Source: an uncultured Gemmataceae bacterium (GTDB lineage Bacteria; Planctomycetota; Planctomycetia; Gemmatales; Gemmataceae). From it: DNA of 64,000 bases. The translations under genes and the position numbers were made by a program. The stretch spans positions 1,184,001-1,248,000 of the forward strand of contig CAVVPN010000012.1 of the NCBI GenBank assembly GCA_963750165.1. Reading direction: 5' to 3'. Below the pieces are notes generated by a model, which saw nothing but the letters and a program-made list of their open reading frames with translations, had not been told where the DNA came from and ran no database searches. Positions 1 to 64,000 of this stretch are shown here, piece by piece; the first letter of the stretch is position 1, and each line of letters starts with the position of its first letter.

Positions 1-66
1 CCCCAGCGCCAGCGCGCCGAGGACGACCGGCTCCCAAAACCCCGCGGAGAGCAGCCACCGTTTCAT
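1..66 (-). CDS. N-terminus of a membrane/secreted protein running off the window
   Basis: ATG at 66 overlaps the TGA of the ligase (ATGA); reads MKRWLLSAGFWEPVVLGALALG with no stop to the window edge. Confidence 0.55.
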   Translation of the reverse strand, partial: MKRWLLSAGFWEPVVLGALALG

Positions 67-1742
67 CCGCGCTCCCCCTCCCGGGCGCCGGCCTCGCGCA
101 GCTTGCGGCGCTGCACCTTGCCCAGGAAATTCTTGGGCAGCTCGCTCACCAGCATCAGCCGCCGCGGCCGCTTGTGCTTGCCCAGGTGCTCGGCACAGAA
201 GCGCTCCAGGCCGGCCAGATCGAACGCCACGCCCGGTCGCGGCACTACCAGCGCCTTGATGATCTCGCCGCGCTCCGCGTCCGGCTCGCCGATCACCGCC
301 GCCTCCGCCACGTCCGGGTGCCGTCGCAGCACCTCCTCCACCTCCGCCGGCACCACCAGAAAACCGCCTGTCTTGATGATGTCCTTCTTGCGGTCCACCA
401 CGGTGAAGAAGCCGTCCGCGTCACGCTTCGCCAGGTCGCCGGTGTACAGCCAACCGTCGCGCAGCACCGCCGCCGTCTCGGCCGGGTTGTTGAAGTAGCC
501 CTTCATCACCTGCGGACCACGCACCACCAGTTCGCCGACCTCGCCGTCCGGCAGTTCGTCGCGGTCCTGTACCGGGTCGAGGATGCGGGCCTCGGTGTCA
601 GCCACCGGCAGGCCGATGGTGCCGGGCCGGGCGCGGTCGCTCAGCGGGTTGATGTGCGTGACCGGGCTCGCTTCCGACAGGCCGTAGCCCTCGATGAGGT
701 GTTGCACGCCCGTCTTCTGGAACTCGGCGCGAACCTCCGCCGACAGCGCCGACGCCCCGGAGACGACGCCGCGCAGGAACGACAGATCGCGCGGCTGCTG
801 ACGCAGGATACGGTTCATGGCGGTGAGCATAAGCGGCACCACCGGGGCCAGATCGACACGGTGCCGCACCAGCAGGTCCAGCACGGCGCGCGGCTCGAAG
901 CGCGGCACCAGATGCACGGTGGCCGCCTTGGCGAAGCTCGCCAGCAGGCACGCGGACAGGCCGAAGGCGTGGAAGATCGGCAGCGCCGCCAGCACGCCGT
1001 CGGTGCCGTCGGCGCCGCCGTCCCAGGCGCGGACCTGCAGGGCGTTCGCGATCAGGTTGGAGTGCGTCAGCATCACCGCCTTGGGCGCCGCCGTGGTGCC
1101 GCCGGTCGGGGCCAGCACCGCCACGTCCTCTTCCGGCGTGATGGTCGGGGTCAGCGGCCGGGCCGGCGTGTGCAGCAGGTGGTCGAAGACATGGACCTTG
1201 CCGCGGTCGCGCAGCCGCAGCGGGCCACCCCGGCGCCGGCGTTCGATGCGGTACAGCAGCCCCTTCAGGATCGACAGGTGCTCCATCAGCGAGGTCAGGA
1301 CCAGGTGCTCGACGGGGTCTTCTTCCAGCGCCGGATGCACGCCGGCCGCCAGCAGGTCCAGGGCGATGACCACATGGCAGTCCGTCAACTGCAACCAGTG
1401 ACGGATCTCCTCCGCGACCATGAGCGGGCTGAGCTGCAGCGCGGTGGCGCCGGTCAGCCAGGTGGCCTGCAGGGCGACCACATATTCGGGGGAATTCGGC
1501 AGCAACAGGCCGACGCGCTTGCCGGCCCCAACTCCCAGCGCCGCCAGGGCCGCCGCCAGCTTGCGAGCGCGGCCGGCCAGTTCCGCGTAGGTGAAACTCT
1601 CGTGGAACAGCGTGCAGCCGACGCGCTGCGGAAATCGTTCGGCGGCGCCGTCGAGCAGCGAACTGACGGGTGCTCGCGGATAGTCGAGTGTCGTTGGGGC
1701 GCCCTGCGGCTGATCGTGGAGGCGGTCGGGATGCAGATCCAT
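63..1742 (-). CDS. Long-chain fatty acid--CoA ligase (ANL adenylate-forming family)
   Basis: AMP-binding motifs PTGGTTAAPK, EGYGLSE, YTGD, DRKKD and C-terminal PKNFLGK; start taken at MDLHPD (the ORF track extends to 1850). Confidence 0.92.
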   Translation of the reverse strand: MDLHPDRLHDQPQGAPTTLDYPRAPVSSLLDGAAERFPQRVGCTLFHESFTYAELAGRARKLAAALAALGVGAGKRVGLLLPNSPEYVVALQATWLTGATALQLSPLMVAEEIRHWLQLTDCHVVIALDLLAAGVHPALEEDPVEHLVLTSLMEHLSILKGLLYRIERRRRGGPLRLRDRGKVHVFDHLLHTPARPLTPTITPEEDVAVLAPTGGTTAAPKAVMLTHSNLIANALQVRAWDGGADGTDGVLAALPIFHAFGLSACLLASFAKAATVHLVPRFEPRAVLDLLVRHRVDLAPVVPLMLTAMNRILRQQPRDLSFLRGVVSGASALSAEVRAEFQKTGVQHLIEGYGLSEASPVTHINPLSDRARPGTIGLPVADTEARILDPVQDRDELPDGEVGELVVRGPQVMKGYFNNPAETAAVLRDGWLYTGDLAKRDADGFFTVVDRKKDIIKTGGFLVVPAEVEEVLRRHPDVAEAAVIGEPDAERGEIIKALVVPRPGVAFDLAGLERFCAEHLGKHKRPRRLMLVSELPKNFLGKVQRRKLREAGAREGERG

Positions 1743-2003
1743 GTGCGCACGAGTTCCTTTGCCGGGCCGTGGGGCCACGGTCACCAGAGGTAAGCGCTGG
1801 CGGTGACTCGGGGAATGGGCACGCCAGAGGATTGGCGGTAGACGGGGCAATGTCCGATTTGCCGGGTCTGCTTACATTTTACCTCATCGGCGCCGTGCGG
1901 ACAACTGGCGCGCACGCCGTCGGCGCGATTGGCGGACCTGGACCGCCCGCTTAAAATGGCTGGGCCGCATAACCCGACCGCTTCGCCCACCATGAGGCCG
2001 CGC

Positions 2004-2897
2004 ATGCCGCCGCTACTGCATAGTCACGTCGAAGGCATCCCCTGCCGCCGCGGCAAGGTGCGCGACGTGTACGATCTGGGCGACCGCCTTGTCATCGTCG
2101 CCACCGATCGCATCAGTGCCTTCGACCACATCCTGCCGACCGGCATCCCCGACAAGGGCCGCATGCTCACCGGCCTGACGCGCTTCTGGCTGGACTTCCT
2201 GACCGTGTCGAATCACTTCCTTGGCGATTCGTTAGCGGACATGGGCCCGGCGTTCGCGGCCCAGGCGGAGGCGCTGCGCGGCCGGTCGATGCTGGTGCGC
2301 AAGACGGCGGTGGTGCCGATCGAGTGCGTGGTGCGCGGCTACCTGGCCGGCTCGGGCTGGAAGGAGTATCGGCAGACGGGCCGCGTCTGTGGCGTGGAAT
2401 TGCCGGCGGGGCTGCGTGAGGCCCAGCAGTTGCCGGAGCCGATTTTCACGCCGGCGACCAAGGCGGAGAGCGGCCACGACGAGAACATCACCGTCGCGGA
2501 GATGGCCCACGCGGTCGGCACCGAGGCGACGACCGAGCTGGAGCGGCGCAGCCTCGACCTGTACCGCCGCGCCGCGGAGCACGCGCGCCGGTGTGGCATC
2601 ATTCTGGCCGACACGAAGTTCGAGTGGGGCCGGCTACCGGGCGGTGAACTGATCCTGATTGACGAGGTGCTGACGCCGGACAGCTCGCGCTTCTGGCCGG
2701 AGGACCAGTACCGGGTGGGCGGCAGTCCGCCGTCGTTCGACAAGCAATTCGTGCGCGACTGGCTGGAGAGCGTGGGCTGGGACAAGAACAGTCCGCCGCC
2801 GCCGCTGCCCGCGGAGGTGGTGGAGCGGACGCGGCAGAAGTACGCCGAGGCGTTCGCGCGGCTGACGGGACGGGAGTTTCAAGGGGGGGCCGCATGA
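2004..2897 (+). CDS. purC: Phosphoribosylaminoimidazolesuccinocarboxamide (SAICAR) synthase
   Basis: [57 protein letters not shown]. Confidence 0.97.
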
Positions 2898-3319
2898 CCG
2901 AGGGACACCATCCGCCGCGGGGCGGCGGCCTGGCCAGGGGCCTCGCCGGCTTTGTGGCCGGCGCCTTCCTCGGCGCCGTGCTGGGAGTCGTGACCGCTGC
3001 GGCGTATGCGTCGCCGGGCGACCCGGAAAACCTGCTGGCCGATGAGCGGTCCATGACGGCCTTCACTGCCGGCGTGTCCTGGGGAGCGATCGGCGGCGGC
3101 TTGATCGGCCTGATCCTGGGGGCGATCGGTGCGGGGGTTCGCGGCTTCCTGGTTGCCGGTGCCGGCCCGACCCTGGCCCTGGCGGCGAGCTGGTTCACGC
3201 GGGAAGCGCTCGGGGAGGACAGTTTCTTGCGGGCCCTGCAATTCTGCCTGGTCGGAGCAGTCATCGGCCTCATCGCCGCGCTGGTGCTGCACGCCTATTT
3301 CAATCCCGACCGAGTTTAA
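2894..3319 (+). CDS. Small multi-pass membrane protein, hypothetical
   Basis: ATGA overlap with purC; about four Gly/Ala-rich hydrophobic segments. Confidence 0.7.
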
Positions 3320-3344
3320 TCGCGGTTCCCTGGCAGGCACTGGC

Positions 3345-4705
3345 TTATTCGTTCGGCGCCGGCTTCTGCCGCTTCAACTTCAGAAGCATGTTCCCACCTT
3401 TTCTGTCGCCGCGATTGTTGCTGCTGAACGCGACAGGCCGCCCGCCGTCGGCGCCGATCAGACAAACGGTAAGCTCGTCCCCGTCCTGTTTGTAAATCCC
3501 CTGCAGGACCGTCCGCTTCCCGGCGGTCTGCGTCACTACGTCCAGGTGGGCCGGGCTCCTCGTCGGGTCGATGGTGAAGCGCACCACATCCTCCCGGGTG
3601 CCGTCCTTGGTGTTCGTGAATGTCCGTGTGATCTTCCCGTCCGCGATGTCCCAGACGCAATCCCCCGCGACCTGCTCCGGCAAGAACCGGTCCGTGGTCT
3701 CCACGTACACCACCCGCCAGGTTCCCTTCAGGGTTGCCAGGGCGGCGTCCAGTCGCTGCCGGTTTTCCGCCTGCTTCGGGGCCGGTTTGTCCTGCTGCGC
3801 GGCCGGCAGTCGCTTCAACTTGATGACCGGATCGGGCTGCCGTGCCGTCGTGCCGCCTTGCATCAGCACACTGCCGCAGCCGAGCACCGCCAGCAGCAAC
3901 AGCGTCGCGACCTTCAGCCTGGTCAGTAACATGGCTTTCAGCACTCCATCTGTAAGGGCGATCACCCTGGCCCCGAGAACCCCGGAAGCCGCCCCGGTGG
4001 CGAACAGGTGCGCCGCCCGGCTCGTCGATGCCACCAGGGACAACGGCACACCGGCCGTGGCCACGTTCGCAGACAACACGGTCGCGATGCCGGCGCCCGA
4101 GACGGGCAAGCCGTGACGGGCCAGCCGCCGGCCGAGCAGCGCCCGCCCGCGCCAGCCGGGTGCCGATGGTCCCCACCGGTGCGCCCGAGCTGCCGCGCCG
4201 CTTCCTTGATCGACTTGCCCTCCAGGTCGCACAGGACGATGGGGGCGCGGTATCGGTCAGGCAGGGCTTGCAACTCCTGGTCGAGGACCGTTTCCAGTTG
4301 CCGCCAGACCTCCGGGGGCGTTTCCGGCTTCGGCCGCGTCCCCGCGGTCTTCTCCTTCACCCGTCGTTTGCTTCGCATGGCCTTCGCCTTCAGCGCCGTG
4401 GTGCGGGCCACCCCGTACAGCCAGTTGCCGACCAGGGTCCGGGGCCGGATGGTGCCGGCCTTGCGCACCAGCACCAGGAACGTGGCCTGGAAGGCGTCCT
4501 CCGCGTCGGCCTCGTGGCGGAGCGTGCGCCGGCACACCCCCAGGACCATGGGTGCGTGCCGGCGCAGCAGCGCCTCAAAGGCGGACTCGTCGCGCCGGGC
4601 GATGAAGCACTCCAGCAATTCGCCGTCCGTGAGGCCGGCAACTTCCTGGCGGCGGCAGACCCGGCGCAGATTGTCCAGGACGGCGTCAAACGTGTTGGTT
4701 GCCAT
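3345..4705 (-). CDS. ECF sigma-70 factor with C-terminal TM extension and TIGR03067-like domain (frameshifted near 4140-4190)
   Basis: Sigma2 DAEDAFQATFLVL and sigma4 LPDRYRAPIVLCDLEG; continues in other frames as GTIGTRLAR, then RRLARHG, a hydrophobic helix, LKGTWRVV and FTIDPTRSPAHLD...GIYKQDGDELTVC. Confidence 0.85.
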
Positions 4706-4881
4706 CGTGATCGCCCGTGGAACTCGAGTTCTACCCTTCCATCTCCCGGACGCCGCGATTTTTTTCACCCCTTTCTTGTGAAAGATGGTGAAGAGGTGAG
4801 ATGAAAAGATGGCTTCCGGATGATAAAGCTATGGTAGCAACGCACTCACCTGGCGTTGCGGAAAGGAAGGTTCCCGGCTCC

Positions 4882-5703
4882 ATGACCACCCCGCTGCGCC
4901 TGCTCATCATCGGCGCCCACCCCGACGACGCCGACTTCGCCGCCGGCGGCACCGCGGCGCTGTACCGTGCCGCCGGCCACGCCGTCAAGTTCGTCAGCCT
5001 GACCAACGGCGACGCTGGCCATCACCTGCACCCCGGCCCCGCGCTGGCCCGGCGGCGGCGCGGCGAGGCGAGCGCGGCGGCGGCCGTCATCGGCGCGACC
5101 TATGACATCTTCGACAGCCACGATGGCCAGCTGCTGCCGACACTGGAGAATCGGCTGGCGGTGATCCGCCTGATCCGCACGTTTCAACCGGACATGCTGC
5201 TGACGCACCGGCCCAACGACTATCACCCCGACCACCGCTACACCAGCCAGCTCGTACAGGACGCCGCTTACATGGTCACGGTGCCGGCCCTGGCGCCGGA
5301 GACGCCGCACCTGCAGCGCGACCCCGTGATCGCGTACCTGCCGGACGACTTCCAGAAACCGTATCCGTTGCAGCCGGATGTGGTCGTGGACGTGGGCGGC
5401 GTCTTCGACTTCATCGTGGACATGCTGGACTGTCACGTGTCGCAGTTCTACGAGTGGCTGCCGTACAACGGCAAGCACATCGACCAGGTACCGGCCGACG
5501 CCCGCGCCCGCCGTGACTGGCTGGCGGAGCACACGCGGCGGCGGCTGCAGGCGCGCGCCGACAGATACCGCCACGCCCTGCTGCAGCGCTACGGGATGCG
5601 CCGCGGCGCCGACGTGCAGTTCGCCGAGGTGTTCGAGGCTTGCGAGTACGGCGCCCCGCTGGACGCGGCGGCGCGCGAACGGTTGTTCGGCTTCCTGGGA
5701 TAA
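4882..5703 (+). CDS. PIG-L/LmbE family deacetylase
   Basis: GAHPDD and HPDH zinc-ligand motifs, TNGDAG. Confidence 0.92.
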   Translation: MTTPLRLLIIGAHPDDADFAAGGTAALYRAAGHAVKFVSLTNGDAGHHLHPGPALARRRRGEASAAAAVIGATYDIFDSHDGQLLPTLENRLAVIRLIRTFQPDMLLTHRPNDYHPDHRYTSQLVQDAAYMVTVPALAPETPHLQRDPVIAYLPDDFQKPYPLQPDVVVDVGGVFDFIVDMLDCHVSQFYEWLPYNGKHIDQVPADARARRDWLAEHTRRRLQARADRYRHALLQRYGMRRGADVQFAEVFEACEYGAPLDAAARERLFGFLG

Positions 5704-6867
5704 ATGCACAAACCGACTCCGAAACCCTGGCGCCGGTGGCTGGAGGATGCGTGGCACCTGCTGGTCCTGATTCGGCACCGCCGCATCCTGCGCATGACCC
5801 TGGTGCCAATCCTGCTCGTGGCCGTCGGCACCACCGGCTACTGCGTCATTGACGAGCGCTACACGTTCCTGGACGCGCTGTACATGACGGTCATCACGTT
5901 GGCCACGATCGGCTACGGCGAGGTGCATCCGTTGACGGATTCCGGCCGCGTCTTCACGATTTTCCTGATCCTGGGCGGCGTGTTTGTGTTTTTCTACTCC
6001 TTCACCGAGTTGATCCGCACCGTCGTCAGCGGCGAACTGCGGCAGCAGTTGGGGAGACAGCGGATGAAGCGGGAGCTGGCGGCGCTGGACGGGCACTTCA
6101 TCGTCTGCGGTTACGGCCGCATGGGGCGGCAGGTCTGCCAGGAGTTTTCCCGGCAGGGCATGCCGTTCGTCATCATCGACCGGCACCCGGAGGTGCTGGA
6201 GGGGTTCGACCTGGCGCACGGCATTCCGCTACCGGGCGACGCCTCCTCCGACGAGTTGCTGCGCCATGCCGGCATCGAGCGGGCGCGGGCGCTGGTCACG
6301 GTCATGAGTTCCGACGCCGCGAACCTGTACACGACCATGAGCGCCCGGCTGCTGAACAGGCATCTGTTCATCGTGGCCCGTGTGGAGGACCCGCACTCGG
6401 AACAGAAGCTGAAACGGGCCGGGGCCAACCGTGTGGTGTCGCCGTACCAGATCGGCGGCCTGCGGCTGGCGCACGCGGTGCTGCGGCCAACGGTGGTGGA
6501 CTTCATCGAACTGGCGACGCGCACGGAGCACTTCGAGTTGCAAATGGAGGAGGCGCGCGTGCAGGCCGGCAGTCCGCTGGACGGCAGCCAGTTGAAGGAT
6601 GGCCGGCTGCGGAACGAGCTGAAGGTGATGGTGATCGCGGTCAAGAAGCACAGCGGCGAGATGCTGTTCAACCCGGAGCCGGACGTGGTAATCGAGGCGG
6701 GCGACACGCTGGTGGTGCTGGGGCGGCGCGAGCAGCTGGGGCAGCTGGAGGCGCTGGCGGCAGCGCCGGGGCGTAGCGCCGCCAGCGACTTGCGGCCGGA
6801 GGTCTGCGGGTTGGGGAAGCTGCTTGCGTTTTCTGACCCGTGCTGTACTGTGAGAAAAGGTTGTTGA
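5704..6867 (+). CDS. Potassium channel protein (pore plus RCK/TrkA-N and TrkA-C domains)
   Basis: TIGYG selectivity filter between two TM helices; CGYGRMG Rossmann motif; C-terminal TrkA-C NPEPDVVIEAGD. Confidence 0.93.
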   Translation: MHKPTPKPWRRWLEDAWHLLVLIRHRRILRMTLVPILLVAVGTTGYCVIDERYTFLDALYMTVITLATIGYGEVHPLTDSGRVFTIFLILGGVFVFFYSFTELIRTVVSGELRQQLGRQRMKRELAALDGHFIVCGYGRMGRQVCQEFSRQGMPFVIIDRHPEVLEGFDLAHGIPLPGDASSDELLRHAGIERARALVTVMSSDAANLYTTMSARLLNRHLFIVARVEDPHSEQKLKRAGANRVVSPYQIGGLRLAHAVLRPTVVDFIELATRTEHFELQMEEARVQAGSPLDGSQLKDGRLRNELKVMVIAVKKHSGEMLFNPEPDVVIEAGDTLVVLGRREQLGQLEALAAAPGRSAASDLRPEVCGLGKLLAFSDPCCTVRKGC

Positions 6868-7069
6868 TAGCAAAACCAGAGCCGTAATAGCGAAAAGTAG
6901 CCCGGTGACAGCGACAAGAAAGATCGTCATAGCGATACGAAGCAGTTGCAGGTGACTTTCCGCTATTCCAATAGTTCGGCGGCGGCCTGTCCTGGCGAAT
7001 CACCGCCTGGCCGCAAAGTCCGTACGGTTATCGTTGCACACCGTCACGACTCGCATGAGGTCCCAACGC

Positions 7070-10000
7070 ATGAACGACGCCACGTTCAGCCACGAACTCC
7101 CGAACGCCCCGGCCGACGACGCCGCGCCCGTGGTGCCCGGCTACGAACTCGGCGACCTCATCGGCCGCGGCGGCATGGGCGACGTCTACCGCGCCCGCGA
7201 CCTCGAGATGGACCGCGAGGTGGCCGTCAAGGTCCTGCAAGACCGCTACCCCGTCGGCTCGCCCACGGCGGCCCGCTTCGTGGCAGAGGCCAGGATCACC
7301 GGCCAGTTGCAGCACCCCGGCATCCCGGCGGTCTACCGCGTCGCCGCGCTCGCCGACGGCCGGCCGTTCCTGGCGATGAAGCTCATCAAGGGCCGGACGC
7401 TCGACGAACTGGTGCGGGCGAACGCCCCCCTCAACCACCTCGCCGTGATCGAGGCGGTGGCCCAGGCGCTCGGCTACGCCCACGCCCACGACGTCATCCA
7501 CCGCGACCTCAAGCCGCACAACGTCATGGTCGGGCCGTTCGGCGAAGTGCAACTGATGGACTGGGGCCTGGCGAAGGTGCTCACGGCGCGCCAGGAGGGT
7601 GCGCCACCGGAGAATGACCCCGAGGCGACGACGGCCCCCACCGCGATCCGCACGGGCCGCGGCAGCGACCACACGCAGCCCGGCAGCGTGCTGGGCACGC
7701 CGGCGTACATGGCGCCCGAGCAGGCCGCCGGCGAGACCCACCGCGTCGGCCGGGCGTCGGACGTGTTCGGCCTGGGGGCGCTCTGGTGCAAGCTGCTCAC
7801 CGGTCAGCCGCCGTTCACCGGGGCCGATGCCGAGAGCGTCCGCCGCAAGGCGCTGCGCGGCCAGACGGGGGAGGCCCTGGCCCGGCTCGCGGCCTGCGGG
7901 GCCGAGCCTGAAGTGGTGGCGCTGTGCCGGCGATGCCTGGCGGTGGAGCCGGAGGACCGGCCGGCGGACGCCAACGAGGTGGCCCGGCGGGTGGCGGACT
8001 TGCGGGTCGCGGCCGAGGAGCGGGCCAGGCAGGCGGAGCTGGACCGGGCCCGGGCGGCGGTGCAGGCGGCGGAGCAGGCCAGGCGGCGGCGGACGGTGCA
8101 ACGGGCCGGGGCGGTCGTGGCGGCGGTGCTGCTGGTGGGCCTGGCCGGCACCGGCTACGGGCTGTACCGCGCCAACGAGGAGCGGCTGGCGGCCCGGGAG
8201 GCGGAGCGGATCGCTGATGAAGAGCGGGACACCGCCCGGGCGGCGGAGCGGATCGCCGAAAAAGAGCGGGTTGCCGCCCGGGCGGCGGAAGGAGACGCGG
8301 ACAGGAAGCGTATCCGGGCCGAGGGAGCGGAGCAGAAGGAAACGGCGGCGCGGCAGCGCGCCGAGGAGGCGTCGGAGCAGACGCTGGCGGCGCTGGACGT
8401 GCTCGTGACCGAGATCGCGGGGGAGTCGCTGGCCTCGCAGCCAGGGATCACCGCGGACCAGAAGGCGTTCCTGACGCAGGTGCTGCCGGTCTACCGCAAG
8501 TTCGCCAGCCACAAGGGGGACGACGAGCGAACGCGACACCGGATTGCCCGCACGGCCCATCGCGTGGGCGTGATCGAGTATCGCCTGGGTCGCATGGAGG
8601 AAAGTCGGGCCGCGTTCGAGGAGGCCCGAGCCGCGCATGCCGGCCTGGTGGCCGAGTACCCCGCCGTGCCCAAGTACCGCCAGGGGTTGGCCGCGAGCCA
8701 TAACAACCTGGGGCTTCTGCTGTGTGACCTCGGGGACCGGGCGGCGGCGCGGGCGGAGTACAGCAAGGCGCTGGCGCTCCTGGAGAAGCTGGCGGCCGAG
8801 TACCCCGCTGAGCCCGCCTACCGCCAGGACTTGGCCGCGAGCCACAACAACCTGGGGATTGTGCTGCATGACCTCGGGGACCGGGCGGCGGCGCGGGCGG
8901 AGTTCGGCAAGGCGCTGGCGATTCAGGAGAAGCTGGCGGCCGAATACCCCGCCGTGCCCGCCTGCCGCCAGGAGTTGGCCAGGAGCCACAACAACCTGGG
9001 GATTGTGCTGCGTGACCTCGGGGAACGGGCGGCGGCGCGGGCGGAGTACGCCAAGGCGGTGCCGCTCCTGGAGAAGCTGGCGGCCGAGTACCCCGTCGTG
9101 CCCGCCTACCGCCAGGAACTGGCCGGTAGCCACTACAACCTGGGGAATCTGCTGCGTGACCTCGGGGAACGGGCGGCGGCGCGGGCGGAGTACGCCAAGG
9201 CGGTGCCGCTCCTGGAGAAGCTGGCGGCCGAGTACCCCGCCGTGCCCAAGTACCGCCAGGAGTTGGCCAGGAGCCATAACAGCCTGGGGGTTCTGTTGCG
9301 TGACCTCGGGGAACGGGCGGCGGCGCGGGCGGAGTACGCCAAGGCGGTGCCGCTCCTGGAGAAGCTGGCGGCCGACTTCCCCGAATTGGCCGCCTACCGC
9401 CAGGAGTTGGCCGTGAGCCACTACAACCTGGGGCTTCTGCTGCTGGTTGACCTCGGGGACCGGCCGGCGGCGCGGGCGGAGTACGCCAAGGCGCTGGCGC
9501 TCCGGGAGAAGCTGGCGGCCGAGTACCCCGCCGTGCCCAAGTACCGCCAGTACTTGGCCAGTAGCCACTACAGCCTGGGGGCTCTGCTGCGTGACCTCGG
9601 GGACCGGCCGGCGGCCCGGGCGGAGTTCGGCAAGGCGGTGGCGCTCCAGGAGAAGCTGGCGGCTGAGTACCCCGCCGTACCGGATTACCGCCAGACGTTG
9701 GCCTCGATCCACTACAACCTGGGGAATCTGCTGCGTGACCTCGGGAACCGGCCGGCGGCGGGGGCGGAGTACGCCAAGGCGGTGAGGCTCCTGGAGAAGC
9801 TTGCGGCCGAGTACCCCGCCGTGCCCAAGTACCGCCAGGAGTTGGCCAGGAGCCATAACAACCTGGGGATTGTGCTGAGCGAACTCGGGGAGCGGCCGGC
9901 GGCGCGAGCGGAGTACGGCAAGGCGCTGGCGCTCCGGGAGAAGCTGGTGGCCGACTTCCCCGCCGTGCCCGTGTACCGGGTGGAGCTTGGCGGCAACTAT

Positions 10001-10570
10001 TGCAATATCGGCGACCTCATGCGCGATGACGGCCAGGCGGACCAAAGCCTGGACTGGTTCGGCAAGGCGATCGCCGTCCTCCGGCCGGTCCACGACCGCG
10101 AACCGCGGGATGTCACGGCCCGACTGTTTCTGCGCAACAGCTTCTGGAACCGGGCACTCGCCCACAACGGCCTGGCGAAGTACGGCGCGGCGGTCGCCGA
10201 CTGGGACCAGGCGATTGCCTTGACGTCGAAAACCCAACAGCCCCCCTTGCGATTGGACCGGGCGCAGTCTCTCGTCCAGGTGGCAGGCAAGGTCGCCGAG
10301 GCCGTGGCCGAGGTCGAGGAGTTGGCGGCGCTGCCGACGAAGTGGCGGGCCGGCCAGTGGTACGACTTTGCCTGTGTGTATGCCCTGGCCGCGGCCAGGA
10401 GCGACGACAAGAAGGTCGCCTACGCCGACCGGGCGATGGAGCTGTTGCACAGGGCCGTGCAGGCGGGCTTCACGAACCGCGCCCACATGGAAATGGACAC
10501 CGACCTGGACGCGCTCCGCGCGCGCGCCGACTTCAAGAAGCTGATCGAGCGCTTGCCGAAGGCGAAGTAA
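7070..10570 (+). CDS. Hanks-type Ser/Thr kinase with TM segment and TPR repeat array
   Basis: GRGGMG, VAVK, HRDLKPHN, DWGLAK, GTPAYMAPE; hydrophobic helix; 48-aa repeats. Confidence 0.95.
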   Translation: MNDATFSHELPNAPADDAAPVVPGYELGDLIGRGGMGDVYRARDLEMDREVAVKVLQDRYPVGSPTAARFVAEARITGQLQHPGIPAVYRVAALADGRPFLAMKLIKGRTLDELVRANAPLNHLAVIEAVAQALGYAHAHDVIHRDLKPHNVMVGPFGEVQLMDWGLAKVLTARQEGAPPENDPEATTAPTAIRTGRGSDHTQPGSVLGTPAYMAPEQAAGETHRVGRASDVFGLGALWCKLLTGQPPFTGADAESVRRKALRGQTGEALARLAACGAEPEVVALCRRCLAVEPEDRPADANEVARRVADLRVAAEERARQAELDRARAAVQAAEQARRRRTVQRAGAVVAAVLLVGLAGTGYGLYRANEERLAAREAERIADEERDTARAAERIAEKERVAARAAEGDADRKRIRAEGAEQKETAARQRAEEASEQTLAALDVLVTEIAGESLASQPGITADQKAFLTQVLPVYRKFASHKGDDERTRHRIARTAHRVGVIEYRLGRMEESRAAFEEARAAHAGLVAEYPAVPKYRQGLAASHNNLGLLLCDLGDRAAARAEYSKALALLEKLAAEYPAEPAYRQDLAASHNNLGIVLHDLGDRAAARAEFGKALAIQEKLAAEYPAVPACRQELARSHNNLGIVLRDLGERAAARAEYAKAVPLLEKLAAEYPVVPAYRQELAGSHYNLGNLLRDLGERAAARAEYAKAVPLLEKLAAEYPAVPKYRQELARSHNSLGVLLRDLGERAAARAEYAKAVPLLEKLAADFPELAAYRQELAVSHYNLGLLLLVDLGDRPAARAEYAKALALREKLAAEYPAVPKYRQYLASSHYSLGALLRDLGDRPAARAEFGKAVALQEKLAAEYPAVPDYRQTLASIHYNLGNLLRDLGNRPAAGAEYAKAVRLLEKLAAEYPAVPKYRQELARSHNNLGIVLSELGERPAARAEYGKALALREKLVADFPAVPVYRVELGGNYCNIGDLMRDDGQADQSLDWFGKAIAVLRPVHDREPRDVTARLFLRNSFWNRALAHNGLAKYGAAVADWDQAIALTSKTQQPPLRLDRAQSLVQVAGKVAEAVAEVEELAALPTKWRAGQWYDFACVYALAAARSDDKKVAYADRAMELLHRAVQAGFTNRAHMEMDTDLDALRARADFKKLIERLPKAK
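8651..9960 (+). repeat. Intragenic tandem repeat, nine 144-bp units (one of 147 bp), TPR-like
   Basis: Unit starts at 8651, 8795, 8939, 9083, 9227, 9371, 9518, 9662, 9806 and 9950 (partial), near-identical at DNA level. Confidence 0.92.
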
Positions 10571-11143
10571 CGGGGGATTCGCGCCGCCGCCACCGGTCCT
10601 GCCGGCCGCGTCCGCCGCCCGGGACGCCCCGCAAGCCGTCTCACTTTTTTATTCAGCCGCAAGCCGCGGCAAAGACCAGGGCCGTTCGCTGCTCCGCGTC
10701 GCGCCGAAGGCCAACGGGTGCCGGCCGCTGCCCGTGGTTGTCCGGGGTTCCGTGCGGGGCTCGCGTGGGCTTGGCGGCCTTGGCGGCCTTGCCCGGAGCG
10801 GCAATGGGAGGCGTTCGCCGGCGCGACGCGGCAGGTCCGTCCGGCGCGGCACGGGAGTCCCTTGGCGGCCTTGGCGGCCTTGCGAGGCCTGGCAACTGCC
10901 GGCACGCCCCCGCCCCGGCACCTGAAAGACAGGGAGAAAGGGGACATTCAAGTTTATTTTGGCCGAACCACCCACTGCACATGACGGGCCTTCCAGGGTC
11001 AAGCGGACAGTCCGAGTCGCGCGGGTCCGCACGTGAGCTAGGTGGTCGGCGAAGCTGCCGCAGGCTGTATTCCTCCGAACTGGCATGATGAGCAGGAGCG
11101 AGGTGTGGGTTCTGCAAGTCAATCAGCAAGGAGGTCTCTGGTG

Positions 11144-11347
11144 ATGTCCCTAACTGAATTGCGGCCCGCTGTGCGGGCACTCCCCCGTCGCGACGAGTTC
11201 CTGCTCGTCCAGGAACTCATTGCTGAACTGGCCCAGGAAGACGGCGTCACCGCCATCGAGTATCCAGTCTGGTCTCCCCATGACGCTCACGCCGCTGCCG
11301 CCACGCTCCTGCAACTACTGGAACAGGAGAAAGCGAGCAACCCATGA
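11144..11347 (+). CDS. Small hypothetical protein (67 aa)
   Basis: AAGGAGG RBS before the ATG; MSLTELRPAVRALPRRDEFLLVQEL...EYPVWSPHD. Confidence 0.7.
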   Translation: MSLTELRPAVRALPRRDEFLLVQELIAELAQEDGVTAIEYPVWSPHDAHAAAATLLQLLEQEKASNP

Positions 11348-11412
11348 GCGAGGTGGCCCGGTTTCCTTTTGCAGACGCCAAACCCGGTCCACCCGGAAGT
11401 AGCTAAGCGCTA

Positions 11413-11498
11413 GACGGAGACGGCGAGCGACGCGGCGTCAGCCCGCCGGTGCTTCGCAGGACCGGCGGGCTGACGCCGCGTCGCTCGCCGTCTCCGTC
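11413..11498. repeat. REP-like perfect inverted repeat (38-bp arms, 10-nt loop)
   Basis: 11413-11450 is the exact reverse complement of 11461-11498. Confidence 0.93.
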
Positions 11499-11568
11499 AA
11501 CCTGAGAGGTTTTCTCCGGAGCAACCCTGACCCCGTTTCCTCTCCGCCACGCCAGGGAAGCCCCCGGA

Positions 11569-12132
11569 TCACTTCTTCAACCCGGCGGCCGCCTTGAGCA
11601 GTTCCGCAGTCGTGTGCCGCCGGGCGTAGCCGTCCACGAACAGTTTGGCGCGGAGGACGCCGGCGCGGTCCACGACCAGCGTCCCCGGGTAGGGGACGCC
11701 CGCGGCCTTGCCCTTCGCCTCCTTGTTGAGCAGCTCATAGGCCCGGATCACCTTGCTGTCGGGGTCCGACAGCAGCGGGAACGTGATCTTCTTCCGGGCG
11801 GCGAAGGCGGCCAGCTCCGCGACGGAGTCGTAGCTGACGCCGACCACCTGCACGCCGGCGTCCGCGAACTGTTTGAGGTCCTTTTGCAACTGAACCAGTT
11901 GCACCTGGCAGAACGGTCACCAGTTGGCCGAGCGGTAGAACACCAGCGCGACGTTGCCCTGCTTGAGCAGGTCCGCCAGCGATCGGTCCTTGCCGGCCTG
12001 GTCCTTGAGCGTGAAGGCCGGGGCCTTCGCGCCGACTTTCAGGCCGGTCTTGTCGGCCGGCGGTTGGCCCGCCCCCGCCGCGACGGCCAGCCCGGCCAGC
12101 AGGCCGAGCCCGAGTCCCACGGTCCGTGTCAT
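11569..12132 (-). CDS. Exported AhpC/TSA-family redoxin, probable selenoprotein (in-frame TGA at 11917-11919)
   Basis: Two ORF-track fragments are in the same frame and join as FYRSANW*PFCQVQL; signal-peptide-like N-terminus; APAFTLKDQ, FPLLSDP, YPGTLVVD. Confidence 0.85.
11885..11903 (-). promoter_or_regulatory. Candidate bacterial SECIS hairpin
   Basis: On the minus strand TGCAACTG-GTT-CAGTTGCA starts 13 nt after the in-frame TGA, with G at the start of the loop. Confidence 0.7.
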
Positions 12133-12269
12133 TGGTTTGCCCTCCGAAGGATGTGCCCCGGGCGGCGGTGTTCCGGGACCGCGCCGCCCCTGATCTGATT
12201 AAATGAAATGCAGCGGGGCAAGCCAACGACCTGGTTCGGTGCTGGGATTCCTGGCCGGGCGCTAAACCG

Positions 12270-12617
12270 TCACGACCCGGCCGCGGCGTCATGGCGGTAG
12301 ACGAGCACGCGCACCTTCTCCAGCGTCACCAGGCCCTCGCCGATCAGGCCGTCCAGCTCTGGCAGAAAAGCCGCGATCTTGTCCGGCGCATCGACAATCT
12401 CCACGACCATCGGCAAATCCTCCGACAGCCGCAAAATCTTCGCGGTGTGGATGCGGCTGTTGGCGCCGAAGCCGAGTACGCCACGCAGCACCGTCGCCCC
12501 GGCCAGGCCGCGCCGCCGCGCCTCCTCGACCAGCACCGCGTACAGCGGCCGGCCGTGGTGCTTGTCGTTCTCGCCGATGAAAATCCGCAGCAGTTCCGCC
12601 TCCGCCGGCAGTTTCAT
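12270..12617 (-). CDS. DUF190 (PII-like) protein, typical crcB partner
   Basis: LLRIFIGEND, GLAGATVLRGVLGFG, LSEDLPMVVEIVD; directly downstream of crcB. Confidence 0.9.
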   Translation of the reverse strand: MKLPAEAELLRIFIGENDKHHGRPLYAVLVEEARRRGLAGATVLRGVLGFGANSRIHTAKILRLSEDLPMVVEIVDAPDKIAAFLPELDGLIGEGLVTLEKVRVLVYRHDAAAGS

Positions 12618-12630
12618 AGCCTGACCCTCC

Positions 12631-13005
12631 TCACAGCAGACGACCCAGGAAAAACCCCGCGAACATGCACGCCAACCCGAGGCCCAGCTCCGCCCCGAGG
12701 TTGGCCGCGGCCAGCAGCCACTGCGTCCCGCGCAGCTGCTCGGCCGTCTCGAACGCGAACGTGGAGAACGTGGTGTATGCGCCGATGAACCCGGTCAGGA
12801 TGATGACGCGCGTCTCGCCGCTGATGAGGAAGCGCTCCTCCGCCAGCGTCCAGACGAAGCCGAACAGCAGACAGCCCGAGGCATTGATGACGAGGGTGCC
12901 CCAGGGGAAGTCCGCCCCGCACAGGCGCTGCACGACGCCGCCGAGCCAGTAGCGGGCCAGCGTCCCGGCGGTGCCGGCCAGCGCGAGCAGGATGACCTTC
13001 TTCAC
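12631..13005 (-). CDS. crcB: Fluoride efflux channel CrcB/Fluc
   Basis: GTLARY, FPWGTLVIN, TGFIGAYTTFSTF; GGAGG RBS before the GTG at 13005. Confidence 0.95.
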   Translation of the reverse strand: MKKVILLALAGTAGTLARYWLGGVVQRLCGADFPWGTLVINASGCLLFGFVWTLAEERFLISGETRVIILTGFIGAYTTFSTFAFETAEQLRGTQWLLAAANLGAELGLGLACMFAGFFLGRLL

Positions 13006-13305
13006 TACGGGTTGCCTCCCTCGAACGAGAACGCGCGGCCGGCGCGGTTGTTGTACGTTGACCCCGAACACGGGGCAGAGGTATTTTCACAATGGCTGCA
13101 CTGGATCGAACCACACCCACAGGCAAGGCCAATGATGACCGGTCTCGAATTGCCCCCGTCGCGGTGCCTTTGGAAGCGTCGTTGGACGCCCCCGGCCGTC
13201 CTGGCTAAATTGTTTCGAGAGGCGTCGGGCCGTCCGCCGTCGCTCGCCGTCGGAAATGCGTCCCCTTTCTCGGAGCCCATCCATGAACAAGGTACAAGCG
13301 CCCTG

Positions 13306-14238
13306 ATGTTGGCGGTGATGGTCCTCGGGATCATCGCGTGCGGTGGCACGATCACCACCGGCCCCGGCCCGAACAACCCGAACAACCCGAACGACGGGGG
13401 GCCCAAACAGGTCGCCCTCGACCCCGCCGAGAAGGCGGCCGCGGACCTGCTCAAGGCGCACGGCGGCTTCGCCACCCAGGAAGGCAGCCACGTCATCGGC
13501 GTCACCGTGTTCCAGAAGAGCTTTACCGACGACCACCTCAAGCAACTCGCCCCGCTCACCAGGGTCCGGAAGATGGGCCTGACCCAGACCGGCATCACCG
13601 GCACCGGCTTCGCGGCCCTCACCGGGCTCACCGAACTCACCGAACTCAGCGTCGGCCAGGGGCCGCTCAGCGACGCCGGCATGAAGGAGATCGGCCGCTT
13701 CAAGCAGCTCAAGGTTCTGTCGATGAACCACAACCAGGTCACTGACGCCGGCTTCCGCGAGCTGGCCGGCATGACCCGGCTCGAAAAACTGGGCGCCCAG
13801 GGGACGAAGATCAGCAACACCGGCGTCGTCTTCATCGCCGACAACCTCAAGCAACTCCGCGAACTCGACGTCGGCAACAGTTCCATCGACGACACCGCCG
13901 CCGTCGCCATCGCCACCATGCCCAACCTCAAGGTGCTGACCATCTACGGCACCAGCGTCGGCGACAAGGGACTGGCAGCCCTCGCCGCCAGCCCGACGCT
14001 GGAGGAACTCCTGCTGAACCGCAGCAACCGCCTGACGGAGAAAAGCACCGCCATCCTCGCCAACAGCAAGAGCCTGCGCAAAATCGCTCTCTGGAGTACC
14101 TACCTCACCGACCAGAGCCTGGCGCCCCTGGGGAACATGCCGCAACTCACGGAACTCGACCTCCACGGCAGCGATAAAATTTCCTCCGAAGCCAAGATGA
14201 AGTTCATCAAGGCGCACCCGAACGTCAGTGTCAAGTAG
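13306..14238 (+). CDS. Leucine-rich repeat protein, probable lipoprotein
   Basis: Lipobox-like VLGIIAC, a PNN linker and about nine LRRs; the true start may be the ATG at 13283 with a 1-nt slip. Confidence 0.8.
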   Translation: MLAVMVLGIIACGGTITTGPGPNNPNNPNDGGPKQVALDPAEKAAADLLKAHGGFATQEGSHVIGVTVFQKSFTDDHLKQLAPLTRVRKMGLTQTGITGTGFAALTGLTELTELSVGQGPLSDAGMKEIGRFKQLKVLSMNHNQVTDAGFRELAGMTRLEKLGAQGTKISNTGVVFIADNLKQLRELDVGNSSIDDTAAVAIATMPNLKVLTIYGTSVGDKGLAALAASPTLEELLLNRSNRLTEKSTAILANSKSLRKIALWSTYLTDQSLAPLGNMPQLTELDLHGSDKISSEAKMKFIKAHPNVSVK

Positions 14239-14260
14239 CGACGGCCGCGCAGGGGGCACT

Positions 14261-14388
14261 GAAGAAAGCTCACGCAAAGGCGCAAAGACGCAAAGAGTCG
14301 CAAAAGGGAATTGAAAAAAGACGACTACCGTGTTCTTGTAATTCGGTATTTCCTTGCGCCTCTTGGCGCCTTTGCGTGAGCTTTCTTC
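14261..14388. repeat. REP-like inverted repeat pair (23-bp arms)
   Basis: GAAGAAAGCTCACGCAAAGGCGC at 14261 and its reverse complement ending at 14388. Confidence 0.85.
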
Positions 14389-14408
14389 CTTTTCTTCAGA
14401 GACTGCCG

Positions 14409-15993
14409 ATGGACGAACTGCTCGCCGAGCTGCGCCGCCAGGAAGCCAAAATCAAGGAGGGCGGCGGCAAATCCGCCAGCGACCGCCAGCACGCCAAGGG
14501 CCGCCTCACCGCCCGCGAGCGCATCGCCAACTTGCTCGACCCCGGCACGGACCTGTTCGAACTGGGCCTGTGGGCCGCGTGGGGCATGTACCAGGACTGG
14601 GGCGGCGCACCGGCGGCGGGCGTCGTCACCGGCGTCGGCAGTGTCGGCGGCCGCCGCGTCATGGTCATCGCCAACGACGCCACCGTGAAAGCCGGCGCCT
14701 TCTTCCCCATGACCGCCAAGAAGGTGCTCCGCGCCCAGCGCATCGCCCTGGACAACCGCCTGCCGCTCGTCTACCTCGTCGATTCCGCCGGCGTCTTCCT
14801 GCCGCTGCAGGACGAGGTGTTCCCCGATGAGGACGACTTCGGCCGCATCTTCCGCAACAACGCGGTGCTCTCCGCCGCGGGCGTGCCGCAGTTCGCGGCC
14901 ATCCTCGGCAACTGCGTCGCCGGCGGCGGCTACCTGCCGGTGCTGTGCGACCAGCTGCTCATGACCGAGGGCAGCGGCCTGTACCTCGCCGGGCCGGCGC
15001 TGGTCAAGCGCCGCCATCGGTCAGAGCGTCGAGAGTGAGGAACTGGGCGGCGCCAAGATGCACAGCAGCATCAGCGGCACCGTCGATTACCGCGAGCCGG
15101 ACGACCCCGCCTGCCTGACGCGCCTGCGCCGCCTGGTCGAATTGCTGGCCGCCGACGTGCCGCGCGTCGCTTTCGACATCCCGACCGCCCGGCCAGCCGC
15201 GGACCTGCTGCACTACTGCGACCGCGCCGGTCGTCAGGAGTACGATGTGCGCGACGTGCTGGCGTGTCTGCTGGACGCGGCGCCGTTCGACGAGTACAAG
15301 GCCGAATATGGTCAAACGCTGGTGTGCGGCTTCGGCCGGCTGGGCGGCGTGCCGGTCGGCGTCGTGGCCAACCAGCGCCAGCGTTGCAAGCCGGCGGCGG
15401 GGCCGTTGCAGTTCGGCGGCGTCATCTACGTCGATAGCGCCGACAAGGCGGCGCGCTTCATCATGGACTGCAACCAGACACGGGTGCCGCTGCTGTTCCT
15501 GCAGGACGTGAACGGCTTCATGGTCGGCCGCGACTCGGAGCAGGCCGGCATCATCCGCGCCGGCGCCAAGCTGGTGAACGTCATCGCCAACAGCGTGGTG
15601 CCCAAGATCACACTGATCCTGGGCGGCTCGTTCGGCGCCGGCAACTACGCTCTGTGTGGCAAGGCGTTCGACCCGCGTTTCATCCTGGCGTGGCCCACGG
15701 CGAAGTACGCGGTCATGGGTGCGGACCAGGCGGCGGGCACGCTGCTGGACATCACCGTCAGCGCGCTGAAGCGCGGCGGCCACGAGCCGGACGCGGCGGA
15801 GTTGCAGGAGCTGCGCGACAGGGTGACGGCGGCGTACCAGGAGCAGACGGACGTGCGCTACGCGGCGGCGCGGTTGTGGGTCGATGGCGTCGTGGAGCCA
15901 ACCGCCACGCGGCCGGCGCTGCTGACGGCGCTGGCGGTGGCGCTGCGGTACGATGAGGGCCGGCCGTTTCGGACGGGCGTGCTGCAAGTGTAG
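14409..15993 (+). CDS. Acyl-CoA carboxylase carboxyltransferase (beta) subunit, MCC/PCC family (frameshift near 15010)
   Basis: GRLTARERI, ANDATVKAG, LVDSAG, GNCVAGGGY; removing one base restores LVKAAIGQSVESEELGGAKMH; QDVNGFMVG, GSFGAGNYALCG. Confidence 0.92.
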
Positions 15994-16164
15994 CCTCCCG
16001 CCCGGTATCGACAGCGCTTCCCTGATGATTGCCCCTTGACAGGGATTGGACGACAGCCGAACATTCCCTGGTGGCCTTGATCGTCGGCTTTCCGCAGCGC
16101 TAACTCAGTAAGTTACCTCCTTTCTCCGTTGACAGAGTTACCCATGCGCCACCTGATGTTCGTT

Positions 16165-16908
16165 TCACACCTGGGCTGCGGAAGCCGTGCCGGCCGTGAG
16201 GCCGATCTGTTGGGCCGGGAGATGCGCTTGTGCTTCGGGGCTCCCAAGGATGGCCGCCTCCACTTGGGTGTCCGTCATGTCCCCAGACGTCAGATGCTGT
16301 ACCCACAAGGTCACTCCCTTTTCCTCCGGGGAAGGGGCACGGCCCAGGTAGAGGCGATACCACAGCGTCACCCGTTCGAGCGGGGTCATGGAAGCCATAC
16401 CGACTGTGTTGCCGTTCCGTGGGGCCGGGAGAAGCGCTTGTGCTTCCTGGACCTGCACGTCGCGGAAGTGCAATTTCACTTCCCATCCGTTGCTGAGCAG
16501 AATCGACCAGGACCAGATAGGCGGTTCGCCGGGGATCAGTTCCAGTTCATCATACTGCCATTCCACCACGCTGCCTGTGGAACGAAACTGCAGGGGCAAG
16601 TCGGTCGGGTTGATTTTGGGTTCGTTCACCAGGTCGAAGGTAAGCGTCACCAAAGGTTGCGGCGGCGAATCCAGCTGTAACACGATGACAAAGGAATGCC
16701 CCTGTTTGCCCAGGCCCCGAACCTTGGCGTCATGGAGTTGATAACTTTCTTCAATGTGCCTCAAACCCGAGGGCATTTTCCCCTTAATCGAGTCAAAGTA
16801 ATGGCCATAACTATCGCAGGCGCAGTCCCATTCCTCCTGGGCGGCGTTGGCAATGGCATCGTCTTTGGAGCCGAAGCGGACGAGCAGGTCAGGCGTAAAG
16901 TATTTCAT
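16165..16908 (-). CDS. Hypothetical protein (MKYFT...) with a short C-terminal DUF4214-like helical segment
   Basis: Clean 247-aa ORF with AT-richer codons; LHDAKV and WQYDELE motifs; WYRLYLGRAPSPEE...ILGSPEA segment. Confidence 0.7.
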   Translation of the reverse strand: MKYFTPDLLVRFGSKDDAIANAAQEEWDCACDSYGHYFDSIKGKMPSGLRHIEESYQLHDAKVRGLGKQGHSFVIVLQLDSPPQPLVTLTFDLVNEPKINPTDLPLQFRSTGSVVEWQYDELELIPGEPPIWSWSILLSNGWEVKLHFRDVQVQEAQALLPAPRNGNTVGMASMTPLERVTLWYRLYLGRAPSPEEKGVTLWVQHLTSGDMTDTQVEAAILGSPEAQAHLPAQQIGLTAGTASAAQV

Positions 16909-17285
16909 TTTTTCTTCCTCGCCTTGCGCTTGTCGGTTTCGTAAAAGGTGTGCCCGTCCGGTTCCCGCGACTCCTGGTGGTAGTGCGGTAAAGCGTGCGG
17001 CCCGGCGCGCCGCTCGGGCGGCTGCGGCGGTGTGCGCGGCCCGACGGCGGCTTCAATTTGGCCAGCAAGTCGCCGATTCGCGGCCAGATCCTCCCCGCAA
17101 ACCACAACATCTTCGGCAACAATCCGCCGCGCCACCGCGTCCTTGAAGCTGAGTTCCTGGCCCCGCTCCACAAGGCCGGAAGGGCCGGAGACTCTTTCCG
17201 CCGCGTGGATTGTTGGCGAGGGCGTCTTCGGTTGCTCCTGAGACGGCGCTGCTTCGGGGGGCGCTTCGTTTGGCTCGGCAGCCAT
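16905..17285 (-). CDS. Hypothetical protein with PHYH...GHTFY motif
   Basis: GAGG RBS and ATG; stop overlaps the start of the next gene (ATGA). Confidence 0.65.
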   Translation of the reverse strand: MAAEPNEAPPEAAPSQEQPKTPSPTIHAAERVSGPSGLVERGQELSFKDAVARRIVAEDVVVCGEDLAANRRLAGQIEAAVGPRTPPQPPERRAGPHALPHYHQESREPDGHTFYETDKRKARKKK

Positions 17286-17289
17286 TGGT

Positions 17290-17507
17290 TCATCTTACCT
17301 CATCCCTGATGGTTCCCATGATCCCGCGCTGCCGCCGCAGTTCCTCCATGCGCCGCTTGATCTCCGCCTGGTAGCCACGCTCCAACGGCTCATAATACCG
17401 CACGGGACGCTCCGCCGTGGACCGCACGCCCACCTCCAGCGCCGTCAGCGCCCGCCGTGCGTCGCCGTCGCTCAACTGCGCCAGCACGTCCAGCGCCTCC
17501 TCCGTTT
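17290..17507 (-). pseudogene. rarA: Internally deleted remnant of replication-associated recombination protein RarA/MgsA
   Basis: EEALDVLAQLSDGDARRALTALE (AAA+ lid region) joined directly to YYEPLERGYQAEIKRRMEE (C-terminal motif). Confidence 0.7.
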
Positions 17508-17648
17508 CGCAAGGAGGACGGATTCTCGATGATTATCTTACCTGATCCGGCATTCCCTGGGCACTCCTGAAAGCGATTGATTCCCGACACCCAACCGTCT
17601 CGGGAGTGCAACGAAAAAAACCGCAAGGATCAAAGGCCGATTCCTTGC

Positions 17649-17678
17649 TTGACGAGGCGAGAATGTCGCGCCTACACT
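17649..17678 (+). promoter_or_regulatory. Putative sigma70 promoter of the radical SAM operon
   Basis: TTGACG-N18-TACACT. Confidence 0.5.
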
Positions 17679-17748
17679 CCCTTATGTATCGTGACTGTCC
17701 GTTCTGCGGAAGCGGTTGAACAACGACCCCGGCGCTTGAGGATCTTCC

Positions 17749-18455
17749 ATGGCGAGCGACCACGACCTGAATTCGCTGTCGCGCTTCCGCAAACAGTCCG
17801 GGCGGTTGGTCCTGGAAGAGCACAGCCACTGCGAGATACCGGCCGGCTGCGGCGGCGTTGTGCTGCGCTGGCGCAACCCATTCGCCGCTGTGCCGCTCCG
17901 GCTCCACCTCTACGCGCCAGTCCCCGCCGCCTGCTTCCTCGACGGGGCCGAGGTGCAAAACGGTCGCGTGGACCTCGCTCTCGGACGGCACGCCGTCGCC
18001 CTTGCCCTGGAGGACACGGACCTGTCCGGCGGCCTGATCCTGTTTGCGGCCGTCCACCCCGAGACGCGCTCGGAGCGCAATCCGCCGGCCCTGGTGACCG
18101 ACGCCCCGCTGCGGGTGCTGACGGCCGACGACGGCACCTGGAAATGTACCCTCCAGCGGCCGGAAACCGACGAGTGGAAGACGCCCACCTTCGACGACCG
18201 CGACTGGGTCGTCCTGACGGGGGCGCCGAAGCCGCGGCTCGCCTCCGGCGCCCGGGCGCCTACCAGTGCGACGAGTGTGTCCGCCTGGGGGCCGTCTGCC
18301 TCCGACTACCGGCACCGGCTCCCGCGGCGGAACGGGGCTCGTTGTGGCAGCTGCTGGGGTTGTGGCGAGGCCCGCAGGCGCCCCCGGTGATGGGCAGCGT
18401 CTGGATCCGCAAAGTCTTTGACATCCCACCGCCCCAAACCCGTGCGTCGTCGTGA
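17749..18455 (+). CDS. Hypothetical protein with EEHSHCEIPAGCGG motif (frameshift near 18250)
   Basis: ORF 17749-18390 loses coding character near 18250; the alternative frame gives YQCDECVRLGAVCL...GSVWIRKVFDIP ending at 18455. Confidence 0.75.
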
Positions 18456-18492
18456 CGCACGGCTGGGGGCGGATCGACCCAGGACGACCCGC

Positions 18493-19838
18493 ATGACCAC
18501 CTCGCGTAACCCGCTGACCCTGGTCCCGCAGTATTTCGGCTGCCTTGTCTTCGACCGGCGCACGTCGCGCTACCTGCCGTTCGACCACGAGGCGACTGCC
18601 CTGCTGCGCGCGCTCCACGGCCGGCCGATTGACGCCGTCCTCGCCGATTACCCCGGCGAAGACGAGCGCGCCGCGGTCGAACGGTTCTTCGCCTGTTTTT
18701 ACGAGCGCGGCTTCTTTCGCCTGGACGGACGGTTGGCGGCGGACCTCCTCGACGTGGACGTGCCCGCGGACCACCTGGTCGGGCCGCTGGCGGTCCACCT
18801 GGAGGTCGTGGGCGCCTGCAACCTGACCTGCACCCACTGCTTCGCGGGCACGCTGCCGCGCAACCACCAGCCGCTGACCGTCGCCGAGATGGACCGCCTG
18901 TTCGGCGAGCTGGCCCGGCTCGGGTCGTTTCGGCTGGGCCTCACCGGCGGCGAACCGCTGCTGCGCAAGGACCTGGGCGACATCCTCGACGCGGCCACCG
19001 GGCACGGCCTGCACCCCTGCTTGACGACGAACGGCCTGCTGCTCACCGAGGAGATCGCCCGCCAGCTGGGCCGTCGCGACCTCGTCTGGATCAACGTGAG
19101 CCTCGAAGGCCCGGACGCCGAGACGAACGACGCCGTCCGCGGGCCGGGGACGTTCGCGGCCGTGCTGGAGAACCTGAAAGTCCTCCGCCGGCACGCGCGC
19201 TTCACCCTGGCCTTCACGGTCCTGCGCACGAACGCCCACCTCGTCAACCGCTGCGCCGAACTGGCCTATCGCGTCGGCGCCCACACCGCCGTGTTCCGGC
19301 CGCTCTACCCGGCCGGCGTCGCTCTCGAACACCTCGACCTGATGCCGAGTTTCAGCCAGTACAGCCACGCCCTGCACGAACTGGCGGACATGGCGAGCCC
19401 GGGGGCGGACCTGCGCGGCCTCGATCCGTTCGGCCCGGACAGCCGGGCCGCCACGCAGCCGCGCATCCACACCAGCCACACTTGCGGGGCGGGCCAGCAC
19501 GTCTGTTCCGTCTCAGTGCAGGGCGAGGTCAGCCCGTGCAGTTTCCTCGGCCCCGCCTTCCATACCGGCAACGTCCGCGCCACGCCCTTCGCGGTCCTCT
19601 GGCGCACTGGCCAGCAGTTCCGGCGGCTGCGCGAACCGTCGGCGGGCGGCTTCTCGGGCGGCTGCCGGGCGCGGCGCAGGCGCTCGCGGGCTCCGCGGAC
19701 GCGCCCGACCCGTGGTTCGAGGAGTATCTGGCCGGCGCCGCGCCGCACCCCGGGGCCAACGTCGAGGCGGCGGCCGCCTTCCCGCGGGCGCTGCCGGTTC
19801 GGTCCGCCGCGCCGGAGGAGGCGAGCCATGCTCCCTGA
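18493..19838 (+). CDS. Radical SAM enzyme with N-terminal RRE/PqqD-like region and SPASM/Twitch domain (frameshift near 19675)
   Basis: CNLTCTHC, TGGEPL, TTNG, CGAGQHVCSVSVQGEVSPC, GGCRA; C-terminus AQALAGSADAPDPW lies in a shifted frame. Confidence 0.9.
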
Positions 19839-20957
19839 GAAGTACCGCTGGATCGGCGTGCAGTTCGAGCCGGGAGAGGGCGACCCCGACCTGTTGCTGG
19901 CGGTCGCCGAGGAGCTGGAGGACGAGGGCAACCGGGCGGGGGCCGCGCAGGTGCTCGACCGGGCGTTTGGCATCGCCCCGGCGCACGAGGCGGTGCGACG
20001 GGCGCGGCGCGCGTCCTGGACAGCCTGGCGGTGGTCGAGCACGGCCTGACATTCCGCTACATCCCGGGCGGCGTGTTCCTGATGGGCTGCGACACACGCG
20101 AGCAAGATGAGCGCCCCTGGCACCCGGTATGGCTGGCGCCGTACTGGATGTCGGAGACGCCGGTCAGCTGGGAGGCGTACTGCCGGCTCATGGGCTGGGA
20201 GGCGCCGCCGGGCGGTTATCCGCGGGACCGTGAGCCGGCGCCGGGTGATTTCGACCGCCCGCTCTTTCATCTGTACAACGCGAACAAAATTCGCCTGCAA
20301 TACTGCGAGGACCGTACAACGCAGGCCGGCGACTGGCACGCCCACGCCCCGGGGCAGATGTGGCAGACGGGCGGCCAGACCCAGTCCGCTCAGGAGTTGT
20401 TCGGCACGCCGCCGCGCGACGAGCCCGACGCACCGTGGCGGTACGACACCAAGCCGATGATTGCGGTCGCCTGGCAGGATGTCGAGGACCTGGCCGCCCG
20501 CCTGTCCACCGACCGGGTGCGCTACGGCTGTCCGACCGAGGCGCAGTGGGAGAAGGCCGCCCGCGGCGGCCTGATCGGCGCCCGCTACGCCTGGGGCGAC
20601 GAGCCGCCGACCCCCGACTGCTGCGACTTTGACCACTTCGGCGACTTTTCGATCCGCCCGATGACGACCTTTCCGCCCAACGGCTACGGGCTGTACGCGG
20701 TCAACGGCGGTGTCTGGGAGTGGACGCGCGACTGGTACGACCGCGACTACTACCGGCACTCCCCCGAGGAGGACCCGGAGGGGCAGGAGAAGGGGCAGGA
20801 GAAGGTGTTGCGCGGCGGCTCCTGGGCGGACTGTGCCGACGCGGTCACGGTGACCTTCCGCATGTCGCGCGGCTCCCGCAGCTGGACGGAGGGCGAGTGG
20901 AGCGAGCACCTGGCGCCGAACATTGGTTTCCGGCTGTGCCGGACGGTCGTCGGCTGA
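19828..20957 (+). CDS. Formylglycine-generating-enzyme (SUMF1/FGE-sulfatase) fold protein (frameshift near 20010)
   Basis: GGAGG RBS; IPGGVFLMG, PTEAQWEKAARGG, PNGYGLY, GVWEW, VLRGGSW, NIGFR. Confidence 0.88.
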
Positions 20958-20973
20958 CGGGCGTGGCGGGAGG

Positions 20974-22986
20974 TTACGGGGCGGCCGCGGCGGTCGCCGG
21001 CTCGGCGCTCTTCCAGGACTCGGACGGCGTCACCAGCGGCAGCAGGCCGGCGCACTGGCTGGCCAGAAACGCGCGGGCCGCGGCGGCGCCCGCGCCGGGC
21101 ACCTGCGCCGCCACGGCCTCGTGCCACCCGGCGGCCGCGGCCAGCTGCCAGGCCTGTCCATCGCTCAGACTGCGCAGGCTGGCCCGCGCCGGCCGCAGCT
21201 TGTCCCAGACCTGCTTCGTCAGGGGCGGCAACTCCCGGTGCGCCGGCGCCAGCCACAGCACGATCATGGCGTCCGCCGGACGGGCGGGCTCGGCCAGCGG
21301 CGCAAGCCGGGCTTCCAGTTCCGTGGGCAACGCCCGGCCGGTCGTGAGCAACAGGCCGACGGCCACGCGCGCGGGCCGCCCCAGGGCGCCGTCGTCGGTC
21401 ACCCGCTGCCAGTCCACCGCGGTGACCAGAGCGTAATCGCGGTGCGGATCCTTGGTCACCACCACCTCGGCGCCCGCCAGCCGCCAGCCGTCGCGGGTGA
21501 CCGCCCCGGCCGCCTGCAGCACCTGACACAACCCCTCGTTGAGCTTCCCTCCCAGGCTCGAGAGCCCGACGTTCTGGGCTACCTGCTCCGCCGCGCGCAC
21601 GCGCTCTTGCCAGAGGCGCCGCAGCAGCGTGTCCGGGTCGGTCGCCGTCGCCAGCGCTGGCGGCGCCGACGACGGCACTGGCGGTTTGACCGCCGGCGTC
21701 GGTGCATGCCCGTGGACGATACGGTCGTACTCCTCGCGCAGCCGCTGCAAGCGCGTCCGCAGCGGCACGTCCGCCATCTGCTCGACCGCGGCCAGGTCGG
21801 CGTCCGTGAACGGGAACAGCCGCGGCAGTTGATCGGCCGCCGCAAAGCCCCGCAGTGTCCGCGCGACGCGGTGCTCGACCAGCGTGCGGAGCGCCGCCGG
21901 CGCCGGCGCTCCGAGGTACACGACATCCACCACGCCGTGGCCGGGCACGGACACGCCCTGATCCAGGCGGCTCAGGGCGAACGGGTGCCCCAGCGTGCGC
22001 AGCGCCCGGTACACCTCGCTCTCGGCGAACACCAGGAAGAGCAGGCTGCGCGTCGCGTCCACCGCCTGGGCCAGGCCGTCGAGGAAGGCACGCACGCGCT
22101 CCGGGCTGAGTTCGCCCTGCGGTGCCAGCAGCCCCTCCAGGTTGTCGTAGGCGAAGACGACCGGCAACCGCACCAGGGCGCACACCTCGACCAGGGCGAG
22201 CAGCAGCTGGCGGGCCGCCACGCTGCGGAAGGACGGCCGCGCACCGCCAGGGCCGGCATCGGTTTCCACAAACGTCCCGAGCGGGTCGGCCTCGTCCAGC
22301 AAAGCCGCCCGAACCAGTGCCATCAGCAGCCGCCGGCGCACCACGCCCGCCGCTTCCTTTTCCCAGCGCTGCAGATCATCGGCGATGCGCTCGACCGCCG
22401 CAGCCGGCGTGAGCCCGTGAGTCTGGGCGAGCGCCGCCGGATCCTCGACCGCCGACGGCGCGTCCGGGGCGGATACGCCCAGGACGCGGCGCAGCAGCCG
22501 GGCGGTCAGGTTGGCGGCGATGTCGCGCAATGGCGGCCGGCCGGAAGGCGTGCCCTCGGCGCGAAGGGCCGCGATCAGGTGGCCGACCAGTGCCTCATCA
22601 AGGGGCACTTCCGGTTCAAAAAAGGTGGGCTGGATCAGCAGCTGGAGCGCGTCGTCGCGGTGCGCCAGTGCCTCCAGCAGATGGGTCTTGCCGGCGCCGC
22701 GCGGCCCGACCACGGCGACCACACGGCTGTCGGCCAGGCCGCTGCCGGGGTGATACGCCTTCAGGCGGTACGTCTGCGGCCGATACACGTCCATCGTCGC
22801 GGTGAGTTTCTGGTATTCGGCCTGGTGAATGCTGGGCTCGTGGTGATCGAGGAAGTGCTCGTCGGGCCGCTGCGGCCGCACCAGACCGTCAAACGGGTTG
22901 GGCTGGCCGCGCAGCCAGTCGCGGGCCTGGTCGGTCAGGGCCGGGCCGGGCTGTGCGATGTCAGGGGAGATCGACATAAATATCAC
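20974..22986 (-). CDS. P-loop/AAA+-type ATPase, hypothetical
   Basis: Walker A GPRGAGKT, Walker B VFAYDNLE, N-terminal NPF motif. Confidence 0.75.
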   Translation of the reverse strand: MIFMSISPDIAQPGPALTDQARDWLRGQPNPFDGLVRPQRPDEHFLDHHEPSIHQAEYQKLTATMDVYRPQTYRLKAYHPGSGLADSRVVAVVGPRGAGKTHLLEALAHRDDALQLLIQPTFFEPEVPLDEALVGHLIAALRAEGTPSGRPPLRDIAANLTARLLRRVLGVSAPDAPSAVEDPAALAQTHGLTPAAAVERIADDLQRWEKEAAGVVRRRLLMALVRAALLDEADPLGTFVETDAGPGGARPSFRSVAARQLLLALVEVCALVRLPVVFAYDNLEGLLAPQGELSPERVRAFLDGLAQAVDATRSLLFLVFAESEVYRALRTLGHPFALSRLDQGVSVPGHGVVDVVYLGAPAPAALRTLVEHRVARTLRGFAAADQLPRLFPFTDADLAAVEQMADVPLRTRLQRLREEYDRIVHGHAPTPAVKPPVPSSAPPALATATDPDTLLRRLWQERVRAAEQVAQNVGLSSLGGKLNEGLCQVLQAAGAVTRDGWRLAGAEVVVTKDPHRDYALVTAVDWQRVTDDGALGRPARVAVGLLLTTGRALPTELEARLAPLAEPARPADAMIVLWLAPAHRELPPLTKQVWDKLRPARASLRSLSDGQAWQLAAAAGWHEAVAAQVPGAGAAAARAFLASQCAGLLPLVTPSESWKSAEPATAAAAP

Positions 22987-23080
22987 CTATCTGAAATATA
23001 GTAAAACTGGTATTGTCTGCCACCTGCGCCGTGCCTATCCTCCCCGCGCCCTTATGAAGTTTGTGAAGGCGCCTGCGAAC

Positions 23081-23109
23081 TTGACAACCCTCCCCTGGCA
23101 TTTTACTGT
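23081..23109 (+). promoter_or_regulatory. Putative sigma70 promoter
   Basis: TTGACA-N17-TACTGT in an AT-rich divergent intergenic region. Confidence 0.5.
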
Positions 23110-23280
23110 GCAACCAGTGGCCGCGGTGGAGCGTTCTGCCCCGCCGCGGCGGTCCATCCCCCGTCCCCACGGCGCATTGCGCAAGGAACCCAATGCTGTG
23201 CGTGTCCTGCCGGGGACCGCTGCGTAGAATGGTTCACCCGGGCGCAGTCCCGGTAAAGCATACATCGAAGGAGGCATCCC

Positions 23281-24294
23281 ATGTGGTCAGTTGGCGATCG
23301 GGTGTTGGGGAAGCGGCCGGAGGAGCCGTTCTGGTATCCGGGCACGGTCAAACACAGCGACGGCACGCGCTATTTCGTGCTGTTCGACGACGGTGAGGAC
23401 GCGCTGCTGCCGGCGGCGGAGCTGGCGCGGCTGGAGTGGCAGGCGGGCGACCGCGTGTTCGTGCGGGCGGCGACGAGTCGGGCCTACACTGCAGCCACGG
23501 TCAGCGGCAAGGACGGCGATGCGCTGCAGGTGCGCTTCGACGATGGCCGGCAGGAGTGGACCTCGGCGGCGCGGTTGCGCGTCGATCCGGCGGCGCGGCG
23601 GCCGGCGCTGGCGGAGGAGGAAGCGGCGCCGCAGTGGACGCCGGGCGACGCGGTGCTGGCGTGCGGGCCGGATTCGTTCTGGTATCCCGGCGCCGTGCTG
23701 GCGCTGCGCGGCCGTCAGGTGCATGTGGTGCTCGACGACGGCAACCAGTTGCTGGCGGAGCCCGGCCAGTTGCGGAAGCTGACGGTCGAGATCGGCGACG
23801 CGGTGCAGGGACGCTGGCAGGGCGGCCCGGAGTTTTTCCCCGGCGAGGTCACACGGCGGGACGGCCAGGTGGTCCAGATCCGCTACGAAGATGGTGACGA
23901 GGAGGTGACGCTGCTGCGGTTGCTGCGCCTGGACCGCGACGACTGGCTGCCGGGCGAGATGAACTGGTCGGAGGGCGATCGAGTGCTGGGCCAGTGGCTG
24001 GACACCTGCTGGTACCCGGGGGTGGTGCTGGCGGTGAACGGCAAGCGCTTGCAGGTGCTGTTCGACGACGGCGATCAGGCGCTGCTGTCCGCGGCCAAGC
24101 TCAAGCGGCTGAGCGTGCAGGTGGGCGACCGCGTCGCCTGCCGGCGCGGCGGCGGCCAGATTTTCTACCCCGGTGAGGTCGCGGAAAAGCGCGGCGAGAC
24201 CATCCGCGTCCACTACGACGACGGCCAGGAAGAGACGACCACCGTTCGCCTGCTGCGCGTGGAGCCCGAGGGGATGCGCGAAGGGATGGAGTGA
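23281..24294 (+). CDS. Tandem Tudor/Agenet-like repeat protein (six units)
   Basis: AAGGAGG RBS; six ~55-aa units of GD.V...(W/F/Y)YPG.V...V.(F/Y)DDG. Confidence 0.85.
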   Translation: MWSVGDRVLGKRPEEPFWYPGTVKHSDGTRYFVLFDDGEDALLPAAELARLEWQAGDRVFVRAATSRAYTAATVSGKDGDALQVRFDDGRQEWTSAARLRVDPAARRPALAEEEAAPQWTPGDAVLACGPDSFWYPGAVLALRGRQVHVVLDDGNQLLAEPGQLRKLTVEIGDAVQGRWQGGPEFFPGEVTRRDGQVVQIRYEDGDEEVTLLRLLRLDRDDWLPGEMNWSEGDRVLGQWLDTCWYPGVVLAVNGKRLQVLFDDGDQALLSAAKLKRLSVQVGDRVACRRGGGQIFYPGEVAEKRGETIRVHYDDGQEETTTVRLLRVEPEGMREGME

Positions 24295-24316
24295 CGTTCG
24301 CGGTCGGCCTATCTTG

Positions 24317-24395
24317 CTCCCCTCGCCCCTTCAGGGGGAGAGGGGTCGGGGGTGAGGGGCCCCCAACCCCTCTCCCCCTGAAGGGGCGAGGGGAG
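24317..24395. repeat. REP-like palindrome
   Basis: CTCCCCTCGCCCCTTCAGGGGGAGAGGGG followed by its reverse complement. Confidence 0.85.
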
Positions 24396-24414
24396 TTCAA
24401 TTTCCCGAATCATC

Positions 24415-25770
24415 ATGAACCTGTGTCTGCCCGAGCTGGCGCTGGTGCTGCTGGTCGGCCCGTCGGGGTCCGGCAAGTCCACGTTCGCGCGCCGTCACTT
24501 CAAGCCGACCGAGGTGATGTCCTCCGACTTCTTCCGGGGCCTGGTGCGCGACGACGAGAACGACCAGTCCGCCAGCCGTGACGCCTTCGACGCGCTGCAC
24601 CTGGTGGCGGCGCGACGGCTGGCGGCCGGCCGGCTCACCGTCATCGACGCCACCAACCTCCAGGCTGAGGGTCGCAAGCCGCTGCTGATCCTGGCCAACA
24701 AATATCATGTGCCGCCGGTCGCTGTCGTCTTCGCCCTGGAGGAGGACGTTTGTCAGCGGCACAACCAGCAGCGTGCCGAGCGCGTTGTGCCGGTCACGGT
24801 GGTCAGCAACCACTGGCAACAACTGCAAACCGCCCTCGCCGCCCTGGGACGCGAACACTTCCAGCACGTCTACGTGTTACGCAGCCTCGAAGAGGTGGCC
24901 GCGGCCCGGGTCGAACGGCTGCCGCTGCCGGTGGATCGCCGCGCCGAGCACGGGCCTTTCGACGTGATCGGCGATGTGCACGGCTGCTTCGACGAACTGA
25001 TGCTGCTGTTGCAAAAGCTCGGCTACGAGGTGCATCCGCGGGAGCCGCCGCCGGACGGGGCTGGCTTCGCGGTGCGTGGGCCGGAGGGGCGCAAGGTGGT
25101 GTTCGTCGGCGATCTGGTGGACCGCGGCCCGCGGACGCCGGCGGCGCTGCGGCTGGTGATGAGCATGGCCCGCACCGGCCTGGCGCTGAGCGTGCGCGGC
25201 AACCACGACGACAAGCTGCTGCGCAAGCTGCAAGGCCGCGACGTAAGGTTGACGCACGGCCTGGCCGAGTCGCTGGAGCAACTGGGTCGGGAGCCGCCGG
25301 GCTTCCTGGACCGCGTCCGCGACTTTCTGGAGATGCTACCGAGCCATTACGTGCTGGACGGCGGCAAGCTGGTGGTGGCGCACGCGGGCATCAAGGAGGA
25401 GATGCAGGGCCGGATGTCGGAGCGAGTGCGTGTGTTCGCGCTGTTCGGCGACACGACCGGCGAGATGGCTGCGGACGGGCTGCCGGTGCGGCGCAACTGG
25501 GCGGCGGACTACCACGGCCGGGCGCTGGTGGTCTACGGTCACACGCCGGTGCTGGAGCCGATCCGCGTGCAGCGCACCGTCAATATCGACACCGGCTGCG
25601 TCTTCGGCGGCCAGCTGACCGCCCTGCGCTACCCGGAAATGGAGCCGGTGTCAGTGCCGGCGGCGCGGCAGTACTGCGCGCCGCACCGCCAGCTGCTGAC
25701 GAGTCTGGACGTGCCGACGCCGCTGCGCATCGGCTGGCGCCGGCCGGAGCGGATGCCGCCGGGGGCGTGA
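24415..25770 (+). CDS. Polynucleotide kinase-phosphatase-like protein (kinase + metallophosphoesterase, no ligase domain)
   Basis: GPSGSGKST, IDATN; GDVHG, GDLVDRG, GNHD, YGHTP, IDTGCVFGG. Confidence 0.9.
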   Translation: MNLCLPELALVLLVGPSGSGKSTFARRHFKPTEVMSSDFFRGLVRDDENDQSASRDAFDALHLVAARRLAAGRLTVIDATNLQAEGRKPLLILANKYHVPPVAVVFALEEDVCQRHNQQRAERVVPVTVVSNHWQQLQTALAALGREHFQHVYVLRSLEEVAAARVERLPLPVDRRAEHGPFDVIGDVHGCFDELMLLLQKLGYEVHPREPPPDGAGFAVRGPEGRKVVFVGDLVDRGPRTPAALRLVMSMARTGLALSVRGNHDDKLLRKLQGRDVRLTHGLAESLEQLGREPPGFLDRVRDFLEMLPSHYVLDGGKLVVAHAGIKEEMQGRMSERVRVFALFGDTTGEMAADGLPVRRNWAADYHGRALVVYGHTPVLEPIRVQRTVNIDTGCVFGGQLTALRYPEMEPVSVPAARQYCAPHRQLLTSLDVPTPLRIGWRRPERMPPGA

Positions 25771-25824
25771 CGCCGCTGATAGAATGGACGCGAAGACACA
25801 GCTTCAAACGGGGAGTAAGATCCG

Positions 25825-26571
25825 ATGCCAATCCATGATTGGACGCGCGTGAGCGCCGGTACGTGGCATGCGTTTCACCTGAGTTGGATTGTTGAGATTC
25901 AACTCGCGCTCAACGACGGGCTGTTGCCGGCGGATTACTACGCCCAGGCCGAACAAATCGCCGGGCCGCTCGGGCCGGATGTGCTCACCCTTCAGGAGTC
26001 GAACGGGACTCCGAACGAACCGGTCGCGCAACCTTCCGGTGGCGGCATTGCGGTCGCCACCGCCCCGCCGCGAATGCGGGTCGCCGCCGAAGCCGAGATG
26101 AACGACTATGTCCTGAAGCGCCGTACGTTGGTGATCCGTCACACCAGCGGCGACCGCATCGTCGCCTTGCTGGAGATCGTCTCGCCGGGGAACAAGTCGG
26201 CACGCCACGCCATCCGCGCGTTCGTCGAGAAGGCGGTGGAAGCGCTGTACCGCGGCTATCACCTGCTCATCGTGGACCTGTTCCCGCCCGGCCCGCGCGA
26301 CCCCAACGGCATTCACGCCCGAATCTGGGGCGAGATCAGCGACGCCCCCTTCGAGCTGCCGCCGGACGAGCCGCTCACCCTGGCCGCGTACTCCGCCGGG
26401 CCGGTCAAGCGGGCTTACGTCGAGCCAACCGCCGTCAGCCGGGAACTGATCGACATGCCGCTGTTCCTCGACCCCGAGACCTACGTCAACGTGCCGCTGG
26501 AGGCGACCTACCAGGCCGCGTACCGCGGTGTGCCGCGCCGCTGGCGTGAAGTGCTGGAAGTGATCTCGTAG
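25825..26571 (+). CDS. DUF4058 family protein (PD-(D/E)xK-like)
   Basis: MPIHDWTRV, FH..W, PDVLTL, EIVSPGNK, HLLIVDLFPPGPRDP, PLEATY. Confidence 0.85.
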   Translation: MPIHDWTRVSAGTWHAFHLSWIVEIQLALNDGLLPADYYAQAEQIAGPLGPDVLTLQESNGTPNEPVAQPSGGGIAVATAPPRMRVAAEAEMNDYVLKRRTLVIRHTSGDRIVALLEIVSPGNKSARHAIRAFVEKAVEALYRGYHLLIVDLFPPGPRDPNGIHARIWGEISDAPFELPPDEPLTLAAYSAGPVKRAYVEPTAVSRELIDMPLFLDPETYVNVPLEATYQAAYRGVPRRWREVLEVIS

Positions 26572-26664
26572 CGCTGCGGACTCCCCGTTGCCGGCACGGC
26601 CACTTTGCTTCCCTCCGGCATAGAATGGCTCTGTTTCCGGGGATGTTCCTGCCTGGGCGAAGCG

Positions 26665-27234
26665 ATGTCCGACGTGACGCAACTGCTGAACGCGATGGAC
26701 CGGGGCGACCCGCACGCCGCCGCGCAGCTGCTGCCTTTGGTCTACGACGAACTACGCCGCCTCGCCGCCGCCCGGTTAGCCGTCGAGCCGTCCGGCAACA
26801 CGCTGCAGCCGACCGCCCTCGTCCACGAAGCGTACCTGCGGCTGGTTGGCACCCCCGCCGGCGACCAGTGGGACCACCGCGGCCACTTCTTCGCCGCCGC
26901 GGCCGAGGCCATGCGCCGCATCCTCATCGACCAGGCCCGCCAGAAGGCCGCCCTGCGCCACGGCGGTGCGCTGCAGCGCCAGGCACTCGACCCGAATGCC
27001 GCCACCATCCCCGAACCCCGCGAAGATTTACTCGCGCTGAACGAGGCACTGGACAAGCTGGCGATCGAAGACCCTCTCAAAGCCAATCTCGTCAAGCTCC
27101 GCTATTTCGTTGGGTTGAGTCTCACCGAGGCCGCCGCCGCGCTCGACCTGTCCGAGCGGACGGCCAGCCGGCACTGGGCCTACGCCCGCGCCTGGCTGCG
27201 CCGGGCCGTGGAGGGACCGCAGGAAAAAAATTAA
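26665..27234 (+). CDS. ECF sigma factor, TIGR02999-like (kinase-associated) #1
   Basis: LLPLVYDELRRLA, TLQPTALVHEAYLRL, HFFAAAAEAMRRIL, WAYARAWL. Confidence 0.93.
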   Translation: MSDVTQLLNAMDRGDPHAAAQLLPLVYDELRRLAAARLAVEPSGNTLQPTALVHEAYLRLVGTPAGDQWDHRGHFFAAAAEAMRRILIDQARQKAALRHGGALQRQALDPNAATIPEPREDLLALNEALDKLAIEDPLKANLVKLRYFVGLSLTEAAAALDLSERTASRHWAYARAWLRRAVEGPQEKN

Positions 27235-27303
27235 AAAACGTTGTCCAGCTTTCGGTCGGAATTTCGCATTGGGAACGAGGTGCCGTAACGGCATTCCTGA
27301 GGG

Positions 27304-29655
27304 ATGTTCGCCATGACGGAAGAACAGGTCTTTCTGGCGGCCCTGGAGCTGGCCAACCCGGCCGACCGTATTGCTTACCTGAACAAGGTCTGTGGCGGGG
27401 ACGTGGAGTTCCGCAGCCAGGTCGAAGACCTGCTGGCCGCTCACTTCCGCTCGGGGCCGTTCCTGGATGAGCCGCTCGGCCAGCAGCTGGCGGCCGGCGC
27501 GGCGACGCCGATCAACGAGAACACCTTGAGCCTGCGCGGCAAGCCGGAAGGAGATGCCGTGGCCGACGCCAAGAACCAGGAACCCGACCTGCATTTCTTG
27601 CAACCGTCCGCCCGCGCCAACGCGCTCGGCCGGATCGGCCACTACGACGTGTTGCAGATCCTCGGCAAAGGCGGGTTCGGCATCGTCTTCCGGGCCTTCG
27701 ACGACATGCTGCAGCGCGTGGTGGCGCTCAAGGTGCTCGCCCCCGCGATCGCCGCCACCTCGCCGGCCCGCAAGCGCTTCTCGCGCGAAGCCCGCTCGTC
27801 CGCAAAGGTCCGCCACGAGAATGTCATCCAGGTGTACGCCGTCGAGGAGCACCCGGTGCCCTACCTGGTGATGGAGTTCATCCCCGGCGAGTCCCTCCAG
27901 CAACGGCTGGACCGCGTCGGCCCGCTGGAAACGCCGGAGATCGTGCAAATCGGCCGGCAGATCGCCGAGGGACTGGCCGCTGCCCACGCCACGGGGCTCA
28001 TCCACCGCGACATCAAGCCGGGCAACGTGCTCCTCGAAAGCGGGCACCAACGGGTCAAGATCAGCGACTTCGGCCTGGCGCGGGCGGCCGACGACGCCAG
28101 CCTGAGCCAGAGCGGCGTGCTGGCCGGCACCCCCATGTACATGGCCCCGGAGCAGGCCAGAGGCGATTCGCTCGACCACCGGGCCGACCTGTTCAGCCTC
28201 GGCAGCGTGCTGTACATCATGGCCAGCGGCCGACCGCCGTTCCGTGCTTCGACCACCTATGCCGTGCTCAAGCGCGTGGTGGACGACACCCCGCGACCGA
28301 TCCGCGAGGTGATTCCAGAAGTGCCGCAATGGCTGTGCGACATCATCGCCAGGCTGCACGCCAAGAAGCCGGAGGAGCGCTTCCAGTCGGCCCGCGAAGT
28401 GGCCGATGTCCTCGCCGATTGCGAGTCTCAGCTCAAGGCGAACGCCCGGCTCAAGGATTTCTCCCGGATCCCCCGAAGCAAACCCGCAGCCGGGCGATCC
28501 GGCCGGTGGAAATGGGTCGCGGCAACCGCCCTGTTGCTTCCCCTCCTCGCCCTGGCGCTGACGGAGATCGCTGGCATAACGCATCTGTTCCGGGATCGGG
28601 ACGCAACACCGATTGCCAGGGTGGACCCACCGAAGAAGGACGATCCGCCCCCCAGGGTCGTGGCGCCGCCGAAGCAGAAGGACGATGCGATTCCCTCAGT
28701 CAGCGATGCCGACAGGAAACGGATCGCCGCGCTGCCGGCCGCCGAACAGATCGAGGAAGTGCGCAAGGAGCTGAAGCGGCGCAATCCGAACTTTGATGGG
28801 CAGCTCAACCCCATGATCGAGGATGGCGTGGTGACGGGCCTGGAGTTCTCGGCGGACCAGGTGAGCGACATTTCGCCGGTGCGCGTGCTAACGAAATTGC
28901 GGTCGCTCGAATGTTCTGGCAGCGATGTTGACCGTGGTCAACTGGGCGCCCGCGGGCTCCTGCCGCTCAAAGGGTTGCCGCTGACGAACCTGATCTGCCG
29001 CTATTCGCCCATCACTGACCTCTCACCGCTGAAGGAAATGGAGCTGACGACCCTTGACCTCAGACACACGAATGTCAGCGACGCGGACGTGAAAAATCTG
29101 GCCGGCCTGAAAAAACTTCACTGGCTCAGCCTTTGGGGCACCAGGGTGACGAACGTGGGCCTGAAGGAGCTGGCCGGCCTGAAAAAACTTCAGTGGCTCA
29201 GCCTCGAAAACACCGGGGTAACGGACGTGGGCCTGAAGGAACTCGCCGGTCTGCAAAACCTCACGCATCTGAGCCTCTACGCCGTCCCGACAGTGACGGA
29301 CGCGGGCGTGGAGCCGCTGGCTGGCCTCAAGGCGCTCCAGTGGTTAGACCTCCGCGGAACGAGTGTAACGGACGCCGGTGCCAGGAAGCTCGCCGCCCTG
29401 CTGCCGTCGCTCAAGATCGAACGGCTCGGCGCCGCCATCGAGCCGATGGTGAAGGACAATCCGCCGCCGCCAGCACTCGCTGCGTTCACCGATGCCGACG
29501 TCCAGCGGATCGCTGCGCTGCCCGCCGCCGAACAGGTCGAGGAAGTGCGGAAGGAGTTGCAGCGGCGCAATCCGGACTTTGAGGGTCCGGTGCGGCGCAA
29601 GATCGAAAACGACACCCCGGCCGCGGAGTTCTTGAAGAGCGTCGAGAAGAAGTGA
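27304..29655 (+). CDS. Ser/Thr kinase with TM helix and LRR C-terminus
   Basis: GKGGFG, HRDIKPGN, DFGLAR, GTPMYMAPE; LAGLKKL.WLSL..T.VTD repeats. Confidence 0.93.
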   Translation: MFAMTEEQVFLAALELANPADRIAYLNKVCGGDVEFRSQVEDLLAAHFRSGPFLDEPLGQQLAAGAATPINENTLSLRGKPEGDAVADAKNQEPDLHFLQPSARANALGRIGHYDVLQILGKGGFGIVFRAFDDMLQRVVALKVLAPAIAATSPARKRFSREARSSAKVRHENVIQVYAVEEHPVPYLVMEFIPGESLQQRLDRVGPLETPEIVQIGRQIAEGLAAAHATGLIHRDIKPGNVLLESGHQRVKISDFGLARAADDASLSQSGVLAGTPMYMAPEQARGDSLDHRADLFSLGSVLYIMASGRPPFRASTTYAVLKRVVDDTPRPIREVIPEVPQWLCDIIARLHAKKPEERFQSAREVADVLADCESQLKANARLKDFSRIPRSKPAAGRSGRWKWVAATALLLPLLALALTEIAGITHLFRDRDATPIARVDPPKKDDPPPRVVAPPKQKDDAIPSVSDADRKRIAALPAAEQIEEVRKELKRRNPNFDGQLNPMIEDGVVTGLEFSADQVSDISPVRVLTKLRSLECSGSDVDRGQLGARGLLPLKGLPLTNLICRYSPITDLSPLKEMELTTLDLRHTNVSDADVKNLAGLKKLHWLSLWGTRVTNVGLKELAGLKKLQWLSLENTGVTDVGLKELAGLQNLTHLSLYAVPTVTDAGVEPLAGLKALQWLDLRGTSVTDAGARKLAALLPSLKIERLGAAIEPMVKDNPPPPALAAFTDADVQRIAALPAAEQVEEVRKELQRRNPDFEGPVRRKIENDTPAAEFLKSVEKK

Positions 29656-29697
29656 CCACCGGCCCCGCGCCCGCACCCCACTTGCTCATCCCGACGC

Positions 29698-29726
29698 TTG
29701 CGTGCCGCGCGCCGCCACGGTACGCT
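29698..29726 (+). promoter_or_regulatory. Putative sigma70 promoter, near-leaderless ECF transcript
   Basis: TTGCGT-N17-TACGCT, 8 nt before the ATG; conserved at 36314-36342. Confidence 0.65.
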
Positions 29727-29734
29727 CGACCGTC

Positions 29735-30316
29735 ATGAGTGAAGTCACCCACATCCTGAGCGCCATCGACCAGGGCGACCCGCGCGCCGCCGAACAGCTG
29801 CTGCCGCTGGTCTACGACGAGCTGCGCCGCCTGGCCGCGCAGAAGTTGGCCCAGGAACAGCCCGGCCAGACCCTGGACGCCACCGCGCTGGTCCACGAAG
29901 CGTACCTGCGCCTGGTGGCGAGCCCCCTGCATGAGCGGGGGGAGGAACCTCAGTGGGATGGCCGCGGTCATTTCTTCGCCGCCGCGGCCGAGGCGATGCG
30001 CCGCATCCTCATCGATCGGGCGCGGGCGAAGCGCACCGAGAAGCGCGGCGGCAATCGCAAGCGCCTCGACATTGACGCCATCGACCTGGCCACCACAGCC
30101 GCGCCGGACCAGTTGCTGGCCCTCGACGAGGCCCTGGCGAAGCTGGCCAGCGGCGACCCGGCGGCAGCGCGGCTCGTCGAGCTGCGCTACTTCGCGGGGC
30201 TGACCGTGGACGAGGCCGGACGGGCTCTCGGCATGTCCACCGCCACCGCCTACCGGCACTGGAACTTCGCCCGCGCCTGGCTGCACGTCGAACTGCGCGA
30301 CGATCCGGCTACCTGA
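29735..30316 (+). CDS. ECF sigma factor, TIGR02999-like #2
   Basis: TLDATALVHEAYLRL, HFFAAAAEAMRRIL, WNFARAWL. Confidence 0.93.
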   Translation: MSEVTHILSAIDQGDPRAAEQLLPLVYDELRRLAAQKLAQEQPGQTLDATALVHEAYLRLVASPLHERGEEPQWDGRGHFFAAAAEAMRRILIDRARAKRTEKRGGNRKRLDIDAIDLATTAAPDQLLALDEALAKLASGDPAAARLVELRYFAGLTVDEAGRALGMSTATAYRHWNFARAWLHVELRDDPAT

Positions 30317-30351
30317 TCCGGCAGCGCCAGCGCGGGGCTTGTTTGTAGTCC

Positions 30352-30404
30352 GAGCCCGAGCGCCAGCGCGGGGCCTGCGCTGCCCCGCGCTGGCGCTCGG
30401 GCTC
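30352..30404. repeat. REP family A palindrome, copy 1
   Basis: GAGCCCGAGCGCCAGCGCGGGGC...GCCCCGCGCTGGCGCTCGGGCTC; also at 36943 and 52581. Confidence 0.9.
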
Positions 30405-30517
30405 CGACCCACCCGACCACAACACAATTTTTCACTTTCTTCCCGCGCCGTGAGAAAATCAGCGTGCCGATTCCGCATTGGAGTGCAGAGGAGGCCCCGT
30501 GCCAGGGGGCAACGATC

Positions 30518-33500
30518 ATGAGCGACCCATCCAACCAGGCCAAGTCGATCTTTCTGGCGGCCCTCGAGGGGCACTCGCCGGAGCAGTGGCCGGCGTTCCT
30601 GGAGCGCGCCTGCGGCGGCGACGCCGGGCTCCGTGCCGAGGTTGAGAAGTTGCTGCACGCACGGGCCGAACTGGGCTCGTTCCACGAGGCGCCGCGGTCG
30701 GGGACCACCGTCGATGCGGCGGTGGGCGAGCAGCCCGGCGCGGCGATCGGGCGCTACAAGCTATTGGAGCAGATCGGCGAGGGTGGCTTCGGGGTCGTCT
30801 TCATGGCCGAGCAACAGCAGCCGGTCCGCCGCCGCGTGGCCCTGAAGGTGCTCAAGCCGGGCATGGACACCCGGCAGGTCGTGGCGCGCTTCGAGCAGGA
30901 GCGGCAGGCGCTGGCGCTGATGGACCATCCCAACATCGCCCGCATCCTCGACGGCGGCGCCACCGACAGCGGCCGGCCTTACTTCGTCATGGAGCTGGTC
31001 AAGGGCGTGCCCGTGACCGCCTTCTGTGACCAGAACCACCTGGGCATCCGCGAGCGGCTCGACCTGTTCGTCAGCGTCTGTCAGGCGGTGCAGCACGCGC
31101 ACCAGAAGGGCGTCATCCACCGCGACCTCAAGCCAGGGAACGTCCTGGTCACGCTGCACGACGGCAGACCGGTGGCCAAGGTCATTGACTTCGGCATCGC
31201 CAAGGCGACCGGACCGCAGCTGACCGACAGGACGCTGTTCACGCACTTCGCGCAGCTGGTCGGCACGCCGCTGTACATGGCCCCCGAACAGGCGGAGCTG
31301 AGCGGTCTGGACCTCGACACGCGCTGCGACATCTACAGCCTGGGCGTGCTGCTCTACGAACTGCTGACCGGCACGACACCGTTCGAGAAGGAGCGCTTTC
31401 ACGGGGCGGGCTTCGACGAAATCCGCCGCATCATCCGCGAGGAGGAGCCGCCGAAGCCGAGCACGCGCATGAGCACGGCCGGCCCGGCGGCGGCAACGAC
31501 CTCGACGAAGCGCCGTAGCGACCCGCGCAAGCTGAGCCGGCTGTTCCGCGGCGAACTGGACTGGGTGGTGATGCAGGCGCTGGAGAAGGACCGCAACCGC
31601 CGCTACGAGTCGGCCAGCGCCTTCGCGGCGGACGTACAGCGCTACCTGGCGGACGAGCCGGTGCTGGCGTGCCCGCCGAGCGCGGGCTACCGGCTGCGGA
31701 AGCTCGTGCGGCGGCACCGGGGCAAGGTGACGGCGGCCGTGGCGATGCTGACGCTGTTGCTGGCCGGGACGGCGGTGAGCACCTGGCAGGCGGTGCGGGC
31801 CACGCAAGCCGAGCGGGAAACCGCCGATGCCCTGGTCCAGGTGACGGCCGAGCAGACGAAGACCGCGGCGGCCCTGACGGCGGCGCGCGACGTGCTGGAC
31901 ACGCTCACCGACGACGTGGTGCAGACCATGTTCGCCCGGCAGCCAGAGTTGGGAGAGACGGAGCGGGCGTTCCTGCGCAAGGTGCTCGGGTTTTACCAGG
32001 CGGTGACGCGGCAGCTGGGGGAAACGGCGGAGGCCAAATGGTTGCGGGCCGAGGGCTATTTCAAGGTAGCGTTCCTGCGGGCGTTGCTCGGCGAGCAGCG
32101 CGAGGCCGCGGCGGGCTATCGCCAGGCCATCGACCTGCTCGGGCCGCTGGCGGCCGAGCACCCCGGCGTGCCCGACTACCGGGAGCAGCTCGGGCGGGCT
32201 TACCACAACCGCGGCATCCTGCTCGCGGACCTGGGGGACGAGGCGGCAGCGGCAGCGAGCTTCCGGCAGGGTCTGGGCATTCAACAACAGTTGGCGAGCG
32301 AGTTCCCCCGGGCGCATCGGTATCGCTGGAACAGCGCCGCCAGCGAGGCCGACCTGGCCAAACTTCTGGGGGATCAGAAGAAGTACGCCGACGCGGAGGC
32401 GGGTTACCACCGGGCCCTCGGCCTGCTGGAAGGGCTGCAGGCGGAAGGCGAAGCCGAGCCTGCCGTCGGCCGGTTGCTGGCCCGCGCTCGCTCCAACCTG
32501 GGCAAGGTGTTGCGGGAGCAGGCGAAGTTCGCCGCGGCCGAGAAATCCTATCGACTGGCCTTCGACGCCCAGCAGCAGCAACTGAACGAGTCCCCGGCCG
32601 CGCCGGCGTACCGCCGCGACCTGGCCGACACCTGCAACGGTCTGGGGATCGTCCTCACCGAGTTGAAGCAGCCGGCGGAAGCGGAGAAGGTTTTTCGCCA
32701 GGGCCTGGATCTGCGCAAGAAGTTGGTCGCGGACTATCCCAGGGTGTTTCAGTACCGCCAGGAACTCGCCGGGAGCTATCACGACCTCGGCTTTTTCTTG
32801 CAACAGCAGCAAAAGTATGCGGACGCAGAGCAGGCATACGGTGAAGCGGTGAATCTCAGGAAAAAGCTCGTGGCCGAGGCCGGCGCCGTACCCCGGTATC
32901 GCAAGGAGCTGGCCCACAATCTCGACCACCTCGGCATGACCCGGTTTCTCGCCAGGCGGCTGGAGGAAGCGGAAGCGGCGTGGCGTGACGCCCTGGTGCT
33001 GCGGCGACAACTGGCGGCCGACGGCCCCCGGGATCCCGAACCTCAGGACGCCCTGGCGGCCACGCTCATCAAAATCGCCACCGCGCAGAATCTGCGCGGT
33101 GAGTTTGCGGATGCCGTCTTGCTGCTCGAACAGGCCCGGGTTCACAACCAGGTTGCCCGGGCGGCCAGACCCGAGGACCGCGGTTATCGCCTGTGTTATC
33201 TCAATCTGCTCCGCACCCTGGCCCCGAGTCATCTGTTCCTGGCCGACCACGCACGGCTGGCCACGACCGCGGACGAACTGGCCAGCTGCGGTTACGACCC
33301 CGCGCACGACCGCTATGTCGCGGCCTGCTTCTTGAGTAACTGTGCGACGCTGGCCGAAAAAGACGCCCGGCTCGCCGCGGCCCAGCGCGAGGAGCTGGCC
33401 CAGGGCTACGCCGCCCGGTCGCTGGAGCTGTTGCGGCAGGCCGTCGCGCTCGGTTTCCGGGATGGGGCTCACCTGAAAAAGAACCCCGACTTCCAGCCGC

Positions 33501-33562
33501 TGCGGGCGCGGAAAGCGCTCCAGAAAGGGCTCGCCGAGTTGGAAGCGAAACTCAACCAGTAA
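30518..33562 (+). CDS. Ser/Thr kinase with TM helix and TPR repeats
   Basis: GEGGFG, HRDLKPGN, DFGIAK, GTPLYMAPE; TPR-like C-terminus. Confidence 0.95.
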   Translation: MSDPSNQAKSIFLAALEGHSPEQWPAFLERACGGDAGLRAEVEKLLHARAELGSFHEAPRSGTTVDAAVGEQPGAAIGRYKLLEQIGEGGFGVVFMAEQQQPVRRRVALKVLKPGMDTRQVVARFEQERQALALMDHPNIARILDGGATDSGRPYFVMELVKGVPVTAFCDQNHLGIRERLDLFVSVCQAVQHAHQKGVIHRDLKPGNVLVTLHDGRPVAKVIDFGIAKATGPQLTDRTLFTHFAQLVGTPLYMAPEQAELSGLDLDTRCDIYSLGVLLYELLTGTTPFEKERFHGAGFDEIRRIIREEEPPKPSTRMSTAGPAAATTSTKRRSDPRKLSRLFRGELDWVVMQALEKDRNRRYESASAFAADVQRYLADEPVLACPPSAGYRLRKLVRRHRGKVTAAVAMLTLLLAGTAVSTWQAVRATQAERETADALVQVTAEQTKTAAALTAARDVLDTLTDDVVQTMFARQPELGETERAFLRKVLGFYQAVTRQLGETAEAKWLRAEGYFKVAFLRALLGEQREAAAGYRQAIDLLGPLAAEHPGVPDYREQLGRAYHNRGILLADLGDEAAAAASFRQGLGIQQQLASEFPRAHRYRWNSAASEADLAKLLGDQKKYADAEAGYHRALGLLEGLQAEGEAEPAVGRLLARARSNLGKVLREQAKFAAAEKSYRLAFDAQQQQLNESPAAPAYRRDLADTCNGLGIVLTELKQPAEAEKVFRQGLDLRKKLVADYPRVFQYRQELAGSYHDLGFFLQQQQKYADAEQAYGEAVNLRKKLVAEAGAVPRYRKELAHNLDHLGMTRFLARRLEEAEAAWRDALVLRRQLAADGPRDPEPQDALAATLIKIATAQNLRGEFADAVLLLEQARVHNQVARAARPEDRGYRLCYLNLLRTLAPSHLFLADHARLATTADELASCGYDPAHDRYVAACFLSNCATLAEKDARLAAAQREELAQGYAARSLELLRQAVALGFRDGAHLKKNPDFQPLRARKALQKGLAELEAKLNQ

Positions 33563-33714
33563 TCTCTGACCCGACCAACCAAGGCGTCCGGCGAGCGTTT
33601 GCCGTCAGGCAAACCCGCACCGGTCCGGCCCTCGCCCGGCGCTCGGTCTGCGCGCCGGGAACGATGGCACGTTTCCTCAACCGCAGACCGGCTCTCCACA
33701 GAGAGGACCACACC

Positions 33715-35541
33715 ATGCTGTTCCAACTGTTCCGCCGTGCGCGCACGGGCCGCCGGCCGTCCCGGCAACTCCGGCTGGAGGCGCTGGAGGACCGCTCGCT
33801 GCCGAGCACCTTCACGGTGCTGAACCTGAACGACGGCGGCGCCGGCTCGCTGCGCCAGGCCGTCCTTGACGCCAACGCCCACGCCGGCCCCGACACGATC
33901 CGCTTCACCGCTGGCCTGCACGGCACCATCGTCCTGACCGGTGGCGAACTCGGCGTCACCGACGACGTGACCGTCAACAGCCCCGGCGCGGCCAAGGTGA
34001 CCGTCAGCGGCGACGACGCCAGCCGCGTCTTCCACCTCACCGGCAGCGCCACCGACGTGACGATCAACGGTCTCACCATCGCCGACGGTGCGGCCACCGG
34101 CCCCATCACGGGGACCGAAGGAGCCGTCACGCTGGGCGGCGGCATCCTCAACGACCAGGCCCACCTGACGCTCTCCCACGTGACCCTGACCGACAACCAG
34201 GCCGCCGGCTTCATCGGTGCCGGCGGCGGCGTCGCCAACGTCTCCGGCGGCGTCCTGACGGTCGAGGACTGCACGTTTACTGACAACGTGGCCGCGGGCA
34301 GCGCCATCGATAGCCCGGGCGGCGGCATCTTCAGCGACACCGGCTCGGTCCTGACGGTGGCGTACAGCACCTTCACCGGTAACCGGGCCATCGACGGCGG
34401 CGGCATCGCGGTCTGGGGCGGCAGTGCCGCGGCGGTGTCGGGCAGCACGTTCACCGACAACGTGGCCCGCGGTAACAACGGCAGCCCCGGCCAGAGCGGC
34501 ACGCCCGCCGACAACGGCGGCGCCATCTTCGCCACGGACCAGAGCCTGTTCGTCGCCGCGACCGGCTCCGTCCTGACGGTCGAGAACGACACGTTCACCG
34601 GCAACCTGGCCCGCGGCAGCGACGGCGGCGCCGGCGCCGACGGCGGCGAGGCCCAGGGCGGCGCGCTGTCCGTGAGCGGGGTGACGACGGCGGCAAGCAT
34701 CAGCTGCAGTACGTTCACGAACAACCTGGCCCTCGGCGGCAACGGCGGTGCTGGCGGCGCAGCCACCGTCAGCGGCGGCAACGGCGGACCCGGGGCCGGC
34801 GGCGCGGTCTCGTTGAACGACGGGACCATTGCCATCGTGCAGAGCACGTTCAGCGGGAACGATGCCACGGGCGGACTCGGCGGCGCGGGCGGCGCCGGGG
34901 CGGCCGGCGGCGCCGGCGGTACGGGCCGCGGCGGGGCGCTGGTGCATACCGTGACCTTCGGCACGTCGCATCCGGTCTCGACGCTGACCGGCGTGACGAT
35001 GAAGGACAACGAGGCCCTCGGCGGCAACGGCGGCGCGGGCGGCGTCGGTGGCGACGGCGGTGACGGGGGTGCCGGCCAGGGCGGCGGCATCCGTGCGCTG
35101 CTGGGCAGCATCATCGTCAGCGCCGGCCAGTTGACCGATAACGAAGCGGTGGGCGGGACCGGCGGCGCAGCGGGTGTGGGCGGCGTCGGTGGCAGCGGCG
35201 GTGCCGGCCAGGGCGGCGGCTTCCTCACCGCGTTCGGGGTGACGGCCGTCCTGTCGAACACCACGCTGAAGCACAACGAGGCCATCGGCGGCGCCGGCGC
35301 GGCGGGCGGCGTCGGCGGCGATGGCCAGGGCGGCGGCATCTACAACGGCGGCGCTTCGCCGTTCGGCACGCCGTCCCTGACGCTGCTCGCGTGTCAGGTC
35401 GAGCACAACGAGGCCGACGGCGGCAGCGGCGGCTCCGGGGTGGGCGGCGGCGTCTACAACCTGGGGATGTTCACTTTCGACGCGCTGACCGACATCGACC
35501 ACAACCACGCTTCCACCAGCAACAACGACATCTATCCGTAA
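33715..35541 (+). CDS. Planctomycete extracellular protein (LEPRxLL-like motif) with Gly-rich beta-helix repeats
   Basis: LRLEALEDRSLPS, DGGAGSLRQAV..AN, repeated TFT.N.A.GG.GGA. Confidence 0.88.
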   Translation: MLFQLFRRARTGRRPSRQLRLEALEDRSLPSTFTVLNLNDGGAGSLRQAVLDANAHAGPDTIRFTAGLHGTIVLTGGELGVTDDVTVNSPGAAKVTVSGDDASRVFHLTGSATDVTINGLTIADGAATGPITGTEGAVTLGGGILNDQAHLTLSHVTLTDNQAAGFIGAGGGVANVSGGVLTVEDCTFTDNVAAGSAIDSPGGGIFSDTGSVLTVAYSTFTGNRAIDGGGIAVWGGSAAAVSGSTFTDNVARGNNGSPGQSGTPADNGGAIFATDQSLFVAATGSVLTVENDTFTGNLARGSDGGAGADGGEAQGGALSVSGVTTAASISCSTFTNNLALGGNGGAGGAATVSGGNGGPGAGGAVSLNDGTIAIVQSTFSGNDATGGLGGAGGAGAAGGAGGTGRGGALVHTVTFGTSHPVSTLTGVTMKDNEALGGNGGAGGVGGDGGDGGAGQGGGIRALLGSIIVSAGQLTDNEAVGGTGGAAGVGGVGGSGGAGQGGGFLTAFGVTAVLSNTTLKHNEAIGGAGAAGGVGGDGQGGGIYNGGASPFGTPSLTLLACQVEHNEADGGSGGSGVGGGVYNLGMFTFDALTDIDHNHASTSNNDIYP

Positions 35542-35659
35542 CTCCGCAGGCGCGGGGGCGTCAGCGCTTGGTTGGATCGCATAGCACAGGGGTTGACGCT
35601 CCCGCGCACCGAGCACGAAGGCCACCGACAACGGGCGTGGGCGACAGCGGCCGCCATCC

Positions 35660-36241
35660 TCACTCAAACAGCCGCTGCACGGGCACGGTGAACCCGGGTA
35701 GCACGTCGGGCACCACCAGCGCGTCGCCGTTGTGGAAGAGCTGCTGCAATTCGTCGGGCCGGTAGACGGACGCCGTGGCCGTCGGCTCGTCGAGGACGAT
35801 GACGACGCGCACGCCAGCCTTCAGGTACTCGACGACCTTGCCGAACAATTCCGTCCACCGCTCGGAGCGGGACCACGCCTCGACGACCAGGTCGGGCACC
35901 ACGGGCAGCAGGCCGTCCGGAACCTTGCCTTTCGGCAGACGCTCATAGCTGTAGAAGCACACGTCTGCGCCGCGGATCGTGTCGGGGTTGCTTTGCGTTT
36001 GCACGAAGGAGTCGTTGGTCATCACGCGACCAAGATCGTGATTCTCCAAATACTGGCCCAGCACGAAGCTGAAGCGGTAACAAATCTTGCCGTGTTTCGG
36101 ATAAGGCCTCGGCACCCCCCGCACCTGTCCCTTGACCAATTCCACGCAATCACCACCGTGGCGTTGCGCGAACTCCGCCGCGGTCATCAAGGGTACGGGA
36201 GCAGCCGGCGGCGACACGGCAGGAACACTGGTCGGTTGCAT
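35660..36241 (-). CDS. Uma2 family putative endonuclease
   Basis: MTAAEF, ELVKG, HG, ADVCFYS, PDLVVE, EYLKAGV, VLPGFTVPV. Confidence 0.85.
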   Translation of the reverse strand: MQPTSVPAVSPPAAPVPLMTAAEFAQRHGGDCVELVKGQVRGVPRPYPKHGKICYRFSFVLGQYLENHDLGRVMTNDSFVQTQSNPDTIRGADVCFYSYERLPKGKVPDGLLPVVPDLVVEAWSRSERWTELFGKVVEYLKAGVRVVIVLDEPTATASVYRPDELQQLFHNGDALVVPDVLPGFTVPVQRLFE

Positions 36242-36313
36242 ACGAGATTCCCTCCAGAAATGGCCCGACGTTAGCAAATCCGGCCGCGGGCGAACAGGGC
36301 AACGCGCCGACGC

Positions 36314-36342
36314 TTGCGAACCGGCCGCCGCCGCGGTACGCT
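36314..36342 (+). promoter_or_regulatory. Putative sigma70 promoter, near-leaderless ECF transcript
   Basis: TTGCGA-N17-TACGCT, 8 nt before the ATG; paralogous to 29698-29726. Confidence 0.65.
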
Positions 36343-36350
36343 CGACCGTC

Positions 36351-36914
36351 ATGAGTGAAGTCACTCGCATCCTGGACGCTCTCGCGCAGAACGACCCGCA
36401 CGCCGCGGCGCAACTGCTGCCGCTGGTTTACGACGAGCTGCGCCGCCTGGCTGCCCAGAAGCTGGCGCACGAGCCCGCTGGCCACACCCTGCAACCGACC
36501 GCCCTGGTCCACGAAGCGTATCTGCGCCTGGTCGGCGACCGCGACGCGGCGCACTGGGACGGCCGCGGCCACTTCTTCGCCGCCGCCGCCGAGGCCATGC
36601 GCCGCATCCTCATCGACGACACCCGCCGCCGCCGCGCCGAGAAGCGCGGCGGCGGTCGCCAGCGCCAGGAACTCGATCCGTCCGCCGTCGCCGCGCCGGC
36701 AGCTTCCGAGGAACTGCTGGCCCTGGACGAGGCGCTCACCCGGCTGGCGGCGGTCGAGCCGCAGGTGGGCCGCCTGGTGGAGCTGCGCTACTTCGGCGGC
36801 CTGACGATCAAGGAAGCGGCAGCGCTCCTCGGCGTCGCGCCCCGCACCGCCGACGGCTACTGGGCCTACGCCCGGGCCTGGCTGCGAGCGGAACTCCAGG
36901 GCGAACGCCCCTGA
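36351..36914 (+). CDS. ECF sigma factor, TIGR02999-like #3
   Basis: TLQPTALVHEAYLRL, HFFAAAAEAMRRIL, WAYARAWL. Confidence 0.93.
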   Translation: MSEVTRILDALAQNDPHAAAQLLPLVYDELRRLAAQKLAHEPAGHTLQPTALVHEAYLRLVGDRDAAHWDGRGHFFAAAAEAMRRILIDDTRRRRAEKRGGGRQRQELDPSAVAAPAASEELLALDEALTRLAAVEPQVGRLVELRYFGGLTIKEAAALLGVAPRTADGYWAYARAWLRAELQGERP

Positions 36915-36942
36915 TACGGCAGCGCCGTGAATGATCGTGGTG

Positions 36943-37005
36943 GGTCGGAGCCCGAGCGCCAGCGCGGGGCAGCGTTGGCCCCGCGCTGGCGCTCGGGCTC
37001 CGACC
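36943..37005. repeat. REP family A palindrome, copy 2
   Basis: 28-bp arms, same core as the copy at 30352. Confidence 0.9.
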
Positions 37006-37098
37006 AGGAGCAACCTTTCGGCAAATTTCGGCTGCGCGTTTCAGAGACGAATTACGCATTGCAGACAGCGCCCCTTCTAATTCCTGCGAGAGTCCGCC

Positions 37099-40000
37099 AT
37101 GAGCGAACGCGACCTGTTCATCGCCGCCCTGCAGATCGAGGACGCGGCCGCGCGCGCCGCCTACCTCGACGCCGCCTGCGCCGGGGACGCGGCACTGCGG
37201 CAGCGACTGGAAGTGCTGTTGCAGGCCCACGCCGCCGACTCCTTCCTGGAGCCGCCGCCCGCCGCGGCCAGCACCACCGACGCCTTCCGGCCTACCGCGG
37301 AGGGACCGCCCAGTGCCCCGGCGGCCGCTGGCGAAAGTTCAGGCATGCGGCTCGGGCCGTACCGGCTGCTGCAACAGATCGGCACGGGCGGCATGGGCGT
37401 CGTCTGGATGGCCGAGCAGCAAACGCCCCTGCGGCGCCTGGTGGCGCTGAAGGTCATCAAGGCCGGCATGGACAGCGCCCAGGTGATCGCCCGTTTCGAG
37501 CAGGAGCGGCAGGCGCTGGCCCTCATGGACCACCCCAACATCGCCCGCGTCCTGGACGGCGGCACCACCGACAGCGGCCGGCCCTTCTTCGTCATGGAAC
37601 TGGTCAAGGGCACCCCCATCACCAAATACTGCGACGAGCACCGGCTCACGCCGCGGGAGCGGCTGGCGCTGTTCGTGCCGGTCTGCCAGGCCGTCCAGCA
37701 CGCGCACCAGAAGGGCATCATCCACCGCGACCTCAAACCGAGTAACGTGCTGGTGGCGCCCTACGACGGCCGGCCGGTGGTCAAGGTGATCGACTTCGGC
37801 GTCGCCAAGGCGACGGGCCCGCGGCTCACGGACAGGACGTTGTTCACCGAGTTCGGGGCGGTGATCGGCACGCTGGAGTACATGAGCCCCGAGCAGGCCG
37901 AGCTGAATAACCAGGACATCGACACGCGCAGCGACATTTACGCCCTGGGCGTGCTGCTCTACGAACTGCTGACCGGTAGCACGCCGCTGGAGCGCAGCCG
38001 GCTGCGGCAGGCGGCGTTCGCGGAGGTGCTGCGGTGCATCCGCGAGGAGGAGCCACCGCGGCCGAGCCAGCGGCTCAGCGCATCGAAGGACGCGCTGCCG
38101 GTGATCTCGGCCCAGCGGCAGACGGAGCCGGCCCGCTTGACGAAACTGATGCGCGGCGAACTGGACTGGATCGTCATGAAGGCGCTGGACAAGGACCGCG
38201 GCCGCCGCTACGAGACGGCCAACGGACTGGCGCAGGACGTGGAGCGCTACCTGCAGGACGAGCCGGTGGCGGCGTGCCCGCCCAGCGCCGGCTATTGGCT
38301 GCGCAAGTTCCTGCGGCGGAACCGGCGGCCGGTGCTGGTCGCGGCGGCGCTGCTGCTGGCGCTGCTGGGTGGCATCGTCGGCACCACCTGGGGGCTGGTC
38401 CGCGCCCTGGAGGCGGAGGCGGACACGCGCATGGCCCTGGCCGAGGTCGCCGGGGAGCGGGATCGGGCCGCCGGTGCGGAGCGGCGGGTGCTGACCAGCG
38501 CGGGCCTCGCCGAGAGCCGGCGGAAGGAGGCCGTGAAACAAAGCGGCCTCGCCGAGGAGCGCCGTCGGGAGGCCGAGAAGCAAACCGGCGTGGCCCGGCA
38601 GGAAAAAAAGCGGGCCGAGGCGGTGCGCGACTACCTGCTGGCCGTCTTCCACCGGGCCAACCCCGAGGTCGATGGCCGGCGCGTCACCGTGGTCGAGGTG
38701 CTCACCCTGGGCGTCGAGCGGACCGCCGTCGAGCTGCGCGACCAACCGCTGGTGCAGGCGGACATGTTCGCGGCCATCGGCGCCAGCTTTACCGGGCTGG
38801 GGCTCTTCAAGGAAGCGGCCGAGGCGCTGGAGCGGGCCGAGCGCATCCTGCTTGAACACCACGGCAAGAACCACCCCGACACGCTGGACGCCCGGGTGCT
38901 GCTGGCCAACGCCTACCTCGAAGCTGGGCAGGCCGCCAAGTCCGTCCGGCTGAACGAGGAGCTGTTGCCGACCGCCCGGACCCTGCGCGGCGCGGACCAC
39001 GCCCAGGTGGCGACCATCCTGAACAACCTGGGGCACGGCTACCAGGAACTGGGCCGTTACCTCGAAGCAGTTGAGCAGTTTGAAGAGGCGCTGAAGCTGA
39101 ACCGAGCACAGTTCGGCCCGGACGACTACCACGTGCTGTACATGGTGGACAACCTGGCCCGGGCCTACCAGTTCGCGAACCGGCTCGGGGACGCCGTGCC
39201 AATGTTCGAGGACGTGCTCCGGCGGCGGCGGGCGCTCCTGGGGGACGACCACCCGGAAACGCTGAGGAGCATCAACAGCCTCGGCTACGCCTACCTCCGC
39301 GGCGGCCGGGCGGCGGCCGCGCTGCCGCTCTTTGAGGAGGCGGTGGCGGGACGCAAGGAGAAACTCGGGCCGACCCATCCCAAGACGCTACGGAGCATGG
39401 ACAACCTGGCGCAATCCTATTTGCAGCTCAAGCGCCTGAAGGAGGCCATCCCGCTCTTCGAGGAGACGCTGGAAAAACGCACGGCCCGACTGTCTGCCAA
39501 TCACCCGGACACGCTCGTCACCAAGATGAACCTGGCCGCGACGTACAAGGCCGCCGGCCGCATCGGCGAGGCGATCAAGCTGTACGAGCAGCTGCGTGAA
39601 CAGGAGGAGGCGACCCTCGGGCCGGACCACCCCTACGCCCAGCTCACGCTGCGAAATCTGGCGCAGGCGCTGCACGAGGCGAAGGAGTTCAACCGAGCGG
39701 CGCAGGTGTGGCGGGCACTGCTCGCCGCGCAGGGACGCAAGTTGCCGGCGGACCACCCCGTTCGCGTCGGGACGCAGGCCGTCCTGGGCCTGTGCCTGTT
39801 GCAGGCCGGCAAGCCCGCCGACGCCGAGCCCGTCCTGCGCCCTGCCTGAAGGCCCGCGAACGGCAGCAGCCTGACGCCTGGACGACGTTCAGCACGCGGT
39901 CGATGCTGGGCGGAGCGCTGCTGGGCCAGAAGAAATATGCCGACGCGGAGCCACTGCTGCTGAGCGGCTACGAAGGCATGAAGCAGCGTGCGGCCCAGAT

Positions 40001-40136
40001 TCCGTCGCAGGGACAGGTCCGCGTGACCGAGGCGCTGGAGCGACTGGTGCAGCTGTACGAGGCCACCGGCCAGACGGAGCAGGCGGCCGCCTGGCGCAAG
40101 CAACTCGCCGCGGCCCGGGCGGGAAAGCAGCCATAG
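37099..40136 (+). CDS. Ser/Thr kinase with TM helix and kinesin-light-chain-like TPRs (frameshift near 39840)
   Basis: GTGGMG, HRDLKPSN, DFGVAK; LG.DHP.TL..MNNLA repeats; tail CLKARERQQPDAW...AEPLLLSGYEGM in a shifted frame. Confidence 0.92.
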
Positions 40137-40153
40137 TTTGACGCCGCTTCCGT

Positions 40154-42501
40154 TTACTTCCCGCCGACCGCGCGCGCCGGCAGCCGGGTGAGGCATTCCT
40201 GCGCCTGCTGTCGCAGACGGGCGTCTTTCGTCTCTTTCGCAAACTCCGACAGCGCGCGCCGCGCCGCGACGGTGCCGATGCGTTCCAGGGTTTCGAGTGC
40301 CCGCAGATCGCGCAGCAGGTCCGTCGCGTTGTTCGGGGCTTTTGGCTCGCGGCGCAGTTGTTTCGTCAGGAAGGGGACAGCCTCCTTCGGGGATCCCGCG
40401 AGCAACTGTTGCGCCACAAAGGCGGGGCGCGCTCTCCCGGCAAGCTCGGCCCAGAGCGCCGGCAATGCCGCCGACTTGAGCGGGGCCGTCGGGTCCGGGA
40501 CGGCGAGCCGTTTCATGTCCCAGAGCAAGATGGCACCGTCGTCGCCGCCCGTCACGAGCAGCCGTTGGTCGGCGGTGAACACCAGGCCGCGCGCGCCGGA
40601 CTTCAAGAACCAACGCTCTTCCCCCGTCGCCAACTCCCAGAGGCGGATGCCGAGATAATGGCCGGTCACCAGCATCCGGCTGTCCGGGGAAAACGCCATG
40701 CCGTACATCACGTCGGAAATGCCGTTGCCAAGATTGTTGATGAAATTGAGCCGCAGGCGTTCCTTGCCTGTGGCCACGTCCCAGATGATGCAGTGGCGAC
40801 TGCACGCGGCGGCGAGCAGCCGGCCGTCCGGGGAGAAGCGCAGGGCCGAGGGGCTCACCAGCCACTTCCCTTCAAGCTTACGCACCGGATCCCGGGCGTT
40901 GCGGGGCCAGAGCAGGACCTGGCGGTGGTCGTTCACGGCCAGCAACTTGCCGTCGGGCGAAAACGCGAGCGCCACCTCTCGCTCGCGGAGCAACGCCCCC
41001 ATCGTCCCCAGCTGCTGCACGGGCGGCCTGGGCAACTCCTTGCGGGCGCGGCGGTCCCACAGTTGCAAGTGGATCGGCCGCGGCAGTTGGATGGCTTCCT
41101 TCTTCACGGCGCCCTTCACGCTCAACAGCGCCAGGGTGTTCCCGTCCGGTGACAGCTGCAAGTCGATGACCTCCCCGAAGCCCTCCAGCCGATCCAGTTC
41201 TCTGCCGGCGGCGTTCCAGATCCGCACCTTGCCGTCCTGGGTTGCCGACGCGATCAGTCGGCCGTCCGTCAGGAAGTCGCGCTTCCTCGGGAGTTCCTTG
41301 GCCGGTTCCAGTCGGTGAACGAGCCGGCGGTGGTCCAGGTCCCAGCAACAGATCGCACCGAAGCCCGCCGAGTACAGGGTCTTGCCGTCCGGGGAGAGGG
41401 CCAGGTCCGTGACCCGACCGAAATGCGTCGGGAACCACGGGCGCAGGTTGCGGCCCGTGGCGGCGTCGTACAGGCTGATCGAATCGCGGTAGAGCCCGGC
41501 GGCGATGCGCTTGCCGTCCAGGGAGAAGACGGGGTTGTATACCGTCGCGCCTGCCAGTTGCCCGCGTTGCTTGCCGGTGCGGGCGTCTAGCAGTCGGTCT
41601 CCTTTTCGGTCCGGCACCAGGAGTAGGTCGCTCGCGGGGGAGAACGCGCAGGAATCCGAACGCCACGGGAACCCGGTACAGTTCCTTCCCGCTCGTTAGA
41701 TCCATCACCAGAACGAAATTCCCCTTGCCATCCGGGACCGATCCCCTGACGGCCACAAGTCGGCCGTCAGGAGACAAGTTGGCTTCGGATAACTGGGTGT
41801 CCTTGATGGTGTGGCCGCGTTGTTTCTTCCCGGTGCTGCGCCTCCCACTGCTCCACCACGCAGGTGCCCTTCCCGAACCGCGCGGTGCTCAAAGTCTTGC
41901 CGTCCGCGGTGAACGCGAAGGACCAACAACTCGGGCCGACGGGCAAATCATACAGGTGCTTGCCGGTGGCGACTTCCCAGACGGCGACGTTCCCTGCCGA
42001 AGTGGCGAGCAACGTGCCGTCCGGTGAAAAGACGGCGGCAAAGGTTCCCCCGTTGGGGAGCCGAGTGACTTCCTTGTCGGTGGCCAATTCGCGGATCTGC
42101 GTGCCCGGCGCGTTGTTGGAGCGGTCGCGGAGCGCGACGGTTTTCCCGTCTGGCGAGAAATCAAAAAGTTCCAGTTCTTGGCCCTTCAGTTCGTACCTGC
42201 GCAGCGCCTTGCCGGTGGCGGCGTCACGCAGGTAGACCGTGTTCTCCATCCGTCCTCCGGCGAGCAGGGTCATGCCGTTCGCCAGGAAGCGAATCGGTCC
42301 ACCGATACGCCCGCCACTCCTCCCGAGTCGCGCCACCGCGCCCGCCGGCAACGGGTCGCCGTCGGTATCGACCGCCAGAGGCGCGGGCCCCGCCCCCTTG
42401 GTTGCGCCATCGCCTTGACCGGCGGCTCTTGCCGGCGTCGAGCCGACCCAGAACGTCAGTGCCAACAACCCTGAATAAAAGCTCAGAACGTGTGCGTTCA
42501 C
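40154..42501 (-). CDS. Exported WD40-repeat protein (several frameshifts at 41600-41830)
   Basis: AGGAGG RBS + GTG, signal peptide, DGDPLPAGAVARLG, many FSPDG and WD motifs spread over three frames. Confidence 0.8.
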
Positions 42502-42740
42502 GACCAACCTCCTGTGCTGTGCGTCGCCATCAAACCGCCGCGCTTCCCGCAACTCAGCTTACCCGGAAAAACGACGAAACGGGTGCCGTGTTTGTTGCCG
42601 CGCGGGTCGAACAGCCACGCCCGAAGCCCCTCCTGCCAGCAGTAAAAAATTTAATTTTACGGAAATCCGCCTCCGCGCCGTTCTCGTCGGAATGGTTCGT
42701 AAGCGGTTTCGATCTCATCTTTTTCATGTACGGAGGCCCC

Positions 42741-44144
42741 ATGACGCTTCTCACTCGTTGGCTGCTGGCGGCGCTATGCTGTGCGGCGCTCGCCGCCCCT
42801 GTCGTCCGCTCCGCAGCCCAGCAAGGCAAGCCGCAGCCCGACCCGACACACGGGTTGAAAATGCGCCTCATCGCCCGGCAGAGCACCTACGCCCTCGACC
42901 TGGGCGGCAAGTCAGAGGCGGAGTTCCGCAAGCTGCTCGACGCTATCGACCCATTCAAGAACACAGGTGTCGTTCCGCCCGGTCCCAGGGTGGACCTGGT
43001 GCTGGAGATCGCCAATACCAGCGACAAGGACGTGACCATCTGGATCGGCGGCGATGACACGGCGCTGCGTTTCGACCTCAAGGGCCCGGGGGCGGTCAGC
43101 AAACTGCTCACCTTCGCCACGACCGCGGACCTCAAATACTCCCGGCCCGTCGTCATCCCGGCCGGCAAGACCTACACGCAGCCGGTCACGAACCTGGGCT
43201 TCCCGCACCCGCGTGCCAACAGCATGTGGTACTGGACGCGCCCTGGCGAGTACACGCTGTCGGCGACCTGGCAGCTGGGCGGCTCCAAGACAACCGGCGG
43301 CGGCCCGGTGCTCATCGCCGCCCCGATCAAGTTGACAGTCACCGCCCCGATCGGCGCCAGGGCGGAAGACTACCTGACCCGGGACGGCCGGCTCAAGGAA
43401 CGCCTGGAGATTCAAGAATTGCAGGGCGGGATCGCGGGCTACTCCGGCGGCTACCGCGTGATCGACACGGACGGCACCTGGGGCACCGGCAGCCTGTTCC
43501 TGCGCGGTGGCGAAGAGCAGACGGAGCGTACGTTCCAGGCCAAGGGCAAGCTGACCGCCGCCCAGCTCCGACAGCTCGCGGAGGTACTCGCGCGGCACGA
43601 CCTCGCCGGCCTGAAGGACCACGGCCAGGTGGTAGTCAACCCGCGCACCCTCACGATCAAGTTCGGCAAGAAAACGGTCACGCTCCTCCCCGGCCAGGGC
43701 AAAGCGTCTGCCGAGAAAGACCGGGCCGTGCGCGCCCGCTATGCCGCCATCGACGCGGCGGTGCAGGCGGTGTGCCGGCAGCCCGCGGTTCGTGTGCTGG
43801 GCGTCGGGGTGAGCGGGATGCCGGGGATGCGCAAGGAGATCACCACGGATGCGGAATTGGCCAGGCTCTTTGATGAGAAGACCCGGGCGCTGCTACGCGG
43901 CCTGGTGGACTTCGGCCGGGAGAAACTGGTGTGGGTGACCTGGCAAGGATCGAGTTCCGGTGGGCTGGCCTTCCGCGTCCGGGAGGACAACGGCAAGGTC
44001 AAGGTGGCGATCTGGATCCACACGCCGAGCCCGGCCCTGACGGACCTGCGGATGCGCGGCCAGCTCATCGTCCTGCCGAAGGACGCGAATTGGGAGTACG
44101 GCAACGGCGAGCCCCTGCTGGGTAAGAGCGTTCGGAAGCCCTGA
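42741..44144 (+). CDS. Exported multi-domain hypothetical protein
   Basis: GGAGG RBS, signal peptide MTLLTRWLLAALCCAALAAP, long ORF with host-like codon usage. Confidence 0.75.
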   Translation: MTLLTRWLLAALCCAALAAPVVRSAAQQGKPQPDPTHGLKMRLIARQSTYALDLGGKSEAEFRKLLDAIDPFKNTGVVPPGPRVDLVLEIANTSDKDVTIWIGGDDTALRFDLKGPGAVSKLLTFATTADLKYSRPVVIPAGKTYTQPVTNLGFPHPRANSMWYWTRPGEYTLSATWQLGGSKTTGGGPVLIAAPIKLTVTAPIGARAEDYLTRDGRLKERLEIQELQGGIAGYSGGYRVIDTDGTWGTGSLFLRGGEEQTERTFQAKGKLTAAQLRQLAEVLARHDLAGLKDHGQVVVNPRTLTIKFGKKTVTLLPGQGKASAEKDRAVRARYAAIDAAVQAVCRQPAVRVLGVGVSGMPGMRKEITTDAELARLFDEKTRALLRGLVDFGREKLVWVTWQGSSSGGLAFRVREDNGKVKVAIWIHTPSPALTDLRMRGQLIVLPKDANWEYGNGEPLLGKSVRKP

Positions 44145-44152
44145 GCGGGTCT

Positions 44153-44320
44153 GAGCCGCGCACGGAGCGTACGCGCGGAGTAAGTGACTGTATTGGCGTC
44201 AAGGGCCTTGAATTCGCCGTGAGTCCTGATGGCCCTTGACGCCAATATAGTCACAAACGTCTCCTACGGAGATACCAGCGGGCGGCGGCTTACTCCGCGC
44301 GTACGCTCCGTGCGCGGCTC
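44153..44320. repeat. Nested inverted repeats (32-bp outer arms, 24-bp inner arms)
   Basis: 44153-44184 pairs perfectly with 44289-44320; 44184-44207 pairs with 44231-44254 with one G-T. Confidence 0.9.
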
Positions 44321-44383
44321 GGACGAGTCCTCTTGGTTGCCGAACGCGCTAAGCCGCAAGCGGCAGACAGAAGGGGTCGCGGA

Positions 44384-45066
44384 TCATTCCAGTAATTCCG
44401 CCAACTGGCCGATGCGGCGCGCGTCCGTCGAGGCCCGGCCACGCGGATCGAACAGCACCGCCCGCAGCCCCGCCGCCTGCGCCCCGAGGTAATCGTTGGC
44501 CCAGTCATCGCCGACCAGCAACATCCGCGGCGCCGGCACTCCGACCGTCGCCGTGAGCGCCGCGAAGAACTGCGGCGCCGGCTTGCGCCACCCCACCTCC
44601 GAACTGATGACGAAATGCTGCACGTCCGCCAGCGCCGGCAGTCCCGCCGCGACGCCACGCAGCCGCCGGTCAAAATTCGACGCCACGCCCACTTCCAGCC
44701 CGCGCCGTCAGTTCGCGCAGCACCGCCGCCGTCTCCGCCTCCACCCGCCACGCCGCCGCCTGCGCAAAATGCTCGTACAGGTCTGCGAAGCACGCTTCCC
44801 AATCCGGCACGTCGCCGAGTACCGCCGCGACAATCGCCCGCCAGCGCCGCCGCTCACGCTCCTCGTCGGTGCGCAGCCCTGCCGCCGCGTCCGCTGCCTC
44901 CTCCTGGGCGAACGCCGCCGCGAAGCGCGCGGATCACCGCCGGCGCTAACTGGCTGCCGTGTCGCCGGCCGATCTCGGCGTACGCCTGCGCCGCCGCCGG
45001 TTCGGGGTGAATCAGCGTGCCCACCGCGTCGAAGAACACCGCGTCCACATCCGCCAACCAGCGCAT
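44384..45066 (-). CDS. HAD-IA family hydrolase (frameshifted)
   Basis: FFDAVGTL, VASNFD, SSEVGWRKP and LVGDDWANDYLGA split across frames. Confidence 0.85.
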
Positions 45067-45328
45067 CAAACGTTCTCCCGGGTGAGGGTTGTGCCGGCAG
45101 GACGGCGGTCCCGCGGTGGCTGATTTCGTTCAACCCGGCACCAAGATTGCTACTTTCAGAGGTTGTTTCTGGAGCGGCCCCGTCCCGGAGCGTCGGGGAT
45201 TGGTGTGAACAATCGTATCTAAAGGTTTGGAGAATCCAACTTTTCGTGGCATAATGGTAAAGAGCCCGATTTGCCATTCGGCCTTTCCCGTCTGTCAGGG
45301 CCCGGTCGCCCGGAACCGAGGTGGCTTC

Positions 45329-45790
45329 ATGACATCCCTCTCCGAACTTTCGCCCCCGGTCAACAACGGCTCGTCCGGCGCCGAGCCGTCCGCCTGGTGC
45401 TGGCAAACGCTCTTTGTCGCGGCCGAGGTCCATGCGGTCGCCGCCGCCGTCGAGGGCGCCATGACCGCTGCGGCCTTTACCGACCGCGACCGCTTCAGCA
45501 TCCGCCTGGCTCTGGAGGAGGGCGTCGTCAACGCCATCAAGCACGGCCACGGCGGCGACACCAGCAAGCCTGTGCGCGTCGGCTTCGCGGTGCTGCCGCA
45601 CGAGGTGCAGATCCAGATCGAGGATCAGGGCAACGGCTTCAATCCGGACGACCTGCCCGATCCGCTCGCCGACGAGAACCTGGAACGTTGCTGTGGCCGC
45701 GGCGTCTTCCTGATCCGCGCTTACGCGACGTGGGTGCGCTACAACGAGCGCGGCAACTGCGTGACGTTCTGCCGGCGGAAGTCAGGGTGA
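45329..45790 (+). CDS. Anti-sigma factor/serine kinase, RsbW-like (HATPase_c_2)
   Basis: LALEEGVVNAIKHG, IEDQGNGF, GRGVFLI. Confidence 0.9.
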   Translation: MTSLSELSPPVNNGSSGAEPSAWCWQTLFVAAEVHAVAAAVEGAMTAAAFTDRDRFSIRLALEEGVVNAIKHGHGGDTSKPVRVGFAVLPHEVQIQIEDQGNGFNPDDLPDPLADENLERCCGRGVFLIRAYATWVRYNERGNCVTFCRRKSG

Positions 45791-45848
45791 GGGGGTGAGG
45801 GGGTGAAAGACGGAAGTATCGCTCTTTCACCCCCTCACCCCCTCACCC
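45785..45848. terminator. Inverted repeat between convergent rsbW-like gene and serS (REP-like, possible bidirectional terminator)
   Basis: GGGTGAGGGGGTGAGGGGGTGAAAGA...TCTTTCACCCCCTCACCCCCTCACCC overlapping both stop codons. Confidence 0.6.
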
Positions 45849-47119
45849 GCGATCCGCTCCTTGCCGACCCACAGCCGCAGCACCTCCGGGATGACCACGC
45901 TGCCGTCGGCCTGCTGGCCGTTCTCCAGGACCGCCAGCAGCGCCCGCGACACGGCCACGGCAGTGCCGTTCAGCGTGTGGACGAAGCGCGTGTTCTTGAA
46001 GCCGGGGCCCTTGTAGCGGATTTTCAAGCGCCGGGCCTGGTAGTCGGTGCAGTTCGACGTGCTCGTCACTTCGCCGTAGTCGCCGCCGTTCCCGCGGCCC
46101 GGCATCCACGCCTCCAGGTCGTACTTGCGGTACGCCGGGCCGCCCAGGTCGCCGGTGCAGGTGTCGATGACGTGGTACGGCAGGCCCAGCCCCTGAAAAA
46201 TCTTCTCCTCGATGGCCAGCAGTTCCTGGTGAATCTGCTCACTCTGCTCCGGCGTGCAGAACACGAACATCTCGACCTTGGTGAACTGGTGGACGCGATA
46301 CAGGCCGCGCGTGTCGCGGCCGGGGGCGCCCGCCTCGGTGCGGAAGCAGTGCGACAGGCCGACGTATTTCTGCGGCAGCTGGCTTTCGTCAAGGGTCTTG
46401 TCGCGGTGCATGCCGCCGAGGGTGATCTCCGCCGTGGCGATCAGGCACAGGTTGGTGTTTTCCAGGCTGTAAATCTGCGTCTCCGGCCCGCGCGGAATGA
46501 AGCCGATGCCCTCCAGCACATCGACGCGGGCCACGTCCGGCGTGATGACCGGCGTGTAACCCTCGCGCAGCAGCGTCTGCATGGCGTACTGCACCAGCGC
46601 CAGTTCCAGCAGCACCGCCTCGTTCTTCAGGTAATAGAACTTCTGACCCGCGACCGACGAACCCGCCTCGAAGTCCACGAGGTCCAGCGCCTCGGCGAGG
46701 GCGACATGGTCCTTGACCGGGAAGTCGAACTTGCGCGGCTCACCCCAGGTCTTGATGACCTTGTTGCCGTTGGGGTCGGTGCTGACGGGCGCGTCCGGGT
46801 GCGTCATGTTGGGAATGAGAGCCAGCACAGCATCCCGGTCCGCCGTGACCTGGTTCTCCTGCGCCTCCAGTTCGGCGACCTTCGGCTTCAGGTCCTTGCC
46901 TTCCTGGATCAGCGCCTGCTTTTTGTCCTTATCTTTCTCGATCCTCACGAGGTTGGCGACCTCGTTCTGCCGCTGTTGCAGTAGCTGCTTCTGCTGCACG
47001 AGGTGCTTGCGCTGGTCGTCGAGTTGAACGACGCGATCGACGTCGGCATTGACGTTGCGGTTCTTGAGGTTGGCCTTGACGGCGTCAAGGTTGTCGCGGA
47101 TGAACTGTGCGTCCAGCAT
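45827..47119 (-). CDS. serS: Serine--tRNA ligase
   Basis: MLD..FIR, N-terminal coiled coil, IATAE, CFRTEAG..GRDTRGLYRVHQFTKVE, EVTSTSNCTDYQARR, HTLNGT. Confidence 0.97.
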   Translation of the reverse strand: MLDAQFIRDNLDAVKANLKNRNVNADVDRVVQLDDQRKHLVQQKQLLQQRQNEVANLVRIEKDKDKKQALIQEGKDLKPKVAELEAQENQVTADRDAVLALIPNMTHPDAPVSTDPNGNKVIKTWGEPRKFDFPVKDHVALAEALDLVDFEAGSSVAGQKFYYLKNEAVLLELALVQYAMQTLLREGYTPVITPDVARVDVLEGIGFIPRGPETQIYSLENTNLCLIATAEITLGGMHRDKTLDESQLPQKYVGLSHCFRTEAGAPGRDTRGLYRVHQFTKVEMFVFCTPEQSEQIHQELLAIEEKIFQGLGLPYHVIDTCTGDLGGPAYRKYDLEAWMPGRGNGGDYGEVTSTSNCTDYQARRLKIRYKGPGFKNTRFVHTLNGTAVAVSRALLAVLENGQQADGSVVIPEVLRLWVGKERIAGEGVRG

Positions 47120-47139
47120 GGGTAGCTTCCATAAAAAAC

Positions 47140-47321
47140 GATCCACAGATGACACAGCTAACACAGCTAAAGACAAATTAAGATGTCTTTAGCTGTGTTA
47201 TTACCGCCGCACGAAAGAAGGTCATACAGGCCCGAAGTACCAGTAGCCGAATCTCGTCTTTGGCTCGTCGTGCTTATGAGGATCTTTCCTGCCGGGGTAA
47301 TAGCTGTGTCATCTGTGGATC
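47140..47321. repeat. REP-like inverted repeat pair with inner hairpin
   Basis: GATCCACAGATGACACAGCTA (47140) pairs with TAGCTGTGTCATCTGTGGATC (ending 47321); inner TAACACAGCTAAAGACA/TGTCTTTAGCTGTGTTA. Confidence 0.85.
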
Positions 47322-47331
47322 CAAATCTTCC

Positions 47332-48477
47332 TCACGGCCGCTTCTCCAGCGGCACATACGGCACGTCGCGCTTGCCGACGTACACCTGCTCGGGCCGGAA
47401 GATGCGGTTGTTCTGCAGCTGCTCCAGCCAGTGCGACAGCCAGCCGGCCACGCGCGCGATGGCGAAGATCGGCGTGAACAGGTCGCGCGGGATGCCCAGC
47501 GACTGATAGACGATGCCGGAGTAGTAATCGACGTTCGGGTAGACGTTCTTGCCGCCCAGTGTCGGCTGCCCGGCGGCCAGGCGTTCCAGCTCCACGGCCA
47601 TCTCGTACTGCGGCGGCCGGCTCGTCTCGGCGAAGACGTGCTCGGCCAGTTCCTGCAGCACCGTGGCGCGCGGATCCTTGACCTTGTAGACGCGGTGGCC
47701 AAAGCCCATGACCTTCTTCTTGGTGGCGACGGCGTTCTCCAGCCACGGCCGCACGTTCTCCAGGGTGCCGATTTCGTCGAGCATTTGCAGCACTTCCTCG
47801 TTGGCGCCGCCGTGTAGCGGGCCGGTCAGGGTGCCGATGGCCGAGCTGACCACCGTGTACGGGTTGGCCAGCGTCGAGCCGGTGACACGACCGCTGAACG
47901 TCGAGGCGTTCATGGTGTGCTCGGCGTGCAGGATCAGACAGGCGTCGATGATCTTGCGCACGGCCGGCGTCGGCGTCTTCTCGAAGAGCATGTAATAGAA
48001 GTTGGAGGCGTGGTCGAGGTCGTCGCGCGGGTCGATGGCCTCGTCGCCGTGGCGGTAGCGGTGGAAGGCGGCGACGACAGTCGGCAGCTTGGTGATCAGG
48101 CGGACGACGGAGTCCCAGTTGCTCTGGGCGTTGGTCACGTCGCGCGACGGATAGAACATGCCCATGGCGGCGACGGCGGCCTGCAGCGCGTCCATGGGAT
48201 GGCCGGTCTCGGGCAGGCACTTGATGAGGTCCTTGAGCTTGTACTTGATACGGCGGTGGTGGCGGAGCTGGTCTTCAAAGTCGGCCAGCTGGCGCTGCGT
48301 GGGCAGATCGCCCTTGAGCAGCAGCCAGGCGGTTTCCTCGAAACAGCTCTCGCGGGCCAGGGTTTCCACCGCGACACCGCGATACTCCAGGCGGGCGCGC
48401 TTGCCGTCAATGAAGCTGATGGCGGACTCCGCCACGGGTACGTCGGCCAGGCCGGGCCGGATCTCGAGCTGACTCAT
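47332..48477 (-). CDS. gltA: Citrate synthase (or 2-methylcitrate synthase)
   Basis: LHAEHTMNAST, GPLHGGAN, MGFGHRVYK..DPR, YPNVDYYSG, FAIARVAGW. Confidence 0.9.
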   Translation of the reverse strand: MSQLEIRPGLADVPVAESAISFIDGKRARLEYRGVAVETLARESCFEETAWLLLKGDLPTQRQLADFEDQLRHHRRIKYKLKDLIKCLPETGHPMDALQAAVAAMGMFYPSRDVTNAQSNWDSVVRLITKLPTVVAAFHRYRHGDEAIDPRDDLDHASNFYYMLFEKTPTPAVRKIIDACLILHAEHTMNASTFSGRVTGSTLANPYTVVSSAIGTLTGPLHGGANEEVLQMLDEIGTLENVRPWLENAVATKKKVMGFGHRVYKVKDPRATVLQELAEHVFAETSRPPQYEMAVELERLAAGQPTLGGKNVYPNVDYYSGIVYQSLGIPRDLFTPIFAIARVAGWLSHWLEQLQNNRIFRPEQVYVGKRDVPYVPLEKRP

Positions 48478-48600
48478 GGTGCTCCCCGAAGAAACGTGAC
48501 GCATGCTGGGGCCCTCCCGACCGGCGTCGCCCCAACCGAGACGCCGCCAGAGGGTTGAGGATATTATCTCAACTCGCCCGGCAAAGAGCAAACGGCCGCG

Positions 48601-49295
48601 TCAGGAATCGACCAGAATCACGTGCAGTTCGCCCGGCCCATGCACCCCGGTGACCAGCCGCAGTTCGATGTCGCCCGTTTTGCTCGGCCCGGTGATGACC
48701 GTCAGGCACGCCGGCAGTCGATGCGGGTCGTCCTCCTCCGGGGCTGCGGGTTTGACCGCGGCGAACAGGTCGAACAGGTCGGGCAGCAACTGGGCGCGGG
48801 TGGCGACGGCGATGTGCATGGGCGGCAGCAGACTGACGGAGCGCGGGTCACCGGGGGCGGTGGCCACGACGACGCTGCCGGTCTCGGCGATGAGGTGGGC
48901 GACGCCACTGACGCCAACATCCGCGGCAAAGAACGGCTCGCGCAGGTGTCGGCGTCGTGGCTGGCCGTCTCGACGACAGGCAGGCCGAGCTTGCGCAGGC
49001 GTCCGGCGAGTTGCAGGGTGTCGAGGAAGTCGCCGCGGCCGAGGAGCACGCGCGGCTTGCCCTTGCTGCGCACGAGGTCCAGCACGGCGGCGGCTGCGGC
49101 GTCGCGGTCGCGGACGACGTGCGGGTGACCACCGGCGGTCTTGAGGGCGTCGCAGAAGGGGGCGATGGGGTCGAGGCCGGCGCCCTGGTAGCCGAGGTCG
49201 CCGCGCGGCGGCAGCGGCGGGGTGGCGCCGGCGCGGTTGCCGTCGGCAACCGCCTGGCGGACGCGCTGCAGGAAGGCGTCGCGGGGACTGGTCAT
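48601..49295 (-). CDS. LutC/YkgG family (LUD domain) protein (frameshift near 48940)
   Basis: RDAFLQRVRQA; ADVGVSG...IAETGSVV, SLLPP.HIA, ITGPSKTGDIE..LV.GVHGP. Confidence 0.88.
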
Positions 49296-49975
49296 GGCGC
49301 GCCCTTTGCCTTGGACGTTTCACTGGAAAGGGGGAACCAACCTTGCAGCACCGTTCTGAATTTAAGAAAGGCTGCATCCGCACAGCGGCTCAGGCTGACT
49401 TTTTCGGCGCGGGAACGGAAAATGGCCGAGGATTTCGGTTTCTTCGATCTCTTTAGGACAGCTTCCATTGCTTCTTTCGGCCGAGCCGGCTTCTGCTGGT
49501 CCTGGTCATTCGGGAATCCCTGTTCGATCAACCAGGTGCGAATGTCTTGGTCTTGGTCTTTCCATCCGAGTTCAGAAATGACATGGGGTGAATCGCTCCA
49601 GACCCAGATTTCCAACTCAGGATCAATCACCAGGACAGCTGCACGGCTGCTCCACCCGACCCTTGTCAGTTGATCCTCCACCTCTTGTTCGAGATCCTCA
49701 CGAGGCGTCTTTTCCTTTCCGCACCCCTCGCGGTCGAAAAGAACCAAAGCAAATCGGTGGGTTTTGTGATACAGCTTCAAAATACCATCGGACCGGGTCA
49801 GGCACCCCGGGTCGTGCTCAGGGTGCGTGATGATTTCATATTTCAGAGGACGAATGTTTAGGGCTTGATGACGGCCAAGTAGTCCCTCCACGGTGAAGCG
49901 CGTATCCTTGTCCGCGGCCAGCACGATCAGATCCTTTTGCGGAAGGGGAGCGGCCGGTGGTTTCTTTTTGCTCAT
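49292..49975 (-). CDS. TOPRIM-like/DUF4276-like partner protein, MAD4-like
   Basis: DLIVLAADKD, HPEHDPGC, LFDREGCG, IDPELEIWVW, KP.RPKEA; ATGA-coupled to the ATPase. Confidence 0.7.
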   Translation of the reverse strand: MSKKKPPAAPLPQKDLIVLAADKDTRFTVEGLLGRHQALNIRPLKYEIITHPEHDPGCLTRSDGILKLYHKTHRFALVLFDREGCGKEKTPREDLEQEVEDQLTRVGWSSRAAVLVIDPELEIWVWSDSPHVISELGWKDQDQDIRTWLIEQGFPNDQDQQKPARPKEAMEAVLKRSKKPKSSAIFRSRAEKVSLSRCADAAFLKFRTVLQGWFPLSSETSKAKGAP

Positions 49976-51228
49976 CCCAGCACTCCCGCCGCGAACAACA
50001 CGCCAAGGTTGGTTTCTCCTTTCCATTCTTGCAAGCGCGGATGATTACTTCCCAGGACAATGTCCGTAGCCCCTTCCTCATCCTTGGCAAAACAGAGTAA
50101 CTGATCTGCCTCCGCAACACTCAGGATCACTGGAGAGTGCGAAGCCAAGAGGATCTGGGCGTCGTACACTGAAGACAGAGATTGGAAGACCGTTTCAACG
50201 GCCTTCGGGTGAATGCCATTCTCAGGTTCTTCAATTAAATAAATCCCCCCAAGAGTCTTTTGCAAGTAGGCCGGCAGTGTTAATGCGAGCAAGCGTAAGG
50301 TGCCATCGGAAACCATCCACGAAGGGATTTTATACCCGCCACGGTATTCCACCAAGAGATACCGATGATTGTCTTCGGCCCGATGAACCACTTGAAGGTC
50401 AACCAGATCCGGTAGAGCCGTTTGCAGGTGTCCGATCCAGTCCTTGTACAGTGTCGGTTGTTTTTGCAACTGCTCAACCACCCAGGGGAGATTTGAACCA
50501 TCGGTCTTGAAGCCACGGCGCTGGTGAGGAGGACTCGGCCTGCGCATGAGTTGGCTGTTGAGCATGAAAGGTTGTACTCCCTCTGTCAACAGTTTCCGCA
50601 ACCAAGTAGAAATAGGAAACCGTGATTCGTCAGGGGGCAAATTCCCCAGAGCGGATTTGCGCGGCCCGAGTTGGAATGAGTGCGCCCAACTCTTCGACGT
50701 TTTTGTCCTCGTTTCAGGTGTGAAGTTGTCATTCCCTCCTGTTGATTTACTGACTACGGTCCGGGCACTTCGGATTGCATGGTGGAGGATCGTTTGAGGC
50801 GGTTCCGCTGGCTCAGGGAACATCAAACGCGGTTGGTGGTCTGTCTGCTGGCTCTGCAGCAAAAACACCCTTTCATACAAGATTTCCAGTTCAGAAGTTT
50901 CGGAAGCCGACCCTACGGCAACTTCGTACCGGGCCGTATCACGCCCTTCCTCTCCGAGTTTTTTCTGTAGCCCTTCTGGAATTTTTGCTTCGATTGCCAA
51001 TTCAAAACGAAATCCGGATCGCTTCCAGGTCAGGTCACGCAGGTTGGTCGATCTTTCGGTGACTGCGGCTTCAACTCCATCGGAGACCAGTCTACCGAGG
51101 AAAGCGATTACATCCAGGAAGGTGGATTTCCCGCTGGCATTTGGGCCGATGAGCACATGAAAAGGGTAAAGGGGCTGCCGGATGTAGCGCAAGCAGCGGT
51201 AGTTCCAGGCTTCGACCAAAGAAATCAT
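49972..51228 (-). CDS. ABC/AAA_21-type ATPase, MAD3-like
   Basis: NYRCL, GPNASGKST, signature VSDGTLR, Walker B LIEEPENGIHP, H-loop SHSP. Confidence 0.9.
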   Translation of the reverse strand: MISLVEAWNYRCLRYIRQPLYPFHVLIGPNASGKSTFLDVIAFLGRLVSDGVEAAVTERSTNLRDLTWKRSGFRFELAIEAKIPEGLQKKLGEEGRDTARYEVAVGSASETSELEILYERVFLLQSQQTDHQPRLMFPEPAEPPQTILHHAIRSARTVVSKSTGGNDNFTPETRTKTSKSWAHSFQLGPRKSALGNLPPDESRFPISTWLRKLLTEGVQPFMLNSQLMRRPSPPHQRRGFKTDGSNLPWVVEQLQKQPTLYKDWIGHLQTALPDLVDLQVVHRAEDNHRYLLVEYRGGYKIPSWMVSDGTLRLLALTLPAYLQKTLGGIYLIEEPENGIHPKAVETVFQSLSSVYDAQILLASHSPVILSVAEADQLLCFAKDEEGATDIVLGSNHPRLQEWKGETNLGVLFAAGVLG

Positions 51229-51357
51229 GATCCATTCCTCAGCCCTTGAAGGATCTGGATTGCGGCGCGGGCGCTGGTATGTTCTTCCATCCAACGTACT
51301 ATTACCCGCACCGCCGGACAAGGGCCAAAGGTGAACGAGCAATCCGCGGCCGCAACC

Positions 51358-52563
51358 TCACCGCACCGCGTACCGCAGCGCCCGCAGCAACCGCCGCACC
51401 GCACGCCCCAGCCGCGCCCGGTTGCCGGTGACGCACAGCGTCCGCACCGTCAGCCGCGTCGCCGGCCCCTGCCCCAACTCATAGTGCCACGCCCGGTCGC
51501 GCCGCCCCGGATACACCAGCACCGCCCGCCGCGCGTCCAGTGCCGCACAGTACGCCAGCATCTGATACACGTCCGCCGTCAGCAACCGCGCCGCCGGCAG
51601 CCGCTTCCACTTGGCGTCCAGCACCAGTACCGTGCGGCCGGCGCGCTCCAGCGTCAGGTCGGGCCGCAGCGCCAACTCGGGCCGCGATCCGCCGGGCGCC
51701 GCCACGCGGCACCACGGCTGCGGCAGCGCCCGCACGCCGCCGGGCGCCGCCTCAAAGCCCGCGACCAACCGCGACAGCAGAAAATCTTCGAACACCCGCT
51801 CCAGGTTCAACAGGAACGCCGGGCCGCTCGCCGGGCCGGCCGCCGGCGCCGGCGCCAGCGCCTCGGCCAGCAGCCGGCACAGGGCCAGCAGCGGCCGGTA
51901 CTCCGCGTTCAGCCGATCCGCCAGCGCCGCGTCGAAAAGCCGGCCGTCGAGCGGAACGGGCTGCGCGTCGGCGAAGGGCAGCAGGGCCTGGCGCAGGGCC
52001 TGGCGCACCGGGGCGTCGAGCAGCGGCCAGGCCAGGACGCGCTCGGCGGTGGCGCGCGGCAGCTGGTTGCACGGCACGTCCGTGGTGAAGTCGTCAAAGC
52101 GGCAGTGCAGCCGATCACGGCGCTGCGCGGCATCGCGCAGCTGGGCGGCCACGTCCAGGCGGCCCTGCAAATAGGCCCCGGCGTCGGCCTGCTCGCGGTA
52201 GCCGCGCCGCAGCCCCGCGGCAGTGCGCTCCGTCAGCAGGCGGGCGAGCTGCACGGCCAGCAGGTCGAGCATGTCGCCATCGTCACCGGCGGGCCCGTCC
52301 GCCGGCGGCAAGGCGGCGTCGGGTTCGAGCAGATACAGCACATTCCGGAGGGGGATTTTGGGCTGCAGCACCAGCCGGCAGTCGGGCGCGAGAATGGTGC
52401 CGACGTGGCCGGTGGCCGTGACGCGGAACACCCCCGACGCGCGCGTCGGAAGCAGTCGCAGGTGGGCGCGGTGGTGAGCCAACAGGTAATCGACGGCTTC
52501 CGGCGACAGCGGCACCTCGGCCGGCGTGCGCTCGGTGAGCACCCAGGTGGGATGGGAATCCAT
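51358..52563 (-). CDS. mcrC: McrC family PD-(D/E)xK nuclease subunit
   Basis: HVGTI, LQPKIP, GLRRGY, GRLD, LLNLERVFEDF, RPDL, VLDAKWK, DVYQMLAY. Confidence 0.85.
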   Translation of the reverse strand: MDSHPTWVLTERTPAEVPLSPEAVDYLLAHHRAHLRLLPTRASGVFRVTATGHVGTILAPDCRLVLQPKIPLRNVLYLLEPDAALPPADGPAGDDGDMLDLLAVQLARLLTERTAAGLRRGYREQADAGAYLQGRLDVAAQLRDAAQRRDRLHCRFDDFTTDVPCNQLPRATAERVLAWPLLDAPVRQALRQALLPFADAQPVPLDGRLFDAALADRLNAEYRPLLALCRLLAEALAPAPAAGPASGPAFLLNLERVFEDFLLSRLVAGFEAAPGGVRALPQPWCRVAAPGGSRPELALRPDLTLERAGRTVLVLDAKWKRLPAARLLTADVYQMLAYCAALDARRAVLVYPGRRDRAWHYELGQGPATRLTVRTLCVTGNRARLGRAVRRLLRALRYAVR

Positions 52564-52580
52564 GATGGTGCTCCGTGTAA

Positions 52581-52632
52581 GTCCGAGCCCGAGCGCCAGC
52601 GCGGGGCCCCGCGCTGGCGCTCGGGCTCGGAC
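52581..52632. repeat. REP family A palindrome, copy 3 (52-bp perfect palindrome)
   Basis: GTCCGAGCCCGAGCGCCAGCGCGGGG|CCCCGCGCTGGCGCTCGGGCTCGGAC. Confidence 0.9.
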
Positions 52633-52637
52633 CAGCA

Positions 52638-53951
52638 TCAGCGCTCCGCGACCCCCTCGGCCTCCATCACCGGGAAGGTCTCGGAGGAGGCGTCCTTCAA
52701 CGCCGCCACGATCTCGTCAATGGCGTAGTGCGCGGAGTCGCCGATGCCCTTCTGGTAGATCGGCGGATACACATCCTGCCGGCAGGCCAGGAAGTGCTCG
52801 ACGATCTCAGGGTCCCACTGCGTGCCGGCGCCCTCGAAGAGGATGGCGTCGATCTGCGGCGGCGACAGCGGGCCGCGGTAGCGACGGGCGGACATCATGG
52901 CGTCGCAGCCATCGGCCACCGCCAGCACGCGCGCGATCAGCGGGATCTGCTCGCCGGCAAGACCATCGGGATAGCCCTGGCCGTCGTAACGCTCATGGTG
53001 GCTGCGCACGCCCGGCCGCAGCCGCGCGAATGGCTTGATCGCCGCCACAATCTGGTCGCCGATGACGACGTGCTCGCGGACGTGGGCCGTCTCCTCCGGC
53101 GTCAGCCGGGCCGGCTTGAGCAGCACCTCGTCGCGGACGCCGACCTTGCCCACGTCGTGCAGCAGCCCGGCCAGGTGCAGGTCCGACAGCGTCGGGCCGG
53201 GCAGGCCCATCTGCTTGCCCAGACGCACGGCGATGCGGGCGACGCGCTCGCTGTGGCCGGCGGTGCAGCTGTCCTTGGCGTCGATGACCACGGTCAGGCA
53301 GCGGACCAGGCCGAGCAGCGATTCCTTGAGCTGGCCGAAGGCGCGCGTGTGCCGGGTCTGCTTGATGAGCATGGCGCCGGCCAGGCCGAGCAGGCGCAGC
53401 TCGGCATTGCCGAGTTCGTGGTCGCAGTTCAGGCTCAGCGCGACGATCCAGCCGTGACGGCGCGGGTGTGGCCGGACGGCGGCGGCACTGTAGGGCGTGC
53501 CGGCGGGCCGGTCGCTGTGGCCGGGTGGCCGCTGCCAGAGGAAGGCAGTGCTACCGCCGACCTGGTGGCGGACCACGAGCCGGTGGGCGACGCCGCGGAA
53601 GGCGTCCGGCGACAGGCCGTCGGCCTCGGCGGTGTGCAGCGTGTCGCCGTTGGCCTCGTTGTGCCAGCAGACCACGTCGGCGCCGGTCGCCTCCTGGACT
53701 GCCTCCAGCGTCTGGCGGATCTGATCGGCCACGCGCGTATAGGCGTCGAGCTGCTGCACCAGGCGGGTGAAGACGGAGTAAGCGGCGGGGTGGGCATGGT
53801 GACCGAGGGCGACCCCTCCGGCCGCCGTCAAAGCGTCGTCGTGGACGGACATGGCGGTTCCCCCCTGTTCGCGAAGTGGGTCAGCGGCGTGCTCGGAAGG
53901 GGGAACGGCAGCGTTGCTGACAGGCGTCCGTTGCCCGGGCAAGCTTGTCAT
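52638..53951 (-). CDS. HD-GYP domain phosphodiesterase with GAF-like N-terminus
   Basis: TAGHSERVA, LHDVGK, HHERYDGQGYPDGL; the start could be 53852. Confidence 0.9.
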   Translation of the reverse strand: MTSLPGQRTPVSNAAVPPSEHAADPLREQGGTAMSVHDDALTAAGGVALGHHAHPAAYSVFTRLVQQLDAYTRVADQIRQTLEAVQEATGADVVCWHNEANGDTLHTAEADGLSPDAFRGVAHRLVVRHQVGGSTAFLWQRPPGHSDRPAGTPYSAAAVRPHPRRHGWIVALSLNCDHELGNAELRLLGLAGAMLIKQTRHTRAFGQLKESLLGLVRCLTVVIDAKDSCTAGHSERVARIAVRLGKQMGLPGPTLSDLHLAGLLHDVGKVGVRDEVLLKPARLTPEETAHVREHVVIGDQIVAAIKPFARLRPGVRSHHERYDGQGYPDGLAGEQIPLIARVLAVADGCDAMMSARRYRGPLSPPQIDAILFEGAGTQWDPEIVEHFLACRQDVYPPIYQKGIGDSAHYAIDEIVAALKDASSETFPVMEAEGVAER

Positions 53952-54071
53952 GCCGAGTCGATGTCGCTGGGAGTTTTCAACCCCTTCAGGATAGCGGACG
54001 GCCTCGGCGGCTGTAAATGGAATTTGCGGCGAAACGAGCTACAATTGCGGTTGGCCGTTGGCCGTACCTCT

Positions 54072-54860
54072 GTGGAGGGAAGAGCCGCGCCGGTTCACGA
54101 CTGGACCCGCGTTGATGCTGGGTTGTTTCACAACTTTCACCATCGCTGGATCAGTGCTCTTTGCGACGCTTTGAACGAAGGCGGCTTGCCTCCCAACTAC
54201 TTCGCCCTTGCGGAGCAACCCATTCGCGGGCCGATACCGGACGTGCTCACATTGAAACTGACTCCGGGCCAGGACGAGGGGGGTTACGGCACGATGGGGT
54301 TGGCAGTGGCCACGGCCCCACCGCGAACCCGCCACGTCAGGCAAACCGATGCGGACCCGTTCCTGAACAAAGCCAACCGGATCGCTGTCCACCACCGCCA
54401 CGGAAACGTCATCGCCGTCATCGAGATCGTGTCCCCCGGCAAAAAGGGCAGTCGCGCCGAGATACGTGCCTTCGCAGAGAAGGCTGCAGACCTGATCGTC
54501 CAGGGCGTTCACTTGCTGGTGATCGACCTCTTGCCGCCAGGGCCCAGGGATCCGCAGGGCATCCACAAGGTCATCTGGGATGAGTTCCTGGAAGAACCCT
54601 TTGAACTGCCGCCCGACAAGCCCCTGACGCTCGCGGACTATTCCGCGGGGATAATCAAGACCGCCTACGTGGAACCCGTCGGCGTGGGTGATCGGTTGCC
54701 CGACATGCCGTTGTTCTTGCAGCCGGAGGTCTACGTGCCGGTGCCACTGGAAGCGACCTATCAAGCATCCTGGAAGGCATTCCCCAACGCCCTGAAAGGG
54801 TTGCTGGAGTCGCCCACCCCGCCGCCGTCCACGGGGCAAAACGGCCCCGGCGGCCAGTGA
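54072..54860 (+). CDS. DUF4058 family protein (second paralog; start uncertain)
   Basis: PVHDWTRV, FHHRW, PDVLTL, EIVSPG, DLLPPGPRDP, PLEATY. Confidence 0.8.
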   Translation: MEGRAAPVHDWTRVDAGLFHNFHHRWISALCDALNEGGLPPNYFALAEQPIRGPIPDVLTLKLTPGQDEGGYGTMGLAVATAPPRTRHVRQTDADPFLNKANRIAVHHRHGNVIAVIEIVSPGKKGSRAEIRAFAEKAADLIVQGVHLLVIDLLPPGPRDPQGIHKVIWDEFLEEPFELPPDKPLTLADYSAGIIKTAYVEPVGVGDRLPDMPLFLQPEVYVPVPLEATYQASWKAFPNALKGLLESPTPPPSTGQNGPGGQ

Positions 54861-54880
54861 CATCAATCGGTCACTACCGC

Positions 54881-56842
54881 TCACGCCGACCGGCCCACGC
54901 AAATCCTCTCGAAATGCTTCACCGTGGCGAACGGTTGCGCCAGCGCCTCGATCGGTTCGCCGAGCTGCTGAATCTCCTGCGTCCGCAGCAGCCCCAGTCG
55001 CTTCATCTGGCCCAGCGCCAAATACGCCACCTTCTCCGGGTCCAGCTGCATAAGCCGGCAACACGTCGCATCCACGGCCACCAGGTCGTTGCCCATGACC
55101 AGCACGCCCATCGACTTCGCGGTGCCGTTCAGCGGGCCGTCGCCCTCCATGCCAACGATGCCGTCCACGATGGCCAGGTCCGGCGTCCGCGTCAGGGCGA
55201 TGTCGATGATGCTGTTGTCGATGCCGCGCCAGTGCAGTTCGTTCTTCGGCCAGCCGTAGCAAATGCCCGGCAGCGTGCCGAACAGGTTCTTCAGCGACAG
55301 CGTCGCGCCCGCCCAGTGGTGCGTCTTCAACTTCGGCAGCGAAATGAACACCTCCGCCGACACGACCGTCTTCGCCAGGTACAGGTGCTCCATCCCCGTC
55401 AGGCGGCCCAGGTTCAACGCCTTGACCGGCTCGTCGTGGTTGAGATCGACGAACGGCACGTTGTAGTGCTTGAGCACGTCGCCCAGGCCGCTGGCCGCGA
55501 CCAGGTATTCGACGTTGCGCCAGTGGCCGGGGCCCTCGGCGACGATGACCTCGGCGGCCCCCTCGCGCCGGCACAGCTCGATCACCGCGGCGACGACTTT
55601 TGGGTTGGTGTTGATGACCTTGTCGCGGTGGTACTCGACCAGGTTCGGCTTGAGCACCACGCGCTTGCCGGCCAGCGGCACCTTGTCGCGGAAGTGCTGG
55701 TACTGTGTCGCCAGCACGCCGGCGAGGTCGGCGTCATAGTCGGCAGCGCGGGCGATGTGAACCTGTGTCTGCGGCGGCAGCGGCTTCATCTGCGCGACCG
55801 CCTTCAGCGCCAGGCCGCGCCACCACGAGCCGAGCCGCGCGCCGAGCGACGGGCGCTTGCCGGCGGCCGGCCCGGCGTTGATCGGCTCCGCGGCGGTCAC
55901 ACCGGCCGGCAGCCGAAAGACGTTGTGCCTGCTCGCGCCCAGGGCCAGGGCCATAAGCGCCTGCCGCAGCGGCGCGGGCCGCACCCAGTTGGTGCCGGCG
56001 CGCTCGGTGTGGGCAGCGCGGATGCGCTCGTCCAGCCGCGGCAGACACTCCGCGACGCCCGGTTGTTCGCGGTGCGCCTCCAGCGCCAGCTTCGCCCAGC
56101 ACAGGTGTTCGAGGTCGTCCGTGGCATTGCTCATGAGATACTGCACCGCGGCGGCGACGCGCCCCGCCGTGGCGGGGTCGGGAGACCCCGCCACAACAGG
56201 GGAGCCCTGCGTGGCCAGCAGCAGCAGGGCGGTCGGGCCGGGGATGGGCTCGGTGCGCCTGCCGAGGATGAGACGGTTGCCGTAATTGATACCGCCGTCG
56301 TCGAAGGCGCGGTCGAGGAGCATTTGCAGCCCCTCCTGCACGCGCGGGTGCTGACCCTGACCGACGTGCCGCAGCGCCAGCACCGCCCACGCGGTCGGCT
56401 CCGCCCAGGAGAAGTTGCCCTCGGCCCACGGCCAGCCGACCAGCTTCAGATTAATGTCCTGCACCTCGTCCTTCTCGGCGTTCTCCGGCACACGGCCACG
56501 CAGCGCCAGCAGCCGGGCCGCCGTCCGCCGCACTTCCGCGCCGGCCGCGCCCAGCACGCTCTGCACGAACAGCACCAACGCGGTCGGCCACACGGCTTCC
56601 TCACGGCCGTTGCCCAGGCGGTAACTGCCGTCCGGCTGGGCGCAGCGCGCCAGCGCCTGCTTGCCGCGGTCGATGGCGGCGGCGCAGCGCTCCGGCTGCT
56701 GCGCCAGCGCCAGCAGGGCCAGGCAGGTCGGTTCCAGGCTGGCGGGCTGGCCGGGCGCGTAGCCCCAACCGCCTTCAGGGTGTGCCTGACTGACCAGGGT
56801 GTCCAGATAGGGAAGCAGTTCGTCCACGGGGAGTCTCGCCAA
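54881..56842 (-). CDS. Fusion of prenyltransferase/cyclase-like alpha-barrel repeats and a DUF362 domain
   Basis: Q..EGGWGY, QPDGSY, GWPW, DGGINYGN; VLKPNLVE, AEG, SLPKLKTH, SLKNLFG, VDGIVGMEGDGP. Confidence 0.85.
   Translation of the reverse strand: MARLPVDELLPYLDTLVSQAHPEGGWGYAPGQPASLEPTCLALLALAQQPERCAAAIDRGKQALARCAQPDGSYRLGNGREEAVWPTALVLFVQSVLGAAGAEVRRTAARLLALRGRVPENAEKDEVQDINLKLVGWPWAEGNFSWAEPTAWAVLALRHVGQGQHPRVQEGLQMLLDRAFDDGGINYGNRLILGRRTEPIPGPTALLLLATQGSPVVAGSPDPATAGRVAAAVQYLMSNATDDLEHLCWAKLALEAHREQPGVAECLPRLDERIRAAHTERAGTNWVRPAPLRQALMALALGASRHNVFRLPAGVTAAEPINAGPAAGKRPSLGARLGSWWRGLALKAVAQMKPLPPQTQVHIARAADYDADLAGVLATQYQHFRDKVPLAGKRVVLKPNLVEYHRDKVINTNPKVVAAVIELCRREGAAEVIVAEGPGHWRNVEYLVAASGLGDVLKHYNVPFVDLNHDEPVKALNLGRLTGMEHLYLAKTVVSAEVFISLPKLKTHHWAGATLSLKNLFGTLPGICYGWPKNELHWRGIDNSIIDIALTRTPDLAIVDGIVGMEGDGPLNGTAKSMGVLVMGNDLVAVDATCCRLMQLDPEKVAYLALGQMKRLGLLRTQEIQQLGEPIEALAQPFATVKHFERICVGRSA
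56166..56197. repeat. REP family B palindrome inside the coding sequence
   Basis: GCCGTGGCGGGGTCGGGAGACCCCGCCACAAC closely matches the intergenic unit at 62110. Confidence 0.7.
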
Positions 56843-56870
56843 AGGTTAGAGGTCGGGTCGCGCGCTGCTG

Positions 56871-56928
56871 CGTGGGGCAGACATTCCTGTCTGCCGAAGC
56901 GCTGGCAGACAGGAATGTCTGCCCCACG
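56871..56928. repeat. REP-like perfect inverted repeat (25-bp arms)
   Basis: CGTGGGGCAGACATTCCTGTCTGCC-N8-GGCAGACAGGAATGTCTGCCCCACG. Confidence 0.92.
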
Positions 56929-57085
56929 TGAGGAGCGCGAAACGTAAACGGAACAGCAGACGGTTTCGGTCCCCCCAAGTCTAGCTCACGCCTGACCACC
57001 GCCGCGGACGGTTCCTGTTTCCTGGGGCCAATTTCAATATAGTCTGCCGCGTACACCATGTATCTCCAGCGAGGGCAGCAGTTCC

Positions 57086-60000
57086 ATGGCTCACGTCGTT
57101 TGTCAAGTGCTGGTGCGGCCGGAGCGCCTGACCGTGTTGTGGTCGGCGGGTTCGGCGTCCTTCGAGCCCTATCCCAAAACCGGCGCCGCCCGCACGCGCT
57201 TCCTCGACCTGGCTCGACAGGCGCGCGGCCGGCTGCGCGACCTGGCCGCGGCCGCCACGCCCGCCGACGTCAGCCGGGCCGGCTTCGCCCTTGCCCAGAC
57301 CGGCCACGCCCTCTTCCGCGAACTGTTCGAGGCCGACGCCGGCTATGAGAGCCAGGCCGGCGAAATCCGCGACTGGTTCACCGGCCTGGGGCGCGACGGC
57401 GTCGAGTCGCTGGAACTGCTCGCTGACGAGCCGGGCCTGGTGCCCTGGAACGCCCTCTACGAACAGCCGCCCGACGAGGCCCTGTTCCACGCCAGCAGCG
57501 GCGACGCCTGGCAGCACTTCTGGGGCGTCCGCTATGCCCTGCACGGCGGCCATCGCGTCAGTCCGCTGCGCCAGCTCAACGTGTTCGCCAAGCCGACCCT
57601 CCAGTTCATCCTCGACCCGCAGTTGCGCGAACGACTGCCCGCGGAGGACAAGAAGCGTCTGACCGACTTCCTCGGCGACCACCCCGCCCCGGTGGCGCCG
57701 CACCGCGACCAGGTGGCGGCGGACACCCGCGAGGCGCCGCCCGATGTGGTGTTCTGCCTGTGCCACACCGCCGGCGACGCCCTGTTACTGGGCAGCGATC
57801 GGCTGACGCCCGAGGAACTGCTCGATCTGCTGCAAATCGGCGGCCCCACCGGCGGTACGCTGGTCGTCGCCTGCCTGTGCCCTGAGGAGGGCGCCGACAC
57901 CGACGTCGTGGCCGGACGCCTGGCGGCCGCGCCGCTGGGCGGCCTGGTGGTGATCGAGACGGTCGCCGGCCGCTCCGGCGTGCGCCTGGCGTTGCAACTG
58001 CTGGAGCGCTTCCTGGACCGCAAGCAGCCCCTCGGCGCCGCACTGCACGAGCTGCGCCGCGCCGAGCCGGAGGTGGGTCTGCTGATCGCCGGCCTGGCCC
58101 CGGGCGGGTTGCGCGTCGAGGGCGCCGACGAAACCCGTTCCGAGGCCATCAAGTCCGCGGAAGCCGGCCCGGCGGCGGCACCGGTCGAGGGCGGCGCGGC
58201 GAACGATGACGTGCCGTTGCCGGACCAGCCCTACCGGCCGCTGCGACCCTACGAGGCCGCGGACCAGGCGCTGTTCATCGGCCGTGAGGACGACCTGCAG
58301 CGCGTGGCCCTGACGCTCGACCGCGCCGACACGCGGCTGCTGGTGCTGCACGGCGCGCCCGCGGTCGGCAAGTCGTCACTGCTGCGTGCCGGGCTGCTGC
58401 CGTACCTGGATGCGGACTGTGTCGGCTACCGCGTGCTGAGCGACCGCACCGAGGCGGACGAGGATGAGGACGGCGTGCCGGTGACCGTCCGGGCCACGTG
58501 GGATCTGACCGGCCAGCTGGCGGCGGCGCTGGCGGCGTTCTGCGCCCGGCCCTACCGCTACGAGACGCCGACGGGCCGCACGGTGACGGTTGATTTCGCC
58601 GAGGAGCTGACGCCGCTGGTGGGCGGCGCGTTCCGCGACGGCGCCCTCAACGCCGGGCTGCTGGGGGAAATCCTGGCCAGCGAGCCGCAGTTGCTGGGCC
58701 AGGTACTGGCGGCGCTGACGGAACGGCTGCCGTTCGAGCTGGTGATCGTCGTCGAGCAGGGCGAGGAACTGTTCACCCTGGCGGAGGGCCATCCGGCAGC
58801 ACGGCCCGACGCAACGCTGGCGATGCTCGCCCGGACGGCCCGGTCGGCGGCAGCCGTCAAGCTGATCGTGGCGCTGCGGACGGAGTTTCACGGCCGCTTG
58901 CTGCACGGGCTGCGGCCGTTCGCCGGGCAGCCCTGGCTGGCCGAGTATCTGCTGGCCCCGCTGGGTCGGGAAGCCCTGCTCGACGCGCTGCTGCTGCCGA
59001 CCGTGGACGAACCGCTGCCCGGCTGCACGGAGGTGCCGTACCGCAAGTACGGCTTCGCGTTCGAGGAGGGGCTGGCCCGGCAGGTTATCGATGAGGCCCT
59101 GGGGGCGGCCGCCGCCCGGCCGGTCAGCGCCGCGGCACTGGTGCAGGTGGTCGGAATGCGGCTGGTGGAACGGATCGCCAACCGCGAGGAGCGGGTGATC
59201 CGCGCCGCCGACCTGCGGGCGGTCGGCGGTGTCCCGGAGGCGGCGGCGCGGTGGCTGCGCGACCGTTTGCGACAGTTGCCGCAGGCGATGGGCGACAGTC
59301 GCGCTCTGAAAGGATTGTTGAGCCAGCTGGTCCGCCGCCTGCCGGACGGCAGCGTGGTGCGGACGCTGCGACCGCTGACGGAGTTGCAAAAGGACTGGCG
59401 CGGCGGCACGCCGCTGGAGACCCTGGCGGCCGCCGCGGCGACGCCGGAGGTCGGCCTGCTGGAGGTGCAGACGTTGACCGTCGGCAACCAGCAGGGCGTG
59501 TACCTCAGCCTGGCCAGCGACGCTCTGGCGCTGGCGGTCGCCCAGGAAGCGCTGGAGCAGGAAAAACGCGAATACGGCACGACGCGCATGTCGGACGCGC
59601 TGTGGATCACCATCCCGCTGCTGATCCTGCTGGCAACGGCGTCCTTTGCGTTGCTCTACAAGCCCCTGCGCGTGCTGCAGGACGCCCTGGAGAAGCAGAC
59701 AGAAAAGCTGGAAGAACTCGGTCCCACCAACCAGGCGTTGCAAGCCGAGGTCAGTGCGACAGCGTTTCCGACCTACGTCGCCCAGATCCAGCTGGCGCAG
59801 CAGGCCCTGGACGGCGGCGATGCCGTGAAGTTGCGCCAGTACCTGCTGCGCTGCCGGGGGCCGCAAATCTATTACCCCGACGAAAAGGGCCCGCGCGACG
59901 CCCGCGGTTTCGACTGGTACTACCTGTGGCAGCAGGCCAACGGCGAGAACAAGAACCTGCTCGGCCACCGCGGCACGGTCAACGACGTGACGGTCAGCGC

Positions 60001-61954
60001 TGACGGCAAGGTCGCCGTGTCCTGCGGCCTGGAGGATCGCACGGTGCGTCTGTGGGACCTGACCACGGGTCTGGAGCGCGTCCGCTTCATCGGCCACGGC
60101 GGCATGGTCTTCCCGGTCGCGCTGTCGCCCGACGGCAAGCAGATCGCCTCGGGTGAAACGGACGGGACGATTCTGCTCTGGGACGTGCCCACCACGGAGA
60201 AGTTCACCGAGGTGACGAAGCCGGCCGCCACGCTCAAGGGTTACAAGAGCGCGGTCATGGCCCTGGCCTATTCCCCGAACGGCAAGACGCTGGTGTCCGC
60301 CAGCCTCAGCGATGCCGTCAAGGTGTGGGACCCCGTCAAGCACGAAGAGAAGCAGACGCTGGCGGAGCACAAGGAGGGGGCGACGGCGCTGGCGTTCGCG
60401 CCGGACGGCAAGACGCTGGCCACCTCATCCGGCCCGAAATCGTTCCTGTGGGGCGTGACCGACGGCAAGGTGAGCGACAAGCCCGCGACCACCCTGAAGC
60501 ACCCCGGCGCCGTGGGCGTGCTGGTGTACGCGCCGGACGGCAAGACGCTGGCCGCGGGCGTGGTGGAAACGCGGGACGGCACGCGGCGCGAACTGGTGTG
60601 CCTGTGGGACGCGGCTGGCAAGGAGCGGGAACCGCTGACGGGGGCCCTGCCGCTCGAAGCCGACCTGGCGTTCGTCAACGACGGCAAGCTGCTGGCGGTG
60701 GGCGGCCAGAACCAGGTGATTCTACTGCTGGACCCGGCGAACGGCCAGGAGCGCGGCCGGCAGCGTGGCCATCTCGGCTGGGTGCGCTGCCTGGCGGCGT
60801 CGAAGGACGGCAAGACGCTGGTCTCGGGCAGCTTCGACAAGACGTTGAAGGTCTGGGATCCGACGCCCTCTGCCGAGCGCGATGTGCTGCGGCCGCACGG
60901 TGGCAAGGAGGTGTACGCCGTGGCGTTCCGTCCGGACGACCTCACCGACAAGGACGACAAGAAAACGCACGCCGAGCAGTACCTGGCGACAGCCGGGGCG
61001 GACGGCACGGTGAAGCTGATCGCGGTGACGACAGGCAAGGAAGTGGCGACGCTGAGCGGGCACAAGGGGGGCGTGTTATGCCTGGGGTTTTCGCAGAAAG
61101 GCAAGCGGTTGGTCACGGGCGGGGCGGATGGCACCGTCCGCGTCTGGAACACGGCAGACCCAAAGGCCAAGGAGTTCGGCAAGGAGCTGTTCAAGCTGAC
61201 CGGCTTCACGAAGGAGGTGCTGTGTCTGGCCGGGACGCCGAGCGGCAAGTATCTGGCCGCGGGCGGCATGGACAGCGCGGTGCGCGTCTGGAAGTTTGAC
61301 GACCTGGAAAAGGCGGAGAAGGCGTCCGACCCCTACCTGGTGTTGCAGGAGAACGCGAAGGAAAAAAAGGAGCCGCGGCTGCCGCCGCCCAAAGGGCCGG
61401 TGCGCGGCCTGGTGCTGCTGGAAGGCGAGGGCTTCGTGTTCTTGATCGGCGGCGGTGACGACGGCGTGGTGCAGGCGTGGGAATTGCTGAAGCGGGTGGC
61501 GGTGGGCCAGCCGTTTTCGCCCGGCAGCGCCGTGCGGGCGCTGGCCCAGTCGCCGCATACGCCGACGGTGTGGGTGGCCGGGGCCGACCGGGTGCTCCGC
61601 TCGCAGAGCCTGACGACGGCCCGGGTCAGGACGGAGAAGGATCACGAGGTCATCGTCGTGGTCTGGGACGAAAGCCGGCAGCAGTTGCGCGGCCAGGGCA
61701 GTCCGGCGCTGTCGTTGGCGTTCACTCCGGGAACGAGCCGTACCCTGGCTGCGGGCGGCCGGGACGGCACCATCAAGTTGTGGGACCCGGCCCAGGATTC
61801 GGAGCGGCTGACGCTGCGCGGCCACACAGGGCCGGTGGTGGGCCTGGCGTTCAGCGACGACCGGCGGCTGCTGGCCTCCGCCAGCCACGACGGCAGCGTG
61901 CGGCTGTGGCGGGCCGCGGCGTCCCGGCCGGTCGGGATGATGGGGCATCCGTAA
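57086..61954 (+). CDS. CHAT-like domain + nSTAND1-type NTPase + TM + WD40 repeats
   Basis: VPWNAL...FWGVRY; PYRPLRPY...FIGRE, GAPAVGKSSL, VVEQGEELFT, LRTEF; TM helix; many WD40 repeats. Confidence 0.88.
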   Translation: MAHVVCQVLVRPERLTVLWSAGSASFEPYPKTGAARTRFLDLARQARGRLRDLAAAATPADVSRAGFALAQTGHALFRELFEADAGYESQAGEIRDWFTGLGRDGVESLELLADEPGLVPWNALYEQPPDEALFHASSGDAWQHFWGVRYALHGGHRVSPLRQLNVFAKPTLQFILDPQLRERLPAEDKKRLTDFLGDHPAPVAPHRDQVAADTREAPPDVVFCLCHTAGDALLLGSDRLTPEELLDLLQIGGPTGGTLVVACLCPEEGADTDVVAGRLAAAPLGGLVVIETVAGRSGVRLALQLLERFLDRKQPLGAALHELRRAEPEVGLLIAGLAPGGLRVEGADETRSEAIKSAEAGPAAAPVEGGAANDDVPLPDQPYRPLRPYEAADQALFIGREDDLQRVALTLDRADTRLLVLHGAPAVGKSSLLRAGLLPYLDADCVGYRVLSDRTEADEDEDGVPVTVRATWDLTGQLAAALAAFCARPYRYETPTGRTVTVDFAEELTPLVGGAFRDGALNAGLLGEILASEPQLLGQVLAALTERLPFELVIVVEQGEELFTLAEGHPAARPDATLAMLARTARSAAAVKLIVALRTEFHGRLLHGLRPFAGQPWLAEYLLAPLGREALLDALLLPTVDEPLPGCTEVPYRKYGFAFEEGLARQVIDEALGAAAARPVSAAALVQVVGMRLVERIANREERVIRAADLRAVGGVPEAAARWLRDRLRQLPQAMGDSRALKGLLSQLVRRLPDGSVVRTLRPLTELQKDWRGGTPLETLAAAAATPEVGLLEVQTLTVGNQQGVYLSLASDALALAVAQEALEQEKREYGTTRMSDALWITIPLLILLATASFALLYKPLRVLQDALEKQTEKLEELGPTNQALQAEVSATAFPTYVAQIQLAQQALDGGDAVKLRQYLLRCRGPQIYYPDEKGPRDARGFDWYYLWQQANGENKNLLGHRGTVNDVTVSADGKVAVSCGLEDRTVRLWDLTTGLERVRFIGHGGMVFPVALSPDGKQIASGETDGTILLWDVPTTEKFTEVTKPAATLKGYKSAVMALAYSPNGKTLVSASLSDAVKVWDPVKHEEKQTLAEHKEGATALAFAPDGKTLATSSGPKSFLWGVTDGKVSDKPATTLKHPGAVGVLVYAPDGKTLAAGVVETRDGTRRELVCLWDAAGKEREPLTGALPLEADLAFVNDGKLLAVGGQNQVILLLDPANGQERGRQRGHLGWVRCLAASKDGKTLVSGSFDKTLKVWDPTPSAERDVLRPHGGKEVYAVAFRPDDLTDKDDKKTHAEQYLATAGADGTVKLIAVTTGKEVATLSGHKGGVLCLGFSQKGKRLVTGGADGTVRVWNTADPKAKEFGKELFKLTGFTKEVLCLAGTPSGKYLAAGGMDSAVRVWKFDDLEKAEKASDPYLVLQENAKEKKEPRLPPPKGPVRGLVLLEGEGFVFLIGGGDDGVVQAWELLKRVAVGQPFSPGSAVRALAQSPHTPTVWVAGADRVLRSQSLTTARVRTEKDHEVIVVVWDESRQQLRGQGSPALSLAFTPGTSRTLAAGGRDGTIKLWDPAQDSERLTLRGHTGPVVGLAFSDDRRLLASASHDGSVRLWRAAASRPVGMMGHP

Positions 61955-61957
61955 GGT

Positions 61958-62240
61958 TGTCCGTGGTCCTTTGCCGTCTGAGTTGAAGCGCTGGGTGCCT
62001 GTTGTGGCTTGGTCTGCCTGTTATGGCTTGGTCTCCGGACCAAGCCACGGGGCCTGACCGAAGGTCTCCCCGAACGCTTGGGACGCCGAAGAGAAGACCT
62101 TCGGTCGCAGCCGTGGCCCGGTCAGGAGACCGGGCCACAACGGGTGCTTCGGTCGCAGCCGTGGCCCGGTCAGGAGACCGGGCTACAAGGGTGCTGGCGC
62201 TGGAACCCATCCGGCAACGGTCCACGGACCACGGACAAAC
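61958..62240. repeat. REP cluster (family B units, 48-bp direct repeat, GTCCGTGGTCC/GGACCACGGAC arms)
   Basis: CTTCGGTCGCAGCCGTGGCCCGGTCAGGAGACCGGG at 62099 and 62147; inverted related units at about 62000-62070. Confidence 0.8.
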
Positions 62241-62335
62241 GACGACTGCTCTTGCGGCCTGTCCCGCCGTCGGAGTACAGTACGACTCCCTGGCAAGCCA
62301 AGGTGGGCTCGCCGTGCCGTAGTGAGGTCGCAAGG

Positions 62336-64000
62336 ATGTCGCGCACCACGCTCCCCCCCCGCACTTTGAACGCCCCAACACCCCCGCGGAACGGCTACCG
62401 CCACGACGCGGCGCACGGCTCGACGCTGCACCACGCCATCGACCGCGCCCGCCAGTGCCTACTCGCCCAGCAGCGCGACGACGGCCACTGGGTCGGCGAA
62501 CTGGAAGGCGACACCATCCTCGAATCCGAGACGATCCTGCTGCTGGCCTTCCTCGGCCGCGAAGGCGAGCCGCGCTGTGCCAAAATGGCCCGCTATTTAC
62601 TGGCGCAGCAGCAGCCCGACGGCGGCTGGGCCAACTACCCCGGCGGCCCGATGGACCTGAGTTGCACCGTCAAGGCGTACTTCGCGCTGAAGCTCACCGG
62701 CCACGACCCCGACGCCGAGTACATGGTGCGGGCGCGAGAGGTCATCCGCGGCCGTGGCGGCGCCGAGCGCGTCAACAGTTTCACCAAGTTCTACCTGGCA
62801 CTACTGGGTCAATTCCCCTACGACAACTGCGCCTCGGTGCCGCCGGAGATGATGTTCTGCCCGACCTGGCTGTACTTCAACATCTACGCCATGTCGAGCT
62901 GGACGCGCACCATCGTCATCCCGCTGAGCATCTTCTCCGCCCGCAAGCCGGTGCGGACGCTGCCGACAGAACTGGGCATTCCCGAGCTTTTTTTGCAACC
63001 GCCCGAGACGCCGCGCTGGCCGCACCCGCCGACGCGCCGCCTGCTGACGTGGACCAACTTCTTCCTGGGCGTCGATCAGTTTATCAAATGGTACGAGCGC
63101 TGCGGCCCGCGCCGCCTCCGCGCCGCCGCCGTCGAGCGTGCCCGCGCCTGGATGCTCGAACGCTTCGCGGACAGCGATGGCCTCGGTGCCATCTTCCCGC
63201 CGATGATCTACACCGTCGTCGGCCTGCGCAGCCTCGGCTACGCCGACGACTCGCCGGAGATGCGCTACGCATTGAAGCAGATTGATGATTTGATGATCGA
63301 GGAGGGTGACCGCATTCGTGTGCAGCCGTGCGTCTCGCCGGTGTGGGACACGGCACTGGCGGTCAACGCCCTGGCGGTCGCGGGCTTGCCAACCGGGCAC
63401 CCGGCGCTGCGGCGCGCGACGCAGTGGCTGCTCGACCGTGAGGTGCGGCGGCCCGGCGACTGGAGTTTGCTCAACCCGCATCTGGAGCCGGCCGGCTGGT
63501 TCTTCGAGTACCGTAACGGCTTCTACCCGGACACCGACGACACGGCGATGGTGCTGATGGGCCTGGCCCGCAGCGGGGCAGAGTCGTCCGCGGCGACCGA
63601 GCGCGGCGTGCAGTGGCTGCTGGGCATGCAAAACCGTGACGGCGGCTGGGCGGCGTTCGACCGCGACATCAACCGCGAGGTGTTGACGAAGGTGCCGTTC
63701 GCGGACCACAATGCGATGCTGGACCCGAGCTGTCCGGACATCACGGCGCGCGTGCTGGAGGCGCTGGCGGAGTACGGCCACCGCGTCGGCGCACCGGCGG
63801 TGGACCGGGCGGTGGACTTCATCCGCCGGACACAGGACCGGCGCGGCTGCTGGCTGGGCCGCTGGGGCGTCAACTATCTGTACGGCACCTGGCAGGTGCT
63901 GGCGGGTCTGCGCGGTCGGCTTCGATGTGCAGGACCCGATGGTGCGCCGCGCCGCCGACTGGCTGCGGCGGGTGCAGCAACCGGGCGGCGGCTGGGGCGA
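62336..64000 (+). CDS. shc: Squalene-hopene cyclase, partial (absent from the ORF track because it runs off the window; slip near 63915)
   Basis: QRDDGHWVGELEGD, QQPDGGW, QPCVSPVWDT, GWFFEY.N..YPDTDDTAMV (DxDD), MQNRDGGWAAFD, GRWGVNY. Confidence 0.95.
   Translation, partial: MSRTTLPPRTLNAPTPPRNGYRHDAAHGSTLHHAIDRARQCLLAQQRDDGHWVGELEGDTILESETILLLAFLGREGEPRCAKMARYLLAQQQPDGGWANYPGGPMDLSCTVKAYFALKLTGHDPDAEYMVRAREVIRGRGGAERVNSFTKFYLALLGQFPYDNCASVPPEMMFCPTWLYFNIYAMSSWTRTIVIPLSIFSARKPVRTLPTELGIPELFLQPPETPRWPHPPTRRLLTWTNFFLGVDQFIKWYERCGPRRLRAAAVERARAWMLERFADSDGLGAIFPPMIYTVVGLRSLGYADDSPEMRYALKQIDDLMIEEGDRIRVQPCVSPVWDTALAVNALAVAGLPTGHPALRRATQWLLDREVRRPGDWSLLNPHLEPAGWFFEYRNGFYPDTDDTAMVLMGLARSGAESSAATERGVQWLLGMQNRDGGWAAFDRDINREVLTKVPFADHNAMLDPSCPDITARVLEALAEYGHRVGAPAVDRAVDFIRRTQDRRGCWLGRWGVNYLYGTWQVLAGLRGRLRCAGPDGAPRRRLAAAGAATGRRLGR

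Follow-up and report, generated by a model that had tools for sequence, protein, structure and literature searches.

Organization of the locus

The window, by which we mean the whole stretch of 64,000 nucleotides that was analysed, holds three co-oriented genes at positions 17749-20957: gene 1, a radical SAM (rSAM) gene and a gene for an FGE-fold protein (gene 3; Table 1). As an earlier note on this DNA had described, the genes are tightly packed: gene 1 and the rSAM gene are 37 nt apart, and the rSAM and FGE-fold genes overlap by 11 nt. The motifs quoted in that note (those of the rSAM and its SPASM domain, the gene 3 insert, RGGSWADC and EEHSHCEIPAGCGG) are all present as well. Translational coupling appears to be frequent in the cassette, the stop and start of gene 1 and the rSAM gene overlapping in 28 of 81 loci. 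The candidate promoter stems from a consensus scan that yielded 2 sites against 0.1 in shuffled sequences, a count that is not evidence of function.

Table 1. Features of the three-gene locus (positions in the window)
Feature	Position	Strand	Remarks
Candidate sigma-70-like promoter, TTGACG-18-TACACT	17649..17678	+	Consensus scan; ~70 nt upstream of gene 1
Gene 1, orphan of ~235 aa, likely substrate	17749..18455	+	One frameshift near 18255; 879 homologues
Leader-like segment of gene 1, N-S-L-x-R-F-x-K...L-E	17770..17817	+	Low-confidence region of the model
Core of gene 1, E-x4-C-E-I-P-A-G-C-G-G, EEHSHCEIPAGCGG	17815..17856	+	Tip of predicted beta-hairpin; likely modification site
Variable, predicted beta jelly-roll of gene 1, including WIRKVF tail	17881..18455	+	Model pLDDT mostly 93-97
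Gene 2, RRE-rSAM enzyme with degenerate SPASM domain	18493..19838	+	One frameshift near 19675
Predicted RRE, three strands and three helices	18493..18720	+	Orthologue model; alignment to SkfB and SuiB N-termini
SAM-cluster motif CxxxCxHC (CNLTCTHC)	18817..18840	+	Motif in 46/47 orthologues
Auxiliary-cluster region, CGAG..C..PC and GGC	19483..19665	+	AuxI-type Cys kept; AuxII CxxCx5C and terminal Cys absent
Gene 3, short TPR-like helical N-terminus and FGE-fold domain	19828..20957	+	One frameshift near 20010; catalytic Cys pair absent
Family insert of gene 3, KIRLQYCE..DWHAH	20286..20345	+	Variable; YCE-like in 34/39, WHxH in 26/39

Each gene carries one single-base frameshift in the window copy. 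Orthologues are intact: the two halves of gene 1 match the orthologue of locus L011 in one frame, and the same holds for the rSAM and FGE-fold genes against L011 and L013. Long-read errors are the probable cause of the frameshifts: no segment contains an in-frame stop, the rough dN/dS of the cassette genes against locus L040 is about 0.1-0.4, and two of the three shifts fall in an identical 11-mer (GGGCGCGGCGC). In about 1,060 codons, however, three shifts are more than the background would give (18 control genes, 3 of them affected; 0.49 expected, P about 0.014), so that a recent inactivation of the cassette, in the genome of the window alone, is conceivable too.

Distribution of the cassette

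The earlier note had named beforehand, as a test of its proposal, whether the three genes co-occur in other genomes. Among the 208 genomes of the family of the window (Gemmataceae) all three are present in the identical 13 (gene 1 at E <= 9e-34, rSAM at E <= 1e-40, FGE-fold gene at E <= 1e-60), and this strict co-retention is accompanied by adjacency in 12 of the 13. Genome G457 contains open frames of all three genes at three unlinked sites. In 80 metagenome loci, chosen by the core motif and including related loci that do not count as independent (clustering yields 74 groups at 90% and 55 at 60%), gene 1 is followed by the rSAM gene in 68 of the 73 testable cases and then by the FGE-fold gene in 30 of 33. 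The full gene order is seen in 8 of 8 genome loci where the rSAM is at least 55% identical, including Acidobacteriota and Actinomycetota records; at 25-33% identity (11 genome loci) both partners are absent.

The cassette spans at least three phyla and has hundreds of members, named cultured species among them. This phylum count omits an Alcaligenaceae record (L022): with 73% identity between its rSAM and the Gemmatales one, it was not taken to add a phylum. One locus with gene 1 and the rSAM gene has no adjacent FGE-fold gene (L120, genome 59% complete), and one full cassette (L017/L119) has lost the first Cys-Glu-x-Pro of the gene 1 core. Comparison of the flanks in 52 long loci (6 kb or more, or taken from genomes) revealed no recurring fourth gene, protease, transporter or other leader-bearing gene, and most loci leave no room for a peptide gene between gene 1 and the rSAM gene. 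Nor was a signal peptide seen: an N-terminal hydrophobic stretch is present in none of 88, 47 and 29 sequences of the cassette proteins.

Leader, core and body of gene 1

Gene 1 matches no Pfam, NCBIfam or PADLOC family, and Foldseek returned no match at E <= 0.001. Of its 15 invariant columns (119 whole-protein matches), 14 lie within residues 1-40. The leader-like N-terminus that had been noticed earlier is of nearly fixed length, its Asn being located 20 residues upstream of the first core Cys in 138 of 150 homologues. The core, which also occurs as a C-E-V/I-P-A-G-C loop, is near-invariant across homologues: the two Cys, the two Glu and P-A-G are kept in all 119 motif-bearing matches (of 120), whereas His is found in 98/119 at position -3 and in 108/119 at position -1. 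The label 'Cys-His motif' used in the earlier note is thus misplaced and the core is better called Cys/Glu-based. Among 148 representatives, nine have Gln, Arg or His in place of the upstream Glu, a point against the modification proposed below. In the model of the L011 orthologue the core is predicted to sit at the tip of a hairpin (strands 20-27 and 35-41), and the strand after the core, GGVVLRW, is near-invariant. Modelled alone, the N-terminal part is the least confident, with a pLDDT of 51-63 against mostly 93-97.

Mean column conservation is 0.98 in the core against 0.38-0.43 in the body. The predicted jelly-roll of this body resembles the non-catalytic (CBM67-like) domain of GH78 rhamnosidases and a Pleurotus ostreatus lectin, but is stand-alone, with leader and core in front. 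Using VIA, the model aligns to 3w5n with Z 7.9, against a caution line of 8 for this tool (rmsd 3.0, 112 aligned); the five best matches, at Z 6.3-7.9 (4.2 for the next one), span model residues 42-171, and a profile match to 3w5m has an HMM E of 3.8e-6. The alignment stops short of the final predicted strand (190-201), a hint that the strand order is permuted. In the SaRha78A structure, chain residues 167-298 presumably constitute domain D. This domain is described as a calcium-dependent rhamnose-binding module (PMC4690510).

A leader with a short invariant core in front of a poorly conserved body is what one might expect of a RiPP-type precursor on a disposable jelly-roll carrier. The rSAM and a PvdO/EgtB-like tailoring enzyme of FGE fold would then modify the core, after which host proteases would free a small peptide or cofactor, as in mycofactocin and PQQ; the predicted RRE and MftC as best NCBIfam model (see below) fit as well. 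We consider this rather unlikely, however. The 52 long loci show no recurrent protease, transporter or client enzyme, and the strand following the core is conserved too. Moreover, a jelly-roll was recognised in 142 of 150 gene 1 representatives, and since the short ones look like fragments or frameshifted copies, no convincing stand-alone peptide form was found among them. Gene 3 also stays far below the equivalog cut-offs of the supposed tailoring enzymes and their relatives (EgtB 61 vs 360, SenA 67 vs 420, PvdO 48 vs 500, OvoA 28 vs 400). The evidence favours a folded protein, not a peptide that is later set free, as the target of a modification. The operon described in the earlier note is a real and conserved three-gene cassette, and its reading as a modification system is partly supported.

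One of four candidate fusions of gene 1 and the rSAM gene, a read-through of 657 aa, was taken as an assembly artefact, since the gene 1 tail and the C-terminus look out of frame.

The radical SAM enzyme

Gene 2 scores 89 bits with Radical_SAM (PF04055; cut-off 29.5), a model that matches 77 of 77 members, and 27.6 bits with SPASM (PF13186; cut-off 21.5). The RRE fold proposed for its N-terminus is indeed predicted: an orthologue model shows strands at 8-13, 16-21 and 26-30 followed by helices at 32-43, 46-52 and 56-70 (pLDDT 91-97), and the profile alignment covers the N-terminus of SkfB. The PqqD/RRE model (PF05402) matches 0 of 77 rSAM members at E <= 0.05, so the assignment is based on models and profile alignment. 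The ESM Atlas gives a further lead, though only a lead, with a score of 0.90 and a cluster in which 16% of the members carry PF05402.

A canonical SPASM domain has a seven-Cys motif binding two auxiliary clusters (PMC6231123). Although PF13186 passes its cut-off, the seven Cys are not all present here: three SPASM Cys are invariant in 47/47 orthologues, the fourth is Ala in 8/47 (leaving four AuxI-type Cys in 39/47), and the AuxII motif (CxxCx5C and terminal Cys) is complete in only 3/47 and in 0/120 of the closest homologues. The domain looks like a SPASM that has kept one cluster, in agreement with the earlier remark that CGAG..C..PC and GGC are kept without the CxxC block.

The loss of the AuxII ligands, in 44/47 orthologues and all 120 closest homologues, allows yet another role for gene 1: an accessory subunit whose C-x5-C-G-G loop ligates an Fe-S cluster or metal in trans for the lost AuxII, while the rSAM acts on another substrate. 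The loop has the C-x5-C spacing of the SPASM segment C-x2-C-x5-C-x3-C, and the frequent translational coupling of both genes would suit two subunits. Yet the three orthologues with a complete AuxII (L015, L093, L096) keep CEVPAGC unchanged, the first-ligand position varies (His, Tyr, Phe, Gln), comparison of the gene 1 and rSAM profiles indicates no homology (probability 0.3), and the RRE would be left without an evident client. All in all we judge such a role unlikely.

With respect to family placement, none of the best 25 NCBIfam families listed reaches its cut-off. The best is mycofactocin MftC (TIGR03962; 143.7 and 158.6 vs 265), and heme-synthesis enzymes are also among the nearest named models; the thioether former PapB scores 56-73 bits. 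Within these 25 families the enzyme thus falls into no characterised cofactor family, an outcome on which the earlier proposal had been made to depend. MftC and the heme-synthesis enzymes are not thioether formers, which speaks against the thioether reading given below. PADLOC anti-phage models match neither gene 1 nor gene 3, and on the rSAM give only superfamily-level viperin matches over the SAM core.

The FGE-fold protein

Gene 3 shows the fold signature of formylglycine-generating enzymes (FGE): it scores 138.8 bits with FGE-sulfatase (PF03781), aligns to 6MUJ at E 4.5e-42, and its best PDB sequence matches are FGEs. As the earlier note had it, the catalytic Cys pair is missing. The pair after RGGS occurs in 0/39 orthologues, the window reads RGGSWADC (20811-20834), and CHDSYC of 6MUJ is replaced in the alignment. 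The TPR-like N-terminus is less certain, with a TPR_14 match (E 0.002) that is weak and under the Pfam cut-off. Besides the family insert, there is a length-variable segment before the PNIGFR motif.

Sulfatases are modified to formylglycine in the motif C-x-P-x-R. Both rSAM and FGE folds serve formylglycine formation elsewhere, and the cassette might accordingly resemble sulfatase maturation, with the rSAM oxidising Cys as in anSME and gene 3 as aerobic counterpart or SUMF2-like binder. The FGE matches of gene 3 and the four AuxI-type Cys in 39/47 rSAM orthologues are in line with this. It is improbable nonetheless, given the absent Cys pair, a core unlike the sulfatase motif and the lack of a sulfatase recurring beside the cassette (52 loci). 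Furthermore, the alignment with anSME structures, which bind two auxiliary clusters, begins at residue 97 and leaves out the RRE.

The earlier note had also suggested the gene 3 insert (YCE..DWHAH) or a micro-ORF as rSAM substrate, both of which we regard as very improbable. The insert is family-specific and often contains Cys, but WHxH is missing in 13/39 orthologues, Cys is absent in L013 and L158-L160, and gene 3 orthologues have no conserved leader. The micro-ORF had been given without coordinates; the sole short ATG frame seen between gene 1 and the rSAM gene (18390-18455) is likely the frameshifted, conserved WIRKVF tail of gene 1 itself. Only the gene 1 N-terminus survives of the three substrates proposed.

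Proposed modification of the gene 1 protein

We somewhat favour the following explanation. The rSAM would grip the gene 1 leader with its predicted RRE and act on the C-E-V/I-P-A-G-C loop next to it, the most probable modification being thioether cross-links of Cys; the modified, folded protein would stay in the cytoplasm and act there together with the FGE-fold protein. That gene 1 is the substrate is likely, though its conserved N-terminus could be a binding surface instead. If it is the substrate, the chances of C-S bond formation at AuxI are about even, the two Glu of E-x4-C-E-x4-C being the preferred acceptors. The three invariant SPASM Cys, with the fourth replaced by Ala in some orthologues, recall the open AuxI site described for the thioether-forming CteB and CrpC (PMC6231123, PMC13692751), and thioethers made on proteins by RRE-rSAM enzymes have precedents in QhpD/QhpC and CrpC/CrpA (PMC13692751). 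The open site is not general, however, since most orthologues keep four AuxI-type Cys, as in the fully ligated anSME.

The jelly-roll would be retained as a scaffold, and the FGE-fold protein may serve as binding partner or second subunit rather than as an FGE-type oxidase. A bolder version, which we put forward as a doubtful possibility, is that the hairpin tip C-E-V-P-A-G-C becomes a protein-derived cofactor or metal site that inserts into the FGE-fold subunit, giving a new two-subunit enzyme whose carrier is a lectin fold of rhamnosidase type put to another use. If true, the modified tip would supply the catalytic cysteines that the FGE-fold subunit lacks. Complex prediction with three chains and two 4Fe-4S clusters gave a median of 0.35 (runs 0.35, 0.59, 0.04); control runs gave 0.01 and 0.00 with gene 1 replaced but 0.84 with the rSAM replaced, and these scores are not weighed on either side as to binding.

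The cassette would be a protein-modifying system not described so far. Enzymatic thioether cross-links that have been validated on large protein substrates were termed 'limited' in 2026 (PMC13692751). The family seems to have been missed by peptide-centred mining: the Pfam PqqD model does not pick up its predicted RRE, the candidate substrate is as long as ~200 aa, and six accessions that were checked, two of them UniProt ids, are absent from the 14,550-row RRE-rSAM spreadsheet of PMC10288494. With just three genes and a single evident two-cysteine target it is a minimal system, and it provides a natural series with and without AuxII and with three or four AuxI cysteines, which bears on the role of SPASM clusters. 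One of the numerous cysteine-less FGE-fold proteins may also find its function here.

Comparison with known systems

In the open-access literature searched no paper on this cassette was found and the motif spellings gave no full-text match, consistent with the earlier impression that the combination is not a described pathway. Sactipeptide and ranthipeptide systems would lead one to expect a short released precursor, whereas here the motif sits on a ~200-aa protein without recurring protease or transporter (52 loci). MftC, although the best NCBIfam model, remains well under its cut-off; the rSAM here has a fused RRE, and the small precursor and pathway genes of mycofactocin do not recur beside the cassette (52 loci). 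Compared to anSME, with two auxiliary clusters and no RRE, the present enzyme mostly lacks AuxII, has a predicted RRE and is not accompanied by a recurring sulfatase. Gene 3 in turn shares the fold of FGE (PF03781) but differs by the absent Cys pair, the TPR-like N-terminus and the family insert.

Structurally, the sactisynthase SkfB (6EFN) is the best full-length match including the RRE (Z 29.3, rmsd 3.5, 354 aligned; RRE aligned from residue 6), followed by SuiB (5V1T; Z 27-28, RRE from residue 5). SkfB also has one auxiliary cluster, like the SPASM-reduced rSAM here. Identity to both is 14-20%; both act on short peptides, and a peptidase/transporter belongs to the streptide cluster.

On the side of protein substrates, CrpC of Methanococcus voltae is described as an RRE-rSAM-SPASM enzyme with a three-Cys AuxI that makes ranthionines on CrpA, a protein encoded beside it (PMC13692751). 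CrpA is rich in Cys and carries multiple motifs, and both auxiliary clusters are found in its enzyme, whereas the present cassette has one two-Cys loop, a predicted jelly-roll and an FGE-fold gene. In the QhpD/QhpC system of quinohemoprotein amine dehydrogenase, the heme subunits, leader protease and flavoprotein of which do not recur here (52 loci), an RRE-bearing rSAM is described to take a leader and join Cys to Asp or Glu in a subunit kept in the enzyme (PMC13692751, PMC10114670, PMC11951088). Our cassette differs from it in having a two-Cys core on a lectin-like fold, an FGE-fold partner and an rSAM that has mostly lost AuxII.

Distribution of the three-gene cassette

A gene for an orphan protein (gene 1), a radical SAM enzyme (gene 2, rSAM) and an FGE-fold protein (gene 3) form a real and conserved three-gene system that is apparently undescribed. 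Literature searches found no paper with the core motif or the gene set, and the accessions checked are absent from the spreadsheet supplement of PMC10288494. The modification operon proposed in the earlier note is borne out as far as co-occurrence is concerned: the genes recur together in relatives, representative genomes, metagenome loci and a survey of 208 family genomes. A close rSAM orthologue is present in 3 of 40 relatives, each with the identical gene order. Scanning representative genomes for the rSAM yielded 19 loci; in all eight with an identity of at least 55% (L021 duplicates L011) gene 1 lies before and the FGE-fold gene after, and neither adjoins in the other 11. Full-order genome loci are labelled, among others, Gemmatales, Acidobacteriota (two), Actinomadura pelletieri, another actinomycete and Trebonia. 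Clusters that were looked up contribute rSAM members of Zavarzinella formosa, more Actinomadura and Spirillospora.

The gene-1 motif retrieved 163 metagenome loci. In the best 80 of these, gene 1 is followed by the rSAM in 68 of the 73 with sufficient sequence and the FGE-fold gene is next in order in 30 of 33. Three of the five rSAM misses (L044, L074, L094) show transposase-like frames directly downstream, as judged by eye, and L042 is near-identical to the family genome G457; the fifth miss is L072. The L062 rSAM is interrupted by an insertion, past which the FGE gene lies. Transposase-like frames (again by eye) break the cassette in 4 of the 80 loci (L044, L062, L074, L094), which suggests that its genes are dispensable accessory genes.

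In the family survey (genomes at least 80% complete) a true gene 1 was found in 13 of 208 genomes, and the rSAM and FGE-fold gene in those same 13; thresholds were set by us and some surveyed genomes fed the profiles, with wide score gaps. Another 44 genomes gave weak gene-1 matches (E >= 1e-6) to the jelly-roll part only, mostly in long frames. The genes are adjacent in 12 of the 13; G457 carries them at three unlinked sites (L154, L165 and L166, on three contigs) in open frames with unrelated neighbours. Phylum-wide, 6 of 401 genomes have a gene-1 match, two of them weakly, and the cassette is rare. No fourth recurring gene was found in 52 long loci besides generic kinases (5 loci) and neighbours common to close kin.

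The copy in the window

The genome carrying the window measures 9.6 Mb in 12 contigs; its closest named homologues are from Gemmataceae, which makes a planctomycete source likely. All motifs quoted in the earlier note are found in the sequence. Same-family orthologues of each gene are readable in a single uninterrupted frame. Since the frame segments contain no stops, their dN/dS against locus L040 is roughly 0.1-0.4 and one 11-mer is common to two of the three frameshift sites, long-read error fits. The frameshift rate exceeds that of control genes, 3 of 18 of which are shifted (P about 0.014); this copy may therefore have decayed recently.

Cassette genes and neighbouring features in the window
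Feature	Position	Orientation	Remarks
Gene 1	17749-18455	co-oriented with genes 2, 3	one single-base frameshift
Gene 2 (rSAM)	18493-19838	co-oriented with genes 1, 3	one single-base frameshift
Gene 3 (FGE-fold)	19828-20957	co-oriented with genes 1, 2	one single-base frameshift
Short ATG frame	18390-18455		conserved tail of gene 1; likely the micro-ORF of the earlier note
P-loop ATPase-like, 670 aa	20974-22986	-	convergent with cassette; contig C3 has a distant paralogue; not conserved beside cassette in compared loci
Tudor/Agenet-like repeats, 337 aa	23281-24294	+	paralogue on contig C3
Polynucleotide kinase-phosphatase match	24415-25770	+	bacterial TIGR04075, positions 1-426 of 851 only; remainder absent from frame
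AAA_assoc_2 remnant, 65 aa	17290-17487	-	partial match, just upstream of cassette; RarA/MgsA-like; possibly edge of an insertion
Two genes, 126 and 247 aa	16165-17285	-	weak DUF4085/DUF4214; adjacent paralogous pair on contig C11
Carboxyltransferase-like (by eye)	14376-15993	+	across two frames; probably another assembly frameshift

Gene 1

Gene 1 has no family in Pfam, NCBIfam or PADLOC. Of 2,589 candidates, 879 are homologues. At 50% identity, 359 clusters are matched by the first 45 residues. Conservation is uneven: across 119 whole-protein matches, 14 of the 15 invariant columns fall within residues 1-40. The pattern reads N-S-L-x-R-F/Y-x-K...L-E-x4-C-E-V/I-P-A-G-C-G-G-V-V-L-R-W. Of 120 matches 119 bear the motif, and all 119 keep both Cys, both Glu and P-A-G, as do 10 of 10 loci selected via the rSAM. 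The His residues vary, so the label 'Cys-His motif' is unsuitable for what is a Cys/Glu motif. Asn-to-Cys spacing is 20 in 138 of 150 representatives. The predicted structure of the L011 orthologue places the motif on a hairpin loop with low confidence (pLDDT 51-63), followed C-terminally by a confident beta-sandwich resembling the GH78 rhamnosidase non-catalytic domain and a Pleurotus lectin (Z 6.3-7.9). This jelly-roll is detected in 142 of the 150; the short representatives look like fragments. One homologue, P0377 (381 aa), combines one leader/core with apparently two tandem jelly-roll domains. Genome G346 (L017 1483-3344, L119 4595-7490) has a full cassette with a gene-1 core lacking the first Cys-Glu-x-Pro, and its rSAM differs at 21 otherwise near-invariant columns; altered chemistry or decay is possible.

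The radical SAM enzyme

Scoring 8,000 sequences gave 796 rSAM homologues at E <= 1e-60. The RiPP recognition element (RRE) suspected earlier is also predicted in an intact orthologue model (three strands and three helices, residues 8-70, pLDDT 91-97). The model aligns over its full length, N-terminus included, to SkfB (Z 29.3) and SuiB (Z 27-28); alignments to anSME, PqqE and CteB start only near residue 90. The family profile also spans the SkfB N-terminus. Of 77 members, 0 match Pfam PqqD. Scores for all of the 25 best-listed NCBIfam families stay below the respective cut-offs.

Three auxiliary Cys do not vary across 47 full-length orthologues, and a fourth is Ala in 8 of them. The SPASM CxxC block is indeed missing in most: the motif of the second auxiliary Fe-S cluster (AuxII) with its terminal Cys survives in just 3 of the 47. 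Judged by sequence and the scheme in PMC6231123, the SPASM domain is cut down to the first cluster (AuxI). The complete AuxII motif, CxxCx5CxGGC..C, occurs only in L015/L120 (G233), L093 and L096, which are natural two-cluster controls. Some members may have an open AuxI site like that of CteB and CrpC. That gene 1 serves as an accessory Fe-S-ligating subunit is unlikely.

The FGE-fold protein

Gene 3 has the FGE fold, and 0 of 39 orthologues have the catalytic Cys pair, as the first reading suspected; the single Cys of RGGSWxxC is present in 30. None of the PvdO, EgtB, SenA, OvoA and GldK cut-offs is reached, and formylglycine chemistry seems very improbable. The TPR-like N-terminus is weak (TPR_14 in 8 of 31 at E <= 0.05). 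Of the proposed YCE..WHxH insert the YCE-like Cys holds (34 of 39) but WHxH does so in only 26; the short ATG frame that is the likely micro-ORF proved to be the conserved tail of gene 1. We give hardly any credence to either as substrate. By a crude hydropathy check, all three protein families are without a signal-like N-terminus.

Proposed mechanism and comparison with known systems

RREs bind leader sequences (PMC6231123, PMC10288494), and the only leader-like sequence recurring in the cassette is the gene-1 N-terminus, followed at a fixed distance by the two-Cys loop. We infer that the rSAM would act on this loop.

C-S bond formation would be the likeliest chemistry, as the Cys are invariant, AuxI is retained, and QhpD and CrpC offer precedents. 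The Glu could be thioether acceptors, following the tandem E-x4-C-E-x4-C; the name of the NxxC family implies a Cys downstream of the acceptor, there Asn (PMC9389541). This step is a guess that may equally be right or wrong. Because no protease or exporter recurs and the folded body is obligatory, the modified product probably remains a cytoplasmic protein, and a released peptide or cofactor is unlikely. The FGE-fold protein, kept even when unlinked and without FGE catalytic residues, would more likely be a partner or second subunit than formylglycine-generating. Counted against this reading as a whole are the four AuxI Cys in most rSAM members, the degenerate core of L017/L119 despite all three genes being kept, and L120 (G233), where the FGE-fold gene does not adjoin gene 1 and the rSAM. 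Overall, the cassette likely works similarly to QhpD/QhpC or CrpC/CrpA, yet it is a member of neither system.
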